From positions 367,858-431,857 of the forward strand of contig CAVQKO010000014.1 in assembly GCA_963713075.1 (NCBI GenBank): a DNA stretch of 64,000 nucleotides, written 5' to 3'. The notes beneath the pieces are model-generated. The model saw only the letters and a program-made list of their open reading frames with translations. It ran no database searches and had not been told where the DNA came from. This document shows positions 1 to 64,000 of the stretch, one piece after another (position 1 is the first letter of the stretch; every line of letters begins with the position of its first letter). Source of the stretch: an uncultured Chloroflexia bacterium. Lineage in GTDB: Bacteria > Chloroflexota > Limnocylindria > Limnocylindrales > CSP1-4. Made by a program: the position numbers and the translations under genes.

Positions 1-76
1 CGAGGAGGCCGCGACGGGACGGGCGCCACCGCGGGGATGCCGGCGCGGAGCCTGGCGGGCGGAGGCCGGAAGGGCG

Positions 77-958
77 TCAGACCGGCGGCCAGGGCACCGC
101 AGGCCAGCGCGGGTCCGGCTGCGGGAAGCACCCAGAGGCGATGAGCCGCTCGAGGCGGCGGGCCGTGGCGCCCACCTCAATCGGGTCGAGCAGCTCGTGC
201 AGGCGGCCGCCGAGCTCGGCGTCGAGACCGCGGCGGAGAACGCGGAGCACCGCGACCTCCTCGTCGGTGAACGCCTCGCCGCGCCACGCCCAGAGCACCG
301 TCCGGAGCTTGGGGACCGGCGAGAAGGTCACGCCGTGGTCCACGCCGTAGATGTGGCCGCCGGGCACGGGCAGCAGGTGCCCGGCCTTGCGATCGGTGTT
401 GTTGACCGCGGCGTCAAAGACCGCGATCCGCCGCAGTCTCGGGTCGTCATCGTTGACGAGGTCGACGGGATCCACGTCCGGGTCGGTTCGGATCCACAGC
501 TGGAGCATGCCCGGCCCGAGCGGTCCGTCGCGCAGGACCGTGGGCGGGACGACGCCCCACCCGGTCGCCCGGGAGGTCACGAACGACGCCACCTCGCGGC
601 GGGCAAGGGTGCCGTCGGGGAAGTCGAACAGGGGTCGCTCGCCTGCAACCGGCTTGTGGATCACCGCGGCCTCGATGCCGTCCCCGCGGACTGTGCCCAG
701 CAGAGCATTGTTGGACGACACCCACAGCCGGCCGATCAGGTCCAGGTCGCCGCGCGCGAGCAGCACGAGCGCCTCCGCCTCCGGGAGCACCGGCATCGGC
801 AGGCCGAGCGACTCGATGCTTGTCGAGGCCGCAGCCTCCTCGCCCTGCTCCTCGTCCTCGAGCTCGTCGGCAAGCTCCCGCTCGAGCTCGGCCTCGGCAT
901 CCGCGTCGAGGCCCTGGCCGACCCCCGGGGTCGCGTCGCGCGCCGCGTCGTCCGGCAT
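77..958 (-). CDS. SCO1664 family protein (PI3/4-kinase-like fold)
   Basis: Motifs HKPVAGERPLFDFPDGTLARREVA, DGPLGPG and FDAAVNNTDRKAGH...GVDHG; C-terminal WPAVPWPPV; directly downstream of a DUF3090 gene as is typical. Start set at ATG 958. Confidence 0.85.
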   Translation of the reverse strand: MPDDAARDATPGVGQGLDADAEAELERELADELEDEEQGEEAAASTSIESLGLPMPVLPEAEALVLLARGDLDLIGRLWVSSNNALLGTVRGDGIEAAVIHKPVAGERPLFDFPDGTLARREVASFVTSRATGWGVVPPTVLRDGPLGPGMLQLWIRTDPDVDPVDLVNDDDPRLRRIAVFDAAVNNTDRKAGHLLPVPGGHIYGVDHGVTFSPVPKLRTVLWAWRGEAFTDEEVAVLRVLRRGLDAELGGRLHELLDPIEVGATARRLERLIASGCFPQPDPRWPAVPWPPV

Positions 959-969
959 CGACCTCGCCG

Positions 970-1533
970 TCAGTTCAGGAGGTGGCCGTTCCGGCGCGGG
1001 CAGAGGTGCCCCTGCGGGTCCAGCGGCTGGCCGCACAGGGGGCACGGCGGCCTTCCGGCGGCGAGCACGCGGACCGCGCGGGCCACGAAGCGCCGGGCCT
1101 CGGCGGGGGAGAAGCGCACGCGGAACAGGTCGGGCCCGTCCTCGTCGTCCTCATCCTCATCAGCCTCGTCCTCGTCCGCCTCCTCGTCGTCGGTGAGTTC
1201 GCGGGCCTCGAGGATCACCAGCTCGTCCACGGTGTCCCAGCCGAGCGACAGCGTCCCGGCCCGGAAGACCTCGTTGAGGGGCTCGTCCAGGGCCGCGGTG
1301 TCGCCGACCTCCCCCTCGACCTCGGCGGCGTCCTCGACGCCACGACGCTCCAGCTCCTCGAGCAGCTCGAGCAGCCGCTGGGACAGGGCGGCGACCTGCA
1401 CCTTCTCGAGGGACACGGACACGACGCGCGAGGCGTCGCGGGCCTGCAGGAAGAACACGCGGCTTCCCGGGGCGCCGACGGTGCCCGGCACGAACCGATC
1501 AGGCGAGTCGAAGAGGTGGCGTCGTCGAGGCAT
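970..1533 (-). CDS. DUF3090 family protein
   Basis: DRFVPGTVGAPGSRVFFLQA, SLEKVQV and C-terminal AGRPPCPLCGQPLDPQGHLCPRRNGH. Start set at ATG 1533 inside the longer ORF. Confidence 0.88.
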   Translation of the reverse strand: MPRRRHLFDSPDRFVPGTVGAPGSRVFFLQARDASRVVSVSLEKVQVAALSQRLLELLEELERRGVEDAAEVEGEVGDTAALDEPLNEVFRAGTLSLGWDTVDELVILEARELTDDEEADEDEADEDEDDEDGPDLFRVRFSPAEARRFVARAVRVLAAGRPPCPLCGQPLDPQGHLCPRRNGHLLN

Positions 1534-1583
1534 CAGGCGTCCGAGGTTACCCGATACGGCCCTCGAGTGGCCCGGATGCTGGT

Positions 1584-3245
1584 CTAGCCGACGTTGACCG
1601 AGATCGTGTGGTGGCCGCGGGCGCCGTCGGGATCGGGCGTCGAGACGTTCGCCGTCTGGACGACACCGGTGCCGTCGGTGGCGCGGACCTCGATCGTGTG
1701 CTGGCCGCTGGTCGCCTGCCAGGCGTACTTCCACTGCACCCAGGTGGCGGCCGACAGCTCGGTGGCGAGCATCGCCTCCTGCCACGCGCCCCCGTCGATG
1801 CTGACCTCCACCTTGGAGATGCCGCGGTCGGGCGCCCACGCGACGCCGGCGACGGCCACGGGGCCGGCCTTCATCGATGCCCCGCTGCCGGGGACGTCGA
1901 TCCGCGACTGCGTCAGGATCGGCGCCTCCTTGGCCCAGCCCCGCGGGACCCAGTACGCGTCGATCGCCTCGAGCGTGGTGAGCTGGATCTCGGTGAGCCA
2001 CTTGGTGGCCGAGACGTAGCCGTAGAGGCCGGGGACGATGAGGCGGGCGGGGAAGCCGTGCTCGACAGGCAGCGGCGCGTCGTTCATCTTCACCGCGATG
2101 ATCGCGTCGCGCGGATGGGCCGGATCGGTGATCCAGGAGGTCGGGAAGCCCGCCGTCCAGCCGTCGACGGAGCGCGGCACGACCTGGGTGGCGCCGGCCT
2201 GGACGCCGGCCATCGCGAGCACGTCGGCGAGCTTGACGCCGGTCCACTTCGCGTTGCCGACGAGGTTGCCGCCCACCTCGTTGCTGACGCAGGCGATCGT
2301 CACGTAGCGCTCGATGAGCGGCAGCTGCATCAGCTGCTCGAACGTGAGGGTGACCTCCTTGTCGACCATGCCCCAGACGCGCAGGGACCAGGTCGTGATG
2401 TCGACCGCCGGGGTGATCAGCGCGGTGTCGATCCGGTAGAACTGGTTGTTGGGCATCACCACCGGGGTGATCCCCGCGATGCTGAAGGAAGCGTCGGGGC
2501 CCGGGCTTGGCGCCGGGTCCACCGCCTGCGGGATCGTGATCCCGCCCGGGCCGCCGCCCGGCCCGCTGAGCGATGCGCTGGCCTGCGCCGCGGCGCGTCC
2601 GTTGAGGAGGGTGCGCCCGATCGCGCCCCCGGCGACCGCGACGACCCCGATGGCGCCCGCCTCGACCAGGAAGGTGCGTCGGGCCCGGCCCGCCGCCGCG
2701 GCGGCCCCCGGCGTCTCGGCGTCGCCCGCGCCCGTGGCCGGCACCGGCGAGCGAGCGGCCGCCAGCAGCATCATGAGCGCCTGGAGGCCGACGCCAGCCT
2801 GGAGGGCGGCCGTGACGACGACGAGCGGCCCGACGGCGGTCGAGTCACGGAGCGAGGCGAGGCCGCCGACGGCCACGACGCCCACGACGAGCCAGCCCGC
2901 GAGCATGACGCTGCGACGCGCGAGCAGGCCGATCCCGGCCCCGGCCGCGAGCACCACCAGCGTCACCAGGATCATGAGGGCGGCCTTGTCGTTGGTCCCG
3001 AACAGGCTGACAACGACGTCCTTGCTCCCGGGCGGCGCGAAGTCGATGGCGGCCGTCCCGACGGCCGCGAGCGGGGAGGGGATGCCGCGGACGAGCCCGG
3101 CCACGAGCTCGCCCGTCGCGAGGGCTGCCCCGGCGGCGAGGAGCCCCGACAGCGCGGCACGGCCAGCACCCGCGGCTGGCTGGCGGGCCGCCGTCTTGAT
3201 CTGCGGCATCGGTTCGGGGCGGGAGAGGATGGGTCGGTCGGTCAC
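1584..3245 (-). CDS. Membrane-anchored molybdopterin-dependent oxidoreductase (sulfite oxidase/MsrP-like)
   Basis: N-terminal TM helices; FYRIDTAL, TIACVSNEVGG, HGFPARLIVPGLYGYVSATKW; C-terminal Ig-like dimerisation domain. Start uncertain (GTG 3245 or ATG 3209). Confidence 0.88.
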   Translation of the reverse strand: MTDRPILSRPEPMPQIKTAARQPAAGAGRAALSGLLAAGAALATGELVAGLVRGIPSPLAAVGTAAIDFAPPGSKDVVVSLFGTNDKAALMILVTLVVLAAGAGIGLLARRSVMLAGWLVVGVVAVGGLASLRDSTAVGPLVVVTAALQAGVGLQALMMLLAAARSPVPATGAGDAETPGAAAAAGRARRTFLVEAGAIGVVAVAGGAIGRTLLNGRAAAQASASLSGPGGGPGGITIPQAVDPAPSPGPDASFSIAGITPVVMPNNQFYRIDTALITPAVDITTWSLRVWGMVDKEVTLTFEQLMQLPLIERYVTIACVSNEVGGNLVGNAKWTGVKLADVLAMAGVQAGATQVVPRSVDGWTAGFPTSWITDPAHPRDAIIAVKMNDAPLPVEHGFPARLIVPGLYGYVSATKWLTEIQLTTLEAIDAYWVPRGWAKEAPILTQSRIDVPGSGASMKAGPVAVAGVAWAPDRGISKVEVSIDGGAWQEAMLATELSAATWVQWKYAWQATSGQHTIEVRATDGTGVVQTANVSTPDPDGARGHHTISVNVG

Positions 3246-3463
3246 TGGTCGCTCATGCTGTGCATCTTGGCGGAGGTTCGCGTGCGGGGCGCCGTCGGTT
3301 CGGCGTCGGGGCCCACCTTCGCAGCCTGCAGTGACATCACGATGACACGCCGGGCGCCACGACGCCGCCGGCCGGGCCGGCGGCGGCGTCGTCGTGGGGC
3401 GGGGGGCGGGGCGGGACTGGCCGGAACGGGCGTCTGCCGTTCCGGCCAGCGGCCACGGTCGGC

Positions 3464-4501
3464 CTAGGCGCGCACCTCCTGGCGGAGGAAGAGCACGTAG
3501 GCGAGCGCGAAGAGCAGCACGGTCAGCGCCACCAGCGCCACCAGCTGCGGCCAGACCAGCAGGACGCTCTGGTCGAGGGTGAGGAGGGTCGGGATCTGCT
3601 GCTGGCTGCTCGTCACCTGACCGAGGTTGGACACGATCAGCACGTTGGTGCTGGGGTCGAGCGTCGCCTGCATGATGTCCTGGTAGAGCTGGACGGGCGA
3701 CAGCCGCAGGAACAGCTCCTGCGCCGAGTACGCCCCGACCTGCGCGGCGGCCGAGGCCGTGGTGTCGACCGGGAACAGGAACCCCGCTGCCGCGTTGATC
3801 AGGAACGGGCCCAGCACCGAGACGGCGAGCCAGACGCCGAACCCCACCAGGGCCGCCGTGGCGGTGCTGCGGATCACGACCGACAGCAGGAGCGCGAAGG
3901 CCAGCCAGAACGAGGCGTAGAGCACGGTGGTCAGCAGCCACACGCCCACGCGCGCGACGTCCTCGCCGGTCGGGATGATGCCGAGCCGGAGAATCCCGAT
4001 TGCGGTCACCAGCAGGATAAGGGTCACCATCATCACGAGGATCACGGTGATGCCGGCCACGAACTTGCCGTTGATCACGTCGTCGCGGTGGACCGGCTGC
4101 GCCAGGAGGCGCGACAGCGTTCCCTGGCTGCGCTCGGAGTTGATGCCGTCGAAGCCGAAGGCGATCCCCACCAGCGGGACCAGCAGCACCACCAGCGCGA
4201 TCATCGAGATGTTGTTGAACGACGATGCGCCGTGCGTGAACAGCGCGAGGAACACGAGCGGGTTGCTGCCGTTCGTCTGCGAGGCGACCTGCTGGATGTC
4301 GTTCGCCGAGAAGTACATGGGCAGGATCGACAGGATCGCGATCACGAGGAGGAGCACGAAGAAGCGCCAGCTCGCGATGTGGTCGGCGAGTTCCTTGGCG
4401 GCGATCGTGCGCCAGCCGCCCGACGGCGCGCGCTCGGCGCGCCGGGCGTCGGCGCGGGTCTTGCGGGTGGGGGTGCCGGCGGTCTCAGTGGGCGCGGCCA
4501 T
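3464..4501 (-). CDS. ABC transporter permease (ABC-2 type)
   Basis: Multiple TM helices; GFDGINSERSQGTLSRLLAQPVHRDDVINGKF; overlaps the ATPase gene. Confidence 0.88.
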   Translation of the reverse strand: MAAPTETAGTPTRKTRADARRAERAPSGGWRTIAAKELADHIASWRFFVLLLVIAILSILPMYFSANDIQQVASQTNGSNPLVFLALFTHGASSFNNISMIALVVLLVPLVGIAFGFDGINSERSQGTLSRLLAQPVHRDDVINGKFVAGITVILVMMVTLILLVTAIGILRLGIIPTGEDVARVGVWLLTTVLYASFWLAFALLLSVVIRSTATAALVGFGVWLAVSVLGPFLINAAAGFLFPVDTTASAAAQVGAYSAQELFLRLSPVQLYQDIMQATLDPSTNVLIVSNLGQVTSSQQQIPTLLTLDQSVLLVWPQLVALVALTVLLFALAYVLFLRQEVRA

Positions 4502-5723
4502 CGATTCCCTCCGGCACGTAGCGGCGGTACAGCTCCAAGAGGTCGGTGCCGCGCCGCCGAAGGTGGGTGAGCGGCAGGTTGGCCGCGGCGAGCGCCGTGG
4601 CGAGCGGCGCCGACACGTCGTGGTCGGCGTAGACGATCCGGATGTGGTCGAGGTGCGGATCCGGCGCCACCTTGGTGACGCCGCTGATGCCCCGTGCGAT
4701 CGGGTCGATCGCGGACGGGCTCGCCTCCACCGCCACCTCGAGCTCGACAGGCCTGTCGGACCCGCCGGACAGCTCGTCGAGCGGACCGGCGGCCACGAGC
4801 TTGCCGGCCGAGTAGAAGCCCACCCGGTCGCACAGCGACTGCACCTGCCCCAGGATGTGCGACGACAGCAGCACGGTGAGCTCGTGCTCCTTCACCAGGC
4901 GCCGGAGCATCCCGAGCAGCTCCTCGACGCCCGCGGGGTCGATGGCGATCGTCGGCTCGTCGAGGACGAGCACCGACGGGCTCTTCACCAGCGCGTCGGC
5001 GATGCCGAGCCGCTGTCGCATGCCGCGCGAGTACTGCTCGGCCTTCTTCCCGGCGGCGTCCTCGAGGCGGACCTCCGCGAGCAGCTCGTCGATGCGCGCG
5101 TCGGCCTCGCGGTGCGTCAGCCCGTTGAGCCGGGCGGTGTAGCGCAGGTTCTCGCGCCCGGTCATGTTCCCATAGAAGCCGACGTTGTCGGGCAGGTAGC
5201 CGACCTTGCGCTTGACCGCGAGCGGCTCGCGCGTCGGGTCGAGCCCGAGCACGCGGACCACGCCGCGGGTCGGCTCCGTGAGCCCGAGCAGCATGAGCAC
5301 CGTGGTCGTCTTGCCGGCGCCGTTGGGGCCCAGCAGGCCGAACACCTCGCCCCTGTGGATGGTCAGGTCGAGCGAGTCCACCGCGGTGAACTCGCCATAC
5401 CGCTTGGTGAGCCGCCGAGCCACGATGACCGCGTCCTCGGGGACGTCGGCGAGGAGGTCCGCGACCGTCCGCCGGCGGCGCCTCGGCCTGTCCTCCACCG
5501 GTGCGGATTCGACGTCCCACGGGCGGACGCCGCTGGCGGCATCGTCGGTCAGGCCCGTGTCGGCGTCGGCCGGGTCGTGCGGGGCTCGAGCCCGCTGGGT
5601 CGCGCCAGGCGACACCTGGCCCGCGCCGGGCCGGGGCCTCGCGCCCAGGCCCGCGGTCGGCCGGGGCCGACGGCGCTGCACCCCGCGCCGCGGCTCGGAC
5701 GGGTTCGTCCGGTCCTCGGTCAT
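4485..5723 (-). CDS. ABC transporter ATP-binding protein
   Basis: Walker A GPNGAGKTT, signature YSRGMRQR, Walker B LVLDEP; long low-complexity N-terminus makes the start uncertain. Confidence 0.9.
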   Translation of the reverse strand: MTEDRTNPSEPRRGVQRRRPRPTAGLGARPRPGAGQVSPGATQRARAPHDPADADTGLTDDAASGVRPWDVESAPVEDRPRRRRRTVADLLADVPEDAVIVARRLTKRYGEFTAVDSLDLTIHRGEVFGLLGPNGAGKTTTVLMLLGLTEPTRGVVRVLGLDPTREPLAVKRKVGYLPDNVGFYGNMTGRENLRYTARLNGLTHREADARIDELLAEVRLEDAAGKKAEQYSRGMRQRLGIADALVKSPSVLVLDEPTIAIDPAGVEELLGMLRRLVKEHELTVLLSSHILGQVQSLCDRVGFYSAGKLVAAGPLDELSGGSDRPVELEVAVEASPSAIDPIARGISGVTKVAPDPHLDHIRIVYADHDVSAPLATALAAANLPLTHLRRRGTDLLELYRRYVPEGIDGRAH

Positions 5724-5727
5724 GGGG

Positions 5728-6939
5728 CTACCGCCGCCCGTACGTCCGGAAGACCCAGTACAGCCCGGCGAAGGTCGCCAGGAGCAGCACGACGCCGGCG
5801 ATCCACCAGAACTGCGGGGTCTCCACGCGCACCCGAATGTCCACCGAGCCGTTGGCCTCGGTGCCGGTCACCTTCATCGTCACGACGTAGTCGCCCGCGA
5901 TCGCGTCGCTCGACGGGATGATCTTGGCGGTGAAGGTCTGGACGTTGTTCGTCGAGCCGGCCGCGAGCGTGTCGACCGATGTCGGGTCGAACGTCACCTT
6001 CCAGCCGGTCGGCGCCGTGGCCGAGGGCGTGAGCTTGGTCACCGGAGCCGTGCCCGTGTTGGTGGCCGAGATGGTGAAGTCCTTCTCGGTGCCCGCATTG
6101 GCGGTCGTGGAGAGGACCTGGTCGGGCGTCGACACGCTGAGCGAGTAGCTCCCGGTGATGGTCACCGTCATGTCCGCCTCGGCGGTCTTGCCGCCGCCCG
6201 CAACCGTCGCCACGATCTTGTTGTCGCCCGCGACGGCATTCGCGTCAGGCGTCACCGAGACCGTCAGCGATCCCGTGGCGCCGGCGGCAACCTCCAGCGT
6301 CGACGCCGTCGACGAGCCGGCCGGCTTGATCGTCGTAGTCCAGCCGTCGGGCCCCTGGGCATTGAACGAGTAGGTCGCCTGGCTCGGCGTGTTGTTCGAG
6401 AGCGTCAGGTTGAAGGTGAAGGTCGAACTCGACGTTCCCTTCTGGGCGGGGAAGTCCGCCTTGAGCGCAATGGTGCCGCTGGCCGCCGACTCCACGCGGA
6501 CGGAGACCGGCAGGCTCTCGTTGAGCCCGCCGCCGGACGCGTGGACGGTCATCTTGGTCGTGCCCGCGGTCGCGTCGGCCGGGACGTCCACTGAGAACTG
6601 GACGTCCGGCGCCGTGCTCGCCGTGGGGCTCGTGTTGGCCACGTACACGCTGTCGATGACCGTGCCGTTGCCGCGGAACCGGGAGGTCCAGCCCGAGGGC
6701 ACGCCGTCGGCGCTGAGGGTGACAGTTGCGGCCGGGTCGGCGCTGAGGTTGAGCTTGAAGGTCGCGGTGGAGCCGGGCTCCGCCACCACCTCGGGGTACG
6801 CCGTCGTGATCGTGAGCACCCCGGCCGCGCCGACGATCGGGGCCCCGGGGCCGGCGACGAGGGCGAGGACGCCGAGGACGAGGGCGATCCGCGAGGTCAG
6901 GCCGACCCGGCGCGGACGCCCAGAAACGCGATCCGACAT
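5728..6939 (-). CDS. Secreted NEW3 (NPCBM-associated) repeat protein with C-terminal membrane anchor
   Basis: Signal peptide, three beta-sandwich repeats (P.GW, AGDY motifs) and C-terminal TM followed by FRTYGRR; first gene of the ABC operon. Confidence 0.8.
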   Translation of the reverse strand: MSDRVSGRPRRVGLTSRIALVLGVLALVAGPGAPIVGAAGVLTITTAYPEVVAEPGSTATFKLNLSADPAATVTLSADGVPSGWTSRFRGNGTVIDSVYVANTSPTASTAPDVQFSVDVPADATAGTTKMTVHASGGGLNESLPVSVRVESAASGTIALKADFPAQKGTSSSTFTFNLTLSNNTPSQATYSFNAQGPDGWTTTIKPAGSSTASTLEVAAGATGSLTVSVTPDANAVAGDNKIVATVAGGGKTAEADMTVTITGSYSLSVSTPDQVLSTTANAGTEKDFTISATNTGTAPVTKLTPSATAPTGWKVTFDPTSVDTLAAGSTNNVQTFTAKIIPSSDAIAGDYVVTMKVTGTEANGSVDIRVRVETPQFWWIAGVVLLLATFAGLYWVFRTYGRR

Positions 6940-7068
6940 GCGCTGTCTCCAGGAACTGGGGTAGTGGACTCGGTCACACACGCGGGCGCCAGTCTCCTCA
7001 ACGGGTCCGCGGCGGCGATCATAGGGCGAATCGGCTGAGAGGAGCCTGAGACTTCGCTTCACGAACGG

Positions 7069-9966
7069 TCAGGCGAGGCGCGCCCAGGCCGCGCCGCCCT
7101 GCGCGGTCGGGGTGGGCGCCGGCGTCGGCGTGGGCGGCGGGGCCGTCGGCGTGGGCGGCACGGGTGTCGGCGTCGGTGGCGGTGGTGTGGGCAGCGGCGT
7201 CGGGGTGGGCGGTGCGGGGGTCGGCGTGTCGGCCGGAGGGGCGGACGGCACCACGGACTCCGTCGGGCTCACCGACGGTGACGGGCACACGATCGTCGAC
7301 GCGCCGGGCACGGCGGACCCGTCGGAGGGGAGCGCACTGTCGCCGGGCGCCCCAGAGGCGCACGGGTCGACGGTCGGGCTCGGCGATGGCGATGCGCAGG
7401 AGCCGCCCCCGACCAGCGGTCCCCACGAGTGCCCGTACGGCGCGAACGAGCCGTTGTAGAAGTACGAGGTGCGCGTGCCCTTGAGCCCGCCGCCGGTGAA
7501 CGGGCCCTTCTGCGCCCGCTTGAGCCACGTCCGGTCGGCCGCGAGCCAGCTCTGGTTGCCGTTCTCGAAGCCGACCGTCGTGAGGACGGCGTCGCCGCAG
7601 GTGCCCGCCGGCAGCGCGGCCGTCGGCGCCGTGCCGGGCAGGAAGAGCTGCGTCACCGTCGGGTCCTTGCCCGCGGGCAGCTGGCCAGTGAACGCGTCCA
7701 CGGCCGCCTGGTCGAGACCGCCCGGCTTGATGAACCCGTTGATGCTCCAGCTCCTGGTCACCTCCTGGAGGAAGCCCTGCCACACGTAGGTGGGGACATT
7801 GAGCGAGAACAGCGGGTCGGAGGCGGGTGCGACGAGCGAGTTGTCCGAGTTGCCGTTCCAGGCACCCACGGCCAGGGCGTATTCGCCCTTCTTCCGGTCG
7901 GCAGCGGACGGGGCGCCGATGTAGCCCCACGCGTTGAGGTCCTTGGCGTCGTTGTTGGTGCCCGTCTTGAGCGTCGCCGGGCGGTGATGGCCGCTGGAGC
8001 TCTTGATCTCGAACTTGCCCCAGAACGGGTTGACCGACGGCTGGGTGTTGCCGGCCAGAGTGTCGGTGATGATGTAGGCGGCCGCCGGGTTGAGCACCTC
8101 CGTGGCGTCCACCTTGCTGGTGTCGGTGTTGTCGACGAGCACCGTGCCTGACGGGTCGGTCACCTTGAGCAGCGTGGTCTGCGGGGCGAGCTTGCCGCCG
8201 TCCGCGATGGTGCCGTACGCGCGGACGAGGTCTTTGCCGTGGACCTCGGCGACGCCGAGCGCGAACGACAGGCCGGCCTTCACCTGGCCGTTCTGGAAGT
8301 TGATCCCCATCGCCTCGGCCTGCGTCTGGACGCGCGGCACGCCGATCAGCGAGAGCGCCTTCACGGCCGGGATGTTGAGCGAGAAGCGGAGCGCGTCCTG
8401 CATGCGCACCGGGCCGCGCTCGAGCAGGTCCGCGTCGGTCGGGATGTAGCCGCCGCCCATGTCCGCCGCGACGTCCATGAACACCGACGCGGCGGTGAAG
8501 TACCGGTCCGCGATCCCGGTGGCGTACATGATCGGCTTGAACGACGAGCCCGGCTGGCGCCAGCCGTCGGCGAGCACGTCGAACTGGGGCTGGAGCTTCT
8601 TGGTCGCCTTGACGGTGGGGTCGTCAGCCGCCGCGGAGCCGACGTACGCGATGATCTGCCCGGTCTGGTAGTCCTCGGCGATGAGCGCTCCGTTGTACAG
8701 GCTCTTGTTGACCAGGTTCTTGATCCAGGCCTGGTAGGGGACCTTGAGCGCGCTGGCCTTCGCCGCCGGGTTCTTCGCGTGGGGCACGATCGTCGCGGCC
8801 TGGACCCACTTGGCGGCGATCCTCTGGATCCTGTAGTCGAGCGTGGAGACGATCGTCAGGCCGCCGCGCTCGAGCACAGGACAGGTGTCCACGCCCGCGC
8901 CGCAGATCTGGGTCGCCAGCTCCTTGCGCACCTGGTAGACGAACTGGGACGCCAGCCAGGCCCTGGTCTTCTGCGAGGCGAGGATCACCGGTTCCTGCTT
9001 GGCGGCCGCGAAGTCGGCCGCGGTCGGCTGCTGGCCCGCGGCGGTGAGCAGCGGGGTGCGGTCCTGCGCCATCAGGTCGAGCACCGCGTTGCGGCGCTGG
9101 ACGATGGGCGAGTCCTGGGGGACCTCGAGGGCGGTCGTCTTGCAGTTGGAGTCGGTCGGATCGAGCGTGGGGTCGCTCGTGCACACCTGCTGCGCGTTCT
9201 GCACCAGGTCGTAGTAGTCGGGCGCCTGCGGCAGCGCGGCGATGATCGCCGCCTGTGCGAGCGTCAGCTTCGCCGCCTGCTTGGGGTCGGTCAGGTCGAT
9301 CCCGAAGTAGCCCCGCACGGCGGCCGCGACGCCGTACGAGTCGTTGCCGTAGTAGTTCTGGTTGAGGTAGGCACGGATGATCCGCTGCTTGCCCTCGACG
9401 CCCGGATAGGCCTGGGTCACCCGGATCGACTGGATGATCTCCTTGATCTTCCGCGAGAAGGTGGTCTGCGTCTGGGCCGTGCCGTTGTCGGTGAGCAGGC
9501 GCTGGCGGACGAGCTGCTGGGTGATCGTGGAGCCGCCTCGTGCGTGGCCGCGCAGGGCGTCGATGCCCGACGCGAGGATCCCGACCGGGTCGAAGCCGGA
9601 GTTCTCCCAGAACGTGTTGTCCTCGACCGCGGTCGTGGCGTCCACGATCTTCGCCGGGATGTCCTTGAACTCGAGGACGGTGCGGTTCTCGGTGCCGAAG
9701 GTGGCCAGCTGGGTGGTGCCGTCGCGGGCGAGGACCACGGACTGCTGGATCAGCTGCATCTGCTCGAGCTGGGTCGGGTCCGGCAGGCCCGCGGAGAACG
9801 AGGTGTAGAGGCCGACCGCGGCGACGGCCCCGGCCGCGCCGAGGCAGGCGAGGCCCGCGAACAGCACCAGGCCGATCTTGGCCGCGGCACCCATGCCGCG
9901 TCGTCGGCGCCGCGGGCGGTCGGGGGCGGCGGCCCAGTCCCGGGCCGCTTGGTCATCGTGCTGCAT
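7069..9966 (-). CDS. Class A penicillin-binding protein (transglycosylase/transpeptidase)
   Basis: GT51 motifs EDNTFW, GGSTITQQL, RKIKE and YLNQNYYG; transpeptidase motifs SSFK, SLN and KTG; Pro/Thr-rich tail. Confidence 0.93.
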   Translation of the reverse strand: MQHDDQAARDWAAAPDRPRRRRRGMGAAAKIGLVLFAGLACLGAAGAVAAVGLYTSFSAGLPDPTQLEQMQLIQQSVVLARDGTTQLATFGTENRTVLEFKDIPAKIVDATTAVEDNTFWENSGFDPVGILASGIDALRGHARGGSTITQQLVRQRLLTDNGTAQTQTTFSRKIKEIIQSIRVTQAYPGVEGKQRIIRAYLNQNYYGNDSYGVAAAVRGYFGIDLTDPKQAAKLTLAQAAIIAALPQAPDYYDLVQNAQQVCTSDPTLDPTDSNCKTTALEVPQDSPIVQRRNAVLDLMAQDRTPLLTAAGQQPTAADFAAAKQEPVILASQKTRAWLASQFVYQVRKELATQICGAGVDTCPVLERGGLTIVSTLDYRIQRIAAKWVQAATIVPHAKNPAAKASALKVPYQAWIKNLVNKSLYNGALIAEDYQTGQIIAYVGSAAADDPTVKATKKLQPQFDVLADGWRQPGSSFKPIMYATGIADRYFTAASVFMDVAADMGGGYIPTDADLLERGPVRMQDALRFSLNIPAVKALSLIGVPRVQTQAEAMGINFQNGQVKAGLSFALGVAEVHGKDLVRAYGTIADGGKLAPQTTLLKVTDPSGTVLVDNTDTSKVDATEVLNPAAAYIITDTLAGNTQPSVNPFWGKFEIKSSSGHHRPATLKTGTNNDAKDLNAWGYIGAPSAADRKKGEYALAVGAWNGNSDNSLVAPASDPLFSLNVPTYVWQGFLQEVTRSWSINGFIKPGGLDQAAVDAFTGQLPAGKDPTVTQLFLPGTAPTAALPAGTCGDAVLTTVGFENGNQSWLAADRTWLKRAQKGPFTGGGLKGTRTSYFYNGSFAPYGHSWGPLVGGGSCASPSPSPTVDPCASGAPGDSALPSDGSAVPGASTIVCPSPSVSPTESVVPSAPPADTPTPAPPTPTPLPTPPPPTPTPVPPTPTAPPPTPTPAPTPTAQGGAAWARLA
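7105..7230 (-). repeat. Pro-Thr low-complexity repeat at the PBP C-terminus
   Basis: Encodes TPTPAPPTPTPLPTPPPPTPTPVPPTPTAPPPTPTPAPTPT. Confidence 0.7.
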
Positions 9967-10059
9967 CGCGCCCAAGGATGCCCTGAGCGCGCGGATTGTG
10001 CTGGGGGGCCGCCGACGGGACGGGACGCCAGGATCCCGCTTCGTCGGCCCCCAACGGGC

Positions 10060-10452
10060 TCAGGCCTTGCGCAGCTCGTCCCGGATCTCGGTCAGCAGCT
10101 TGACCTCGTCGGACGGCTCGGCGGGCGGCGCCGGCTTCTCCTTGATCACGGTGCGGGCGATCATGAACACCACGAACGCCACGACGATGAACGCGATCAC
10201 GAGGTTGATGAAGGCGCCCCAGCGGATGTCGACCTCGGGGATCGGCTTGCCGGCGGCGTCGGTCGTCGCGTCCTTGAGCTTGATGACCAGGCTCGTGAAG
10301 TCCACGCCGCCGAGCAGGACGCCGATCGGCGGCATGATGATGTCGTTGACCAGCGAGTTGACGACGTTGCCCAGCGCGACGCCGATGATCACTCCCACCG
10401 CCAGCGCGAGCGCGTTGGTCTTGAGCAGGAATCCCTTGAACTCCTGGAGCAT
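10060..10452 (-). CDS. mscL: Large-conductance mechanosensitive channel
   Basis: MLQEFKGF, LAVGVIIG, SLVNDIIMP and LLTEIRDEL. Confidence 0.96.
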   Translation of the reverse strand: MLQEFKGFLLKTNALALAVGVIIGVALGNVVNSLVNDIIMPPIGVLLGGVDFTSLVIKLKDATTDAAGKPIPEVDIRWGAFINLVIAFIVVAFVVFMIARTVIKEKPAPPAEPSDEVKLLTEIRDELRKA

Positions 10453-10523
10453 TGGCCGAATCCCTCCGTGTCTGCCGGCGTGCCGACCGGCTCGCCGCGA
10501 ACCTTAGCCGGTCGGCGGCCTGC

Positions 10524-11765
10524 CTACAGGCCGAATCGGCCGATCGCCTCGTCGGCCAGCCGGGAGCCGATCGCCAGCGAGGACGTCGCGGCGGGCGAGG
10601 GCGCGTTGCGGACGTGGAGCATGCGGTCGCCGCCCGCGAGGTCGAAGTCGTCGAGCAGCGTCCCGTCACGGGCCAGCGCCTGCGCCCGGACGCCCGAGGG
10701 GCCGAAGGTGACCTGGTCGGCCAGCAGCTCGGGCAGGTAGCGCTGCATCTCGCGGACGAACGCGCCCTTCCACCAGTCGCGCCACATCTCCCCGGCGCCC
10801 GTGCGCCAGAAGCGTCGGGCGAGCCGCCGGAAGCCTGGGTCCCCGAGAACCTCGGCCAGGTCGCGGAGCGACACGTCACGCCGCCGGTAGCCGGTGCGCC
10901 GGAACGCCAGCACCGCGTTCGGCCCCGCCCAGACCTGCCCGTCGATGCGCTTCGTGAAGTGGACGCCGAGGAACGGGAAGCGCGGGTCGGGCACCGGGTA
11001 GACGAGGCCGCGGACGAGCGGGGCGGCGTCAGGCGTCAGCGTGTAGTAGTCGCCCCGGAACGGGATGATCGTCGGGCTGTCGGGGGTCCGGTCGCCGGTA
11101 AGCGCGGCGACGCGATCGGCCCACAGGCCCGCGCAGGCAATGACCGCGTGCGCCTGGACCGGGCCGCGTGGCGTGGTCAGCACGAGGCCGTCGGGGCGCC
11201 GCTCGATCGCGGTCACGGGCCGCGAGAGCTCCACCCAGCCGCCTCGCGCCCGCACGTCGTCGGCGTAGGCCTCCGTGACGAGCGCGAAGTCGGTGATCCC
11301 GGTCCTCGGGCTCCACAGGGCGCGGATGCCGCGGACGTGCGGCTCGAGCTCGCGGATGCGCTCGGGCCCCACCTCTTCCAGCCCGTCGACCCCGTTGGCG
11401 CGGCCGCGCTCCCTGAGGTCGGCGAGGCGGGGGAGCTCGGCCACGTCGAGGGCCACCACGAGCTTGCCGGGCCAGGCGATCGGGATGCCGTGATCCTCGC
11501 AGTAGCGCTCCACGAGGCCCTTGCCCTCGCGGCACAGCACGGCCTTCTGGGACCCCGGCGTGTAGTACAGGCCCGAGTGGACCACCCCGGAGTTGTGGCC
11601 GGACTGGTGCGCCGCGGCGGCGGGCTCGCGCTCGAGGACCACGAGCCGCAGCGCCGGCCGCAGCTCGAGCAGCCGCAGCGCCGTCGCGAGGCCCACGATC
11701 CCGGCCCCGATGACGACGACGTCGGCGCGCTCCGGGGCGGGGGATGGCGATCGGTCGGCGCTCAC
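10524..11765 (-). CDS. lhgO: L-2-hydroxyglutarate oxidase
   Basis: GAGIVG FAD motif, HQSGHNSGVVHSGLYY, YPVPDPRFPFLGVHFT and NAPSPAATSSLAIG. Confidence 0.9.
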   Translation of the reverse strand: MSADRSPSPAPERADVVVIGAGIVGLATALRLLELRPALRLVVLEREPAAAAHQSGHNSGVVHSGLYYTPGSQKAVLCREGKGLVERYCEDHGIPIAWPGKLVVALDVAELPRLADLRERGRANGVDGLEEVGPERIRELEPHVRGIRALWSPRTGITDFALVTEAYADDVRARGGWVELSRPVTAIERRPDGLVLTTPRGPVQAHAVIACAGLWADRVAALTGDRTPDSPTIIPFRGDYYTLTPDAAPLVRGLVYPVPDPRFPFLGVHFTKRIDGQVWAGPNAVLAFRRTGYRRRDVSLRDLAEVLGDPGFRRLARRFWRTGAGEMWRDWWKGAFVREMQRYLPELLADQVTFGPSGVRAQALARDGTLLDDFDLAGGDRMLHVRNAPSPAATSSLAIGSRLADEAIGRFGL

Positions 11766-11828
11766 GCCCGCAGCGTAGCGCGCTGGCGGAGGGGCGACGG
11801 GCGACGGGCGGCTGTGTGCGGCGGGCGG

Positions 11829-12299
11829 CTACATGCGCGCCAGGGCTGCGAGCAGGCGGTCCACGAACTCGGCCTGGGCCGGGTTCAGCCGGCGGCGCGC
11901 CTCGGCCGGGCGGGCCCACATGACACGGTCGATCTCGGGCACGATGACCGTCTGGCCGGTCTTCGGGGGCCACTCCACCTCGACCTCCATGCTCCGCAGG
12001 CGATCGGGGTCGAGGTCGCCCTCATAGGCCCAGGCGTGGACGACCTTGCCGGATCGCATCCGGACCTCGCCCAGGTCGATGGGCTGGCCACCGGGCGCGT
12101 CGTGGCCGGTCTCCTCCTCGAACTCGCGCCGGGCTGCCACGAGGAGGTCGGTCTCGCTGTCGAGCGGGGCGCCCTTCGGAACCGACCATGCGGCCGTGTC
12201 GCGGCGCGCCCAGATCGGGCCCCCGGGGTGGGCGATCAGGACCTCGACGGTGTCGCCCATGCGGCGGTAGAGCAGCAGGCCGGCAGAACGCTTGCCCAT
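11829..12299 (-). CDS. NUDIX hydrolase
   Basis: SAGLLLYR, HPGGP, WSVPKG, Nudix box AARREFEEETG and WPPKTG..PEIDR. Start set at ATG 12299. Confidence 0.88.
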   Translation of the reverse strand: MGKRSAGLLLYRRMGDTVEVLIAHPGGPIWARRDTAAWSVPKGAPLDSETDLLVAARREFEEETGHDAPGGQPIDLGEVRMRSGKVVHAWAYEGDLDPDRLRSMEVEVEWPPKTGQTVIVPEIDRVMWARPAEARRRLNPAQAEFVDRLLAALARM

Positions 12300-12364
12300 G
12301 GTGGTCCTGAGTGTGACGGGTGCGGCGCCAGATTGGGCGCCGAAGCCGCGGCGCACACGAAAGC

Positions 12365-12544
12365 GCCCGAAGGAACCATGCGCACCGCCTCGCCCGCGAC
12401 CCGACCGAGCAAGCTCGGCCCTGCCGCAGCGGCTCCAGCTCCGTTCCACCTCAACGACCTTGCGGCCACCGTGGCGGAGGCTCTAGAGACCCGGTCCGAT
12501 GATTGCTCACCGGTCCGGTGTCGGTGCCACCGGCCCCTTCGGGC
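12365..12544 (-). ncRNA. 6S RNA-like structured RNA (180 nt)
   Basis: The ends pair (GCCCGAAGGGGCC/GGUUCCUUCGGGC, then GCACCG/CGGUGC). A central bubble is flanked by two small hairpins, and a long apical stem (CUCUAG/CUGGAG, UCCGCC/GGUGGA) ends in a GCAA tetraloop. It starts 7 nt after a -10 box. Size and topology match 6S RNA. Confidence 0.72.
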
Positions 12545-12551
12545 AAGACGA

Positions 12552-12580
12552 ACCATACCCGGCCGCAGCCCGCCCTCCAA
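12552..12580 (-). promoter_or_regulatory. Sigma70-type promoter of the 6S-like RNA
   Basis: TTGGAG-N17-TATGGT on the minus strand, correctly spaced from the RNA 5' end. Confidence 0.6.
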
Positions 12581-12585
12581 TGGGG

Positions 12586-12659
12586 TTGTCCACGAGATTC
12601 GGCGGAATCGCCGGAGAGTTGTCCACGATTCGCAGCGTGCGTGGACAAGTTGTGGAGAA
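12586..12659. promoter_or_regulatory. Cluster of four DnaA-box-like 9-mers
   Basis: TTGTCCACG at 12586 and 12619 (+), TTGTCCACG at 12640-12648 (-) and TTCTCCACA at 12651-12659 (-). Each is one mismatch from the high-GC DnaA box TTGTCCACA. Confidence 0.55.
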
Positions 12660-12691
12660 GTGCGCTCGCGGCCGGGGCGTCGGGCGCCGAT

Positions 12692-13321
12692 TCATCCCTC
12701 GTCGGCCACGACGCCACGGGCGGCGCGTGCGGGCGCGACCTCGTGGTGGCGCAGGCAGCGCGCCTCGTAGGTCTCGACCGCCGCCTCGAACCCGCCGATC
12801 ACAATGAGTTGGTCGTCGACCGCCGCCGGGCGTCCGCCGACGAGGCGCTGGGTGCGCGTCGCGGTCTCGCCGCAGACCACGCAGATCGCGGTCAGCATCG
12901 TGATCTCGTCGGCCAGGGCGAGCAGTTGCGGCATCGACCCGAACGGACGGCCGGCGAAGTCGGTGTTGAGCCCTGACGCGATGACATGGCGGCCGCTCTG
13001 GCGGAGCGTCTCCACCGTCTGGACCAGGCTCGGGTGGAAGAACTGCGCCTCCTCGATCCCGATGAGGTCGACGTCGCGCTCGCGCGCGAGGGCGAGGATC
13101 TCGACCGGGTCGCCCTTGGGCACGGGCGTGCTCGGGTAGCGGGCCTTGCTGCGACTCTCCGCGTACTCGGCCGGCGAGCGGTCGTCCACGTCCGGGCGCA
13201 CGAGCAGGATGCGGCGCCGGGCGATCTCGGCGCGGCGTAGCAGGCGCAGGAGCTCGTCGGTCTTGCCTGACGACATGCACCCGGCGATGACGTGGAGCCA
13301 GGGGTCGGCGCGATACAGCAC
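12692..13321 (-). CDS. tdk: Thymidine kinase
   Basis: GCMSSGKTDEL, IEEAQFF, GLNTDFAGRPF, AICVVCG and YEARCLRH. Confidence 0.92.
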   Translation of the reverse strand: MLYRADPWLHVIAGCMSSGKTDELLRLLRRAEIARRRILLVRPDVDDRSPAEYAESRSKARYPSTPVPKGDPVEILALARERDVDLIGIEEAQFFHPSLVQTVETLRQSGRHVIASGLNTDFAGRPFGSMPQLLALADEITMLTAICVVCGETATRTQRLVGGRPAAVDDQLIVIGGFEAAVETYEARCLRHHEVAPARAARGVVADEG

Positions 13322-13389
13322 GTTCCCGATGCTACCGGCTCCCGCCGGGCTGCGGCGGACGCCTCCGCGCTCCGCGTAGCATTCGGGTC

Positions 13390-14337
13390 ATGACTCCAGC
13401 TGCCGTCCGACTCGGCATCGGCCTCAACCTGCCGACGTGGCCCCGATCCGACGGCACAGTGGCGACGTGGCCAGAGATCCGCTCGCTCGCCCGCGACGCG
13501 GAGTCGCTCGGCGTGGGGCAGCTGTGGGTTCCCGACCACCTCGTCCGCGTCCTGCCGAGTGGTCGCGTCGTGGGGTTCCGCGAGTGCTGGACCATCCTGA
13601 CGGCCACCGCCGAGGCGACGCGGCGGATCGGCATCGGACCGTTCGTCGCCTGCACGGGGTTCCGCAACCCCGGGCTGCTCGCCCGCATGGCCGACACGCT
13701 CGACGAGATCAGCGGCGGGCGCCTCGTGCTCGGGATCGGTGCCGGCGGTCCTGCCAACGACACCAGTTGGCGGATGTTCGGCTTCGACGAGGCGCGACCC
13801 GTCGGGCGGTTCGCGGAATCCGTCGAGGCGGTAGCAAGGCTCCTCCGCGGGGAGGTCGTCACGCTCGCCGGCGCGCACATCCGGCTCGAGGGCGCCACGC
13901 TTGAGCCCCGCGGCCCGCGACCGGCCGGGCTGCCGGTGTGGGTGGCCGCGAAGGGCGACCGGACGATGGACGTGGCGGCCCGCTGGGGCGACGCGGTCAA
14001 CGTCAACGTGGCCCTCGCGACCGCCGAGGACGGGGCAGCGGCGGCCGATCTCGCGGCGGCCGCGTGCGCCCGGGTGGGCCGCGACCCGGCGACGCTGGCC
14101 CTGACCGGGTGGGGCCGCATCTCGCTCGACGCTCGCGGCCACGGCGTTGCGAAGCCGGGATGGCTGTCCGGCTCGCCCGACGAGATGGCCGCGACGCTCG
14201 CGGCCATGGCCGCTGGCGGCCTCCGGCACATCTCGCTCTACATCGGCATTGACGACGACCGGAGTCCGCTGCCGGCGCTCACGTCTCGCGCCCTGTCGCG
14301 CTTCGAGCCGCTCATGGAGGCGGTCGTCGTCGCCTGA
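13390..14337 (+). CDS. LLM class flavin-dependent oxidoreductase
   Basis: LWVPDHL, ECWTILTA and FRNPGLLARMADTLDEISGGRLVLGIGAG. Confidence 0.88.
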   Translation: MTPAAVRLGIGLNLPTWPRSDGTVATWPEIRSLARDAESLGVGQLWVPDHLVRVLPSGRVVGFRECWTILTATAEATRRIGIGPFVACTGFRNPGLLARMADTLDEISGGRLVLGIGAGGPANDTSWRMFGFDEARPVGRFAESVEAVARLLRGEVVTLAGAHIRLEGATLEPRGPRPAGLPVWVAAKGDRTMDVAARWGDAVNVNVALATAEDGAAAADLAAAACARVGRDPATLALTGWGRISLDARGHGVAKPGWLSGSPDEMAATLAAMAAGGLRHISLYIGIDDDRSPLPALTSRALSRFEPLMEAVVVA

Positions 14338-14447
14338 CGTCTCGCGGTGTGCCCGGTGGTGCCCCGCCGCGCCGTCGGCGCACCGTATGCTCACGGCAGT
14401 CGCCGTCGACGGCTTCGGACGGTGGCTCGCAGAGGCCGAGGAGAGCG

Positions 14448-15071
14448 ATGTCGGGCTTCACGCCGTTTACCAGCAACTACTCCGATCTCTCAGACGAGAA
14501 CGGCTACCAGTTCGAGTTCCGGTGCGCGGTCTGCGGCTCGGGCTACCGGAGCGAGTTCCAGCGCTCGACGCTGGGCACGGCCGGCAATCTCCTCAGTGGT
14601 GCCAGCAGCCTGATCGGCGGGTTCTTCGGGAGTGCGGCCAACGCGGCCGACCGGGTGAAAGACGTCACCGATCGCGGCGCTCGCGACGACGCGCTCAAGA
14701 AGGCGTCGAACGAGATCATGCACCTCTTCACGCGCTGCCCCCGCTGCAACGAGTGGGTCGACGAGACGTGCTGGAACGCCGTGCGCGGGCTGTGCGTGAA
14801 CTGCGCGCCCAACCTGGCCTCCGAGTTGGAGGCCGAGCGCTCCGCCGTCGAGCTCCAGCAGATGCGCGAGGCGATGCAGCAGCAGACGGTCTTCTCGGGC
14901 GACACGAGCGCCAAGCAGACGGTGTGCCGGACGTGCGGCAAGCCCGTGGGCTCGGAGAAGTTCTGCTCCAACTGCGGCACGCCGACAGGCCAGAACCACT
15001 GCACCCAGTGCGGCGGCGAATTGCCGGCCGGCGCCCGCTTCTGCGGCAACTGCGGCGCGAAGTCGGGCTGA
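14448..15071 (+). CDS. Multi zinc-ribbon domain protein
   Basis: YQFEFRCAVCG, CPRC..C..CVNC and a C-terminal double zinc ribbon (CRTCG..FCSNCG..CTQCG..FCGNCG); RBS GAGGAG before ATG 14448. Confidence 0.8.
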   Translation: MSGFTPFTSNYSDLSDENGYQFEFRCAVCGSGYRSEFQRSTLGTAGNLLSGASSLIGGFFGSAANAADRVKDVTDRGARDDALKKASNEIMHLFTRCPRCNEWVDETCWNAVRGLCVNCAPNLASELEAERSAVELQQMREAMQQQTVFSGDTSAKQTVCRTCGKPVGSEKFCSNCGTPTGQNHCTQCGGELPAGARFCGNCGAKSG

Positions 15072-15214
15072 CGCCGGTCTGGTCGCCGACACTGGCTGGC
15101 CGTCCCCGGCGTCTGGCCCCGCGCCGGACCGCTCCTTCGCCGCCCGATCGGCTCCCGCGGTCCGGCCAGGCTCCGCTCTCGCCGGCGCCCCCCGGACTCG
15201 TGAGCTGTGGCCCC

Positions 15215-16825
15215 TCAGCTGACGGGCGTGCCGCAGTCCTTGCAGAAGCGCACGCCCGGGCCGAGCGCGCTGCCGCAGGCCGCACAGACGCTGGGCGCAG
15301 GACCGACCCCTGGAGCAGCCACGGCCGGCGGCGTCACCAGTTCTGCGGGCAGCGCTTCGGCCTGTGGCGCGCCTGACTCCGACGCCGGCGGTGCAGGTTC
15401 GGTCGGCGGCGTCGGCGTGGGCGCCTCGCCCCAAGCGGGCTGGGCGGGCGCGTCAGGGGCGGGAGCAGCGGCGGGCGGCTGGCCCCACGACGGCGGGACG
15501 GCGGGCGCATCGGCGCTCGGGTCGCCCGATGGCGTGGCGACCGGTGCGGTTGACGGGTCCGGCGTGGCCGGTTCGGGTGGAGGGCCTGCAGGGTCGACTT
15601 GCTGCCCCCATCCCGCGGTCGGCGGCGTCGACGTGGGCGCCTCGCCCCAAGCGGGCTGGGCGGGCGCGTCAGGGGCGGGAGCAGCGGCGGGCGGCTGGCC
15701 CCACGACGGCGGGACGGCGGGCGCAGCGGGGGCCTGGGCCCATCCGCCTGTGCCCGTCGCTGACGGCTGCTGCGGCTGACCCCAGCCCCCCGGGGCGGGC
15801 GCGGCCGGTTGGGGCGTCGACGGTGCCTGGGCCCAGCCGCCAGGTGCCGGCGCGGCCGGTTGGGGCGTCGACGGTGCCTGGGCCCAGCCGCCAGGTGCCG
15901 GCGCGGCCGGCTGGGGCGTCGACGGTGCCTTGGCCCAGCCCCCCGGGGCGGGCGAGGACGGCTGCTGCGGCTGTCCCCAGCCTTGGGTCGCGCCGCCCTG
16001 CGCCGTGCCCTGGCCGGACGAGGACGTGGCCTGCTGCAGCCACCCCGAGATCTGCTGGCCGAGGCCCGCGACCTGCTTGCCGACGTCGGACACCGTCTCG
16101 CTGACAGTGGGGGTTGGGGCCTGTGGCCCGGACTGCGGCGAACCCCAGAGCGCGCCGTTGGGACCGGTCGGCTGGGGCGGAGCGGGCGCCGGGCCTGCAG
16201 CGGGCGCCGGGCCTGGAGCGGGCGCGGCAGGTGACTGACCCCACCCGGGCACGGGGGCGGCAGGCCCAGCGGCTGGTGCAGGGGACGGGGGCGCAGTGGT
16301 TGCCGGCGGCGGCGTCGGACCCGGAGGGGTCGGCTGGCCCCAGCCCGCTGCTGCCGGCGGCTGAGCGGCAGCCTGCGGCTGGCCCCAGCCCGGGGCCGCG
16401 CCGGTCGGGATGGCGGGCGGCGCCGCGGGCACCGGGGCGGCTCCCCAGCCGGACGCAGGCGCCGGGCCGGCCGACGGGGCCGACTGGCCCCAGCCGGGCG
16501 CCGCGCCCGACCCTGGCGGCGGCGGAGCTGCCTGCGGCGCCGCGCTCGACCCCGGCGGTGGGGCTGCCTGCGGCGGCGGGGCTGCCTGCGACGGCGGGGC
16601 TGCCTGCGACGGTGCCTGCTGGTTTGTCTGGGCCGCGGCGAGGGCGGCGTTCACCGGATTGCCACAGCGCGGACAGGCGACCCAAGACGGGTCGTCGATC
16701 TGGGCCGAGCAGTTGGGGCAGCGGCCGGGCGAGAATGGGTCCTGCGCCCCGCACGAGGGGCAGGCAACCACGTCGCGCTCGATGTAGGTCCCGCAATGAG
16801 GACACGGGTGCTTGAACGTCGGCAT
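15215..16825 (-). CDS. Zinc-ribbon protein with long Pro/Gln/Ala-rich WG-repeat linker
   Basis: N-terminal CPHCG..CPSCG..CPNC..CPRCG and C-terminal CAACG..FCKDCG; repetitive GWGQ/GWAQ motifs; RBS GGGAG before ATG 16825. Confidence 0.72.
   Translation of the reverse strand: MPTFKHPCPHCGTYIERDVVACPSCGAQDPFSPGRCPNCSAQIDDPSWVACPRCGNPVNAALAAAQTNQQAPSQAAPPSQAAPPPQAAPPPGSSAAPQAAPPPPGSGAAPGWGQSAPSAGPAPASGWGAAPVPAAPPAIPTGAAPGWGQPQAAAQPPAAAGWGQPTPPGPTPPPATTAPPSPAPAAGPAAPVPGWGQSPAAPAPGPAPAAGPAPAPPQPTGPNGALWGSPQSGPQAPTPTVSETVSDVGKQVAGLGQQISGWLQQATSSSGQGTAQGGATQGWGQPQQPSSPAPGGWAKAPSTPQPAAPAPGGWAQAPSTPQPAAPAPGGWAQAPSTPQPAAPAPGGWGQPQQPSATGTGGWAQAPAAPAVPPSWGQPPAAAPAPDAPAQPAWGEAPTSTPPTAGWGQQVDPAGPPPEPATPDPSTAPVATPSGDPSADAPAVPPSWGQPPAAAPAPDAPAQPAWGEAPTPTPPTEPAPPASESGAPQAEALPAELVTPPAVAAPGVGPAPSVCAACGSALGPGVRFCKDCGTPVS
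15416..15725. repeat. 94-bp exact direct duplication within the CDS
   Basis: 15416-15509 is identical to 15632-15725. Confidence 0.85.
15781..15953. repeat. 51-bp tandem repeat, about 3.4 copies, in frame
   Basis: Units start at 15781, 15832, 15883 and 15934 and encode PSTPQPAAPAPGGWAQA. Confidence 0.85.
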
Positions 16826-16839
16826 CGAGACTTGCTCCC

Positions 16840-18180
16840 TCAGCCGGCCGAACTGCCGGCGGCTTCGCTGACCTGTGCCTCCTGATCGGCCCTGCCGGGC
16901 CACTCGGCCGAATCATCGCGCGAGACCGCGTGCCACGTCACGAGGTCGTGGAGCGCAGCCTCCCACGACGCCGCATCCCGGTGGACGAGGCGCGCGACGA
17001 ACGCCCGGCGCGCCGCGGCCAGCGACGGCAGGGCGGCGAGCGCGAGCCGGTACCGGAGCGCCGCCGGGGTCGCCAGCTGGGCGGCCGGGAGCGCGATCGG
17101 CTCTCGCAGGAACCGCGCGTCGAGCAGCGCCTCGGAGATGCCGGTCACGGCGGCCTCGAGCGCTCCGGCCGGCAGCGAGCCGGTGAAGGCAGACCGCGCC
17201 ACGACGCGGAACAGGTAGGTGGCGTGGGCGCCCTCGCTGACCAGCTCCATCGCGATCAGGTTGCCCGGCAGCCCGACGAGGAACCACACCTTGGGGCTCT
17301 CGGGCCGGCCGGGGTCCTCCGGTGCGCAGGCCAGCCACCGCGGCGCGGCGTCACCGCCGCCGACCGCGCGCAGCACCCGGTACGACTCGTCGAACGGCGG
17401 CACGCCGAGCGTGGCCGCCTCGAGCAGCGGCCACGCGTCGCCCAGCTGGGCCGCGCTGGCGGGCCGACCCTCGAGCATCAGCTGTGTCGCGCTGGACCGT
17501 GCGCCGAACGGCGCGTCGGGCACGAGGGCCGTCACGATCGCCGCTGCGTCGGCGGCCGCCCCGTCGCGGAGGGCGGTCCAGCGCCGCGCGTGCTCCGTGG
17601 CAACCGGTCCGAGCCGCAGGAGCCGAAGCGCCGGCCCGCCGTCCACCGCTGCCGGCAGGCTCGGCCCGGCCCCGCCGACGGACACCCCGCCGACCGCCGG
17701 GTCTGGCCTGACCTCGCCGATGTCCGAGCGCCGGATCCGCCGCCACGGACGACGCTCGTCGAGCGGCGCGAGGACGACCCCGCGCTGGTCGTAGGCGAGC
17801 TGGCCGACGCCCGCCTCGGGCCCGGCCTCGTACTCCACCAGGTCGATCTCGGCGTCGGGGTCGAGCGCCACCAGCCCGTCGCCCAGCCGCTGGCGGAGCC
17901 GCCCGTCGCGGAGCAGCCGGACGAGCAGCCCGGTCATGGTCCCGAACCGCCTGAACTCCCAGCGCTGGGCGCCTGGCCCCGTCCCGAGGTCGACGGTGAC
18001 GACGCCGCCGTCGACCGCGACCGCTGCGAGGTCCCGGTACCCGGCCGACCATGCCGCAGCGCCGGCCGAAGCGACGGTGAGCCCGCCGTCGTCGAGGGTC
18101 ACCTGCGCCTCGCCCGAGGCCTCGCCGGGCCGGCTCACGTCCCCGCTCAGGCGGGCGGGCAGCTGCGTGGTCACCGGCAC
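16840..18180 (-). CDS. Hypothetical protein, possibly tandem PH-like domains
   Basis: Long ORF with protein-like composition, co-oriented 14 bp upstream of the zinc-ribbon gene; two beta-rich segments each followed by a helix. The fold call is inference and the start is uncertain. Confidence 0.6.
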   Translation of the reverse strand: MPVTTQLPARLSGDVSRPGEASGEAQVTLDDGGLTVASAGAAAWSAGYRDLAAVAVDGGVVTVDLGTGPGAQRWEFRRFGTMTGLLVRLLRDGRLRQRLGDGLVALDPDAEIDLVEYEAGPEAGVGQLAYDQRGVVLAPLDERRPWRRIRRSDIGEVRPDPAVGGVSVGGAGPSLPAAVDGGPALRLLRLGPVATEHARRWTALRDGAAADAAAIVTALVPDAPFGARSSATQLMLEGRPASAAQLGDAWPLLEAATLGVPPFDESYRVLRAVGGGDAAPRWLACAPEDPGRPESPKVWFLVGLPGNLIAMELVSEGAHATYLFRVVARSAFTGSLPAGALEAAVTGISEALLDARFLREPIALPAAQLATPAALRYRLALAALPSLAAARRAFVARLVHRDAASWEAALHDLVTWHAVSRDDSAEWPGRADQEAQVSEAAGSSAG

Positions 18181-18386
18181 ATCTCCCCTGCAGAACGCGC
18201 TCGGTCGGGCGCGAACGCTCTCGCCATCGTAGCGGGCCGCGCAGCGCCCCATCGCCGGGCCGCGTCGCGCTGGTCGGAGCGTGGGCCCGCGGGATAGGCG
18301 GTGCCGGCCGGCCGGGCACGACGGGCGCCCGGCGCCGGGGGTCGCGGCGTGCCACGCTAGCGCCGATCCGACGCGCGGAGGCGCCC

Positions 18387-19379
18387 ATGGCCGATCTCGC
18401 CCCAGAGCTGCTCAACTGGCTCGACGACCGCCTGCGCCCGGGGGACGACTTCCGGGTCCGAGAGGAGCGTGCCTGGACGCGCTGGCCGCACCGCTTCCGG
18501 CAGCGGGTTGAGGTCGGGCCCGAGCGTCTCGACAGTGACGCCCTGACGACGCGCGTGGTCGGGACCACGCCGCTGGTGGTCGAGGTGCGTGATCTCGACG
18601 CGGCGCTGGAGCTGGCCGTCGGCTCCAACCGCGTCGCGAGCCTGAGCGCGATCGTGGTCGACGAGCGCGATCGCTCGGTCGCGCTGGCATGTGCGGCGTC
18701 GATCCGACCACGCAACAAGGTGTGGCTGCTCGAGGTGCTCGGCGAGGTCCTCAAGCTCCAGATCGCCGTCCCCGAACTGGGCGACCCGCGGGCCCTGGCG
18801 GAGGGATTCGGGGGGCGGCCGGATCTCGCAGCGCACCCGCTCAGCGGGCCCCGGGGTCAACCGCACCCGGAACTCGAGGTCGTGGAGGCGTACCAGCGGG
18901 CCGGGCTGGAGCCGGGGCGGATCGCCGCGGGCATCTTCGCCGCGGTCGTGGGCGACCTCGCGAGCCGGGGGGTGCCGTCGGCCGCCTACGGCACCCTGCT
19001 CACCATCGGCGCCGACACGTTCCACCTGGGCGGCCCGGCACGGATCACGCTCGAGAATGCGACCCATCCCGGGTTCGGCAACGGCCTGCTGGCCGTGCTC
19101 CGGGCGTCGGGCGCCGCCGCGGCCCGGGATGCCGCCCGAGCGGTGAACGAGCTCAATCGACGGGAGCTGTGGGACCGCCTCGACGGGCAGTCGTTCGGCG
19201 CCTGGTCGTATGACGACGCCGGCCTGGGGCACATCGTCTTCTACCCGAACCGGCTGATCCCGCGCGGCATCGCCGAGCGGCGTGCCAGGCTGATCAACGC
19301 GGCGCTCGACGAGGTCCACCGCCTCGCGTGGCTCGACCGCGTCTGGCCGGTGCTGGCCGAGTCCGGTGCGCCTTCGTGA
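18387..19379 (+). CDS. Hypothetical protein, possibly duplicated YbjN/T3SS-chaperone-like fold
   Basis: RBS GGAGG before ATG; two similar halves (AVGSNRVASLSAIVVD / AVNELNRREL..FGAWSYD). The fold call is inference. Confidence 0.6.
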   Translation: MADLAPELLNWLDDRLRPGDDFRVREERAWTRWPHRFRQRVEVGPERLDSDALTTRVVGTTPLVVEVRDLDAALELAVGSNRVASLSAIVVDERDRSVALACAASIRPRNKVWLLEVLGEVLKLQIAVPELGDPRALAEGFGGRPDLAAHPLSGPRGQPHPELEVVEAYQRAGLEPGRIAAGIFAAVVGDLASRGVPSAAYGTLLTIGADTFHLGGPARITLENATHPGFGNGLLAVLRASGAAAARDAARAVNELNRRELWDRLDGQSFGAWSYDDAGLGHIVFYPNRLIPRGIAERRARLINAALDEVHRLAWLDRVWPVLAESGAPS

Positions 19380-19543
19380 CCGGCGTCGGTGCCTCCGCCC
19401 GGTGGGCCGCCCGGCTCACCTGCACCGTCGAGCTCGCCCCCTGAGCGGCCGACGACCTGAGCCCGGGCACGATCGCGCGGTCCGTGATCGAATGGGCGCC
19501 ATCCGTCCCGCTCCCGACCCTCGCGACACCCAGGAGAGCAACC

Positions 19544-19879
19544 GTGATCGTGTGCGTGCCCGTCACTCCCGACGGACAGGTGGATTCGAGCTGGGGACGC
19601 GCGCCGCGTGTCGCCGTGGCCAAGGTCGAGGGCGGCCGGATCGCCGCCTGGGACGAGCACGCTGTGGCGTGGGACGCCCTCCACGACGTTGGCACCGAGG
19701 GTGGCCACCACGCCCGCGTGGCAACGTTCCTCCAGGACAACGGGGTGGAGGTCGTCGTGGCCGGGCACATGGGCCCGCCCATGGTGCAGATGCTGGCCAA
19801 GATGCGGATCCTCGCGCGGCTCGGCGTCCACGGGGATGCCCGCTCGGCCGTCGAGGCGGCGGGGCGCCTCGACGCCTAG
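19544..19879 (+). CDS. NifB/NifX family (dinitrogenase FeMo-cofactor-like) protein
   Basis: VCVPVT..VDSSWGRAP and FLQDNGVEVVVAGHMGPPM; RBS AGGAG before GTG. Confidence 0.8.
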   Translation: MIVCVPVTPDGQVDSSWGRAPRVAVAKVEGGRIAAWDEHAVAWDALHDVGTEGGHHARVATFLQDNGVEVVVAGHMGPPMVQMLAKMRILARLGVHGDARSAVEAAGRLDA

Positions 19880-19932
19880 GAGCGCCTGGCGGGACGGCAG
19901 TGCCCGGGCCGGCGGCGGCTAGCGTTCCGCCC

Positions 19933-20976
19933 GTGGACGATCCCGCCATCACGCCGGCGGCGGCCGGCTTCGCGATGCCGCCGGCATGGGCACCCCACGC
20001 GGCCACCCTGATGGCGTGGCCCTGCCGGATCGCGCTGTGGGGCGGGCTGCTCGACCAGGCCAAGGCGGAGTACGCGGCGATGGCGCGCGCGGTCGCCCGC
20101 TTCGAGCCGGTCTTGATGGCATGCCAGCCGGGCACGGCAGCCGAGGTCCGCAGCATGGTGGGGTCGACGGAACATCCGCTCGAGCCCCTCGAGGTGCCGC
20201 TCGACGACTCCTGGGCGCGCGACAGCGGACCGGTCTGTGTGGTCGACCGCGACGGTCGAGTGGCCGCGGTCCAGTTCGCCTTCAACGCCTGGGGCAACCG
20301 CTGGCAGCCGCATGCCGAGGACGCCCGCCTCCCCGAGCGGGTGGCGACGCACCTGGGGATGCGCCTGTTCCGAGCGCCGATGGTGCTCGAGGGCGGCGCG
20401 GTGGAGGTCGACGGCGACGGGACCGTGCTGACCACCGAGCAGTGCCTGCTCAACCCCAACCGGAACCCGGGCATGGGCCGCGGAGAGATCGAGGACACGC
20501 TCCGCGATTACCTGGGCGTGGAGCGCGTCGTCTGGCTTCCCTACGGCCAGGAGACCGACTGCGGCCCCGAGGGCACCGACGGCCACGTGGACGGGGTGGC
20601 GGCGTTCACCGCCCCGGGCCGCCTGCTGCTCGACGTGCGCGAGGATCCCGCGTCGCCCGAGTTCCGAAGCGGACGGGCCAACCTCGCGGCGCTGGCGACG
20701 GCGCCCGATGCGCGGGGACGGGCGCTGGAGGTCCGCACGTTCGACCCGGGGCCGTTCGCGAGCGTGGCGTACGCCAACCACTACCTCGTCAACGGAGCGG
20801 TCATCGTGCCGCTGGCTGGCGAGCCGGAGGCGGACGCCCGCGCCCTCGAGGCGATCGGCGAGGCGCACGGCGGGCGCGAGGCGGTGGGCGTGCCCGGCAT
20901 GGTGCTCGCGGCCGGCGGCGGCGGCCCGCACTGCATCACCCAGCCGATCCCGGCGGGCCCGATCGCGCAAGCGTGA
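19933..20976 (+). CDS. Agmatine deiminase family protein
   Basis: MPPAWAPHAATLMAWP, DSWARDSGP, LEGGAVEVDG, TDGHVD and GGGGPHCITQ (catalytic Cys). Confidence 0.92.
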   Translation: MDDPAITPAAAGFAMPPAWAPHAATLMAWPCRIALWGGLLDQAKAEYAAMARAVARFEPVLMACQPGTAAEVRSMVGSTEHPLEPLEVPLDDSWARDSGPVCVVDRDGRVAAVQFAFNAWGNRWQPHAEDARLPERVATHLGMRLFRAPMVLEGGAVEVDGDGTVLTTEQCLLNPNRNPGMGRGEIEDTLRDYLGVERVVWLPYGQETDCGPEGTDGHVDGVAAFTAPGRLLLDVREDPASPEFRSGRANLAALATAPDARGRALEVRTFDPGPFASVAYANHYLVNGAVIVPLAGEPEADARALEAIGEAHGGREAVGVPGMVLAAGGGGPHCITQPIPAGPIAQA

Positions 20977-21155
20977 CCGCGGACTGCAGCATCCCCGCAG
21001 ACCGCGCCCCCAAGCGGCCGTGCCGCGCCGTCCCGCGGGACGTGTCGCCCAGATGACAGCCGCCGCGTCGCATGGGGGCTGGTCAGCGGGGCCCTGAGCG
21101 CCCAACATGCACCGATCAGGGGCAACGGGGACCGAGACCACCAAGGAGCAACACG

Positions 21156-21374
21156 ATGGCCAAGGCGAGCGACATCCATCCCGAGGACCAGGCGAAGCCG
21201 ACCGACGAGGCAGCGGAAGCCGCCCTCGACCAGGAGGACGACGTCGAGGGCCACTCGATGCTCCCCAGCCCCACGGTCGGGCGCGAGCTCGCACGGGCCC
21301 GCAGCGCCGAGGTGGAGCGGTCGGTCCGGGCCAAGAATTTCGAGCACGAGGCCAAGCGGGTCTTCCGCCGCTAA
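21156..21374 (+). CDS. 72-aa peptide with acidic N-half, DDVEGH motif and basic helical C-half
   Basis: Strong RBS AAGGAG 7 nt before ATG, GC3-biased codons, and a hairpin after the stop. Confidence 0.78.
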   Translation: MAKASDIHPEDQAKPTDEAAEAALDQEDDVEGHSMLPSPTVGRELARARSAEVERSVRAKNFEHEAKRVFRR

Positions 21375-21417
21375 GCCCCCTCCGGCGCGAACCGCGCGAC
21401 ACACCGGATCATCACCC

Positions 21418-21454
21418 AGAGGGGCCGGCCCGCGTCCCGGGGCCGGCCTCTTCT
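21418..21454 (+). terminator. Hairpin/terminator downstream of the peptide gene
   Basis: AGAGGGGCCGGCCC ... GGGCCGGCCTCTTCT inverted repeat with a short pyrimidine tail. Confidence 0.6.
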
Positions 21455-21573
21455 CGTGCGCGCGCCCTGGTCGGCAAGCCCGCCGCGCCCGCCACCCGCT
21501 GCACGCCCGGCGGCCGGGCTGTGTAGCATCGCGTCCTCGGCCCGGATCGAGGCCGATCTCGTGGGAGTGGGGC

Positions 21574-22284
21574 ATGGCCGGCTCGCCGTCGAGCACCGCG
21601 TTCGCGATCGAGGCGCTGGGCCGCAGCGCGCTGTTCGCGCGCCTCACCCCAGAGGCGCTCGCCGCCTGCGCCGCCAGGCTGCGCATCCGCCGCTACCGCC
21701 GGGGCGAGACGATCTTCCACCAGGGCGACCTCGGCGACTCGCTGTACATCATCGAGTCGGGCGCGGTGAAGATCGTGCTGCCGTCGCCCGAGGGCGAGGA
21801 GGGGGCCATCATCGCCACTCTGGGCCGCGGCGACTTCTTCGGCGAGCTGGCCCTGCTCGACGGGGCGCCCCACTCGGCCACCGCGATCGCCAGCGATGCC
21901 GTGGATGCGCTGATCCTCCAGCGGGCCGTCTTCGCCGAGCTGCTCGAGACGCAGGCCGACCTGCGGAATGCGCTGATCGGGGGGCTCGTGGCGGAGCTGC
22001 GCAGGCTGACCGACCACGTCGAGGACCTGCACTTCCTCGACCTGCCCGGACGACTCGCCAACCGGATCGTCCGGGTGGCCCGCCAGTCCCGGCCCGGGGA
22101 GCTCCGTGACGTTCGCGTCGAGTGGCGGTACACGCAGTCTGAGCTGGGCGCGATGATCGGCGGCACCCGCCAGACGGTGAACCGGCTGCTGGCCGACCTC
22201 ACCGCCCAGGACCTCATCCGCATCGAGGGCGACGAGCTGGTGATCCCCGACCTCGACGCGCTGGCGCGGATCGCGGCACGATGA
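21574..22284 (+). CDS. Crp/Fnr family transcriptional regulator (cNMP-binding)
   Basis: IFHQGDLGDSLYIIESGAVKI, GDFFGELALLDGAPHSATA and HTH TQSELGAMIGGTRQTVNRLL. Confidence 0.93.
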   Translation: MAGSPSSTAFAIEALGRSALFARLTPEALAACAARLRIRRYRRGETIFHQGDLGDSLYIIESGAVKIVLPSPEGEEGAIIATLGRGDFFGELALLDGAPHSATAIASDAVDALILQRAVFAELLETQADLRNALIGGLVAELRRLTDHVEDLHFLDLPGRLANRIVRVARQSRPGELRDVRVEWRYTQSELGAMIGGTRQTVNRLLADLTAQDLIRIEGDELVIPDLDALARIAAR

Positions 22285-23150
22285 CCCGCGAGGAGCGGCT
22301 CCTCCGGTCGATCGCGCTGCGGGTGGAGGCCGCGCGCCGGCTCGAGGGGAGCGCCGCCGGCCAGGTGCTGCAGTCGGTCGTGGAGGCGACCGTCGCCCTG
22401 TTCGACGCGGAGGCGGCGTCGATCGCGCTGTTCGACGCAGCCACCGGCCGGCTCGTCTACGAGGTGGCGGCGGGCGAGCGCGGCCAGGGCGTCATCGGCC
22501 TCGCGATCACGCCCGACCAGGGGATCGCGGGCTACGCGTTCACGACCGGGCAGGCGCTCGCGATCTCCGATGTCGAGCGCGACGCACGGTTCGGGCGGGC
22601 GACGGCCGAGCGCACCGGTTACGTGCCGCGCTCGATCGTGGCGGTGCCGCTCCTCGACGAGCAGGGGACGATCGGTGTGCTCCAGGTGCTCGACAAGCGC
22701 AGCGCCGCCGCGTTCTCGCTCCAGGACGTCGAGCTCGCGAGCGTGTTCGCCCGCCAGGCCTCGGTCGCCATCCGGGCGAGCCGCGTGGAGCGCGACACCG
22801 CCGCCCTCCTGGCCATGACGCTGCGGCGCCTGGCGGAGGAGGGGCGAGCATCGCCGGACGCTGCCGGTGATGCGGGTGCCAGGGCTGACGGGGCCGGAGC
22901 TGAAGAGGCAGCGGCTGACGAGGCCGCCATCGACGCTCTGGTCGCGCGCGCCACCGCCGAGCTCGGGCGTGACGACGACTCGGGCCTGTGGCGCCTGGCG
23001 GAGCGCGTGGCCCGCCTGCGAGAGGCCGACCCCGCAGCGGTGGACCTGCTGGCAGACCTGCTCGACGTCCTGGCCGCCCGTGCGGAGCGGACGCGTCGCC
23101 GCGGTCCGGCCGACACCGCCGCCCGCTTCGCCGCGCTCGACGACGCGTGA
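22281..23150 (+). CDS. Stand-alone GAF domain protein with helical C-terminus
   Basis: AEAASIAL, QGIAGYAFTTGQ, RSIVAVPL..IGVLQVLDK and FSLQDVELA; ATGA overlap with the Crp gene. Confidence 0.88.
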   Translation: MTREERLLRSIALRVEAARRLEGSAAGQVLQSVVEATVALFDAEAASIALFDAATGRLVYEVAAGERGQGVIGLAITPDQGIAGYAFTTGQALAISDVERDARFGRATAERTGYVPRSIVAVPLLDEQGTIGVLQVLDKRSAAAFSLQDVELASVFARQASVAIRASRVERDTAALLAMTLRRLAEEGRASPDAAGDAGARADGAGAEEAAADEAAIDALVARATAELGRDDDSGLWRLAERVARLREADPAAVDLLADLLDVLAARAERTRRRGPADTAARFAALDDA

Positions 23151-23959
23151 CCGAGCTCCCCGTCCCGGCCTGGAGCGAGCCGTTCCTCACCGGGCGCCGC
23201 GCCTCGCTCGACCGGCCGCGCCCGCTCGGCCCGGTGGACCGCGAGCTCGCCTTCGGGGGCAGCGACGGCGCGGGGGTCACGGTCGCCATCGTCGATTCGG
23301 GCGTGGACGGCTCGCATGCGGCGGTCGGGGGTCGTCTGGTGGCCAGCGTCCGGGTGGCGCTCGACGAGGATGGCGCGCGCGTCGTCGACGACCCTGAGGG
23401 CCGCGACGTCGTGGGCCACGGAACCGCGTGCGCGGGGATCATCCACGCGCTTGCACCTGCCGCCGACATCGTGTCGGTGCGCGTCCTCGGGCCGGACAAC
23501 CGCGGCAAGGGCGCCGTGTTCGCCGCCGGCCTCGAATGGGCGATCAAGCGGGGAGCGACGGTGGTCAACCTCTCGCTCTCGTCGCGCAGCGAGGCGCTCG
23601 TCGGCGCGTTCCACGAGCTGGCCGACCGCGCGTACTTCGAGAACGTGCTGCTCGTCTGCGCCGCGAACAACGTGCCAGGTGCCAGCTACCCGTCGCTGTT
23701 CGCGTCGGTGGTCTCGGTGGCGGCCCACGACGTGCCCGACGCCTGGACCTGGTTCTACAACCCGAGGCCGCCGGTCGAGTTCGGGGCGCGCGGCGTGGGC
23801 GTCGAGGTGGCCTGGCGGGACGGGGGGCGCATCGTCGCGACCGGGAACAGCTTCGCGGCGCCGCACGTCGCGGGCCTCGCCGCGCTCATCCGCTCGAAGC
23901 ACCCCCAGGCGAGCCCCTTCGAGGTGAAGGCCATGCTCGCCGCGACCGCCGACCGGTGA
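23147..23959 (+). CDS. S8 family subtilisin-like serine peptidase without signal peptide or long prodomain
   Basis: Catalytic triad motifs AIVDSG, HGTACAG and GNSFAAPHV; GTGA overlap with the GAF gene. Confidence 0.9.
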   Translation: MTELPVPAWSEPFLTGRRASLDRPRPLGPVDRELAFGGSDGAGVTVAIVDSGVDGSHAAVGGRLVASVRVALDEDGARVVDDPEGRDVVGHGTACAGIIHALAPAADIVSVRVLGPDNRGKGAVFAAGLEWAIKRGATVVNLSLSSRSEALVGAFHELADRAYFENVLLVCAANNVPGASYPSLFASVVSVAAHDVPDAWTWFYNPRPPVEFGARGVGVEVAWRDGGRIVATGNSFAAPHVAGLAALIRSKHPQASPFEVKAMLAATADR

Positions 23960-24047
23960 CGGCGGGGTCGAGCGGACGCACGACCGCCGCCGGCGGGGCC
24001 GGCGGCGGCGGGGGAGGCGGGTGGTCGGGCGGCCGCCCGACCCGGGG

Positions 24048-25066
24048 TCAGCGCTGGAGGTCGGCCGGGGTGCTGAAGGAGCGCAGCGCCGCCATGTAGT
24101 TGGCCCGCTCGAACAGTGACGGGTCCTCCACGTTGGCCGCCGAGGCCGAGCCGCGGAGCTGGTCCACGGACTCGTACTCGTGCTCCTCCATCCAGGATGC
24201 GAGACCGTCGACGAGGGCCTTCATCCGCAGCACGCCGTGCTGGAGCACCGCCGACGCGGTCATCGCCACGTCCGCGCCGACCAGCAGCGCCTTGGCCGCG
24301 TCGACCGCGGTGTGGATGCCCGAGGTCGCGGCCAGGCCCACGCCGGGGCCGAGCTGCGGCCGCAGGATCGCGATCCAGCGCATCGGCAGCCGGAGCTCGG
24401 CCGAGGTGGACAGCGACACCTTGTTGACGATGTCGAGCGAATCGAGGTCGAGGTCGGGCTGGTAGAAGCGGTTGAACAGGACGAGGCCGCCCGCGCCGGC
24501 CGCGACGGCGCTCGACGCGAAGTTGGCGAGCGCCGAGTAGTACGGGCTCAGCTTCACCGCCAGCGGGATCGTCACGGCGGCGCGGACCGACGCGATCATC
24601 TCGAGGTCCCGCGCCTCGCGGTCGGTGCCGGTGAGGGCGGGGTCGGCGACAACGTGGTAGAGGTTGAGCTCGAGCGCGTCAGCACCGCTGTCCTGCATCA
24701 GGCGCGCGTAGCGGACCCAGCCGCCCGCGGTGGCGGCGTTGAGGCTGGCGACCACGGGGATCGACACCCCCGCCCTGGTCTTCTCGAGCCGGGCCAGGTA
24801 CCGGTCTCCGGTGCCCTTGTAGCCCTCGATCTGGGGGAAGTAGGAGAGGGCCTCGCCGAACTGCTCGTCACCCTGCTCGAGCGAGCGGTTGAGCTCGATC
24901 TCCTCGTTGAGGATCTCCTCCTCGAACAGCGAGGGCAGGACGACGGCGCCCGCCCCCGCCTCCTCGAGGCGCTTCACCACGGCCGGGTCGCCGGTCCACG
25001 GCGAGGACGACGCGACGATCGGGCTCCGCAGGGCCAGCCCGAGATAGCGGGTGCGCAGGTCGGCGC

Positions 25067-25070
<4 letters not shown>
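24048..25070 (-). CDS. Dihydroorotate dehydrogenase-like flavoprotein
   Basis: YLGLALRSPIVASSSP, SLFEEEI, AVKLSPY, FNRFYQPD and FERANY; coupled to PFOR. Confidence 0.88.
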
Positions 25071-28681
<3,611 letters not shown>

Positions 28682-28946
28682 ACTTCGCTGCTTCCTTTCG
28701 GGCGGCGCCAGCCACCCGGGATGGTGGCGGTGGATTGGAGACGCGGGCACACGCGGAGGTTGCCCCTCCGGCGCGCACCGGAATTGTGCGCCTTCCCGGC
28801 ACGGCGGCAGGCGTCCCAACGGACCCCACATCGCGGCCCGCAGGTCAGGCGATGCGGGTCCATCGGGCGCGATTACAGTCCGATCGGCCCGGGCGAGGGG
28901 CGCCGCTTGACCGCCCGGCGGCGGCCCCAATACCCTCCCTCCGACC

Positions 28947-29009
28947 GGCGATGGGTCCCGCCGAGGCGCGCCGCGCGCCTGAACCGCCCGCCCGGGCTGA
29001 TGGCCCCTG
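28947..29009 (+). promoter_or_regulatory. Fluoride riboswitch (crcB motif)
   Basis: GGCGATGG-gtc-CCGCC ... AACCGC ... GCTGATGGCCCCT matches the consensus; directly upstream of crcB; putative promoter TTGACC-N18-TACCCT at 28907-28936. Confidence 0.88.
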
Positions 29010-29061
29010 GCCTGCGACCGCAGGGCTGGGGGCTTTCTGTTGCCCAGAAGACGGAGACCGG

Positions 29062-29430
29062 ATGACGTACCTGGCCATCTCGCTCGGCGCGATCCTCGGC
29101 GCGAACACCCGGTTCATGCTCGGCGGCTGGGTGCTCGACCGGCTGGGCCCCGAGTACCCGTACAGCACGCTGCTGATCAACGTGACCGGCTCGTTCGTGA
29201 TCGGCCTCGCCTACGCGCTGATCGAGCGCCACGGGGCGCCGGACTGGGTCCGTCCGCTCGTGATCGTGGGCTTCCTGGGCGCCTACACGACGTTCTCGAC
29301 GTTCTCGCTCGACACGCTCGCCCTTGTCGAGCGCGGGGCGTGGCTGGCGGCCGGCTCGTACGTGCTCGGCAGCGTGGTGGCGTCGTTCGCCGCGGTCTGG
29401 GCTGGGGTGACGTTCGGTGGGCTCGGCTGA
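29062..29430 (+). CDS. crcB: Fluoride efflux channel CrcB/Fluc
   Basis: GAILGANTRF, TLLINVTGSF and GFLGAYTTFSTF. Confidence 0.95.
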   Translation: MTYLAISLGAILGANTRFMLGGWVLDRLGPEYPYSTLLINVTGSFVIGLAYALIERHGAPDWVRPLVIVGFLGAYTTFSTFSLDTLALVERGAWLAAGSYVLGSVVASFAAVWAGVTFGGLG

Positions 29431-29442
29431 CCGGCGCCCGCG

Positions 29443-29844
29443 TCAGGTCGCCGTCCGCCCGACCCGCTGGACCAACTGGACGGGGTGCCCGTCGGGATCC
29501 TCGACGAACGCCACCCGAAGGCGACCGTCCAGGAACGGGTGCGGCGCCGCGTGGTCGACGGCGCCGGCCTCGAGGGCCATGGCGTAGCCGGCGTCGACGT
29601 CGTCGGTCCAGAGCGTGATGCACGCGCGGTGGCCGGCGGTCACGGGCGTGATCCCGTGGCTCGCCGCCGCGGGCCCGGGCAGCGCCAGTCCCAGCGTGAA
29701 CCCGCCCAGCTCCATCTCGATCTTGACGGGCGGGCTCTCTCGCGTGCGGAAGGACTCCACGAACCCGAACCTGGCGTAGAAGCGCGCACTGGCCTCGCAG
29801 TCGGCGACGAACAGGATCGCCTGCGGATCGGTGAAGGTCGGCAT
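29443..29844 (-). CDS. VOC/glyoxalase family protein
   Basis: SARFYARFGF, LWTDDVDA and AFVEDPDGHPVQL. Confidence 0.85.
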   Translation of the reverse strand: MPTFTDPQAILFVADCEASARFYARFGFVESFRTRESPPVKIEMELGGFTLGLALPGPAAASHGITPVTAGHRACITLWTDDVDAGYAMALEAGAVDHAAPHPFLDGRLRVAFVEDPDGHPVQLVQRVGRTAT

Positions 29845-29951
29845 GGCGCGAGGATACCCGCGTGCTGCGGGGCCTTCACGTGGGGCAGCCGCGGTCGCCC
29901 GCGCCGCGGCCCGCGAGCGCGATCGCGCGATCACTGCTAAGGTTCCGCGCC

Positions 29952-30144
29952 GTTGGCTTGACGACAGGGGCATCAACCGCATATCGCCGTCCGGCAGGGA
30001 GTCCTGCCGACCGATTGTCCTCCCGCTCGCGAGAGGCGCGATCGCCCCCCGCGCTGCCCTCCCGGCGCGACGCCAACCTCCTCTGACCGGCCGGCGCCGT
30101 CCTATCGCCACGGCGGCCCGACCACCGTGCCCGGCAGAGAGGAG
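29952..30144 (+). promoter_or_regulatory. Structured 5' leader, candidate cis-regulatory RNA
   Basis: Nested helices closed by GTTGGC/GCCAAC, plus an anti-SD CTCCTCT (30078-30084) complementary to the SD AGAGGAG (30138-30144); extended -10 TGCTAAGGT at 29935-29943. Confidence 0.45.
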
Positions 30145-30148
30145 CACC

Positions 30149-30907
30149 TTGGGGTTCATCGCCACCCGTCGCGCCCTCGCGACCACGGCCCTGGCGGCCG
30201 TCTCCCTGTTCAGTGTCGCTGCGACGCCCGTCGCGGCAGCGGCCCCCACCAGCAGCTCGGCCACCGCCGCCGTGCGCGTCGTCCGCATCGCCGAGGCCCA
30301 GCGCGGCAAGCGGTACGCCTACGGCGCCAGCGGCCCGTCCGCGTTCGACTGCTCCGGGCTGGTCCAGTACGCGTACCGAAAGGCCGGCGTCGCCAGCCGC
30401 CTCGGCGGCGGCCACTCCGGGTACGGCATGCTCGCCTGGGGCCGCGCCCACCACCTGTTCAGCCGCACGGCGCCCCAGATCGGCGACGTCGTCATCTACG
30501 GCAACGGCGCCCACGCCGCGATCTACATCGGCCACGGCCGGGTGATCAGCGCGCTCAACCCGACGCAGGGCATCCGGATCACCGGCATCCACGCCCTGCA
30601 CCAGTCGGTCACCGGGTACATCCACACGCACCTCGGGCGGAAGACGATCAGCGCCGCGCAGCCGCGCCCGCGCACGCCGGCCAAGGCCACGTCGAGCTCC
30701 GCGTCGACGGCGAAGCTCGTGCGGACCCGCTATTTCGTCAACCTGCGGGCCAGCGCCACGACCGAGAGCCGGGCACTCGCCGTCCTCCGGCCGGGCGTCC
30801 AGCTGCGCGTGCTCGGCTCCACGATCCGCGCCGCGAAGCGGTGGGACCACGTGGTGTACCGGGGCCGCAGCTACTGGGTCCGCGCCGACCTGGTGCGCGC
30901 CGGCTGA
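30149..30907 (+). CDS. NlpC/P60 cell-wall endopeptidase with C-terminal SH3b-like domain
   Basis: Signal peptide, YAYGASGPSAFDCSGLV, GDVVIY, HAAIYIG and VNLR...WDHV..YWV; TTG start after GAGGAG. Confidence 0.88.
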   Translation: MGFIATRRALATTALAAVSLFSVAATPVAAAAPTSSSATAAVRVVRIAEAQRGKRYAYGASGPSAFDCSGLVQYAYRKAGVASRLGGGHSGYGMLAWGRAHHLFSRTAPQIGDVVIYGNGAHAAIYIGHGRVISALNPTQGIRITGIHALHQSVTGYIHTHLGRKTISAAQPRPRTPAKATSSSASTAKLVRTRYFVNLRASATTESRALAVLRPGVQLRVLGSTIRAAKRWDHVVYRGRSYWVRADLVRAG

Positions 30908-31133
30908 GATCACCGTGTCTCCGGCCGCGGGCGAGCGCCGCCGTCAGGGACACCGCTCAGCTCCTGTCGGGGACGCGGACGGACGCCCGCATCGGGGCTG
31001 GCGCTCAGCAGGACGGCGTCGCGTCCGCAGTGTGCGCGCCGGGCGGGCGGGTCCGTGCCCGGCGCCCGCAGTCCGCGCGCCCGGCGGGCGTGTCGCTGAC
31101 AGGCGCCCGCAGCCCGGCGCGCCCGCCGGCCTG

Positions 31134-32579
31134 TCAGCCCTGGCGCGTCCCCGACGCCGCCGGCCCGCCCGCCCCGACGGCGGCCAGCTGACCCTCCACC
31201 GCCCCGCGCTTGCCGGACCCGCGGATCAGGCTCGTCACGATGCCGATCGCGCACACGGCGGCTGCGACCCAGAACGCATCGTGGATCGCGCCCGCGAGCG
31301 CCGCGCCCGGCGAGGCAGCCCCGGCCATGTGCACCGGCAGCCGTGTCGCCACGATGGCGGCCGAGAGCGCGATGCCCAGCGACTGGCCGGTCACCCGCAT
31401 CTGCGCGAGCGTCCCCGACGCCGTGCCCACGCGCCGCCCGGGCACCGAGCCCAGGACCGCCGAGCTGTTGGGGCTCATGAACAGGCCCTGCCCGATGCCC
31501 ATGATGATCAGCCGCCAGATCAGGTCGGGCAGGGCGAACTCCACCGGCAGCTGGGTGAGGCTGAGCAGCGCCAGCACCATGAGCACCATGCCGGCGCTCG
31601 CCGGGAGGGCCGGCCCGAAGCGGTCAGCGGCGATCCCCGAGAACGGGGCGACGATCGCCATGGAGATCGGCACCGGCGTCAGCAGCAGCCCGGCCTCGAC
31701 GGGCGAGAACCCGCGGCCCTGCTCGAGCAGGAATGGCAGCAGGAACGTGGCCGTGAACAGGCCCGAGAACGCCACCACCACGCTGGCGAGGCCGAAGCTG
31801 AACGGCCGCACCCGGAACAGCGCGAGGTCGAGCAGCGGCTGCACCGTGGCGCGCTCGGCGTAGAGGAACGCCGCGCCGAGGACGATGAAGGCAGCCGCCA
31901 GCAGCAGCGTTGCCGGCGACGTCCAGCCCCAGCTCTGGCCCTCGGAGAGCGCGAGCAGCAGGCTGAACAGCGCGAGGCCGGAGAGCGCCGCACCGCGGAT
32001 GTCGAACGACTGGTCGCGGCCCCGGCCCTCGGCCGGGAGCACCCGCCAGGCCCACAGGATGGCGATGACGCCGATGGGCGCGTTGATCAGGAAGATCGAC
32101 CGCCATGAGGCGACCTGCGTCAGCACGCCGCCGAGCGCCGGCCCCAGACTCAACCCCAGCGAGACGCTCACGCCGTTGAGGCCGAGGGCGCGGCCCCGCT
32201 CGCTGGCGTCGAAGGTGCGCGCGACGACGGCCGGCCCCATGGCCATGATCGCCGCCGCGCCGCACGCCTGGAGCGCCCGGAAGCCGACCAGCCAGAGCTC
32301 GTTCGGCGACAGCCCGCACAGCACACTCGAGACGGTGAACAGCGCGAACCCCATGAGGTAGACGCGCTTGAACGTGGCCACCTCGCCGAGCCGGCCCACG
32401 GGCAGGAGCAGGCTGCCGACGATCAGGAGGTAGGCGACGACGACCCACTCCACGGTGGTCAGGTCGATGCGGAAGTCGGACTGGATGGCGGGGAGCGCGA
32501 TGTTGACGATGCTCCCGTCCAGCGTGGACATGAGCGACCCGAGTGAGACCGTCGAGAGGATGAGCCACTTGCGCTGCAC
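31134..32579 (-). CDS. DHA2 family MFS transporter (EmrB/QacA-like)
   Basis: LDGSIVNIALP, ERGRALG and WRSIFLINAPIG; about 14 TM helices. Confidence 0.9.
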   Translation of the reverse strand: MQRKWLILSTVSLGSLMSTLDGSIVNIALPAIQSDFRIDLTTVEWVVVAYLLIVGSLLLPVGRLGEVATFKRVYLMGFALFTVSSVLCGLSPNELWLVGFRALQACGAAAIMAMGPAVVARTFDASERGRALGLNGVSVSLGLSLGPALGGVLTQVASWRSIFLINAPIGVIAILWAWRVLPAEGRGRDQSFDIRGAALSGLALFSLLLALSEGQSWGWTSPATLLLAAAFIVLGAAFLYAERATVQPLLDLALFRVRPFSFGLASVVVAFSGLFTATFLLPFLLEQGRGFSPVEAGLLLTPVPISMAIVAPFSGIAADRFGPALPASAGMVLMVLALLSLTQLPVEFALPDLIWRLIIMGIGQGLFMSPNSSAVLGSVPGRRVGTASGTLAQMRVTGQSLGIALSAAIVATRLPVHMAGAASPGAALAGAIHDAFWVAAAVCAIGIVTSLIRGSGKRGAVEGQLAAVGAGGPAASGTRQG

Positions 32580-32644
32580 CGGTCGAGGCTACCTGATCGC
32601 TTCGGGTACCGAACGGCGCCGCTCCCGGCCATGCCCAGCGCCGG

Positions 32645-34882
32645 TCATCCGCTCCGATGCGCCGTGGCGTCGCACCAGGCCGCGAGCGCCCGCGTGGCGG
32701 CGTCCGCGGTGCCCAGGACGGGGATGCCCGCCGCGGCAAGCCGATCGCGGAAGGGGTCGTAGAGCGCGCCCGCGTCCACGACCGCCACCCACGGCTTTGT
32801 CGTGGTCCGCCACAGGTCGACCAGGACGTCGGCGATGGCGCCGGGCCTGGCAAGGTCCTCGCCGTGGCCCTCTCCCGCGGGGAGCGTCTCGATCGAGTCG
32901 GCCATCGGCACCGCGCCCACGATCGCCGCGTCCACCTCGTCCGCCTCGAGGATCACCCGTGCGGCGGCGCCCGCGACGGCCGCCCTCGCGATGGGCGTGA
33001 GGTCGAGCGGGTTGTGCACGTCCACGACCGCGGTGATGCCGGCCGGCACGAGCAGCTCGCCCAGCGCCCGCTCGGTCGCGGACGAGAAGGGGACCAGGGC
33101 AAGCGAGCCCGCGTGGTCCGCGATCGTCACGCACTCGGACCCGGCGTTGGTCGCGGCGCCGAGGCGGTGGCCGGCGGCGGGGCGGCCGTCGAGCAGCGCG
33201 AAGGTCCGGAGCAGGTCGTCGAAGTCGGCGGGCGTCTCGGCCCAGGTCACGCCTGCCTGGCGCGCGAGTTGCCGCGTCACCGTGGCGTCGCCCGCGATGG
33301 CGGCCGTGTGGCTCGCCGACGCACCGGCGCCCGCGGCAGTCCGGCCGGCGCGGTAGAGGACCACCTGGCGCCCGTCGGCACGCAGGCGCTCGGCCGCCTC
33401 GAGGAACCGCAGCCCGTCGAGCCGCACGAAGCCCTCGACGTAGACGCCCACGACGCGGACGTCCGGCTCGTCCGCGAAGTGCGCCAGGTAGTCGCCCGCG
33501 GTGAGGTCGGTCTGGTTGCCGATCGTGATCACGTACCGCGGGTCCAGCGGCGCGAGGCGCGACAGCCGCGTGATCGCGAAGGCGCCGCTGCCGGTCACCA
33601 GCGCCACCGGCGCCGCCTGCGAGCCCGGCGGCAGCTTCGCCTGCGGGATGAACAGGGTGTCGTAGCGCCCGGGCCGCGAACGGATGCCGAGGCAGTTGCC
33701 GCCGTTGATCACCGGGCCGCCGTCGGGGCGCGAGCGCGCTGCCGCCAGCGCGCGCTGCATCCGGTCGGCGAGGGCGTCGCCGCCGGTCTTCTCCTCGAGC
33801 CCGCCCGGGATCACGATGAACGAGGCCGCGAGGTCGCGCTCCACGGCCTCGGCCACGAACCCGGGTGTGGCAGCCGCGGGCAGCACGACCACGATGAGGT
33901 CGACGCGGCCCGGCAGCGAGGCGAGGTCGGGCACGCAGCGCACGCCGTCGATCTCGGATGCGCCGGGCTTGATCACCGTGATCGCGGCGGGGTCGAAGCC
34001 GTCGCGTAGGACGTTCTGGAGGATCACGCGGCCGGCGTTCATCGACGACGACACGCCGACGATCGCGATCGTCCCGGGCCGCAGGAGGCGTGCCACGGCC
34101 GCACCCGGCCTTGGTGTGCGGGCGGGCTTGGGGGCGCCTCCCAGCCGGACCAGCACGTCCAGGGCCACGAGGCCGCCGGCGGTCACGGCGGCCGGGTTGA
34201 CCTCCACCTCCAGCAGGTCGTCGGGCGCGAGCGGCGCGAGCGCCATGAGCCTGCCCACCGCCTGGGCGAGGCGCTCGGGCGCCAGGCGCGGCGGCTGCCC
34301 CCGCACCGGTCGCGTGGCGAGCTTCACGGCAGTTGCCTCGGCCAGCACGTCCGACAGGCGGTCGAGCGGTGTCAGCCGCGGCGACGCGATCGCGAGCTCC
34401 CGCCCCGGTCGCAGGTCAGCGGCCAGGAGCTCGGTCGCCGTCCCGCCCGCCCCGACCGCCACGATCGGGCCCATGTCGTCGGTCCAGCGGAAGGCGAGCA
34501 GCAGCTCGCCGCCCGGATCGCGCTCGTGGGGGACGAGCTCCGCGACGGTGAACCCGGTGGGCGGGGCGGGGAGCCGGCGGCGCATGGCGGCCATCGCGTC
34601 CCGGACCGCCGCGGCGGAGCGCTCGACGAACGCCACGCCGCCCACCTCGGTCTTGTGGGCGAGGCCGGGCGCCACGGCCTTGAGGACCACGCGGTCGCCC
34701 CCGAACCCGTCGATGAGCGCCTCGTCCACATCGGACTCGCCCACGACCAGGCGCCACGCCGGCACCGCGATGCCGAGTGCCGTGAGGAGCTCCAGGCCCT
34801 CGGGCTCGGTCAGCGTGTCACGCCCAGCGGCACGGGCGTCGGCGAGGAGGCGGCGCAGCGCGTCGAGGTCGGGCCCGGTCAC
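32645..34882 (-). CDS. NDP-forming acyl-CoA synthetase (acetate-CoA ligase family) with ATP-grasp domain first
   Basis: HKTEVGGV ATP-grasp, CoA-binding IAIVGVS, GGNCLG, ASHTAAIAG (phospho-His) and NPLDLT. Confidence 0.85.
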   Translation of the reverse strand: MTGPDLDALRRLLADARAAGRDTLTEPEGLELLTALGIAVPAWRLVVGESDVDEALIDGFGGDRVVLKAVAPGLAHKTEVGGVAFVERSAAAVRDAMAAMRRRLPAPPTGFTVAELVPHERDPGGELLLAFRWTDDMGPIVAVGAGGTATELLAADLRPGRELAIASPRLTPLDRLSDVLAEATAVKLATRPVRGQPPRLAPERLAQAVGRLMALAPLAPDDLLEVEVNPAAVTAGGLVALDVLVRLGGAPKPARTPRPGAAVARLLRPGTIAIVGVSSSMNAGRVILQNVLRDGFDPAAITVIKPGASEIDGVRCVPDLASLPGRVDLIVVVLPAAATPGFVAEAVERDLAASFIVIPGGLEEKTGGDALADRMQRALAAARSRPDGGPVINGGNCLGIRSRPGRYDTLFIPQAKLPPGSQAAPVALVTGSGAFAITRLSRLAPLDPRYVITIGNQTDLTAGDYLAHFADEPDVRVVGVYVEGFVRLDGLRFLEAAERLRADGRQVVLYRAGRTAAGAGASASHTAAIAGDATVTRQLARQAGVTWAETPADFDDLLRTFALLDGRPAAGHRLGAATNAGSECVTIADHAGSLALVPFSSATERALGELLVPAGITAVVDVHNPLDLTPIARAAVAGAAARVILEADEVDAAIVGAVPMADSIETLPAGEGHGEDLARPGAIADVLVDLWRTTTKPWVAVVDAGALYDPFRDRLAAAGIPVLGTADAATRALAAWCDATAHRSG

Positions 34883-34979
34883 GCGCCCAAGGGTGCCCTG
34901 AGGCCGCCCCCTCCCGCAAGGCCGTCCGGCAGGGCCGGTCGGATTGGCCGAATGGACCGGCGCGGCGCCGCGAGGGCGG

Positions 34980-35585
34980 TCACTTGCGGCGCGCCACCAC
35001 CTCGATCAGGTGGACGTGGTGCGGGTCGCCGAGGGCGAGCCTGCCGTCCTCCTCACGCTCGAACCAGGACTCGATCTCGTAGTCGGCGAGGAGCCCGCGG
35101 ATCGCGGCGGGCGAGAAGCAGGTGAACCCGGGCTCGCCGGCCGATTCGTCACGGTCGCCGTAGAGCAGCCCCGCGAACCGACCGCCCCGCGGCAGCGCGG
35201 CGGCGACCCGGCGCATGACCGCGGTGTAGTCGTCCGGCTCGAGGAACTGCAGGCTCACGCTGGCCACCACGAGGTCGCACCGAGGCACCTCGAACGCGGC
35301 GAGATCGGACACCACGCCCTCGAGCCGGGCCCGGTCGGCGTCGGGCGTGGCGGCCTCGATCGCCTCGATCGCCGACGCCTCGAGGTCCACGGCCAGCACC
35401 CGCCAGCCGCGACGAAGGAGCTCCCGCGCGTCGCGCCCTGCGCCGCAGCCGAGATCGACGGCCAGGCGGGGCGGGGCGCCGGGGCCGTCCTCGGCCGCGA
35501 AGCGTTCGGCGGCGTCGATCGTCGTGCTCCAGGCGGGTCGGTCGACCGTCACCGCGTAGTAGTCGGGCCAGTGCACCTCGGGCAT
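34980..35585 (-). CDS. Class I SAM-dependent methyltransferase
   Basis: AVDLGCGAGRD, GWRVLAVD and GGRFAG. Start set at ATG 35585. Confidence 0.85.
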   Translation of the reverse strand: MPEVHWPDYYAVTVDRPAWSTTIDAAERFAAEDGPGAPPRLAVDLGCGAGRDARELLRRGWRVLAVDLEASAIEAIEAATPDADRARLEGVVSDLAAFEVPRCDLVVASVSLQFLEPDDYTAVMRRVAAALPRGGRFAGLLYGDRDESAGEPGFTCFSPAAIRGLLADYEIESWFEREEDGRLALGDPHHVHLIEVVARRK

Positions 35586-35665
35586 GGCCCGAGCGTACCC
35601 CGTGCCCGGGGACCGGCGCAGGCCACGACCGCAGCACGGCCGACCGCGTCCGCTTCCCGGTGCAT

Positions 35666-35688
35666 TACCTGACAAGGCGGTTCAGGTA
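35666..35688. promoter_or_regulatory. Palindromic operator between the methyltransferase and WYL genes
   Basis: TACCTGA-N9-TCAGGTA with perfect arms, just upstream of -10 TAGGAT (35695-35700). Confidence 0.6.
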
Positions 35689-35709
35689 TTCGGGTAGGAT
35701 ACGGCGGTC

Positions 35710-36726
35710 ATGCGTGCCAGCCGCCTCGTCAGCCTCCTGCTGCTGCTCCAGGCGCGCGGCCACCGCACCGCGGCGGAGCTCGCCGAGGAGCTGGAGGTCA
35801 GCGTCCGGACCGTCTACCGCGACGTCCAGGCGCTCGCAGAGTCGGGCGTCCCCATCTACGCGGAGCGCGGCCCGGGCGGCGGCGTGCGCCTCGTGGACGG
35901 CTACCGGACGCGACTGACCGGCCTGACCACCGACGAGGCGGAGGCCCTCTTCCTCTCCGGCGTTCCAGGGCCCGCGGCGGAGCTCGGGCTCGGCACCGTG
36001 GTGACCGCGGCTCGGCTCAAGGTGCTCGCCGCCCTGCCGCCTGAGCTGCGGACCCGGGCCGGGCGGGTTGCCGAGCGCTTCCACCTCGACGCCCCCGGCT
36101 GGTGGCAGCAGGCGGACCCGGTGCCGTGCCTGGGCGAGCTGGCGAACGCGGTCTGGGAGACGCGGTCGGTGCACGTCCGGTACCGACGCGACGAGCGCGT
36201 GGAGCGCCGGCCGCTCGACCCGCTCGGCCTGGTCCTCAAGGGCGGCGTGTGGTATCTGGTCGCGCTCTCGAAGGGGGAGGTCCGGACGTTCCGCGTCTCC
36301 CGCGTGGAGGCGGTGGAGCCGGGGGAGCGCTTCGAGCGGCCGGACGGGTTCAACCTCGCCGGGTTCTGGACGGAGTCCACGGCGCGGTTCGAGGCGGAGA
36401 CACCCACCCTGGCCGTCACGATCCGGGTGGACCCGGCCGCGCTGCCGTCCCTCGAGCGGGCGCTCGGCCGGGCGGCGGCGGCCACGCTGGTCCTGCCCAA
36501 GCGCCCCGATCCCGACGGATGGCTCCGCGTGCGGTTCCGCCACGAGTCGCTCGAGGCCGCGTTCTACGACCTGCTGCCCCGGATCCGGACGGTCGAAGTC
36601 CTCGCCCCGACCGAGCTCCGCTCGCGGTTCGCCGCCGCGGGGCGGACCCTAGCGGCGCGGTACGCGGCACCGGCGACGCGGCCGCCGATGCCGCGCCGCC
36701 GGGCCGTGGCGGAGGCGGTCAGCTGA
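35710..36726 (+). CDS. YafY family HTH-WYL transcriptional regulator
   Basis: MRASRLVSLLLLLQ, LEVSVRTVYRD and GVWYLVA..RTFRVSR. Confidence 0.93.
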   Translation: MRASRLVSLLLLLQARGHRTAAELAEELEVSVRTVYRDVQALAESGVPIYAERGPGGGVRLVDGYRTRLTGLTTDEAEALFLSGVPGPAAELGLGTVVTAARLKVLAALPPELRTRAGRVAERFHLDAPGWWQQADPVPCLGELANAVWETRSVHVRYRRDERVERRPLDPLGLVLKGGVWYLVALSKGEVRTFRVSRVEAVEPGERFERPDGFNLAGFWTESTARFEAETPTLAVTIRVDPAALPSLERALGRAAAATLVLPKRPDPDGWLRVRFRHESLEAAFYDLLPRIRTVEVLAPTELRSRFAAAGRTLAARYAAPATRPPMPRRRAVAEAVS

Positions 36727-36928
36727 TGCTCGCCCCGGCGGCCTGGCAGGCGACGCAGGGACGGTCCGCGGTGTGCGCCGCGGGATCGTGGGTTGTCGGG
36801 GTTGCCGTCGCCTGCTCTGCGGCCTTCGCCGCCAGCGCCAACCGGACGTTGGCGCGCTCCTGGAGCCGGCGCTGGATCGCCATCTCGCGCTCGCTGGCGA
36901 CGATCTGGGCGGTCAGGACCTGCAGCAT
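36719..36928 (-). CDS. Small hypothetical protein (69 aa) with C-terminal CxxC
   Basis: RBS AAGGAG upstream of ATG 36928, biased codons and its own operator/promoter; overlaps the WYL stop. Confidence 0.6.
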   Translation of the reverse strand: MLQVLTAQIVASEREMAIQRRLQERANVRLALAAKAAEQATATPTTHDPAAHTADRPCVACQAAGASIS

Positions 36929-36976
36929 CTCGCTCCTTCTTGGGTGCGTCTGTCTACCTGCCAAAGGTAGCCGATG

Positions 36977-36999
36977 ATGCTGTCAGTTCTTGTCAGGAT
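36977..36999 (-). promoter_or_regulatory. Second copy of the WYL-type operator
   Basis: Minus strand ATCCTGACAAGAACTGACAGCAT shares CCTGACAAG with the operator at 35666; -10-like TACCTT follows. Confidence 0.5.
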
Positions 37000-37085
37000 T
37001 GCTCGACCCGATTCGACGCGAATCTCCGACCGCTGACCAGCCGTTCCCGGGCCGTTGACGGCCGTGCCGATAGGATGGGCCCACC

Positions 37086-37865
37086 ATGATCCCGCCCAAG
37101 ATCCGCGACTGGCTCATCGACATGGACGGCGTGCTCGTCCACGAGGAGACCGCCATCCCCGGCGCCGACACGTTCATCGCGCGCCTGGGCGAGCTCGGCA
37201 TGCGGTTCCTCGTCATGACCAACAACTCCATCTACACGCCGCGCGACCTCTCGGCGCGCCTGCGCACCAGCGGCCTCGACGTGCCCGAGACGTCGATCTG
37301 GACATCGGCGCTCGCCACGGCCCAGTTCCTGCGCAGCCAGCGGCCGGGGGGCTCGGCCTTCGTCATCGGCGAGTCGGGTCTCACCACCGCGCTCCACGAC
37401 GCCGGGTACACGCTCACCGAGCGCGACCCCGACTACGTGGTCCTCGGCGAGACGCGGACGTACAGCTTCGAGCGCGTCACGCGCGCCATCCGCCTGGTCA
37501 GCGAGGGCGCGCGCTTCATCGCCACCAACCCGGACGCGAGCGGGCCCACGACCGACGGCCCCGTGCCCGCGACCGGCGCGGTGGCCGCGCTGATCTCGAC
37601 CGCCACCGGCGTCCAGCCGTACTTCGTGGGCAAGCCCAACCCGCTCATGGTGCGCAGCGCGCTCAACGCCCTCGATGCGCACTCGGAGGTGTCGGGGGTC
37701 ATCGGGGACCGCATGGACACCGACATCAAGTCGGGGCTCGAGGCCGGCATGTTCACCGTGCTCGTGCTCACCGGCTCCACGGCGGCCGGCGAGGTGGACC
37801 GCCACCCGTACCGGCCCTCGCTCGTGGTGGACTCCGTCGCCGACCTGGCGACTCGGCTGGCCTAG
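37086..37865 (+). CDS. HAD-IIA family hydrolase (NagD-like)
   Basis: DMDGVL, TNNS, IATNPD, GKPNP and GDRMDTDI. Confidence 0.93.
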
Positions 37866-37874
37866 GAGGCGACG

Positions 37875-38891
37875 ATGGGACTCGGCTTCGGACTGCTCTC
37901 CGCCCAGCTCCGGCCAGGGGAGGCAGACTGGACGCGCGCCTACGACGAGACGATCGCGCTCGCGGTCGAGGCGGAGCGCCTCGGCTTCGACGCCGTCTGG
38001 ACCACCGAGCACCACTTCGTCGACGACGGCTACATGCCCTCGCTGCTCGTCGTCTCGGCGGCGATCGCGCAGGCGACCTCGCGGATCGGCATCGGCACGG
38101 GCGTGATCCTCGCGCCGCTCCACCATCCGCTCCGCCTGGCCGAGGACGCCGCGACCGTCCAGCTGCTCAGCCACGGCCGACTGACGCTGGGGCTCGGCCT
38201 CGGCTGGTCGGAGGTCGAGTTCGCCGGCCTGGGCGCCGACCCCCACCGACGCGGCGCCGCCATGGAGGAGATCCTCCAGATCCTGCCCGCTGCCTGGTCG
38301 GGCGAGCCGTTCACCCACACCGGGCGCGTCTTCGACCTCCCGACGCTTGGCGTGCGGCCGACCCCGCCATCCAAGATCGCGGTGCTCGTGGGCGGGGGCG
38401 CGGAGCCGGCCGTGCGCCGCGCCGCGCGCCTCGCCGACGGCATCTTCGCGAACGTGACGGTCGACGAGTTCGTCGAGCAGGTGGGCTGGGTCCTCGACGA
38501 GTGCGATCGGATCGGCCGGGATCCCGCCACGCTCCGCTTCGTCCACTACTCGATCCTGCTGCCGGGCGCGTCCAGGGAGGCCGCCATGGCCCGCTATCGC
38601 GATGCCCTCTGGGGCATGCAGTGGAAGTACTCGGACATGGAGGCGTCGGCGTCGCGCGCCCTCCCCGCTGTCGTGCCGCCGCCGCTGGCGCGCTCCGATG
38701 ACGAGCTCATCCACGGGCGGGCGACGTACGCCGGCCCCCCCGAGCAGCTGGTCGAGGCGCTGCTCGACATCCGGCGTCGGGCTGGGGTTCCGGTGGAGCT
38801 GGCCGCGCGGAGCCACCTGCCGCTGCTCGAGCACGGCGCGCAGCTCGACCTGATGGCGCAGCTGGCGGAGGGCGTGCTCCCGCACGTGTGA
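37875..38891 (+). CDS. LLM class flavin-dependent oxidoreductase
   Basis: AERLGFDAVWTTEHHF and PLHHPLRLAEDAATV..GRLTLGLGLG. Confidence 0.9.
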   Translation: MGLGFGLLSAQLRPGEADWTRAYDETIALAVEAERLGFDAVWTTEHHFVDDGYMPSLLVVSAAIAQATSRIGIGTGVILAPLHHPLRLAEDAATVQLLSHGRLTLGLGLGWSEVEFAGLGADPHRRGAAMEEILQILPAAWSGEPFTHTGRVFDLPTLGVRPTPPSKIAVLVGGGAEPAVRRAARLADGIFANVTVDEFVEQVGWVLDECDRIGRDPATLRFVHYSILLPGASREAAMARYRDALWGMQWKYSDMEASASRALPAVVPPPLARSDDELIHGRATYAGPPEQLVEALLDIRRRAGVPVELAARSHLPLLEHGAQLDLMAQLAEGVLPHV

Positions 38892-38930
38892 GGCCCCGTC
38901 AGGGGTGACCGAGGCGCCAGCACCGGCGGG

Positions 38931-39782
38931 TCAGGCGCCTCCCATCAGCGCGACCGCGCACAGTGCACAGGCGACGCCGGCAGCCTCGATGCGCCCGAGC
39001 CGTTCCTTGAGCAGCGCGGCGGCCAGCACGACCGTCACCGCCGGGTAGAGCGAGGCGAGGACCGACACCAGGCCCAGGGGGCCGCTGCCGTACGCTGCCA
39101 GGAGGCAGGTGGTCGCCGTGGCGTCGAACAGGCCCGCGAGCCCGATCATCGGCCCTGCCGCGCGCGTGGCGGCGAGCGGGCGTCCGGAGAGCAGCGCCCA
39201 GGATCCGGCAATGGCCAGGCCCACGACACGAGCCACGAGCGCCATGTGCCACGCCCCGTCGCCGCCGGCGCTCGCCTGGGCGATCGAGAACAGCATGAAG
39301 GAGCCCGCGTACCCGACGCCCGACACCGCGGCGAAGGCGAGCGCCCGGCGCGACCCGGCTCCTCCGCGCGCCGGACGCGCGACGGTCACGATCGCGACGA
39401 GCGCGAGGGCGATGCCGAGGACCTTGCCCGCTGGCAGCGGCTCGCCCAGGGTCAGGCCAACCGCGAGCGGCAGGCTCGCGCCCAGGACCCCGACGAGCGG
39501 CGAGACCTGGCTCATCATTCCGGCCGCGAGCGCGACGTAGAGGGCGAGGGTGGCGATGACCTCGAAGATGCCGCCGAGGATCGCCAGCCCTGTCTGCGCC
39601 GAGGTCAGGGGCGGGCCCCCCTCGGCGAGGGCCCCGATGATGACCATGGGCAGCGATACCGCGTACGCCCCGACGATGACGGTCAGGGCCGGCGTTCGGC
39701 GGCTCGCGACACCGCCAGTCAGGTCGGCGGCCCCGTAGAGGACGGCGGACAGCAGGCCGAAGCCGAGGCTGGACGGGTTCAT
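38931..39782 (-). CDS. EamA/DMT family transporter
   Basis: YGAADLTGG and LASLYPAVTVVLA..LKERL; about 10 TM helices. Confidence 0.85.
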   Translation of the reverse strand: MNPSSLGFGLLSAVLYGAADLTGGVASRRTPALTVIVGAYAVSLPMVIIGALAEGGPPLTSAQTGLAILGGIFEVIATLALYVALAAGMMSQVSPLVGVLGASLPLAVGLTLGEPLPAGKVLGIALALVAIVTVARPARGGAGSRRALAFAAVSGVGYAGSFMLFSIAQASAGGDGAWHMALVARVVGLAIAGSWALLSGRPLAATRAAGPMIGLAGLFDATATTCLLAAYGSGPLGLVSVLASLYPAVTVVLAAALLKERLGRIEAAGVACALCAVALMGGA

Positions 39783-40055
39783 CGCGCGGAGCAGACCGGG
39801 AGGGCCAGGGCGGGCACGGGCAACGGACCTCGTCGTTCCCCCCGCCCCGCGTGGCCACTGCCTGCGGGCCGACGTGCGGCTGCGCCGTTTCCTGCGGGGC
39901 GCGGCAGGTCCCACCAGTCTCCGGGCCGCCGGCCCGCCCGTCAGCGACCGTCGTGCCGGTGATGTGGAACTCAGGTCACACGCCGCGGCCCGATCGGAGC
40001 CCGGCGCGGCTCGGTCGGCGATGGCAGGCGCCGGTCCCCGTGAGGGCCGCGCGGC

Positions 40056-40760
40056 TCAGGCCCGGGAGCGCTCCGCGTCGAGCCGAGCCGGCTCCAGGAT
40101 CACGATCCCGGCGCGGCTGGTCGTCACGAGCCCGTCGTGCCGGAGGTCGCGCAGGATCCGGACCACGACCTCGCGCGCCGTGCCCACGGCGTCGGCGAGG
40201 TCCTGCTGGCTGACCGTCGCGACCAGCATTCGGCCCTGCTGCCGGTCCGTCGCGAGGTCGAGCAGGTGGCGCACCAGCCGCTGGCGGACGTTGCTGAACA
40301 CGTTGTCCGGGATCTCGTCGACGAACGTCACGACGCGCTCGCTGAGTTCAGCGAGCATCGCTCGTGCGACCTCGATCTCGGTGTCGGCGAGCCGACGGAC
40401 CGTCGCGGGGCGCAGGGAGAGGATGTCCGCGTCCGTCACGGCCTGGATCGATCCGGGCATCGCGTACTCGTCGCGGAACAGCGACACGAGGCCCAGGAGG
40501 TCGCCGGCTCGGCCGTAGCGGACGGTGAGCGTCCGTCCGTCGTGCGCGGTGACGAAGATCCGGAGCAGGCCGTCCACGACGAGCTCGAGGTGCGGGCCGG
40601 GCTCGCCCACGCCGCGCAGGATCGTTCCGGCCGGGAGCCGCAGGCGGGCCGCAGAATCGAGCACGGCCGCCGCCATCGGACCACTCAGGCCCCGCAAGTT
40701 GGACCTGGCGACCGCTGCCTGCAGGAGGTCATCGCCCCCGTCCCCCGCCGGACCACCCAT
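40056..40760 (-). CDS. Crp/Fnr family transcriptional regulator
   Basis: DGLLRIF..DGRTLTVRY..GDLLG and HTH SQQDLADAVGTAREVVVRIL. Confidence 0.88.
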   Translation of the reverse strand: MGGPAGDGGDDLLQAAVARSNLRGLSGPMAAAVLDSAARLRLPAGTILRGVGEPGPHLELVVDGLLRIFVTAHDGRTLTVRYGRAGDLLGLVSLFRDEYAMPGSIQAVTDADILSLRPATVRRLADTEIEVARAMLAELSERVVTFVDEIPDNVFSNVRQRLVRHLLDLATDRQQGRMLVATVSQQDLADAVGTAREVVVRILRDLRHDGLVTTSRAGIVILEPARLDAERSRA

Positions 40761-40828
40761 GGGCGGAGGCTACCATGGCGCGCGACCCCCGGAGCTGCGG
40801 GCAGCCGGCGCGGGCCGGCCCGACGGCG

Positions 40829-42292
40829 TCAGCTCCGCGGTGCCACGCCGCCCCGAGCCACCGTGTCCGGCGCCTCGGCGAGGAACGCGAGCAGTCGGTC
40901 CACATCGCCTTCCGTCGTCGCGATTCCCACTGACGCCCGCACAGCGCCAAGCGCCCGGCCGGGCAAGAGCCTGCGCAGGTCCTCGTAGTCCGGCTGCCGC
41001 CCGAGGGCGAACACGCGCTCCATGTCGGCCGCGGTGATGCCACGCGCTGTCTCGCTGCAGCCGGGATTGCAGAAACACCCCGTGCGCACTGAGATCCGGC
41101 GTTCCGCGGCGGCCGCCTCCACGTTCCAGAAGTCCACGACGCCGCCCGCCCGGTCGAGCAGGTTGAACGGGATCGTCCCGCCCCGGTCGACGTCGTCCGT
41201 CGGGCCGTAGAGCCTGACCAGCGGCGACCCGTCCCGGTGACGCAACGCGGCAAGGCCCGCCAGGAGCCGACGGGTGAGGTGGCGCACCCGGCGGTGGACC
41301 ACGGGCAGCCCGACGGACTCGAGGTGGCGCAGCCCGATCTCGATGGCCGGCAGGCCGAGGTAGTCGATGGTGCCGTCCTCGAACCCGATCTCCGCCTCGC
41401 CCAGGGTGTGATGGGGCACGACCACCGACGCGACCCCGATCGTGCCGCCCGCGAACCACGGCCGGCGGAGGCGGGCGAGCGCCTCGCGGCGCACCACCAG
41501 CGAGCCGATGCCGGTGGGGTACCCGAAGACCTTGTACCAGGAGAGCGCGACGAAGTCGGGACGCCAGCGCGAGAGGTCCAGGCGGTTGGTGGGCACGAAT
41601 GCCGACGCGTCCAGCAGCACGTCCCAGCCGCGCGCCTGCGCGATCGGCACCCAGTCCAGGGGGTGGCGAACCCCCGAGTAGTTCGATTGGGCGGGGAACG
41701 CGAACAGCCGGCGGGCTCCGCCCGGGGCCGCCCCGAGCTCCGCGAGCACGGCGCCGGGGTCCGGGCGCAGGTCGTCGCGCCGAAGGGGCACGTACACGAC
41801 CGACGCATGGCCGGCGCGCGCGAACTCGCGGATGCCGTTGACCGAGTTGTGGTTGTCGGCGGTGAGCAGCAGACGGCCGCCGGCGGCGAACGGGTAGGCC
41901 TCGCCGACCAGGCGCAGCGCCCCGCTCGCGTTGGCCGTGAAGATGACGACGTACTCGTCGGGCGAGGCGTTGAGGAAGGCGAGGACGGCGCGCCGGGCCG
42001 CCTCGGCCAGGTGCGTCGCGGCTCGCGACGTCGGGCTGCCCGAGTGCGGGTTGCCGAACACGCCCGCGCGGAGGAGCTCCTGGTGCTCGAGGAGCTGGGA
42101 CTCGGCATACAGCCCGCCACCCGTGTAGTCGAGGTAGACCTGATCCCGGGCGTCGAGCCGGGCGTAGTCGCGCGCCCGCAGGGCGGCGACGGCGTCGCCA
42201 TCCCACTCGGCGTCGGGCTGGGGGTGCGAGGTTGCCTGGGACGGAGGGGACGCTGGGCCGCTCAGGCGGCCGGGGACGGCAAGGGACGTCAT
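40829..42292 (-). CDS. Class V PLP enzyme, molybdenum cofactor sulfurase N-terminal-like
   Basis: YLDYTG, FGNPHS, DNHNSVNGIRE, PAQSNYSG, SWYKVFGYPTGIG and RTGCFCNPG. Start uncertain. Confidence 0.85.
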   Translation of the reverse strand: MTSLAVPGRLSGPASPPSQATSHPQPDAEWDGDAVAALRARDYARLDARDQVYLDYTGGGLYAESQLLEHQELLRAGVFGNPHSGSPTSRAATHLAEAARRAVLAFLNASPDEYVVIFTANASGALRLVGEAYPFAAGGRLLLTADNHNSVNGIREFARAGHASVVYVPLRRDDLRPDPGAVLAELGAAPGGARRLFAFPAQSNYSGVRHPLDWVPIAQARGWDVLLDASAFVPTNRLDLSRWRPDFVALSWYKVFGYPTGIGSLVVRREALARLRRPWFAGGTIGVASVVVPHHTLGEAEIGFEDGTIDYLGLPAIEIGLRHLESVGLPVVHRRVRHLTRRLLAGLAALRHRDGSPLVRLYGPTDDVDRGGTIPFNLLDRAGGVVDFWNVEAAAAERRISVRTGCFCNPGCSETARGITAADMERVFALGRQPDYEDLRRLLPGRALGAVRASVGIATTEGDVDRLLAFLAEAPDTVARGGVAPRS

Positions 42293-42451
42293 CGGCGGAT
42301 CATCGGCATCTGGCGGCTGCTCGTCAGGAACGAATGTTCCTCGCGGCCTGGATCGCCCGCGCCGATCGCGACCGGGTGTGCGCCACACGCCCCACCCGGC
42401 GGCCGGTCCCGGGGCGGTCACCCGGAGACCGGCCGCCGCGCGCCGGATCGA

Positions 42452-44121
42452 TCAGGCAGCCGCCTCCCCGAAGTCGTCAGCGGCGATCTCCTCCGGATCG
42501 ACCTCGACCGCCTCGGCGCCGGCCTCGCGGAAGAGGAGCACGAGCCCGGCGGCGGCGACCGCGGTCACGATGCCCACGGCGAACGTGCTCGCCGTCGCGA
42601 TCGACAGCGCGTTGTGGACGCCCGAGTCGTGATGGCCGGCAGGAGCGGAGCGACGATCGCCGCAGCCCGGCCGGCAGCGACGTCGAGGAACGAGGCGCTC
42701 GCGCCGCCCACGCCGGTCAGCGCCCCGGCGCCGCCGTTGGCGACGAGCGCCCCCGCGACTTGGGAGGGCACGCCGGCCGCCGCCAGGGTGCCCGGCAGCT
42801 CGCGCGCGAGCGAGCCCGCGAACAGGGTGCCCGAGACCGCGAGGCCGACGGTGCCGCCGATCTGCTGGAAGAACGTGAGGCTGCTCGACGCTGACCCGAG
42901 CTGCCGGATCGGCACGCTCGACTGCACGACGAGCGGGAACACCGAGAACACGGGGCCCATGCCCAGGCCGGTCACCACCATCGCGAGCCACAGCAGCGGG
43001 AGCGGCGTGTCCGACCGGAGCTGGGTGAGCATCGCGAGGCCGCCCGCGAGCAGCAGCAGCGCCCCGAAGCTCAGCGCCTTGTGCCGGCCGGTCCGCGCGA
43101 TGATCTGGCCCGAGGCCACGGCCGCGACGATGACGCCGGCCAGCAGGGGCAGCATCTCGTAGCCGGAGACCGTCGCCGATGCGCCGCCCACGACCTGGAA
43201 CCAGCGAGGCAGGAACACCGCCGCGGCGAGGTAGCCGCTCATGGCCAGGAAGACGGACAGCACCGAGACAGAGAACGCCCGGATGCGGAACAGGCCGAGC
43301 GGGACGATCGGCTCCGACGTCCGCGACTCGACGGCCACGAAGGCCGCGAGCACGAGCAGTCCGAGGCCGATGAGGCCGCCCACCGCAGGATCGGTCCAGT
43401 CGGCCGCGGCCTTGTTGGACAGGCCGACCAGGATCGGCACGAGCGCTGCCGTGAACAGGCCCGCTCCGAGGTAGTCGATGCTCGCCCGGGGTCCGGCGGC
43501 GTGGTAGGCGGGCAGGTAGCGCCGGACGGTCACGAGCACGATCGCGCCGACCGGCAGGTTGACGAAGAACACCCAGTGCCAGCCGACCGTGTCGGTGAGC
43601 AGGCCGCCGATGCCCGGCCCGAGCAGGCTGGCCAGCCCGAAGACGGCGCCGAACAGGCCCTGGTAGCGGCCGCGCTCGGACGGGGCGAACAGGTCACCGA
43701 TCGTCGCGATGGCGATGGGGAACAGGGCGCCGGCGCCCAGGCCCTGCACGCCGCGGGCGGCGACGAGCTGCCACATCTCGCGCGACAGGCCCGAGAGCAT
43801 CGAGCCCACCATGAACACGCCGACCCCGAACAGGAACACCGGCCGTCGGCCGATGAGGTCCGACACCCTGCCGTACAGCGGGCCGCTGATCGTGGAGGTC
43901 AGGAGGTAGGCCGTGAAGGCCCAGGTGTAGAGGCTGTTGCCCCCGAGATCCGTGATGATCCGGGGGAGGGCCGTCCCGACGACGGTCTGATCGAGCGCTG
44001 CGAGGAACACGCCGACCATGACCGCCCCGAGGACGCGCATGCGGACCGGGTGGGGGAGCGCGACCGGCGGCTGGTCCGCCGATCCGAGCCCTGTCTGCAC
44101 CGCTTGGGACACGAGCGACAC
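42452..44121 (-). CDS. DHA2/MDR family MFS transporter with frameshift near 42630
   Basis: LDQTVVGTALP, ERGRYQGLFG and WVFFVNLPVG; the last TM helix (GVHNALSIATASTFAVG...) lies in another frame ending at 42452. Confidence 0.82.
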
Positions 44122-44166
44122 CTCTGCTACGCGATTTGGCTGACATCGCTCAGTGTGGTGGGTAAA

Positions 44167-44185
44167 TAGGCTTGTTTCGTTCCTA
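44167..44185. promoter_or_regulatory. Palindromic operator between the divergent MFS and WYL genes
   Basis: TAGG-N11-CCTA in an AT-rich patch; -10 TAGCAT at 44195-44200. Confidence 0.5.
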
Positions 44186-44210
44186 ATGACCCACTAGCAT
44201 TCGCGACGTC

Positions 44211-45182
44211 ATGAGCACCTCGTCGCGGCTCCTCCGCCTGCTGTCGCTGCTCCAGACGCCGCGCGACTGGACCGGGGCGGAGCTCGCCGGCCGGCTCGAG
44301 GTCAGCGCCCGAACCATCCGCAACGACATCGAGCGGCTGCGCGCGCTGGGCTACCCGGTGCACGCGACGCGCGGCGCGGTCGGCGGCTACCGCCTGGAGG
44401 CGGGCACCTCGATGCCGCCGCTGCTGCTCGAGGACGACGAGGCCGTGGCCGTGGCGCTCGGCCTGCGCACGGCGACCGCTGGCGCCGGGGCGGGGATCGG
44501 CGAGAGCTCGCTGCGTGCGCTCGCCAAGCTCGAGCAGGTCCTGCCGCCGCGCCTCCGCCGTCAGGTCGCGACGCTGCAGGACGTCACGGTGCTCACGCAT
44601 CGGCGCACCACGGCGACGGCCGCCGACCCGGCCGTCCTCACCGAGCTGGCGCGCCTCGCCCGCGAGCGGTTCGCCGTCCGGTTCGACTACTCGGACCGGC
44701 GGGCGACCGCGTCCCGGCGGCGCGTTGAGCCCTACCGCGTGGTCAATGCGGGCTCGCGCTGGTACCTGGTGGCCTGGGACCTCGACCGCGGCGACTGGCG
44801 GACCTTCCGCGTCGACCGGATCGCGTCCACCCTGTCGGCCGCCGCACGCTTCGCGCCGCGGCGCCTCACCGACGCGGAGGTGGAGGCCCTCGTCACGCGC
44901 GGGATCCCGCCCGAGGCGCGCATCCACCAGGCACGGGTGGTCGTGGCCGCCCCGGCGCAGGAGCTCGCGGACCGCTTCGGGCCGTGGCTGGGGACCATCA
45001 CGGCGCTCACCGCGGGGAGCTGCGCGGTCACGATCGGCGCCGACCGCATCGAGGACCTCGCGATCTGGCTCGGCCGCCTCGGCGCCGACTTCACGGTCGC
45101 CGATCCGCCGGAGCTCGTGGCACAGCTCCGCGTCATGGCTGAGCGGTACGCGCGCGCGGTGCCTGCCGGCCATGACGCCTGA
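44211..45182 (+). CDS. YafY family HTH-WYL transcriptional regulator
   Basis: RLLRLLSLLQ, LEVSARTIRNDIERLR and RWYLVAWDLDRGDWRTFRVDR. Confidence 0.93.
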   Translation: MSTSSRLLRLLSLLQTPRDWTGAELAGRLEVSARTIRNDIERLRALGYPVHATRGAVGGYRLEAGTSMPPLLLEDDEAVAVALGLRTATAGAGAGIGESSLRALAKLEQVLPPRLRRQVATLQDVTVLTHRRTTATAADPAVLTELARLARERFAVRFDYSDRRATASRRRVEPYRVVNAGSRWYLVAWDLDRGDWRTFRVDRIASTLSAAARFAPRRLTDAEVEALVTRGIPPEARIHQARVVVAAPAQELADRFGPWLGTITALTAGSCAVTIGADRIEDLAIWLGRLGADFTVADPPELVAQLRVMAERYARAVPAGHDA

Positions 45183-45203
45183 CGGCGGTCCGCGGGTGCG
45201 ACG

Positions 45204-45425
45204 TCACGCCCCGAAGTCGGTCTCCTTGACCACGCGACCGTCGCGCGCGACCGTCCGCCAGACGCCAACCTGGCGGCCGCGCTCGAACGCGCCGGCGCGC
45301 ATGAGCGAGCCGTCGGCGCGGTAGAAGCGCCACTCGCCGTGCATCTCCCCATCGAGGTTCTGCCCCTCGAAGCGGACGTTGCCGTTGGGGTAGTGGTCGA
45401 TCGCCGGGACGGGCTTGTCGGTCAC
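45204..45425 (-). CDS. Small MORN-variant repeat protein (YwqK-like)
   Basis: YPNGNVRFEG..DGEMHGEWRFYRADGSLMRAGAF..GRQVGVW; GTGA overlap with the upstream tdk-like gene. Confidence 0.75.
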   Translation of the reverse strand: MTDKPVPAIDHYPNGNVRFEGQNLDGEMHGEWRFYRADGSLMRAGAFERGRQVGVWRTVARDGRVVKETDFGA

Positions 45426-46001
45426 GCCGGCGGCCGCGCTCGTGGGCCGTGGCGGCGGCAGCGGGCCTGGTAGGCCTCCACACCACCGACGTTCGCCTCG
45501 ACGAGCTCATCCGGGCCGACGAGCGGCTGCGCGACCCGGACATGGAACACCGCCTCCTCGCCGCACAGCGTGCAGATGGCGGTCAGCTTGTCGACGCGCT
45601 CCGCGAGCGCCATGAGCGAGGGCAGGGGCTCGAACGGCTGGCCGTCGAAGGTGACGTCCAGGCCTGCCACGATGACGACCCGCCCGCTTGCTGCCAGGCT
45701 GCTCGACCACGTGCGTCAGGCCCGGCCCGAAGAACTGGGCCTCGTCAATCGCGACCACGTCCGCTCCGGCGGGGACCGCCTCCTCGATCGCGCCGGCGTC
45801 GGCCACCGCGACTGAGGGGTAGTCGAGGCCGGCATGGGACGCGAGCCTGCCCGCGCCGCTCCGCCCCTCGTCGAGGGCGTGGCCGATGACCACGACGTGC
45901 CGCCCGGCTATCACCGCGCGGCGGACGCGGCGGAGCAGCTCCTCCGTCTTGCCCGCGAACATCGGGCCGCAGACCACCTCGACCCGTCCGACCCGCTCCA
46001 C
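45422..46001 (-). pseudogene. tdk: Second thymidine kinase, split by a +1 frameshift
   Basis: GPMFAGKTEEL and IDEAQFF in one frame; GLDVTFDGQPF, AICTLCG and YQARCRRH in another. Removing one base at 45697-45698 restores QLAASGRVVIVAG. May be a sequencing error. Confidence 0.8.
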
Positions 46002-46290
46002 GGCGACAGCATGGCACGTCGCGGTCGCGCACTGCGCGTCGCCTACGCCCCCGGAGCGTCGTAGACGCCGTACGCCCCGGATTCCCCGTCAGCGACGTGC
46101 CCGAGGCGTGCCTGGACCCGATCCTTCGCCTCCACCGGGCGCAGACGCGTCCCGCCGGCGCCTACCACGCTCCCGGGGCGTCGATGGTGATCTGGGCGTC
46201 CACGGCGTGCTGGTCCTGGTGGGATGTCGCTGGCGTTCGGGGCCAGCGCGCAGCTGCTGCCCTGGAACGGGGCGCCGCGCCTACCCCCGC

Positions 46291-47985
46291 CTACCCCCGC
46301 GCCTGGGCCTTGGCCCAGCTGTCCTTGAGGGTGACCGTCCGGTTGAACACCAGGGCGTCAGCGCGCGAGTCGGTGTCCGCGCAGAAGTAGCCCAGGCGCT
46401 CGAACTGGACCGTGTCGCCGGGCCTGGAGCCCGCCAGTGATGGCTCCACGAACCCGCGGACGATCGTCTCGGACGCTGGGTTGAGGTCGTCGAGCAGGTC
46501 GCGGCCAGCGGCACCCGGGTCGGGGCGCGTGAACAGGTAGTCGTAGAGGCGGACCTCGGCGGGGACCGCGTGCGCCGCGGAGACCCAGTGGAGCGTGGCC
46601 TTCGGGCGCCGGCCGTCGGGCGAGTCGCCGCCCCGCGTCGCCGGGTCGTAGGAGCAGCGGAGCTCCACGACCCGCCCTTCGGCGTCCTTCACCACCTCGT
46701 CGCACGTGATGAAGTAAGCATTCCGGAGCCGCACTTCGCGCCCCGGTGCCAGGCGGAAGAACTTGGGCGCTGGTTCCTCCATGAAGTCGTCGCGCTCGAT
46801 CCACAGCTCACGCGAGAACGCCACCGGCCGCTCGCCGGCCGCAGGGTCCTCCGGGTTGTTCACCACCTCCATCGTCTCGATCCGGTCGTCGGGGAAGTTG
46901 GTGATCACGACCTTGAGCGGGTCGAGCACGCCGAACCGGCGCGGCGCGGTCCGGTTGAGCACGTCGCGGACGCAGTGCTCGAGCAGCGCCATCTCGTGGG
47001 TGCTGTCGGCCTTGGCGACGCCCACCTCGGTCGCGAAGTCGCGGATCCCCTGGGCCGGGAAGCCCCGTCGCCGCAGGCCCGAGATCGTGGGCATGCGCGG
47101 GTCGTCCCAGCCGCGGACGCGCCCGTCCTGCACCAGGCGGAGCAGGAACCGCTTGGACAGCACCGTGTAGGTGAGCGACAGCCGCGCGAACTCGTACTGG
47201 TGCGGCACGTGCGGCACGGGCAGGTGCTCGATCAGCCAGTCGTACAGGGGCCGGTGGACGTCGAACTCGAGCGTGCAGATCGAGTGCGTGACGCCCTCGA
47301 TCGCGTCGCTCTGGCCGTGCGCGTAGTCGTAGGTCGGGTAAATGCACCACGCGTCGCCGGTCCGCGGGTGGCTCGCGTGCACGATCCGGTACAGGACCGG
47401 GTCACGCAGGTTGATGTTGGGCGAGGCCATGTCGATCTTCGCCCGCAGCACGCGCGCGCCGTTGGCGAACTCGCCTGCGCGCATCCGCGCGAACAGGTCG
47501 AGGTTCTCCTCGGCCGACCGGTCCCGGAAGGGCGAGTTCGTCCCGGGCTCGGTCAGCGTGCCGCGCGTCTCGCGGATCTCGTCGGCCGAGAGGTCGTCGA
47601 CGAACGCGTCGCCGTTGCGGATGAGGTGGAGCGCCCATTCATAGAGCGTCTCGAAGTAGTCCGAGGCGTGGAACAGGTTGTCGCCCCAGTCGAAGCCGAG
47701 CCAGCGCACGTCGGTCTGGATCGCGTCGAGGTACTCCTGCTCCTCCTTGACCGGGTTGGTGTCGTCGAAGCGCAGGTTGCAGTGCCCGCCGAACTCGGCG
47801 GCCACGCCGAAGTTGAGGCAGATCGACTTGGCGTGGCCGATGTGGAGGTAGCCGTTGGGCTCGGGCGGGAACCGTGTCACCGGCGCGCTCACGCGGCCGG
47901 CGGCGATGTCGGCGGCCACGATGTCGCGGATGAAGTCCCGGCGGTCGGGGGCGCCAGCGGCGGGCTCGGTCCTGGATACGCTCAT
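46291..47985 (-). CDS. glnS: Glutamine--tRNA ligase
   Basis: [44 protein letters not shown] and QFERLGYF. Confidence 0.96.
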
Positions 47986-48059
47986 GGCGGCGGCTCCTGC
48001 TACCGGTGGGGGAGGAGTCGCGGCTCACGCGAGCGGGCGCACCACACTCCCTTGGGAGT

Positions 48060-48133
48060 TGGCTGACGCACCGGGATTCGAACCTCGGCCCTCCCGGCTC
48101 AGCACCGGGCGCTCGTCCATGAGCCACGCATCA
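48060..48133 (-). tRNA. Non-canonical tRNA-Gln(CUG)-like cloverleaf
   Basis: UGAUGCG-UG-GCUC-AUGGAC-GAGC-G-CCCGG-UGCUGAG-CCGGG-AGGG-CCG(A)GG-UUCGAAU-CCCGG-UGCGUCA-G-CCA. It has U1-A72, G73, a CUG anticodon and encoded CCA, but G33 instead of U33 and a bulged T-stem. -10 TAGACT lies at 48148-48153. Confidence 0.7.
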
Positions 48134-48206
48134 GCGACCTGGCGCCCAGTCTAGCGCACCGATCGCGACAGACCAGTGCTTGGCATGAGGCCTTGCGTCG
48201 GTGTGG

Positions 48207-48232
48207 AGTATACGTATACTGATACTCATACT
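48207..48232. promoter_or_regulatory. Operator/promoter of the EXLDI operon
   Basis: Perfect palindrome AGTATACGTATACT (48207-48220) overlapping -10 TATACT; ATACT repeated three times at 6-bp period. Confidence 0.6.
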
Positions 48233-48257
48233 CTGTTTCCGATCAGGAGGCTAGGAT

Positions 48258-48791
48258 GTGCCCGTGCCGAACAAGACGATCTACGTGTCCGACGGAGACC
48301 TGCCGCTCTTCGCCCGTGCGCAGGAGCTCGCCGGCGGCAACCTCTCGTCAGCGATCGCGAAGGCGCTGCACCGCTGGGTGGACACCGCCGACGCGCTCGC
48401 CGGCGGCTTCGAGGAGATCACCGTCCGCGTCGGACTCGGCGCAGGCCGCAAGGTCCGCTTCGTCGGCGTGCTCGTGGGCGAGTGGACGGACACGCGGACC
48501 GGTGGTGGCGGCATGGCCGACGCCTATCACGTCTACCGGGGCCGGACCGGCAAGCTCGTGGTCCACGTGGAGCGGAGCCCCGAGTGGTGGGCCGTCGACG
48601 CGGAGGGCAAACCAGCGGGCTGGCGCGCCTGGGTCGGCGTGGGCGACGTGCGCTATGGCTCGCGGCCCAAGGAATCGACGCTCGAGGTGGTGGACACGCT
48701 CGAGCAGCTGCGCGACAAGGTCCCCCCTGAGCTGTTCGACATGGTCGAGCGGACGATGCGCCAGCCGACCGTGGAGGAGCTCGACATCTAG
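48258..48791 (+). CDS. EXLDI family protein (RHH-like N-terminus)
   Basis: PNKTIYVSD..LFARAQEL.GGNLSSAI, RKVRFVG and C-terminal VEELDI. Confidence 0.88.
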   Translation: MPVPNKTIYVSDGDLPLFARAQELAGGNLSSAIAKALHRWVDTADALAGGFEEITVRVGLGAGRKVRFVGVLVGEWTDTRTGGGGMADAYHVYRGRTGKLVVHVERSPEWWAVDAEGKPAGWRAWVGVGDVRYGSRPKESTLEVVDTLEQLRDKVPPELFDMVERTMRQPTVEELDI

Positions 48792-48845
48792 CCCGGCGGG
48801 CACGCCGCCCTCCGCTCACGCGGCTCGGGCTGCGGAGGCCGTCCG

Positions 48846-49805
48846 ATGACCGGGCCGGAGCGGGCCAGCGCGGTCTCGGCACGCGGGCTGCGCAAGGCCT
48901 ATGGACCGCACACGGTTCTCGACGGCATCGACCTCGAGGTCCCCGCCGGCACCGTGTTCGCGCTCCTCGGCCCCAACGGCGCAGGCAAGACGACCGCGGT
49001 CCACATCCTCACCACGCTGCTCCGCCCCGACGCCGGGGAGGTGCTCGTGGGCGGCGTGGACATCGCCCGGCGGCCCGACGAGGCGCGGCGGCTGATCGGG
49101 CTGACCGGGCAGGTGTCGGCGGTGGACCCGCAGTTCACGGGCATCGAGAACCTGCAGCTGATGGCCGACCTGCACCACCTCGAGCGCGGGGACGGGCACC
49201 GCCGGATCCGCGAGCTGCTCGACCGATTCGACCTGGGCGAGGCGGCGACCAAACCCGTGCAGACCTGGTCCGGCGGCATGCGACGGCGGCTGGACCTGGC
49301 GATGACCCTGGTCGGGCAGCCGCAGATCATCTTCCTCGACGAGCCGACGACCGGCCTCGACCCGAGGAGCCGCCGCGTCATGTGGGACACGGTCCGGGAG
49401 ATCGTCGGCGGCGGGGTCACGGTCTTCCTGACCACCCAGTACCTCGAGGAGGCCGACCGCCTGGCGAGCCGGATCGCGCTGCTCGACGGCGGTCGCATCG
49501 TGGCCCAGGGATCGCCGGCGGAGCTGAAGCGGCTGGTTCCCGGCGGCAGCGTGCGGCTGGAGTTCGGGTCCGAGGAGCAGCTCGAGCGCGCGGCGAGCGT
49601 GCTCGAGCGCGGCACGCGCGACGGGTCGGGGCTGGCCCTCGAGGTCCCCGGCGACGGCGGCATGCACGCGCTGCGCGGCCTGCTCGAGCGGCTCGAGGCG
49701 GCCTCGGTCGAGGTGGACGCGCTGTCGGTGCGCCCGGCCGACCTCGATGACGTCTTCCTGTCCATGACCGGCCGCCGCGACGGCCCCGAGGAGGCCCCCC
49801 GATGA
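48846..49805 (+). CDS. ABC transporter ATP-binding protein (DrrA-like)
   Basis: GPNGAGKTT, SGGMRRRLDLA, FLDEPTTGLDP and LTTQYLEEAD. Confidence 0.92.
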   Translation: MTGPERASAVSARGLRKAYGPHTVLDGIDLEVPAGTVFALLGPNGAGKTTAVHILTTLLRPDAGEVLVGGVDIARRPDEARRLIGLTGQVSAVDPQFTGIENLQLMADLHHLERGDGHRRIRELLDRFDLGEAATKPVQTWSGGMRRRLDLAMTLVGQPQIIFLDEPTTGLDPRSRRVMWDTVREIVGGGVTVFLTTQYLEEADRLASRIALLDGGRIVAQGSPAELKRLVPGGSVRLEFGSEEQLERAASVLERGTRDGSGLALEVPGDGGMHALRGLLERLEAASVEVDALSVRPADLDDVFLSMTGRRDGPEEAPR

Positions 49806-50611
49806 ACGCCACCACGCTCGCCGACACGTCCACCATGCTGCGGCGGAGCCTGCGCCGCATGCGACGCTATCCCTCGCTCACGCTGTTCATCGCCGGCATC
49901 CCGGTGGTCCTGCTGCTCCTGTTCGTGTACGTCTTCGGGGGCACGCTCGGCGCCGGGCTCGGCGGGGCGGCACCGCAGGACGCGGGGGGTGACCGGGCTG
50001 CGTACATCGCGTATGTCGTGCCGGCCATCCTGCTGATCGCCGTCTCCGGGGCAGGGCAGGGGACGGCCATCTCGGTCGCGATGGACATGACCCAGGGCAT
50101 CATCGCCCGGTTCCGGACGATGGCCATCGCGCGGTCGTCGGTGCTCGGCGGCCATGTCCTCGGCGCCGTGGTGCAGTCGATCCTGGCCACCGCCCTCGTC
50201 GTGGCCGTCGCGCTGCTGATCGGCTTCCGCCCCACCACCGGGCCGGGCGAGTGGCTGGCCGCACTGGGCCTGCTCGCGCTCTGCGCCGCTGCGATCAGCT
50301 GCCTGTCGGTGGCCCTCGGGCTGGCCGCCAACAGCGTCGAGACCGCGAGCAACTCGCCGATGTTCCTGACCCTGCTGCCGTTCCTGAGCTCGGGGTTCGT
50401 TCCCGCGGCGTCCATGCCCGGACCGGTCGGCTGGTTCGCCCAGGTGCAGCCGTTCACGCCGGTCATCGAGACCCTGCGCGGGCTGCTCCTCGGGACCCCC
50501 ATCGGGAGCAGCGGGCCGGTCGCCATCGCGTGGTGTGTGGCGGTGGCCGTTGCCGGCTTCGCCTGGGCGCTGCGACTCTACGAGCGCCTGCCGGAGCGGG
50601 CCGGGGCCTAG
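49802..50611 (+). CDS. ABC-2 permease (DrrB-like)
   Basis: Six TM helices; DMTQGIIARFRTM and FLSSGFVP..MP..FAQVQPFT; ATGA overlap. Confidence 0.9.
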   Translation: MNATTLADTSTMLRRSLRRMRRYPSLTLFIAGIPVVLLLLFVYVFGGTLGAGLGGAAPQDAGGDRAAYIAYVVPAILLIAVSGAGQGTAISVAMDMTQGIIARFRTMAIARSSVLGGHVLGAVVQSILATALVVAVALLIGFRPTTGPGEWLAALGLLALCAAAISCLSVALGLAANSVETASNSPMFLTLLPFLSSGFVPAASMPGPVGWFAQVQPFTPVIETLRGLLLGTPIGSSGPVAIAWCVAVAVAGFAWALRLYERLPERAGA

Positions 50612-50843
50612 CGGCCATCGTGGTGCGGCGGTCCTTCCGCGCTCCGGCCCGACCGGCCGCTCGCCGCCGGGACGCGGCGGAGCGTGCGCGGGGAGGCGCA
50701 CTGTATCGTTGCCAGTGCGCTCGTTACCGCCGGCGCGAACGCCTCTCCAGCCACCGCGTGCGGGCCAGGCTCAGGATCTCCATCCGCATCGACATCGCTT
50801 CTGCGGTCGGCGGGGCCAGCACGCGCCTGAAAGGCAGGTCGAC

Positions 50844-51857
50844 ATGGAGCCCCTTCGCATTGGCATCATCGGTGCGGCAAGGATCGCGCCCGACTCGATC
50901 GTGACGCCGGCGAAGCTCACCGGGGCGCGCTTGGTAGGGATCGCATCGCGGGACCGCGGGAGGGCTGAGGCCTTCGCCGCCGCCCACGGTGTGGAGCGGG
51001 TCCTCGACTCGTACGCGGACGTGATCGCTGACCCCGAGGTGGAGGCCATCTACAACCCGCTTGCCAACGGCCTGCACGCACCGTGGAACCTGGCGGCGAT
51101 TGCAGCCGGCAAGCACGTCTTGTCCGAGAAGCCGTTTGCGAGCAACGCGGTGGAGGCGGCTGAGGTCCGCGACGCAGGCCGGCGCGCCGCCGTGGTGGTC
51201 GCCGACGGGTTCCACTACCTGTACCACCCGGTTACCATGCGGCTCCACGAGCTCCTGGCGTCCGGCGAGCTCGGACAACTCCGGCATGTCGAGGTGCGGA
51301 TGGTCAACCCGCCACCCGACGACGATGACCCCCGCTGGTCGCACTCGCTCGCTGGCGGTGCGCTGATGGACCTCGGCTGCTACAGCCTTCACGCCCACCG
51401 TGTGCTGGCGCCGCTGGCAGGAGGCGAGCCGGTCCTCGTGTCCGCCCGCGGCGGAGAGCGGCGCGGCCGCCCCGGCGTCGACGAGTGGCTTGAGGCGGAC
51501 CTCAAGTTCCCCTCCGACGCGACGGGCCTCGCGCACTGCAACATGGCAGGCGAGGCGCAGGAGCTCACCTACCGGATCGTCGGGTCCCGCGGCGAGGCGA
51601 TGGCCGCGAACTTCATCCTCCCGCACGTCGATGACCGGCTTCTGGTGCGGACCGACGCAGGCGAGCGAGTGGAGCACCTCGGCAACCGGTCCTCGTACAC
51701 CTACCAGCTCGAGGCCTTCACCGCAGCCGTCCGGACCGGCGCGGCGATGCCGACCGACAGCGACGACGCGGTCATGACCATGCAGCTGATCGACCAGTGC
51801 TATCGGACGGCCGGTTTCGAGCCGCGACCCCGCTGGATTTCGTCTCCCAGCGGCTGA
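50844..51857 (+). CDS. Gfo/Idh/MocA family oxidoreductase
   Basis: RIGIIGAARIA, AGKHVLSEKP and GGALMDLGCY. Confidence 0.9.
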   Translation: MEPLRIGIIGAARIAPDSIVTPAKLTGARLVGIASRDRGRAEAFAAAHGVERVLDSYADVIADPEVEAIYNPLANGLHAPWNLAAIAAGKHVLSEKPFASNAVEAAEVRDAGRRAAVVVADGFHYLYHPVTMRLHELLASGELGQLRHVEVRMVNPPPDDDDPRWSHSLAGGALMDLGCYSLHAHRVLAPLAGGEPVLVSARGGERRGRPGVDEWLEADLKFPSDATGLAHCNMAGEAQELTYRIVGSRGEAMAANFILPHVDDRLLVRTDAGERVEHLGNRSSYTYQLEAFTAAVRTGAAMPTDSDDAVMTMQLIDQCYRTAGFEPRPRWISSPSG

Positions 51858-51998
51858 GAGCACGTCTGGTCGCGTCTTGCGCGGTGGCGCCCGGGAGAAC
51901 CGCCGCACCTCCGGGGCCGCGTCGAGGCGGTGGGCGCGTCGCGGCCGGCGGTCAGCCGGGCCGTGGCCGCCGGACGCCGGTGGGCTCGAGACCGACGC

Positions 51999-52661
51999 CT
52001 ACGCGGGAGCCTGGCCTGGAGCGGCAGGCGATTCAGGAGCGTCGAGCACCACGATGACGATCAGCTGCCGGGGGCCGTGGACGCCCTCGACGCGGTCGAG
52101 CTCGATGTCGCTCGTCGCCGATGGCCCGCTGATCCACGTGAGCGGGCGATGCGGGTCGAGTGCCGCCACGGCCGCCGGCACGTCATCGACGATGGCCGAT
52201 GCGGGTACGATGCACACATGGCGGTCCGGGACGAGTGACAGCGCGCGGCGGCCCTGCCCGGGGCCCCCGTCGAGGACGACGGTGCCCGTCTCGGCGATGG
52301 CGAGGGCGCAGCCGGTGATGACCGCGTCGATGGCATCGAGTGCTGCGCTGGCGAGGTGCGGGTTGTCGCACAGCAGGCCCGGGAGGCCGTCCGGCAGCCA
52401 GTACTCGGGGACGCCGGCCGGGACGACCACACTCCGAGCGCCGAGCGCTGCGAGGGCGTCGCGCACGACCGATGCCACCGCGCTGGACGCGACCAGCCGA
52501 ACCTCCGCTCGGAAGTCAGCGACACGCTCCGCGAACCGGGTCGCAGCGTCAGGGGGAGCCTCGGTCGCCCGGCGGTAGTCGCGCGGGACGACCGGCAACG
52601 GCGGCTGGTCCGCGAGCGCGCTGCGGGCGGCCTCGAGGATGCTCTCACGCGACGTGGTCAC
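51999..52661 (-). CDS. lutC: Lactate utilization protein C (LUD domain)
   Basis: AIAETGTVVL, GRRALSLVP and ISGPSATSDIELDRVEGVHGP. Confidence 0.9.
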   Translation of the reverse strand: MTTSRESILEAARSALADQPPLPVVPRDYRRATEAPPDAATRFAERVADFRAEVRLVASSAVASVVRDALAALGARSVVVPAGVPEYWLPDGLPGLLCDNPHLASAALDAIDAVITGCALAIAETGTVVLDGGPGQGRRALSLVPDRHVCIVPASAIVDDVPAAVAALDPHRPLTWISGPSATSDIELDRVEGVHGPRQLIVIVVLDAPESPAAPGQAPA

Positions 52662-54145
52662 CGCCCTCGCCCCTTCCACCAGCGCCGAAACGACGGCGCC
52701 GCGAGCGGGCGCAGGTCGCGCGCCCGGAACCACGAGCCGGCAAGCCCGGGCAGCCGGAGTCCGCGCGTCCGGCCCCGCCTGGCGATCGCTCTCGACCCGA
52801 CCGCGCCGATGCGCTCAACCGCGTCGAGCCGGCCCGGCCCCGCGAACGCGGCGCCGAGTCCGCGCATCATGAGCGATTCCTGCGTCAGGGCCGACTGCCA
52901 TCCGTGCTGCTCGACCACCTTCGCGCGCAGGTGGACCAGGACCTCGGGGATGTCGATCCGCACGGGGCAGACCTCGAGGCACGCGCCGCACAGGGACGAC
53001 GCGTACGGGAGCGAGGCGGTCTGGGCATCGACCCTGCCCTGCGCGATGCCCCGGAGCTGCGGCGTGCGGATCGCCCCGATCGGGCCCGCGTAGGGCGAGC
53101 CGTAGGCGCGGCCGCCCGTCCGCCCGTAGACCGGGCACACGTTGAGGCACGCGCTGCACTTGATGCACCGCAGCGCCTGCCGGCCGACGGGGTCCGAGAG
53201 GGTCGAGGTGCGCCCGTTGTCGAGCAGCACGAGGTGGAACGCCTGCGGGCCGTCACCCGGGGTAACGCCGGTCCACATCGAGGTGTACGGGTTCATCCGC
53301 TCGGCGGTGGACGAGCGCGGGAGGAGCTGGAGGAGCACCTCGAGGTCCCGCCATCGCGGGATGACCTTCTCGATCCCCATGACCGTGATGAGTGTGTCGG
53401 GGAGCGTCAGGCACATCCGGCCGTTCCCCTCGGACTCGACCACGACGATCGTGCCGGTCTCGGCGACGGCGAAGTTGGCCCCCGACACGGCGACCCTCGC
53501 CCGGAGGAACTTCTCGCGCAGGTGGAGGCGGGCGGCCTCGGCGAGGTCGGCAGGGTCGTCGCCGAGGCCGTCGGGCGCCGGGCGGCCGGCGAGGCCCATC
53601 TCGCGCAGGAAGACCTCCCGGATCTCCGCGCGGTTGCGGTGGATGGCGGGGACGAGGAAGTGGCTCGGCAGGTCGCGGCCGAGCTGCACGATGAGCTCGG
53701 CGAGGTCCGTCTCCCAGGCCGCGATGCCGGCGGCCGCGAGCGCCCCGTTGAGCTCGATCTCCTGGGTCGCCATGCTCTTGACCTTGACCACCTCGTCGGC
53801 GCCGGCCGACTGTACGAGGCGCACGACGATCTCGTTCGCCTCCGCGGCATCCCGTGCCCAGTGGACGGTCCCGCCCGCGGCGGTGACACTGCGCTCGAGA
53901 GCCTCGAGCAGCTCGGGCAGCCTGGCGAGGGCCTCGTCCTTGATCGCGGCGCCGGCGAGGCGGAGCGCCTCCCAGTCGTCCCGCTCCGCGACGACCCGAG
54001 CGCGCTTGCCCCGGATCGTTGCGGTTGCCCGGCGGAGGTTCGCGCGCTGCTGGACGTCGGCGAGCGCGAGCCGGGCCGCCTCGGGAAACGGCGGCGTGCC
54101 CTCGAAGCGGGGCGTCGGCGGGGGGAGCGGGCGCTGCGCGGTCAC
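52658..54145 (-). CDS. lutB: Lactate utilization protein B (Fe-S)
   Basis: VKVKSM, ETDLAELIVQL, ESEGNGR, CIKCSACLNVCP and SSLCGACLEVCPV. Confidence 0.93.
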   Translation of the reverse strand: MTAQRPLPPPTPRFEGTPPFPEAARLALADVQQRANLRRATATIRGKRARVVAERDDWEALRLAGAAIKDEALARLPELLEALERSVTAAGGTVHWARDAAEANEIVVRLVQSAGADEVVKVKSMATQEIELNGALAAAGIAAWETDLAELIVQLGRDLPSHFLVPAIHRNRAEIREVFLREMGLAGRPAPDGLGDDPADLAEAARLHLREKFLRARVAVSGANFAVAETGTIVVVESEGNGRMCLTLPDTLITVMGIEKVIPRWRDLEVLLQLLPRSSTAERMNPYTSMWTGVTPGDGPQAFHLVLLDNGRTSTLSDPVGRQALRCIKCSACLNVCPVYGRTGGRAYGSPYAGPIGAIRTPQLRGIAQGRVDAQTASLPYASSLCGACLEVCPVRIDIPEVLVHLRAKVVEQHGWQSALTQESLMMRGLGAAFAGPGRLDAVERIGAVGSRAIARRGRTRGLRLPGLAGSWFRARDLRPLAAPSFRRWWKGRGR

Positions 54146-54876
54146 GCCGGGAGCGCCGCTGCGAGGATCTCGGCCAGGTGCATCACGCGGATGCGCGAAT
54201 GGCGCCGGCTCAGCAGCCCGCCGACGTGCATGAGGCACGACGTGTCGGCGGCGGTCAGAACCTCGGCGCCGCTCGCCTCGATCGCCGCGACCTTGTCGGC
54301 GCCCATCGCGACCGAGGTCGCCTCGTTCTTCACCGAGAACGTGCCGCCGAAGCCGCAGCACTGGTCGGCGCCGGGCAGCTCCACGAGGCGCAGCCCGCGC
54401 ACCGACTCGAGGACCCTGCGAGGGCGGTCGCCGATGCCGAGCAGGCGCGTCGAGTGGCAGGTCGGGTGGAGCGCCACGGCGTGGGGGAACCTCCCGCCCG
54501 GGATGGGGGCCCGGTTCACGTCAAGGAGGAATTCGGTCAACTCGTGGACCCGGGGCGCCAGGGCCTGCGCGGCCCCCTCGAGGCCCGGGTCGCCGCCGTG
54601 GCGGGCCACCGTCGCGTGGTGGTGCCGGACCATCGCGGCGCACGACGCGGACGGGGTCACGACGGCCTCGAATGCGCCGAACACGTCCGCGAAGCGCCGG
54701 ACGAGCGGCACGCAGGCGTCGCGGTACCCGGTGTTGAAGTGGACCTGTCCGCAGCAAGTCTGCCCGCGCGGGAACACAACCTCATGGCCCATCGCCTCGA
54801 GCAGGCGAACGGTGGCCCGTCCGACCTCCGGATACAGGGCGTCATTGAAGCAGGCTAGGAATAGCGCGACTCGCAC
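54142..54876 (-). CDS. lutA: Lactate utilization protein A (CCG domains)
   Basis: QTCCGQVHFNTG, HPTCH and CCGFGGTFSVKN. Confidence 0.92.
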   Translation of the reverse strand: MRVALFLACFNDALYPEVGRATVRLLEAMGHEVVFPRGQTCCGQVHFNTGYRDACVPLVRRFADVFGAFEAVVTPSASCAAMVRHHHATVARHGGDPGLEGAAQALAPRVHELTEFLLDVNRAPIPGGRFPHAVALHPTCHSTRLLGIGDRPRRVLESVRGLRLVELPGADQCCGFGGTFSVKNEATSVAMGADKVAAIEASGAEVLTAADTSCLMHVGGLLSRRHSRIRVMHLAEILAAALPA

Positions 54877-55071
54877 CGTGAGGCCTCATTGACCGGGGGG
54901 GCGGTGGCAGAAGTGGATCGCGGCTGGCGGAAGGCGGCCGCGACCAGGTATCGCGCGCGTCGACGGCGGTCTCGGAGACGCCGACTCGTCGGCCGGCTCG
55001 CCGCACGCCCCAGGCGCCTGGGGTTTGCGGCGCCCGGCGGGGAGAAGTGCCGCCGGGCGCCGCCGGGTTGG

Positions 55072-56262
55072 TCATTCGACCGGCAGGTGCAGCGGATAGA
55101 CCCCGTGCTCGCGGACGAGACTCACGATCTGGTCATACGTCTTGCCCGAGACGTCGCTGGCCACGGAGTGGTCGCTCATGAAGACGTAGCCGCCGCCCTC
55201 GGCGGCGCGGAGGCGGTGGAGGACCTCACGGCGCACCTCCTCGGGGTCTCCGCGCTCCCACACCCGAATGTCACTGTTGCCGCAGAACGTGAGGCGGTGG
55301 CCCAGGCGCTTGCGGAGCTCCACCACATCGAGGTCGGCCTTCGCCTCCAACGGGTTGTAGCCGTCCAAGCCGATCTCGATCATGTCCTCGAAGATGGCGT
55401 TGGCGTTGCCGCAACCGTGATACATGACGATCAGCCCGTGCTCGTGGGCGAGCTCGATGATCTTGGCGACGGTAGGCTTGTAGTACTTCCGCCAGTACGC
55501 AGGACTCATGAACAGGCTCTTGCGGTAGGCGACGTCGCCCCAGATCACGAGGCCGTCGAGGAGGCCGTCGGCTGCCTCGATCTGCGCCTTGGCGATCTCA
55601 TAGCTGAACTCGCCGATCCGGAGCAGCTGCTCCCCGAACCGCTCGGGATACTCGCCGATCCACATCAGCGTGTTGAGCTGGCCCAGGAGGCGAGTGGTGA
55701 TCTCCGAGGCCTCGGTCACGCTGCCGAAGACCGGGAAGTCTGCGTGGAGGGACTTGACGGTCTCCACCCAGGGCGGGCTGTTGCGCTCGAACCCGTCACC
55801 GACGCCGGCAATCTGGTTGTCGCCGGCCTCGAAGTAGCGGCGCCGGTCGTACGGGTCGTCGAACTCGAAGGCCTCGAGCTTCTCGATGGTGTCCGTCTCC
55901 CAGCTCACCTGCTCGGGCATGGGCAGGTCGAACCGCTTGCGGATCGTGGTCTCGAAGCCGGTCTTGACCACTACCTCCTCGTCGTCCTCGCGGATCGTCT
56001 CGAACGAGCGGATGTGGGGGTCCATGTTCGGGACGGTGACGATGTAGTCGAGGTCGTAGTGGTAGTAGGGGTCGGCGTCGGCGGCCAGGCCGAGCTCGCT
56101 GCGCCACCGATCGCGGAACTGGCCCCAGAAGAAATCCGTGATGGGGACTCGGTCCGCCTCCTCGTGGGCGAACGTCTTTCGGACGCGGTCGAGCTTGGCG
56201 AGGGTCTCGGGCTTGCGCGCCTCGGTGCCGCCCCGTCCGTAGGTCTCGAACATGCCAGGCAT
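55072..56262 (-). CDS. Uroporphyrinogen decarboxylase-like protein (MtaA/CmuA-type methyltransferase family)
   Basis: HEEADRVP, GDVAYRKSLFMSP, YHGCG, NPLEAKA and GGGYVFMSDHSV; adjacent to a corrinoid protein. Confidence 0.8.
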   Translation of the reverse strand: MPGMFETYGRGGTEARKPETLAKLDRVRKTFAHEEADRVPITDFFWGQFRDRWRSELGLAADADPYYHYDLDYIVTVPNMDPHIRSFETIREDDEEVVVKTGFETTIRKRFDLPMPEQVSWETDTIEKLEAFEFDDPYDRRRYFEAGDNQIAGVGDGFERNSPPWVETVKSLHADFPVFGSVTEASEITTRLLGQLNTLMWIGEYPERFGEQLLRIGEFSYEIAKAQIEAADGLLDGLVIWGDVAYRKSLFMSPAYWRKYYKPTVAKIIELAHEHGLIVMYHGCGNANAIFEDMIEIGLDGYNPLEAKADLDVVELRKRLGHRLTFCGNSDIRVWERGDPEEVRREVLHRLRAAEGGGYVFMSDHSVASDVSGKTYDQIVSLVREHGVYPLHLPVE

Positions 56263-56266
56263 CGGG

Positions 56267-56893
56267 TCAGCCCGCCAGCAGCGACTTGGCCAGGTCGACC
56301 GCGGACCCGGCATCGGGGGCGAAGCCGTCGGCGCCGATCTGCTCGGCGAACTCGGGCGTCGTCGGCGCGCCGCCGATCATGACCTTCGTGTTGAGCCCGG
56401 ACGCCTTGATCGCCTCGACCACCTTGCGCATGTTCGGCATCGTGGTCGTCAGCAGCGCGCTCAGGCCGATCAGCCGGGCATCGTGCTCTCGGGCGGCAGC
56501 GACGAACCGCTCCGCCGGGACGTTCACCCCGAGGTCGACGACGGCGATCGCCGCGCCCTTGAGCATCATCCCGACCAGGTTCTTGCCGATGTCGTGCAGG
56601 TCGCCCTCGACCGTGCCCACGACCGCGGTGTGCTCCGGGCGGATGCCCGCCTCCACCAGGACGGGCTCCAGGATCGCGGTGGCCTCCTTCATGGCGCGAG
56701 CCGCGATCAGCATCTCCGGGACGAAGATGTCGCCGTCCTGGAAGCGCTTGCCGATGATCCCCATGGCGTCGGTCATGGCGTCGAGGATCTGCTGCGGCGG
56801 AATGCCGGCTCCGAGCGCCTCGTTTGTGTGCTGCACGGCCGACGCTCGGTCGCCCGCCTCGATCGCGAGCGACAGCCCGCCCAAATCGGCCAT
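56267..56893 (-). CDS. Corrinoid (B12-binding) methyl-carrier protein
   Basis: Cap domain FVPEMLIAARAM, GTVEGDLHDIGKNLV (DxHxxG), SALLTTT and IGGAP. Confidence 0.93.
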   Translation of the reverse strand: MADLGGLSLAIEAGDRASAVQHTNEALGAGIPPQQILDAMTDAMGIIGKRFQDGDIFVPEMLIAARAMKEATAILEPVLVEAGIRPEHTAVVGTVEGDLHDIGKNLVGMMLKGAAIAVVDLGVNVPAERFVAAAREHDARLIGLSALLTTTMPNMRKVVEAIKASGLNTKVMIGGAPTTPEFAEQIGADGFAPDAGSAVDLAKSLLAG

Positions 56894-56955
56894 TGCTCCG
56901 GACTCCTCTCGGTCTTGCGGGCTCGCCGTCTCAAGACGGCACGGCCCCGTGGGTG

Positions 56956-58277
56956 CTACTCGTTGACCAGCCGCATCGCGACCTCGACCCACTCCTCGAG
57001 CCGGCGCGGCTCGTAGCGGATCGTGCTCACGTCCTTGAGGATGAACTCGACCGGGGTGCCGGTGTGCCGGCACGTCTCGATCGTCGCGCGCAGCTCCCTC
57101 TCGACCGCGTTCGGGTCCCAGCCGTCCATCGCGAGGAGAGCAGGGTTCGGCTTCCGGGACATCACATAGTCATGGCCGATGCCATCGGCGCCGCGGTCGA
57201 TGTTGGCCCATGGGCTCATCGAGATCTTGCGAACGTTGGGGATGGTGCGGATGTGGTCGATGTTCCGGTCGAGGACGTCGCAGCAGCCGTAATACCCGAG
57301 GCCGAAGCGCGCAAACCAGCGCGAGGTTTGCTCCACCTCGAACTCGCGGAACATCTTGGGCGACGCGGAGGTGAAGACCTGTGCCATGCCCATCGTCCAC
57401 AGGTCCTCGGCCCGGGGCCGCTCATGATCGAAGCCGGGGTGCGGCAGTTCGTCGGTCCATGCAGGGGTACAGTGGACCAGCGCCATCGAGTGGCCGAGCA
57501 GGCTCTGCGCCTCCATCTGGTCGAGCATGCCGAGATGCGCGGTGACCAGCCGGTCCATGATCGCGTGCAGGTGCTCCGGGCGGTCGACCAGGTCGATGAG
57601 GACTGCGTCCACGCCGCGCCAGAAGGCGATCGTGTCCCAGAAGTTCGCGCCACCCGCCAGCAGTTCGTCCGGCCAGTCGTGAACCAGTGACCGCGTCTCC
57701 GGCTGCGACTCCAGGCCCGGCCACTGGTTGGTGCTCGGCACCCAGCCCTGCAGCCTCACGGGGAGGATCCCGTCGAAGACCGCGCGGGCCTGCTCCTCGA
57801 TCCGGGCGGTGGTCTCGGTGTCCAGCCAGACCTTGGGCATCCGGATCTTGAGCGCGTCCTCTTCGTGCTCGAGCTGATCGAAGAAGTGGTGCGAGACGAT
57901 GGTGTTGGCGGCATCGACCGCCTCGGTCTCCTCGTGCATCTCGATCCCGAAGCCGTCGAGCCGGAGCACCTTCGGGATCAGCAGCTCGGGCTCCACGACC
58001 ATGTCGGCCCGGAAGTGCTGCCACCGGTAGAGGGTTCGCCGGAGGTCGATCTCCAGCCCCCGGTAGAACGGGTCCTCGCACATCGTGACGAGATCGGGGT
58101 CGACGCCATCTCGTGCCACGGCAGCTGGTCGATCGCGACCATGGGCCGCGTTGCCCGCAGGCCGTTGAGGTCCTTCCACAGGGAGATCGTCTCCTGCTGG
58201 ACGGGCAGGGCGGCGATCTCGGCGACACGACTCCCGAGTTCCCGCAGGACCTGACGGTCCGCCGCGACGCCGATCAT
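56956..58277 (-). CDS. UROD/methyltransferase-like hypothetical protein with frameshift near 58107
   Basis: N-terminus (LRELG..RPMV..LPWHEM) is in one frame and the rest (SPKMFREF, YYGCCD, RKISMSPW, RKPNP, LKDVSTI) in another; one missing base reconciles them. Confidence 0.7.
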
Positions 58278-58681
58278 TGCGTCTGACCCTCCCGGACGCC
58301 GCGAGCGTCCGCTCAGCTACCCGCCGGAGACGGCACGACCTCAGTGCCGGTCGCCCAGCATCACCAGCCTACCATCGTTCTAGGGGGTGGTATATCGATT
58401 TTTCGCAGACTTGTTCCGTGTTCATGGGGCACGTGGGCACCTAGGTGGGCAAGCATCATGCACACATGACCGGCCCGCGGCCTGCGTCTGGACGACGGCG
58501 GCTGTCGCGCTGCCAGCAGGTCGCATCCCAAAACCACTATCAGGGACGCGATGATAGCGATCCCAGTTGACAAGGCCATCATGCGGTCGTCCCGAGTTGG
58601 CCGCCCGGCTCGGACGACTGGTTGACACTGCCGGAAGGCCTCCCTACCGTGGCTGCGGTCCATCCCATCGAGGAGCACGCC

Positions 58682-59544
58682 TTGGCGGTCATCGATTCCC
58701 ACCAGCATTTCCGGGACCCGTCGCGGGTCCCGTACGATTGGCTTGGGCCTGACCTCGGACCAATCAACCGCGCCATCGAGTTCCCCACTTGGCGCCGCTG
58801 CTCGCGGCCACGGGCGTCGAGCGGACGGTCCTGGTCCAGTCCGCTGACAACACCGCGGACACGGACTACATGTTCGAGGTTGCGGCGGCGCACCCCGAGA
58901 TCGCCGCGGTGGTCGGTTGGGTGCCGCTCGACGATCCCGAGACGACCGCCACCCGCCGCCTGAACTGCGTGCCAACCCCGTCTTCGCGGGGATCCGGACC
59001 GATCCACACGAAGCGAGACCCAGACTGGCTGCTCCGGGCCGACGTGGACGCATCGCTCGGCATCCTCGCCGCCGCAGGCGTGCCGTTCGATGCGGTGTCG
59101 GCGCCGCCGCGCCACCTGGAGCACGTCCCGAGCCTCTGAACCGCCACCCAGACCTGCTGATGGTCATCGACCACATGTCGAAGCCGCCCATCAAGGCGGG
59201 CGACTACGAGCCGTGGCGAACCCTGACCGCAGGGCCGCCGAGAACCCGCGGGTCTACGCGAAGGTCTCCGGGCTGTACCCGGCCGTCGGCGACCTCGCGG
59301 CCTGGTCGGCAGACGATGTCCGGCCCAACCTCGAGCTGGCGCTCCAGCTGTTCGGGGCCGATCGGCTGATGTTCGGCGGCGATTGGCCGATCTCGGTGCT
59401 TGCGGGCGGGTACGTGCGTGTGTGGGAGGAGCTCTCGATCCTGTTCGACGAGCTCGCTCCCGGCGAACGGTCGGTGATCCTGGGCCGCACAGCCGCCTCC
59501 TTCTACTCGATCGGGGACGATCGTCTGCCGGGAGGCGCTCGTGA
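58682..59544 (+). pseudogene. Amidohydrolase 2 (L-fuconolactonase-like) with several frameshifts
   Basis: IDSHQHF, TVLVQSA, VVGWVPL, IDHMSKP, YAKVSGL and LFGADRLMFGGDWP, spread over several frames. Confidence 0.72.
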
Positions 59545-60618
59545 TCGACCAGTTCGCGCCGATTGCCAGTGCCTGCAGGATCGAGGTCGCGGCCGCGTAC
59601 CGGCTGCCCATCGCGATCGTGGGGGCGGGGGCGATCGTCGACGTAGCGCACCTCCCGGCATACCGTGCAGCCGGCCTCGAGGTCGTGGGCCTGTACGACC
59701 ACCACCCGGGACGTGCTGCCGAGGTTGCGGAGCGCCACGGGGTCGGCAGAGTCTTCGCGTCGCTCGACGAGCTGCTCGCGGACGACCGGGTCGCGGTCGT
59801 GGACGTGGCGGTCACCGCGTCCGCCCAGCCGGAGATCGTCCGCCGCGTCCTCGAGTCTGGTCGACATGTGCTTGCCCAGAAGCCGTTCGCGCCGGACCCG
59901 GGCACCGGCCAGGCGCTTGTGGACCTTGCCGAGGCCCGTGGCCTGGCGCTCGTGGTCAACCAGCAGCTCCGTCCGAGGAGGGGATGGTCGCCGCGCACCG
60001 CATGGTCGAGCTCGGCTGGATCGGCGACGTCACGTGCATGTCCATCACGGTCAACATCTGGACGGAGTGGACAGCCTGGCCCTGGACGCTCGGGCGCCGC
60101 GCCTCGAGGTGATGGTCCACTCGATCCACTATCACGACGTCGTCCGCTGGTTCTTGGGCGAGCCGTCGCTCGTGTTCAGCGTGGCCGGGCGCACGCCGGG
60201 CCAGGCGCCTGTCGCCGAGACGCGCTCCGTCACGACGTCCTCGTACCCCTCAGGCGCGGTGTCGGTCATCCACGCTAACCACGAGAACAGCCAGGGCGAC
60301 AACCTCGCAGCCTTCCGCATCGACGCCTCGCGTGGCGCCATCCGAGGCACACTCGGCCTGCTTTACGACTACCCGTCGGGCCGACCCGACACCCTCGAGA
60401 TCAACACAGCGTGCCGCCGACCGACGGCTGGGTCCCTATTCCGTCGGCTCGCGCTGGGTTCCGGATGCGTTCCTGGGGCCCATGGCTTCGCTGCTCCGGT
60501 CCATCGCCACGGATCCACGCCGCGCTCAAGCGGCCGCGACAACGTCGGCACGCTTCGGCAGCTCGAGCGGATCTACACGTCCATGGAGACGGGCAAAGCG
60601 GTGAAGGTCAGCGGCTGA
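59541..60618 (+). pseudogene. Gfo/Idh/MocA family oxidoreductase with frameshifts
   Basis: IAIVGAGAIV..HLPAY, HVLAQKP and VNQQLR; HSIHYHD and DAFLGPM lie in different frames. Confidence 0.72.
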
Positions 60619-60653
60619 ACGCCCTGGGTGCAGGGCCGGGCGGTCGCTGCTGA

Positions 60654-61121
60654 TCAGGCAGGCGTCGCCCCGGTGGCGCGCTTCTCGACGACGTACACGT
60701 GCACCAGTGCCAGCACCACCTCGCCAGACTGGTTGGAAGTGGTGACGGTTTCCTCGACCACGCCGAGCGTGTCGGGACGCTTCCGGTGGTCGCCCAGGCT
60801 GGAGATCTCGGCCCGTACCGTGATCGTGTCGCCGATGAACACTGGCCGCACAAACCGGACCTTGTCGTACCCGTAGCTCATCGCCCGCGGGTTGATGTCG
60901 CCCGCGGTCATCCCGACCGCCAGGGACATCACGAGCGTGCCGTGGGCCATGCGACGCCCAAACGGCTGCGTGGCGCACCAATCCGCGTCCATGTGGTGCG
61001 GGAAGAAGTCGCCCGTCTGTCCCGCGTGCAGCACGATGTCCGCCTCGGTCACCGTTCGGCCCGTCGTCGTGCGGGCGGCGCCGACCTCGTAGTCCTCGAA
61101 GAACGCTTCGACGACCCTCAT
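60654..61121 (-). CDS. MaoC family dehydratase
   Basis: [23 protein letters not shown] and [18 protein letters not shown]. Confidence 0.9.
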
Positions 61122-62263
61122 CTCCGGTTGCTCCCTTCCAGCCGCCGTGAGCAGATCTCATCAGCCCGCACGAGGCAGGCCTGGTCCGCCAGCTCGCCCC
61201 GGAGCGCCCGGTTGATCAGGATGCCTACCTCGTCCTGCACGTCCAGCCAGCCCTCGAAGCGGGGGCGGACCCAGGCGCCGTCGAGCGTCCGGCGCGTCGC
61301 CCGGAAGAAGTCGAGGCTATCGTCGTTCAGGCCCGCGTCCTCCAGGCGGCGAGATTCGCCGGCTGTCCGCCCGACGCGTAGTACACACCTCGCTGGACCT
61401 CGGCGCTGGCCAGCCAGAAGGCGTGGGCGACAGCGGCCTCGCGGTCTGCCGCGAAGGCAGACACCGCGATCCCAGCGCCACCGAGACACGATCCTGCGAC
61501 GCCGCCCGGCCCAGCCGGCATGTCGGTGTAGGCGATGCGGTGCGGGCGGAACCCGGCTCGACTGTAGTTCGTGTAGCCGAAGGCGAGCGGCGCATAGCAC
61601 CACCGGTCGTCGGTGGAGAGCCGCTCGGCTGTCTGGATCGGATCTTCATCGAGGCAGGCAGGATCCACTTGGTCCGCCATCAGGTGGAGGGTCTCGAGGA
61701 TGCCGTCCCGCCTCCCGTGCGACGAACCCGCTCTCGGCGATGGGGATCCCGCGGTTCGCGGCCACAGTGAGGAAGCTCGAGATCGCGTCGACCGGCTTGG
61801 CGGGCCACAGCACGCGGCCCGTCCGCGCTAGCTCGAGGACCTCGTCCCAGGTCGACGGCGGTTCAGGCACGAGGTCCGGTCGGTAGAGGGCCACCTGCGC
61901 CGCGGCGTCGATGGCGAGACCGTATTGGTGGCCGCCGTGCGCGTACGTCGCGTGTGATGGACCCACGGCTTGCAGTGCCAGACAGTCGAGCGCGTCGTCA
62001 CGACCGGACTCGTCCAGCGCGACGAGGACCCCGGCGGCAGCCGCGCGGGGAATATGCGGGTGGTCGATCACGAGCAGGTCGTATTCGCGGGCGAGTGCCT
62101 CGAGGGGCTGGTCGGCGAACCCCTGCAGGGAGCGGGCCCGCCACTCCACCCGGACCCCGGGGCCCAGCCTCTCGTAGGCCGCGGCGGCCCCTTGCACGCT
62201 CGCGAGTCCGCGCGGATGGTCCCAGGTCATGCCCCGCAGCACTGTGGCGGCTCGGCTGCTCAT
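61118..62263 (-). pseudogene. Sugar-type solute-binding protein without signal peptide, frameshifted
   Basis: LRGMTWDHPRG, YDLLVIDHPH, AIDAAAQV, FGYTNYSR, LGGAGIAVSA and FFRATRRTLDGAWVRPR across three frames. Confidence 0.72.
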
Positions 62264-63487
62264 GCGCCGGAACCCGACTCGGCGTCTGGGCGCAGGCCGA
62301 GCTCGCGGTCGATCGCCGTCGTGTGCTCGCCGAGACGCGGCGCCCGCGGTCGGCGTGCAGGACTGCTCCGTCGATGCGCAGGGGGACCGCGTCGTCTTCA
62401 TGCGGGCCTCGCTCATGCCGTCGACCGCCGGCCGCCTGACCTCCTGGTCCATGCGCAGCGCGCGAAACCCCTCGTGGTCGACGAGCTCCGGGAGTGTCAG
62501 GACCGGCGCGCACCAGACATCCGCGGGCCGGAGGAGGGACAGCCAGTGCTCCGTGGACTGCTGGCCGAGGTGGGCCGCGAGGAGCAGCTCGATGCGATCG
62601 CGCTCGGTCCACCACGTCTGCGGGTCCGTGTAGGACTCGAGAACTGCCAGCCCGATCAGGGCGCCGATCCGCGGCACCGGGTTCATGGCGATCGCCAGGT
62701 ACCCGTCGGCCGTCGGGTAGACGCCGTACGGAGCCGGGAGGAAGGCGTTGGCGCCATGGAGGCCACCCCGCTCCACGACGACGGACCGGTCGTTGAGATG
62801 GGCGCTGAGCAGCTCGAACTGCAGGTCGAGCATCCCCTCGATGAGGCTGGTCTCGACGAGGCCGCCCTCACCCGTCCGCTCGCGCCGGAGCAGCAGCGCG
62901 GTGATGCCGTGCGCGAGGTGAATCGAGGCGAGCAGATCGGCGATGGACAGGCCGACCGGGATCGGGCCATCGTCGCGGCTCCCGCTCAGCCAGGGAAGCC
63001 CGGAAGTGGACTGGGCGAGCAGGTCTTGCCCCGGCAGATCTCGCCAAGGCCCGTCTGGGCCATAGCCGGTGACGCTCCCGTAGACGAGCTTCGGGTTCAG
63101 GGCGCGCGCGGATGCGTAGTCGAGCCCGATCCGCTCCATCACGCCGGGCCGGAAGTTCTGGATGAGCACATCGGCCTGCGCAACGAGACGTCTGACGGCC
63201 GCGAGGTCCGCGCTGTCCTTCAGGTCCGCGGCATAGCTGTCCTTGCCGCGGTTCATTATCTGGAATGACAGCGTGTCGCCGTCGAGGGTCATGCCGGCAA
63301 ACGCGAGCGTGCGCCCGAGGTCGCCGGCTCCGGGCCGCTCCACCTTGATCACGCGCGCGCCGAGGTCTGCCAGCCGTAGGGCCGCCACGGGGCCCGCAAG
63401 GAACTGGCTGAAGTCCACGACCAAGAGCCCGTCCAGGGGCAGGACCGGTGCCCCCGACGCCGAGGCCTTATCACGTCCGCGTGCCAC
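62260..63487 (-). CDS. CaiB/BaiF family III CoA-transferase, frameshifted near the C-terminus
   Basis: PLDGLLVVDFSQFLAGP, LGARVIKVE, NRGK, NFRPGVMER and GQDLLAQ. Confidence 0.85.
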
Positions 63488-63526
63488 GCATCCTCCTCGG
63501 AGCTTCGCTGCCGTTTGGGGATCTAG

Positions 63527-64000
63527 TCAGGCGAGCGGCGGCCGAGCTGCGATCGCTGCAAGCGGCAGGCATGCCGGCCCGACCGGCTCGAACGTCTTGT
63601 AGGTCAGGACGAACTCCTGATGGCCCATCGCCTCGCTGGCGGTCCGCCGACCGTCGGCAACCTCGCGGACGAGGTCGACGATCTCGGCCCCGACCTCCTC
63701 GAGAGTGCCGCGAGCCTCGATCACCCGTCCGGCATTGACGTCCATGTCCTCGGCCATGCGCCTGTACGTCTCGGGGTTCGCGCAGACCTTGACGATCGGC
63801 GAGATCGCGGAGCCCACGACCGAGCCGCGGCCGGTGGTGAACAGGATCATGTGGGCGCCGCACGCCATCAGCTCGGCCGCCTCCGCGTTGTCGTTGATGT
63901 TCGGAAAGCCCCAGCGGACCTCGCCGTCGGGGATCACGTCGAGCAGGTAGAGGCCGGGTTGGCCGGGGATGTCGCCGGGCTTGATGACGCCGGAGATCGG
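63527..64000 (-). CDS. UxaA/GarD family sugar-acid dehydratase, C-terminal part (runs off the window)
   Basis: ACGAHMILFTTGRG, PIVKVCAN, DMDVNAG and TASEAMGHQEF. Confidence 0.85.
   Translation of the reverse strand, partial: PISGVIKPGDIPGQPGLYLLDVIPDGEVRWGFPNINDNAEAAELMACGAHMILFTTGRGSVVGSAISPIVKVCANPETYRRMAEDMDVNAGRVIEARGTLEEVGAEIVDLVREVADGRRTASEAMGHQEFVLTYKTFEPVGPACLPLAAIAARPPLA

Follow-up and report, generated by a model that had tools for sequence, protein, structure and literature searches.

Small genes with a DVEG(H/Q) motif are linked to an S8 subtilase–GAF protein pair in Chloroflexota and Actinomycetota

Comparison of sequences across genomes showed that the gene pair for an S8 subtilase and a GAF protein is tied, in both directions, to small genes encoding a DVEG(H/Q) motif. 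The window, i.e., the whole 64,000-nucleotide stretch analyzed here, contains one copy of what is, judged from these comparisons, a widespread and undescribed module. It is probably a peptide-processing system under cyclic nucleotide (cNMP) control in soil Chloroflexota and Actinomycetota. To the more specific proposal, that the S8 protease recognizes or cuts the peptides at the motif, with His or Gln at P1, under the control of a cNMP, we give slightly better than even chances.

Organization of the module in the window

The features of the module are listed in Table 1. The first-pass annotation had described a 72-amino-acid ORF with a ribosome-binding site, a hairpin, an acidic N-terminal half and a basic C-terminal half, followed by overlapping genes for a Crp, a GAF protein and a minimal S8 protease, and all of these statements hold. 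The crp and GAF genes overlap by ATGA, and the GAF and S8 genes by GTGA. The peptide gene is not translationally coupled and is followed by a gap of 199 nt. The peptide is built of an acidic N-terminal part (DQEDDVEGH, with a single copy of the motif at residues 29–33), the sequence SMLPSP and a basic helical tail. An in-frame search found no Pfam family for it, and its seven homologs are each annotated as "hypothetical protein". The peptide profile matched 248 cluster representatives at E ≤ 0.001, and the motif was present in 137 of the best 150. GGAG or AAGGAG sites, comparable to the ribosome-binding site in the window, also precede the orthologous peptide ORFs, and 62 of the 84 differences among four close orthologs were at third codon positions. 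The hairpin folded with −51.7 kcal/mol over 99 nt (z −2.8), and was left uncalled by the terminator scan because its tail is T-poor; the scan of 20800–24300 gave no sigma-70 promoters and no intrinsic terminators.

Table 1. Features of the module in the window
Feature	Position	Strand	Basis
Candidate Crp/Fnr-type operator: palindrome TGTCGCCCAGATGACA (21043–21058) and GTC 8 nt further on (21067–21069)	21043–21069	+	comparison
Ribosome-binding site AAGGAG	21143–21148	+	7 nt 5' of the peptide ATG
72-aa DVEGH peptide gene, "type A"	21156–21374	+	in-frame ORF, ATG to stop
DVEGH motif of the peptide	21240–21254	+	
13-bp G+C-rich hairpin 3' of the peptide gene, possible terminator/attenuator	21419–21452	+	folding
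Crp/Fnr-family regulator, 236 aa	21574–22284	+	Pfam cNMP_binding + HTH_Crp_2
GAF protein, 289 aa	22281–23150	+	Pfam GAF
Leaderless minimal S8 subtilase, 270 aa, GTG start	23147–23959	+	Pfam Peptidase_S8
PAWSEPF of S8	23165–23185	+	
D50 of S8	23294–23296	+	
H91 of S8	23417–23419	+	
N175 of S8	23669–23671	+	
S235 of S8	23849–23851	+	

Residues 41–268 of the protease matched Peptidase_S8 (PF00082, 104.6 bits), which places it in the S8 family. Its catalytic set (D50, H91, N175 and S235) and the GNS sequence (T232-G-N-S235) were invariant across 26 orthologs, and the earlier description of a protease with GNS before the catalytic Ser and with neither signal peptide nor long prodomain was borne out. 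No I9 prodomain was found by Pfam, and no hydrophobic leader was seen on inspection by eye. The N-terminal extension is only about 18 residues, since the alignment pairs residue 38 with residue 20 of mature subtilisin BPN', and its PAWSEPF sequence is conserved in all peptide-associated clades. The predicted structure (pLDDT 91) has the subtilisin fold, with a Foldseek E value of 8e-19 to BPN'; generic BPN' variants were the top matches and no special relative was indicated. The ESM Atlas gave only unnamed Chloroflexota clusters at 0.87–0.89, under the lead level of 0.9. In-frame N-terminal extensions of S8 at L233, L247, L248 and L035 were considered as fusions and rejected, as they look like Arg-rich non-coding frames.

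The GAF protein consists of a GAF domain (residues 28–164), a long helix and a C-terminal helical bundle (207–288); its tail of about 120 amino acids matched no Pfam family. Profile comparison with cAMP/cGMP-binding GAFs (PmGH, CyaB2, Lcd1-cAMP and PDE2A/5) gave E values of 1e-34 to 1e-24 (CyaB2, 1.9e-30; Lcd1 in complex with cAMP, 3.6e-28; PDE2A GAF-B, 1e-24). In the Foldseek search, cNMP-binding GAFs ranked first, and PDE6–Pγ complexes were among the fold neighbours. Judged by this relation to solved cAMP/cGMP GAFs, the domain is of the cNMP-binding kind, in agreement with the small-ligand type assigned to it at first. GAF was fused to S8 in 22 of the 120 longer homologs listed, some of which are possibly frameshift artefacts. 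The Crp protein has the Crp/Fnr architecture (PF00027, 93.5 bits; PF13545, 54.7 bits), and scored below the equivalog level for E. coli CRP (96 vs 266 bits). Its phosphate-binding cassette reads PHSA, not PRSA (FGELALLDGAPHSATA in the window), with His at the Arg of the consensus G-E-L...R-S/T-A; at this position of the Crp alignment, Arg and His each occupied 9 of 18 rows.

Linkage of motif peptides, operator boxes and the S8–GAF pair

Among the Chloroflexota loci fetched through S8, 21 of 23 had a small ORF with DVEG[HQ]; the other two (L001 and L013) are on contigs ending at or just before crp. The single Ilumatobacteraceae locus (L035) also had such an ORF. From the side of the peptide, a DNA pattern for two DVEGH motifs gave at least 121 stretches in at least 80 loci, and among the matches listed, an S8 and/or GAF ortholog lay within 2 kb in 61 of 80 loci (Actinomycetota 39/51, Chloroflexota 22/27, other labels 0/2), cultured Nocardioides, Aeromicrobium and Geodermatophilus among them. 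For the remaining pattern loci, S8 was located elsewhere in the genome in all five tested, and it was present in 13 of 15 genomes with DTEGQ-type peptides. On the other side, none of 20 pattern hits in nine S8-negative genomes of the same class was a small ORF with the upstream box described below. The strict motif [DE][DE][VT][EQ]GH occurred only four times in the six frames of the 4.9-Mb genome, yet such ORFs stand beside S8 in most related loci, so the association goes beyond chance.

In a third clade, of 10 actinomycete loci, S8 precedes GAF, and a class III cyclase is often found before the two. Variants of the motif, i.e., DEV(Q/E)AH (three times), GGD(V/T)EGH (six times), ...AGEVEG(Q/H)-ELKLV and (D/E)VVAHS, were encoded by small ORFs in seven of these loci, and none was seen in three. 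No motif peptide, box or crp was detected within about 5 kb of 13 Acidobacteriota GAF–S8 loci, where the conserved small ORFs were only shadows of real genes, and therefore the GAF–S8 pair can work without any of the three. The expectation that DVEGH-like ORFs accompany homologous GAF–S8 pairs was thus confirmed in Chloroflexota and Actinomycetota, and failed at the Acidobacteriota loci. The module is directly testable, since several of its carriers are in culture (Nocardioides tweenelious CN2-186, Aeromicrobium panaciterrae JCM 16926, Geodermatophilus sp. CPCC 205761 and Sphaerisporangium sp. B11E5).

A patchy distribution within the class (60/151 genomes), together with the cyclase–S8–GAF operons of the third clade, could point to a Pycsar-like anti-phage defence, in which a cyclase signal would reach the protease effector through GAF and the peptides would be decoys or pro-toxins. 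PADLOC matched "subtilase" (67.8 bits), PycC (with the L256 cyclase, 63 bits) and, with the cNMP domains, Pycsar effectors (29–38 bits); however, these hits are shared domains only. The S8 tree largely follows the phyla, the neighbours of the module in the window are housekeeping genes, syntenic in L003, and an HTH regulator with a conserved operator before peptide genes is not a Pycsar feature. We consider a role in defence very improbable. Membership in Pycsar itself, with PycC beside a TIR or TM cNMP effector, was rejected for the window, where no cyclase lies within 14 kb. The check for a nucleotide cyclase nearby, which the first-pass annotation had called for, was negative: there was none within about 14 kb of the module (16 neighbours), and of the four class III cyclase domains in the genome, the nearest lies at a distance of about 62 kb.

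Of 24 peptide ORFs, 22 had the box TGTC-N8-GACA on their upstream side, at a distance of 104–135 nt; in the window it lies 113 nt 5' of the start codon. It was found in 85 of 129 peptide loci, in both phyla, and was absent at exact match from 44; there were 132 boxes in 692 kb of peptide loci, as compared with 14 exact sites in the 4.9-Mb genome. Of 121 boxes, 82 had a third element, GTC, at a distance of 8 nt on the downstream side. The weight of the box comes from comparison only, because in the window alone it is insignificant (1 found vs 0.75 expected). The genome has two DVEGH genes, each with the box, and the second is followed by a gene for MFS::cNMP_binding; such a fusion of an MFS transporter with a cNMP-binding domain has a DVEGH peptide gene as its neighbour in many genomes, here on contig C4. 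Crp had been proposed to read the proteolytic event; its control of the transcription of the peptide gene, which a candidate Crp/Fnr-type box precedes, is judged more likely. The cyclic nucleotide would then act at two levels: with the adjacent Crp-family regulator it would turn on the peptide gene, and with the GAF partner it would gate the protease.

The box-controlled DVEGH genes away from S8, beside MFS::cNMP, and the Acidobacteriota GAF–S8 pairs would also fit co-regulation of peptides and protease that never meet. The peptides would then be disordered, cNMP/Crp-induced stress or metal-binding products, and S8–GAF a housekeeping protease that is gated by a cNMP and belongs to the same regulon. 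Against this, S8 was found in the peptide-bearing genomes tested (5/5; 13/15) and the S8-negative genomes gave 0/20 hits. The exchange of His for Gln argues against metal binding, and the covariation and cognate pairs described in the next section would be left unexplained. Co-regulation without direct contact is, in our estimate, quite unlikely.

The motif and the putative specificity loop of S8

In 502 motif contexts, the frequencies were D 100%, V 63/T 36%, E 98%, G 100% and H 70/Q 29%; since the table was made from matches to D[VT][EQ]G[HQ] only, those of the core are fixed by the search. The flanks are the informative part, with acidic residues before the motif and basic or small residues after it. 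Repeats were 11–36 residues long, most often 14–18, which is partly set by the search pattern. The only element shared by the otherwise unrelated peptides is (D/E)(D/E)-D-(V/T)-E-G-(H/Q), single or in tandem, and five-residue tails (ELKLV, DYKIL) occur after it. A conserved motif flanking variable cassettes beside an S8 gene is the arrangement of a RiPP-like multi-cassette precursor; no post-translational modification enzymes were found among the neighbours in the window.

The S1-forming loop of S8 was assigned to V176–S180 and S183 by alignment to BPN'. Residue 176 adjoins the oxyanion Asn175, in the loop aligned with BPN' 156–166, and residue 183 aligns with BPN' 169. In S8s associated with H-type motifs, residue 176 was V, L or Q in 52 of 58 and M or Y in three, and in those with Q-type motifs M or Y in 19 of 27 and another residue in eight. 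Ala183 was found in 12 of the 27 Q-type proteins and in none of the 58 of the H-type. We take residues 176 and 183 to be S1 determinants from the alignment and from the subtilisin engineering literature, and not from model coordinates. The H/Q labels for L234–L248 were given per genome, not per locus, and L239, a Q-type locus without M/Y at 176, is probably from an H-type module. In the S8 tree, the Q-type arose at least three times and Ala183 twice, both within Q clades. An independent-pairs sign test of motif type against residues 176/183 was insignificant, because there were too few independent events (three informative pairs). One metagenome-assembled genome (G163) has two modules, with DVEGH by an "AANNV" S8 and DDDTQGQ/DDDTEGQ by a "SASNT" S8. 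In these comparisons, the motif has the properties of a protease recognition site: no other element of the peptides is conserved, the spacers between its repeats vary, and changes of its last residue go together with changes in the putative S1-forming loop.

A complex prediction for S8 with the peptide scored 0.50 (runs 0.36, 0.54 and 0.50), with 0.01 for the best of three controls; contact agreement between the runs was at least 72% and the partner pLDDT at least 58. Among solved complexes, 58 of 80 attained the mark, and among mismatched pairs two of 110; passing scores of 0.60 or less came from just seven of those 80 solved complexes, but from both of the mismatches that passed. The peptide–S8 model, which the first-pass annotation had called for, stands well above its control, but its score, which came with no interface, is in a band where most predictions are wrong unless the pairing was probable from the start. 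It may also reflect likeness, because solved subtilisin–prosegment and subtilisin–inhibitor complexes exist; the prediction used our own alignments as input. The model lends weak support to direct contact.

Linkage and S1-loop covariation would fit binding as well as cleavage, and the peptides might instead regulate the protease, the motif being a pseudo-substrate in the active-site cleft or a trans-acting folding or inhibitory segment that replaces the I9 prodomain. Repeats would then titrate several S8–GAF units, and a cNMP on GAF would free or strengthen the inhibition, as for Pγ on PDE6. The absence of a prodomain from S8, the PDE6–Pγ complexes among the GAF fold neighbours and the same predicted complex, with the same caveats, are consistent with such regulation. 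However, the invariant catalytic residues mean that the enzyme cuts something, the short motif with hypervariable spacers and five-residue tails resembles precursor processing, and tight inhibitors usually have a structured scaffold. We regard regulation of the protease by the peptides as rather unlikely.

In the favoured reading, recognition or cleavage at the motif, the motif would be docked in the substrate cleft of S8 with Val/Thr at P4 and His/Gln at P1, and S8 would cut after His/Gln. The peptide of the window would be divided into an acidic N-terminal part and a basic helical C-terminal part of 39 residues. The repeat forms would be diced into pieces of about 14–18 residues, which does not apply to the single-motif peptide of the window. 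Products may be exported, because the DVEGH gene adjoins the MFS::cNMP-binding fusion in many genomes; no exporter was found within 14 kb of the module in the window. The intracellular proteolytic circuit of the first-pass annotation gains from genomic linkage, from covariation of the motif with the S1 loop and from the cNMP-type GAF, and is weakened by the GAF–S8 pairs without peptides in Acidobacteriota. A wider scheme can be drawn, which we hold to be speculative and doubtful as a whole. A cNMP would elicit Crp-driven, disordered poly-motif precursors and license, through GAF, a subtilase cutting after every DVEG(H/Q); the short species-specific peptides would be exported by the cNMP-gated MFS as signals or effectors, and cognate H/Q pairs would form orthogonal channels in one cell.

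Comparison with known systems

Literature listings for "DVEGH" and its variants gave only unrelated papers, and for the combination of GAF domain, subtilisin, Crp and small peptide nothing relevant was among the matches listed. The statement that no system with this layout has been characterized is in line with these searches. If the proposal is correct, the module would be a widespread, so far unannotated bacterial route to small peptides that a second messenger controls. Gene callers mostly overlook the precursor genes, and S8 and its partner are filed as "S8 family peptidase" and "GAF domain protein". The module would provide the first function for a GAF–protease pair, and a rare protease with a recognition motif that is readable from genomes and seemingly co-evolves with the S1 pocket.

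The cyanobactin proteases PatA/PatG, acting on PatE, are similar in that an intracellular S8 stands by a small precursor with conserved recognition sequences flanking variable, often repeated cassettes. The P4–P1 residues of the motif (hydrophobic-Glu-small-small) resemble the PatA site, G(L/V)E(A/P)S. Membership was rejected (TIGR03895, 29 vs a cut-off of 421 bits; no tailoring genes within 14 kb). Unlike PatA/PatG, the module has no heterocyclase, macrocyclase insert or DUF within 14 kb, and its S8 is accompanied by a GAF protein and a Crp regulator. QhpE, a small subtilisin-like protease of the cytoplasm, is also minimal, leaderless and of similar size; its one dedicated small peptide is QhpC of quinohemoprotein amine dehydrogenase, from which it cleaves the leader. 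The S8 protein scored 101.1 bits against a cut-off of 165 with this second-best NCBIfam model (NF049966), and the qhp genes (radical SAM QhpD, transporter QhpF and the dehydrogenase subunits) are absent among the neighbours in the window. The best NCBIfam model, the T7SS mycosin (TIGR03921), was rejected as well, at 118 vs 278.75 bits and with ESX-type families absent from the 16 neighbours. Mycosins share the actinobacterial type of S8 but are exported and anchored in the membrane, whereas the protease of the window has no signal peptide or membrane anchor. The Bacillus intracellular subtilisin proteases (ISP) are likewise cytoplasmic, lack an I9 prodomain and have a short conserved extension at the N terminus, PAWSEPF in our case, and an "intracellular serine protease" chain was among the PDB sequence matches of S8 (E 5e-18). 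The ISP extension carries the autoinhibitory motif LIPY/F. Unlike the module, ISPs are stand-alone bulk proteases without a GAF partner, dedicated peptides or a Crp box.

The candidate operator resembles those of CooA and CRP (TGTC-N8-GACA and TGTGA-N6-TCACA) as a 16-bp two-fold symmetric site alongside a Crp/Fnr-family gene, and its specified bases are identical to the CooA consensus given in PMC7306483. It differs from CooA operators by the extra GTC 8 nt downstream (82/121 sites), and the regulator here appears to have a cNMP cassette, not the haem site of CooA. The GAF protein shares with PDE2/5/6/10, CyaB2 and Lcd1 the sequence and fold class of its domain and the logic of a sensor that gates a catalytic partner, and PDE6 additionally binds a small disordered inhibitory subunit. 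In those proteins, the phosphodiesterase or cyclase output is in the same chain as the GAF domain, whereas the putative output here is a separately encoded protease.

Organization of the module and its host genome

The first-pass annotation had described a 72-aa DVEGH peptide gene with a strong ribosome-binding site and its own hairpin, followed by three translationally coupled genes for a Crp/Fnr-family regulator, a GAF protein and a subtilisin-like S8 protease. All of these features were found in the window, and the crp, GAF and S8 genes were linked by ATGA and GTGA overlaps. The peptide (MAKASDIHPEDQAKPTDEAAEAALDQEDDVEGH followed by SMLPSPTVGRELARARSAEVERSVRAKNFEHEAKRVFRR) matched no Pfam family in an in-frame search, and its seven homologs are all unnamed. 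The protease, stated to lack a long prodomain, indeed has no I9 domain and carries only about 18 residues before its alignment with mature subtilisin BPN' begins. The unusual Gly-Asn-Ser noticed in this enzyme was invariant across 26 orthologs, as were D50, H91, N175 and S235 (numbering of the window's S8). The module is flanked by housekeeping genes, namely an agmatine-deiminase-type PAD_porph gene upstream and, on the opposite strand downstream, a DHO_dh-like gene and pyruvate:ferredoxin oxidoreductase. No cyclase was encoded within about 14 kb of the module. Two well-supported ORFs, of 470 and 330 aa, that immediately precede the agmatine deiminase gene had no Pfam family at E≤1e-5.

Features of the window module and of the related loci discussed in the text
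Feature	Position	Strand	Remarks
ORF, 470 aa	window 16840-18252	-	GC3 0.90-0.93 (both ORFs)
ORF, 330 aa	window 18387-19379	+	well supported, as is the preceding ORF
Candidate tripartite operator	window 21043-21069		GTC/GAC/GTC
Peptide ORF, 72 aa	window 21156-21374	+	ATG preceded at 7 nt by AAGGAG
Hairpin, 13-bp G+C	window 21419-21452		3' of the peptide gene, then a gap before crp
crp	window 21574-22284	+	Pfam cNMP_binding and HTH_Crp_2
GAF gene	window 22281-23150	+	Pfam GAF
S8 gene	window 23147-23959	+	GTG start; Pfam Peptidase_S8
Second DVEGH gene of the same genome	contig C4:430160-432464 (L059:1160-3464)		box upstream; own hairpin
Box and 63-aa ORF of the same genome	contig C10:178106-180231 (L061)		beside the second MFS::cNMP_binding gene
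G163 module one	L249:6630-11128		DVEGH peptide
G163 module two	L250/L251		S8 split across two contig ends
Overlapping peptide, cyclase, S8 and GAF genes	L256:1559-6366		example locus

The host genome is a 4.9-Mb assembly in 17 contigs, with its relatives in the class Limnocylindria of Chloroflexota. S8 occurs as one copy per genome and has a patchy distribution, being present in 60 of the 151 genomes sampled from the class (a tally that takes in two unpublished genomes, G087 and G123), in 0 of 49 genomes of one family and in 39 of 50 of another.

Linkage of motif peptides, operator and protease

A search seeded with the S8 protease provided 38 loci, in which the order crp-GAF-S8 was kept in Chloroflexota and GAF-S8 was present without crp in 13 Acidobacteriota-type loci. 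The proposal that DVEGH-like ORFs accompany homologous GAF-S8 pairs was borne out by small DVEG(H/Q) ORFs with good ribosome sites in 21 of 23 Chloroflexota loci and in the single Ilumatobacteraceae locus; the two remaining Chloroflexota loci are contigs cut at crp. The reverse search used a DNA pattern of two DVEGH motifs, S8 not being referred to, and gave at least 121 stretches, 80 of them with DNA. Among the matches listed, S8 and/or GAF was encoded within 2 kb of the pattern in 61 of these 80 (Actinomycetota, 39/51; Chloroflexota, 22/27; other labels, 0/2). When five genomes from the remaining two-motif loci were tested, S8 was encoded elsewhere in all five, in one of them 8-10 kb away. 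As a control, nine S8-negative genomes of the class yielded 20 matches to a looser pattern, all in long spurious-looking frames and none with the candidate operator described below; the tally for this pattern takes in six flagged genomes. A six-frame search, suggested in the first-pass annotation, detected the strict motif four times in the own 4.9-Mb genome, three of them inside two real-looking ORFs, one in the window and one on contig C4. The association of DVEGH peptide, crp, GAF and S8 is real and far from chance.

With a profile built from ten relatives of the peptide, 248 cluster representatives were retrieved at E≤0.001. Almost all have lengths of 47-178 aa, and the motif was present in 137 of the best 150. 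Three peptide forms (A, B and C) have the motif alone in common, and the remainder varies. The ORFs also differ in where they lie: some are 5' of crp, in either orientation, others separate crp from the GAF gene, and others sit immediately beyond S8 and convergent with it.

Of 24 peptide ORFs, 22 have the palindrome TGTC-N8-GACA (the box), a candidate Crp/Fnr-type operator, 104-135 nt upstream, and the box also lies ahead of crp in five loci. It was present in 85 of 129 peptide loci from both phyla, with 132 sites in 692 kb of peptide loci versus 14 in the whole 4.9-Mb genome, where two of the 14 precede the two DVEGH genes. A further GTC followed 8 nt past the box in 82 of 121 cases. The candidate operator, viewed in the window and at 121 sites in related loci, is tripartite, with GTC/GAC/GTC spaced about 12 nt apart on one helix face.

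The second box-preceded DVEGH gene, on contig C4, encodes two DVEGH motifs plus EGH variants and is followed by a gene for an MFS transporter that carries a fused cNMP-binding domain. On contig C10, another exact box of the 14 is flanked on one side by a second MFS::cNMP_binding gene and on the other by a 63-aa ORF. This ORF has a good ribosome site, contains no DVEGH motif and may be another regulon member.

The motif as a candidate cleavage site

Over 502 contexts, the motif core was D (100%), V (63%) or T (36%), E (98%), G (100%) and H (70%) or Q (29%), with two or three acidic residues before it and Arg, Lys, Gly or Ser after it. Because the contexts were gathered with D(V/T)(E/Q)G(H/Q), the core frequencies are set by the search and only the flanks are free observations. 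Repeats were mostly spaced by 14-18 residues, in part a product of the search pattern, and the spacers were nearly identical inside one gene and unrelated across taxa. Judged from its sequence, the motif resembles a cleavage site. A separate pattern found DTEGQ repeats in 42 loci of both phyla, which indicates that His is exchangeable for Gln.

In the HMMER alignment, Asn175 of the window's S8 corresponds to Asn155 of BPN', V176-S180 to the 156-166 loop and S183 to position 169. Positions 156, 166 and 169 of BPN' are the classical S1-subsite determinants. Residue 176 was V, L or Q in 52 of 58 S8s beside His-ending peptides (M or Y in 3), and M or Y in 19 of 27 beside Gln-ending ones. Ala183 occurred in 0/58 and 12/27 of the two types, respectively. 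In a tree of 71 rows, the Gln type had at least three origins and Ala183 arose twice, both times inside Gln-type clades; with so few events, the covariation of motif and S1 loop did not reach significance on this tree. One MAG, G163, carries two complete modules whose S8s differ in the S1 loop: a DVEGH peptide beside an 'AANNV' S8, and a DDDTQGQ/DDDTEGQ repeat peptide beside an 'SASNT...PGQP' S8. This bin may be a mixture.

The multimer prediction of S8 with the window peptide, also suggested in the first-pass annotation, gave a score of 0.50 (runs 0.36, 0.54 and 0.50), while the best of three controls reached 0.01; the runs agreed in at least 72% of contacts, and the pLDDT of the partner did not fall below 58. 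Of 80 solved complexes, 58 reach the mark applied, as do 2 of 110 mismatches. The score lies in the passing band up to 0.60, which holds only 7 of the 80 solved complexes and both passing mismatches. The prediction weakly favours an association of S8 and peptide, and its score may reflect likeness to solved complexes of subtilisin with its prosegment. The sequences would fit peptides that are substrates of S8 and equally peptides that bind it as inhibitors. The most likely mechanism, held with slightly better than even confidence, would be a cyclic nucleotide-controlled, motif-directed action of S8 on the peptides.

Proposed cyclic-nucleotide wiring, divergent clades and known systems

The GAF protein was alignable end to end across three phyla, and in its model the GAF domain is followed by a long helix and then a helical bundle at the C terminus. 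In most loci, those of Acidobacteriota among them, the stop codon of the GAF gene overlaps the start codon of S8. A caveat is that His replaces the cassette Arg in the window's Crp, as in 9 of 18 aligned rows. The own genome encodes four cyclase domains, and in one compared locus (L038) a class III cyclase with a zinc ribbon is divergent from the box.

At the 13 Acidobacteriota GAF-S8 loci (L022-L034), no motif peptide, box or crp was found, which argues that the pair predates the peptides and acts on a different substrate in these bacteria. The neighbours, named by eye from sequence, are an S41-like (secreted) and two M16-like peptidase genes, the two M16-type genes being present in 4 of 7 loci compared. 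The S8s of all peptide-associated clades have an N-terminal PAW(S/G) motif, which is absent from the Acidobacteriota enzymes.

A search from P0028, a kinase-fused S8 relative, provided 10 actinomycete loci (L252-L261) with the reversed order S8, then GAF. Several have an ORF of about 1040-1100 aa ahead of the pair, which in L256, the one locus scanned with Pfam, is an AAA_16-containing class III cyclase. A single operon of overlapping peptide, cyclase, S8 and GAF genes is present in Sphaerisporangium sp. B11E5. Small ORFs with variant motifs occurred in 7 of the 10 loci: DEV(Q/E)AH three times; GGD(V/T)EGH six times; leader-like peptides of 62-70 aa ending in AGEVEG(Q/H)-E(L/V)KL(V/I) or EEDDVMAH-DYKIL, with only five residues (ELKLV, EVKLV or DYKIL) beyond the motif; and peptides of 41-51 aa with (D/E)VVAHS...WCGVHQ. 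From these variants, the common denominator is acidic-V/T-x-G/A-H/Q.

Among the 120 longer S8 homologs listed, 22 were GAF-S8 fusions, many of them singletons from long-read MAGs, where a one-base error would join overlapping genes. A C-terminal Ser/Thr kinase domain was present in 61 by our own count, and cNMP_binding/HTH_Crp or MFS_3 in a few. The kinase-bearing orthologs (P0022-P0102, about 60, from Acidimicrobiales and other Actinomycetota) are 49-58% identical and have the kinase domain in place of the GAF neighbour.

PADLOC matches for the module were at domain level only, and no description of the motif or module was found in the literature; as far as searched, the module is undescribed so far. 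It is testable in cultured strains, since motif loci are carried by Geodermatophilus sp. CPCC 205761, Nocardioides tweenelious CN2-186 and Aeromicrobium panaciterrae JCM 16926. The closest solved relatives of the GAF protein are cAMP/cGMP-binding GAFs (E 1e-34 to 1e-24; PmGH, CyaB2, Lcd1 with cAMP, and PDE2A/5/10/6), with which it has in common the signature ...DPRF...TGY.(T/P)RS(I/L)LAVPL. TGTC-N8-GACA is quoted, in a passage of PMC7306483, as the consensus of the Crp/Fnr-family regulator CooA. Unlike the usual single Crp palindrome, the candidate operator of the module is tripartite, which may reflect a pair of dimers or overlap with a promoter element.

Follow-up and report, generated by a model that had tools for sequence, protein, structure and literature searches.

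A variant tRNA-Gln(CUG) in the glnS leader of an uncultured Chloroflexota bacterium and its possible role in tRNA-linked control of the synthetase gene

The glutaminyl-tRNA synthetase gene (glnS) of an uncultured Chloroflexota bacterium is preceded by a complete, tRNA-shaped element, paralogous to the tRNA-Gln(CUG) of the organism itself but diverged from it, that arose in part of the genus to which the genome belongs. It lies in a stretch of 64,000 nucleotides (GenBank assembly GCA_963713075.1, contig CAVQKO010000014.1, positions 367,858 to 431,857 of the forward strand), which as a whole is called the window here. Comparison with relatives shows that purifying selection maintains the variant as a whole L-shaped RNA, in whose anticodon loop the series G33-CUG-A37-G38 does not vary. 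The element is real and unusual, a tRNA mimic or a form of tRNA-linked control in variant form, and through it GlnRS may be sensing its own messenger.

The variant occupies 48060..48133 on the minus strand and is 74 nt long, including an encoded CCA. ARAGORN reports it as tRNA-Gln(ctg) and as the single tRNA of the whole 64-kb window; the Rfam tRNA model (RF00005) matches 48063-48133 with 31.8 bits and an E-value of 6e-4, a marginal pass of the gathering score of 29. Between 46000 and 50000 Rfam returned no match at E<=1 besides the tRNA one: there was no T-box match, in agreement with the original prediction that the element is not a T-box, and no family for a conserved tRNA-Gln-leader-glnS unit. 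That prediction, made from the letters of the window, had described a 74-nt cloverleaf ending 74 nt before the glnS ATG, and ARAGORN, Rfam and the sequence all bear it out, with 74 nt between A76 (48060) and the ATG (47985). The peculiarities it had listed are likewise present, namely U1-A72, G2-C71, G73, the anticodon CUG, the encoded CCA, a 6-nt D loop, a bulged A in the T stem and G at position 33; G10 can be added to them. The positions it had assigned to the repeats, to an ACUCCU element, to the Shine-Dalgarno sequence (SD) and to the ATG are all right. The anticodon loop, UGCUGAG (48098..48104, minus strand), has G33 at 48103 and CUG at 48102-48100, followed by A37 and G38, and its U32 and G38 are able to pair. 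The loop, of 7 nt and on the same strand as glnS, thus presents CUG, and no promoter-like hexamer stands between this loop and glnS. The cloverleaf is an additional copy of tRNA-Gln(CUG) in the genome, which is assembled in 17 contigs and is 95% complete: a separate, canonical 75-nt tRNA-Gln(CUG) gene is found 41 kb away on the same contig, with a -10-like hexamer of its own and a terminator-like hairpin after the gene, and a tRNA-Gln(UUG) lies on another contig.

The gene that follows the element, at 46291..47985 on the minus strand, encodes a glutamine--tRNA ligase of 564 aa. Its product has the Pfam tRNA-synt_1c domain and both anticodon-binding domains, scores 727.7 bits with NCBIfam TIGR00440 (cut-off 425.8) and matches solved bacterial GlnRS structures with E-values of 1e-213 to 1e-221. 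GatB was detected above its cut-off in the same genome and GatA as two adjacent matches, and no AsnRS was found there above its cut-off; for this reason GatCAB probably serves asparagine and GlnRS would be the route to Gln-tRNA. Ahead of the cloverleaf, a -10-like hexamer TAGACT (48148..48153, minus strand), the candidate for a shared promoter, stands 14 nt before tRNA +1. A TANNNT hexamer recurs 11-15 nt ahead of tRNA +1 in 33 of 36 related loci and is found between CCA and SD in none of the 36, so the original proposal that TAGACT is the only promoter-like sequence holds at the level of this hexamer; it gains nothing from a strict sigma-70 consensus scan, which found no promoter in 47800-48400. 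A spacer and a short 5' leader ending in GGUCGC (48134..48147, minus strand) separate the hexamer from the tRNA, and these presumably contain the transcription start and provide the RNase P leader. Most of the 36 loci retain GGUCGC ahead of tRNA +1.

The history of the element can be read in related genomes. A 301-nt query reaching from the promoter to the start codon found matches in 26 of the 36 other genomes of the genus. Of 137 other genomes sampled from the family, 20 have the exact leader motif, and these represent 9 genera; in 263 genomes from the other families of the class it was not found. Among named records, those nearest by GlnRS similarity are MAGs labelled Chloroflexota or Candidatus Limnocylindrales. 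We aligned 36 distinct sequences, each starting 14 nt ahead of the tRNA and ending 92 nt past CCA, and found a single layout in all of them: CCA is followed at once by ACUCC-loop-GGAGU and the invariant GUGUGGUGC, then by an anti-SD arm, an SD arm and a start codon 71-78 nt past CCA. In 19 of the 36 loci, from 9 genera, this leader follows a genuine tRNA-Gln(CUG) of 75 nt with the loop CUCUGGA and Rfam scores of 66-71 bits (65.9-71.4 for the canonical copies of relatives). Sixteen loci have the variant, 72-74 nt long with the loop YGCUGAG, in which only position 32 differs from one sequence to another; when 13 of them were scanned with Rfam only two were listed, at 29.2 and 29.9 bits. The one remaining locus, L013, is intermediate, having a canonical body, the loop CGCUGGA with G33, an altered 3' acceptor strand and an Rfam score of 44.8 bits. 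Because the layout is common to the 36 loci, the ancestral state is a tRNA-Gln-leader-glnS transcription unit with a genuine tRNA-Gln(CUG).

In 5 of 10 canonical-type genomes the copy before glnS has the sole canonical CUG anticodon arm that was found, and there it must be released and used; the other five have two copies, and in two of these the second copy is just after glnS. A tRNA-Gln just downstream of glnS is seen in six loci of the nearest named GlnRS relatives too. Each variant genome that was specifically checked has a canonical CUG gene: it is about 1 kb upstream at the variant loci L006, L011 and L014 and was present in all five further variant genomes tested. The link to glnS is conserved among relatives, since all 16 variant copies and one metagenomic copy lie directly before the gene and none is unlinked, and no other conserved neighbour able to use the variant was found at the loci.

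Compared with the canonical tRNA, the variant has G33 for U33 and A37-G38 for G37-A38, the latter permitting a 32-38 pair, together with a shorter D loop, a 4-nt variable loop, A3-U70 for G3-C70, a loose 7-66 pair and an irregular T stem. G33 is genuine and not a read error, because it recurs in 16 variant sequences and in one intermediate, from other genomes. The T-stem bulge is a lineage-specific trait of the variants, being A in four sequences, C in three, absent from seven and irregular in two. A quick FastTree tree of GlnRS, poorly resolved, does not place the variant loci in one clade, and its starred branches require 3 or more changes. The intended outgroups fell inside this tree, and we claim no order of events from it.

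Mean pairwise identity is 0.848 for the variant, 0.766 for its leader and 0.538 for the four-fold sites of the adjacent glnS, and the variant is more conserved than the four-fold sites in 120 of 120 pairs. Its cloverleaf is 95.9% paired across the 16 variants, against 35-44% in slid controls. Six cloverleaf pairs have changed on both sides, a number that none of 500 shuffles reached, and these compensatory changes occur in all four stems, including pairs 25-41 and 27-39 of the anticodon stem; the covariation proposed as a check on the cloverleaf is therefore present. At the unpaired positions, one of seven varies in the anticodon loop and one of seven in the T loop, so that selection is equally strong on both, against 9 of 13 at positions 8-9, the D loop, position 26 and the variable loop (Fisher one-sided 0.029 for comparison with the anticodon loop). 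The elbow is kept as well, with GG in the D loop in 15 of the 16 variants and a T loop that reads TTCGAAT or TTCGACT in all. Mismatches at 7-66 occur in 5 of 15 distinct variant sequences, and the variant evolves faster than the canonical tRNA (identity 0.848 versus 0.949, the canonical set spanning more genera), which could be plain relaxation of constraint. Since the shape and the anticodon loop are both conserved, something reads both.

The loop itself indicates what the reader might be. Position 33 is G in all 16 variants, positions 32 and 38 are C-G in 10 and U-G in 6, and ViennaRNA folds of the variant tRNAs alone mostly have a 6-bp anticodon stem closing a 5-nt loop. U33 is listed among the most conserved tRNA nucleotides in PMC10424219. 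G33 and a pairable 32-38 argue against decoding, and decoding by the variant has most likely ended. It is thus unlikely that the ribosome is the reader. The leading candidates are GlnRS and the enzymes of tRNA processing, and GlnRS would be the most economical of the possible readers because of the strict linkage to glnS. We compared the variants with the ten bacterial glutamine identity features, which follow E. coli rules, in Table 1 of PMC9976931. By this E. coli-based measure eight of the ten are invariant in the 16 variants (G73, U1-A72, G2-C71, G10, 34-36 and A37), position 34 being the C that matches the CUG isoacceptor, and two are lost: G3-C70, where 3-70 is A-U in 14, G-U in 1 and G-C in 1, and U38, which is G in all. 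The organism's own tRNA-Gln genes have G37-A38, and the variant departs from them there and at 3-70; given the native G37-A38, the E. coli rules may not transfer and the fit between variant and GlnRS is an assumption. In the 1991 GlnRS-tRNA-Gln crystal of Rould et al. the anticodon stem reportedly gains two further pairs, 32-38 and 33-37, and the bases of the anticodon are splayed out. By analogy, the closed loop of the variant would be a pre-formed version of the synthetase-bound shape, and this offers a lead. The part of the original prediction that proposed GlnRS-type recognition is strengthened to this extent, that purifying selection which includes the anticodon loop fits GlnRS rather than the ribosome.

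The leader between the CCA and glnS is built from two hairpins. P1 (48041..48063, minus strand; RNAalifold consensus) abuts the 3' end of the tRNA and joins ACUCC (48059-48055) to GGAGU (48050-48046) across the loop CAAG. The inverted repeat had been drawn in the original prediction as a 6-bp stem with a 2-nt loop, which is not feasible, and has to be replaced by 5 bp and a 4-nt loop. RNAalifold also allows P1 to be extended, G73-CCA pairing with an invariant UGGU around one bulged G, and such pairing would mask the 3' end of the tRNA in the precursor. Over the 36 sequences the P1 arms are invariant, 99.4% paired, with 8 of 9 pairs never varying, and the loop differs in length and sequence between species. 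P1 and its extension are beyond the reach of covariation because they are invariant, and the hairpin is best called plausible. The second hairpin, P3, contains the SD: its 5' arm, the anti-SD GCGACUCCU (48013..48021, minus strand), includes ACUCCU at 48018-48013, and its 3' arm (47990..47998, minus strand) includes AGGAG at 47998-47994. In the 36 sequences 83% of P3 cells are paired and 3 pairs have changed on both sides, so the covariation sought between anti-SD and SD was also found. When arms were swapped between loci, cognate arms gave -13.99 and non-cognate arms -12.83 kcal/mol, with 2 of 5000 permutations as low, a contrast that relatedness inflates. In the window leader the SD is predicted to be unpaired with a probability of 0.00; the mean over the 36 leaders is 0.10. 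Comparison of the sequences supports P3 as an SD-sequestering helix.

This leader is not the special partner of the mimic for which it had been taken. The same leader follows a genuine tRNA in 19 of the 36 loci, and no leader feature specific to the variant loci was found among the 36; because genuine tRNAs are followed by it as well, the SD-burying leader did not evolve for the mimic. Other structures were tried and rejected. A three-way junction, in which GGUCGC of the 5' leader would pair with GCGNCC past P1, has uncompensated one-sided changes in L124, L125 and L129. A conserved upstream ORF starting from GUGs after P1 was dismissed by eye, as indels shift the frame between species, and a helix between the linker after P1 and the region of the start codon, taken from MFE folds, gave -9.46 kcal/mol for cognate and -9.28 for non-cognate arms, with 712 of 2000 permutations as low. 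The whole 176-nt transcript is predicted to fold as a rod (MFE -88.3, z -2.89), and this too was rejected as a property of the variant, since predicted cross-pairing of this kind is seen with genuine tRNAs too, with a mean gain of -13.4 kcal/mol for variants against -12.3 for canonical loci.

We suggest, with a confidence that comes close to even, that the variant is a non-decoding, tRNA-shaped 5' domain of glnS, read by GlnRS and by processing nucleases and exerting feedback on glnS. The ancestral unit consisted of a -10-like promoter, a short 5' leader, a tRNA with its CCA, the hairpin abutting CCA, the SD-burying hairpin and glnS. The tRNA was duplicated in part of the genus of the window, one copy remaining canonical with its own promoter and terminator, and the copy before glnS was reshaped. 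This copy would have lost decoding and would now form the 5' part of the glnS transcript, as a domain in the shape of a tRNA. GlnRS might recognise it through the acceptor end and the CUG anticodon and so exert feedback on glnS expression; tRNA-processing nucleases might recognise it too and separate it from the mRNA, and the SD hairpin would hold basal translation of glnS low. A narrower proposal, which we consider possible but doubtful, is that a full-length decoy of tRNA-Gln controls glnS, an RNA that the ribosome cannot use and that acts as a ligand of GlnRS. G33, the closed 32-38 pair and A37 would make the decoy useless to the ribosome, free GlnRS would bind its own mRNA and set translation or processing, and the family would preserve the path from genuine tRNA through intermediate to operator. 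A strict need for the tRNA is disfavoured by L019, where no more than the 3' half of a tRNA precedes the leader and glnS, in what is possibly an assembly artefact.

A role for GlnRS could be dispensed with if the variant were a handle for processing and stability, cut by RNase P and 3' nucleases so that the glnS mRNA starts at P1. The ancestral layout, with the leader tRNA as the only CUG copy found in those 5 of 10 canonical-type genomes, does require processing, the acceptor end, G73, CCA and T loop are invariant among the variants, and P1 would form the new 5' end of the mRNA. RNase P recognition is not known to need the anticodon arm, and for that reason it does not explain selection on the anticodon loop, in which 6 of 7 bases are invariant against an identity of 0.54 at four-fold sites, or an anticodon stem that keeps its pairing by compensatory changes at 25-41 and 27-39; we think such a handle unlikely as the whole explanation. 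It is a little harder to believe that the variant has stayed a functional tRNA which, once released and charged by GlnRS, decodes to a minor extent or donates glutamine to some process other than translation. The full cloverleaf, the CCA, the retention of most features by which GlnRS identifies its tRNA and an anticodon loop under purifying selection would all fit, but G33 does not, nor does the 32-38 pair, Watson-Crick or wobble, that accompanies it in 16 of 16 variants, nor do Rfam scores of 29-32 bits or no listing at all (66-71 for canonical copies), the 7-66 mismatches in 5 of 15 distinct sequences and the T-stem bulges. Each variant genome checked has a canonical CUG gene besides, and there is neither a copy unlinked from glnS nor another conserved neighbour as user.

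Gating of the SD by a two-state switch, in which binding of GlnRS or processing would flip P1 plus anti-SD:SD against GGGAGU:ACUCCU, was the centre of the original prediction, and we now regard it as improbable: possible but unsupported. The four segments stand in the right order, and 90% of cells in the 36 sequences permit the alternative helix, but no pair in it has changed on both sides, every shuffle equals the observed values and the same four segments are found behind genuine tRNAs. The predicted energetic effect is small, for if the RNA begins at segment 2, so that segment 1 is removed and GGGAGU is freed, mean SD exposure rises only from about 0.10-0.14 to 0.22, and in the window leader from 0.00 to 0.11. 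It is hardly credible that the variant is a neutral, decaying pseudogene riding between the promoter and glnS. Its faster evolution than the canonical tRNA, its mismatches and bulges and the persistence of the leader behind the broken tRNA of L019 would suit decay, but the identity of 0.848 against 0.538 at four-fold sites is repeated in 120 of 120 pairs, which disfavours a pseudogene, and compensatory changes have accumulated in all four stems.

Synthetase messengers that imitate tRNA are known elsewhere. The E. coli thrS operator and the yeast AspRS mRNA bind their own synthetases through mimics of the anticodon loop, according to PMC9976931. As they are described there, the glnS element is like them in presenting the cognate anticodon in a tRNA-like loop of the 5' leader, and feedback by free enzyme would be expected. 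Unlike them, it is a complete cloverleaf with CCA that comes from a real tRNA gene by duplication and replaces the genuine tRNA of sister genera, and its role as a GlnRS ligand is putative. The thrS operator adjoins the SD, whereas the glnS element ends 61 nt before it (A76 to 47998-47994) with two hairpins in between, so that direct competition with the ribosome of the thrS type is not evident; the analogy with thrS that had been drawn is sound for the cognate anticodon-like loop in the gene's own leader and fails on this distance. Known synthetase operators mimic parts of tRNA only and their origin is obscure, whereas the glnS element is a whole cloverleaf with a readable ancestry: in related genomes one and the same leader is preceded by the genuine tRNA, the intermediate or the altered form. 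Should the variant be read by GlnRS, it would be a natural case of a tRNA gene becoming a regulatory ligand, and the variants would make up a natural set in which the features of tRNA that matter to the synthetase are separated from those that matter to the ribosome.

In the E. coli thrU-tyrU-glyT-thrT-tufB unit, tRNAs are co-transcribed with a translation gene. It resembles the glnS unit in that the messenger of a translation protein begins with tRNA, to be separated by tRNA processing; it differs in that the glnS tRNA is the cognate substrate of the encoded enzyme, is followed by a conserved structured linker and is non-canonical in the window. The t-elements of plant mitochondria are tRNA-like processing signals. 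The mascRNA from MALAT1, another such signal, binds GlnRS and raises GlnRS level, according to PMC9976931 and PMC10424219. Like both, the glnS element is a non-decoding cloverleaf for which recognition by tRNA-processing enzymes is predicted, and unlike mascRNA it is bacterial and linked in cis to glnS; under the modest reading of it as a processing handle, it would be a bacterial counterpart of organellar tRNA-like processing signals and of mascRNA. The tRNA-Other of Bacillus cereus is a pseudo-tRNA that affects gene expression and has no function in translation, according to PMC3399842. The glnS element would be like it in being a bacterial tRNA-like gene outside translation, and is unlike it in that tRNA-Other stands alone, acts in trans and is not in a synthetase leader. 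T-boxes too provide tRNA-related control of synthetase genes, sometimes via SD sequestration, but a T-box binds a tRNA whereas the glnS element is one. A predicted glnS leader motif in Shewanella is merely listed in a 2009 paper (PMC2659441), and a full-text literature search found no description of a tRNA-Gln-glnS unit or of a tRNA-like glnS leader.

Sequencing runs were searched for RNA evidence, and metagenomes for the leader motif. The runs, available as short contigs, shared no more than 0.10 of the query words, and in four runs that were aligned nearly all pieces, from many different organisms, fell on the conserved part of glnS that encodes the catalytic core. One contig from a relative, X13 (116 nt, depth 4.6), spans 48009-48125 and so crosses the 3' end of the tRNA, possibly from DNA in the library. 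A scan of metagenomes with the leader motif returned 80 loci from at least 120 stretches. A tRNA T-loop motif lies upstream in 11 of the 80, ten of them canonical and one, L203, variant; the other 68 fail the T-loop test, and the 14 of these that were inspected are chance matches without a tRNA. One more metagenomic locus, L155, has a canonical tRNA-Gln whose variant T loop makes it miss the T-loop motif test.

The linkage between tRNA-Gln and glnS extends beyond the tRNA-leader-glnS arrangement of the 36 related leaders. A tRNA-Gln(CUG) gene also lies directly 3' of glnS in genomes G065 and G088 and at loci L035, L039, L042, L044, L046 and L104; in the first two, both family genomes, glnS is flanked on both sides by tRNA-Gln(CUG), and several MAGs carrying the label Chloroflexia, Actinomycetes or Thermoleophilia have only the downstream copy. 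At L019 (genome G026) the conserved leader and glnS stand behind the 3' half only of a tRNA-Gln, from the anticodon loop onward, which is fused to unrelated sequence, and the locus L020 (G012) is truncated by a contig end.

The 9-nt sequence GUGUGGUGC (window 48041-48045) downstream of P1, the hairpin that abuts the CCA of the tRNA, is identical in 36/36 related leaders from 9 genera, an invariance that is partly built in because the pattern or regex with which all 36 loci were collected itself contained GUGUGGUGC. Within it, UGGU is the sole part with a proposed partner, and it is predicted to pair with G73-CCA. A second complementarity is that of the tRNA with the start of the gene: GCUCAUGG in the D arm of the variant (48124-48117) is fully complementary to CCAUGAGC at the glnS start codon (47987-47980), a match limited to the window and to L002, its closest relative. 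Predicted cross-pairing between tRNA and leader was not stronger in the variants than in genuine tRNAs.

The variant also carries an internal complementarity, in which G33-A37 of the anticodon loop (GCUGA, 48103-48099) matches its own U70-C74 (UCAGC, 48066-48062), whereas in the canonical tRNA the corresponding match between loop and acceptor strand spans just 4 nt (CUGG with CCAG). In most variants, positions 37 and 70 have changed jointly, the exceptions being L034 and the intermediate L013, and the complementarity may be a by-product of identity elements.

The window's own genome (G000) encodes GlnRS alongside GatB and GatA, with GatB scoring above the cut-off and GatA present as two adjacent matches (Gat loci at C8:315274-316713 and C8:332034-333456). 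No match to AsnRS above the cut-off was found in this genome, and GatCAB probably serves there in Asn-tRNA synthesis.

An AT-rich patch of GTAT repeats (48206-48232), which contains the perfect 14-nt palindrome AGTATACGTATACT (48207-48220), separates the tRNA promoter from a divergent ORF of 197 aa (48256-48849, plus strand; no family match). The next gene after the ORF encodes a DrrA-like ABC ATPase (48846-49805), and the palindrome looks like an operator of this divergent unit.
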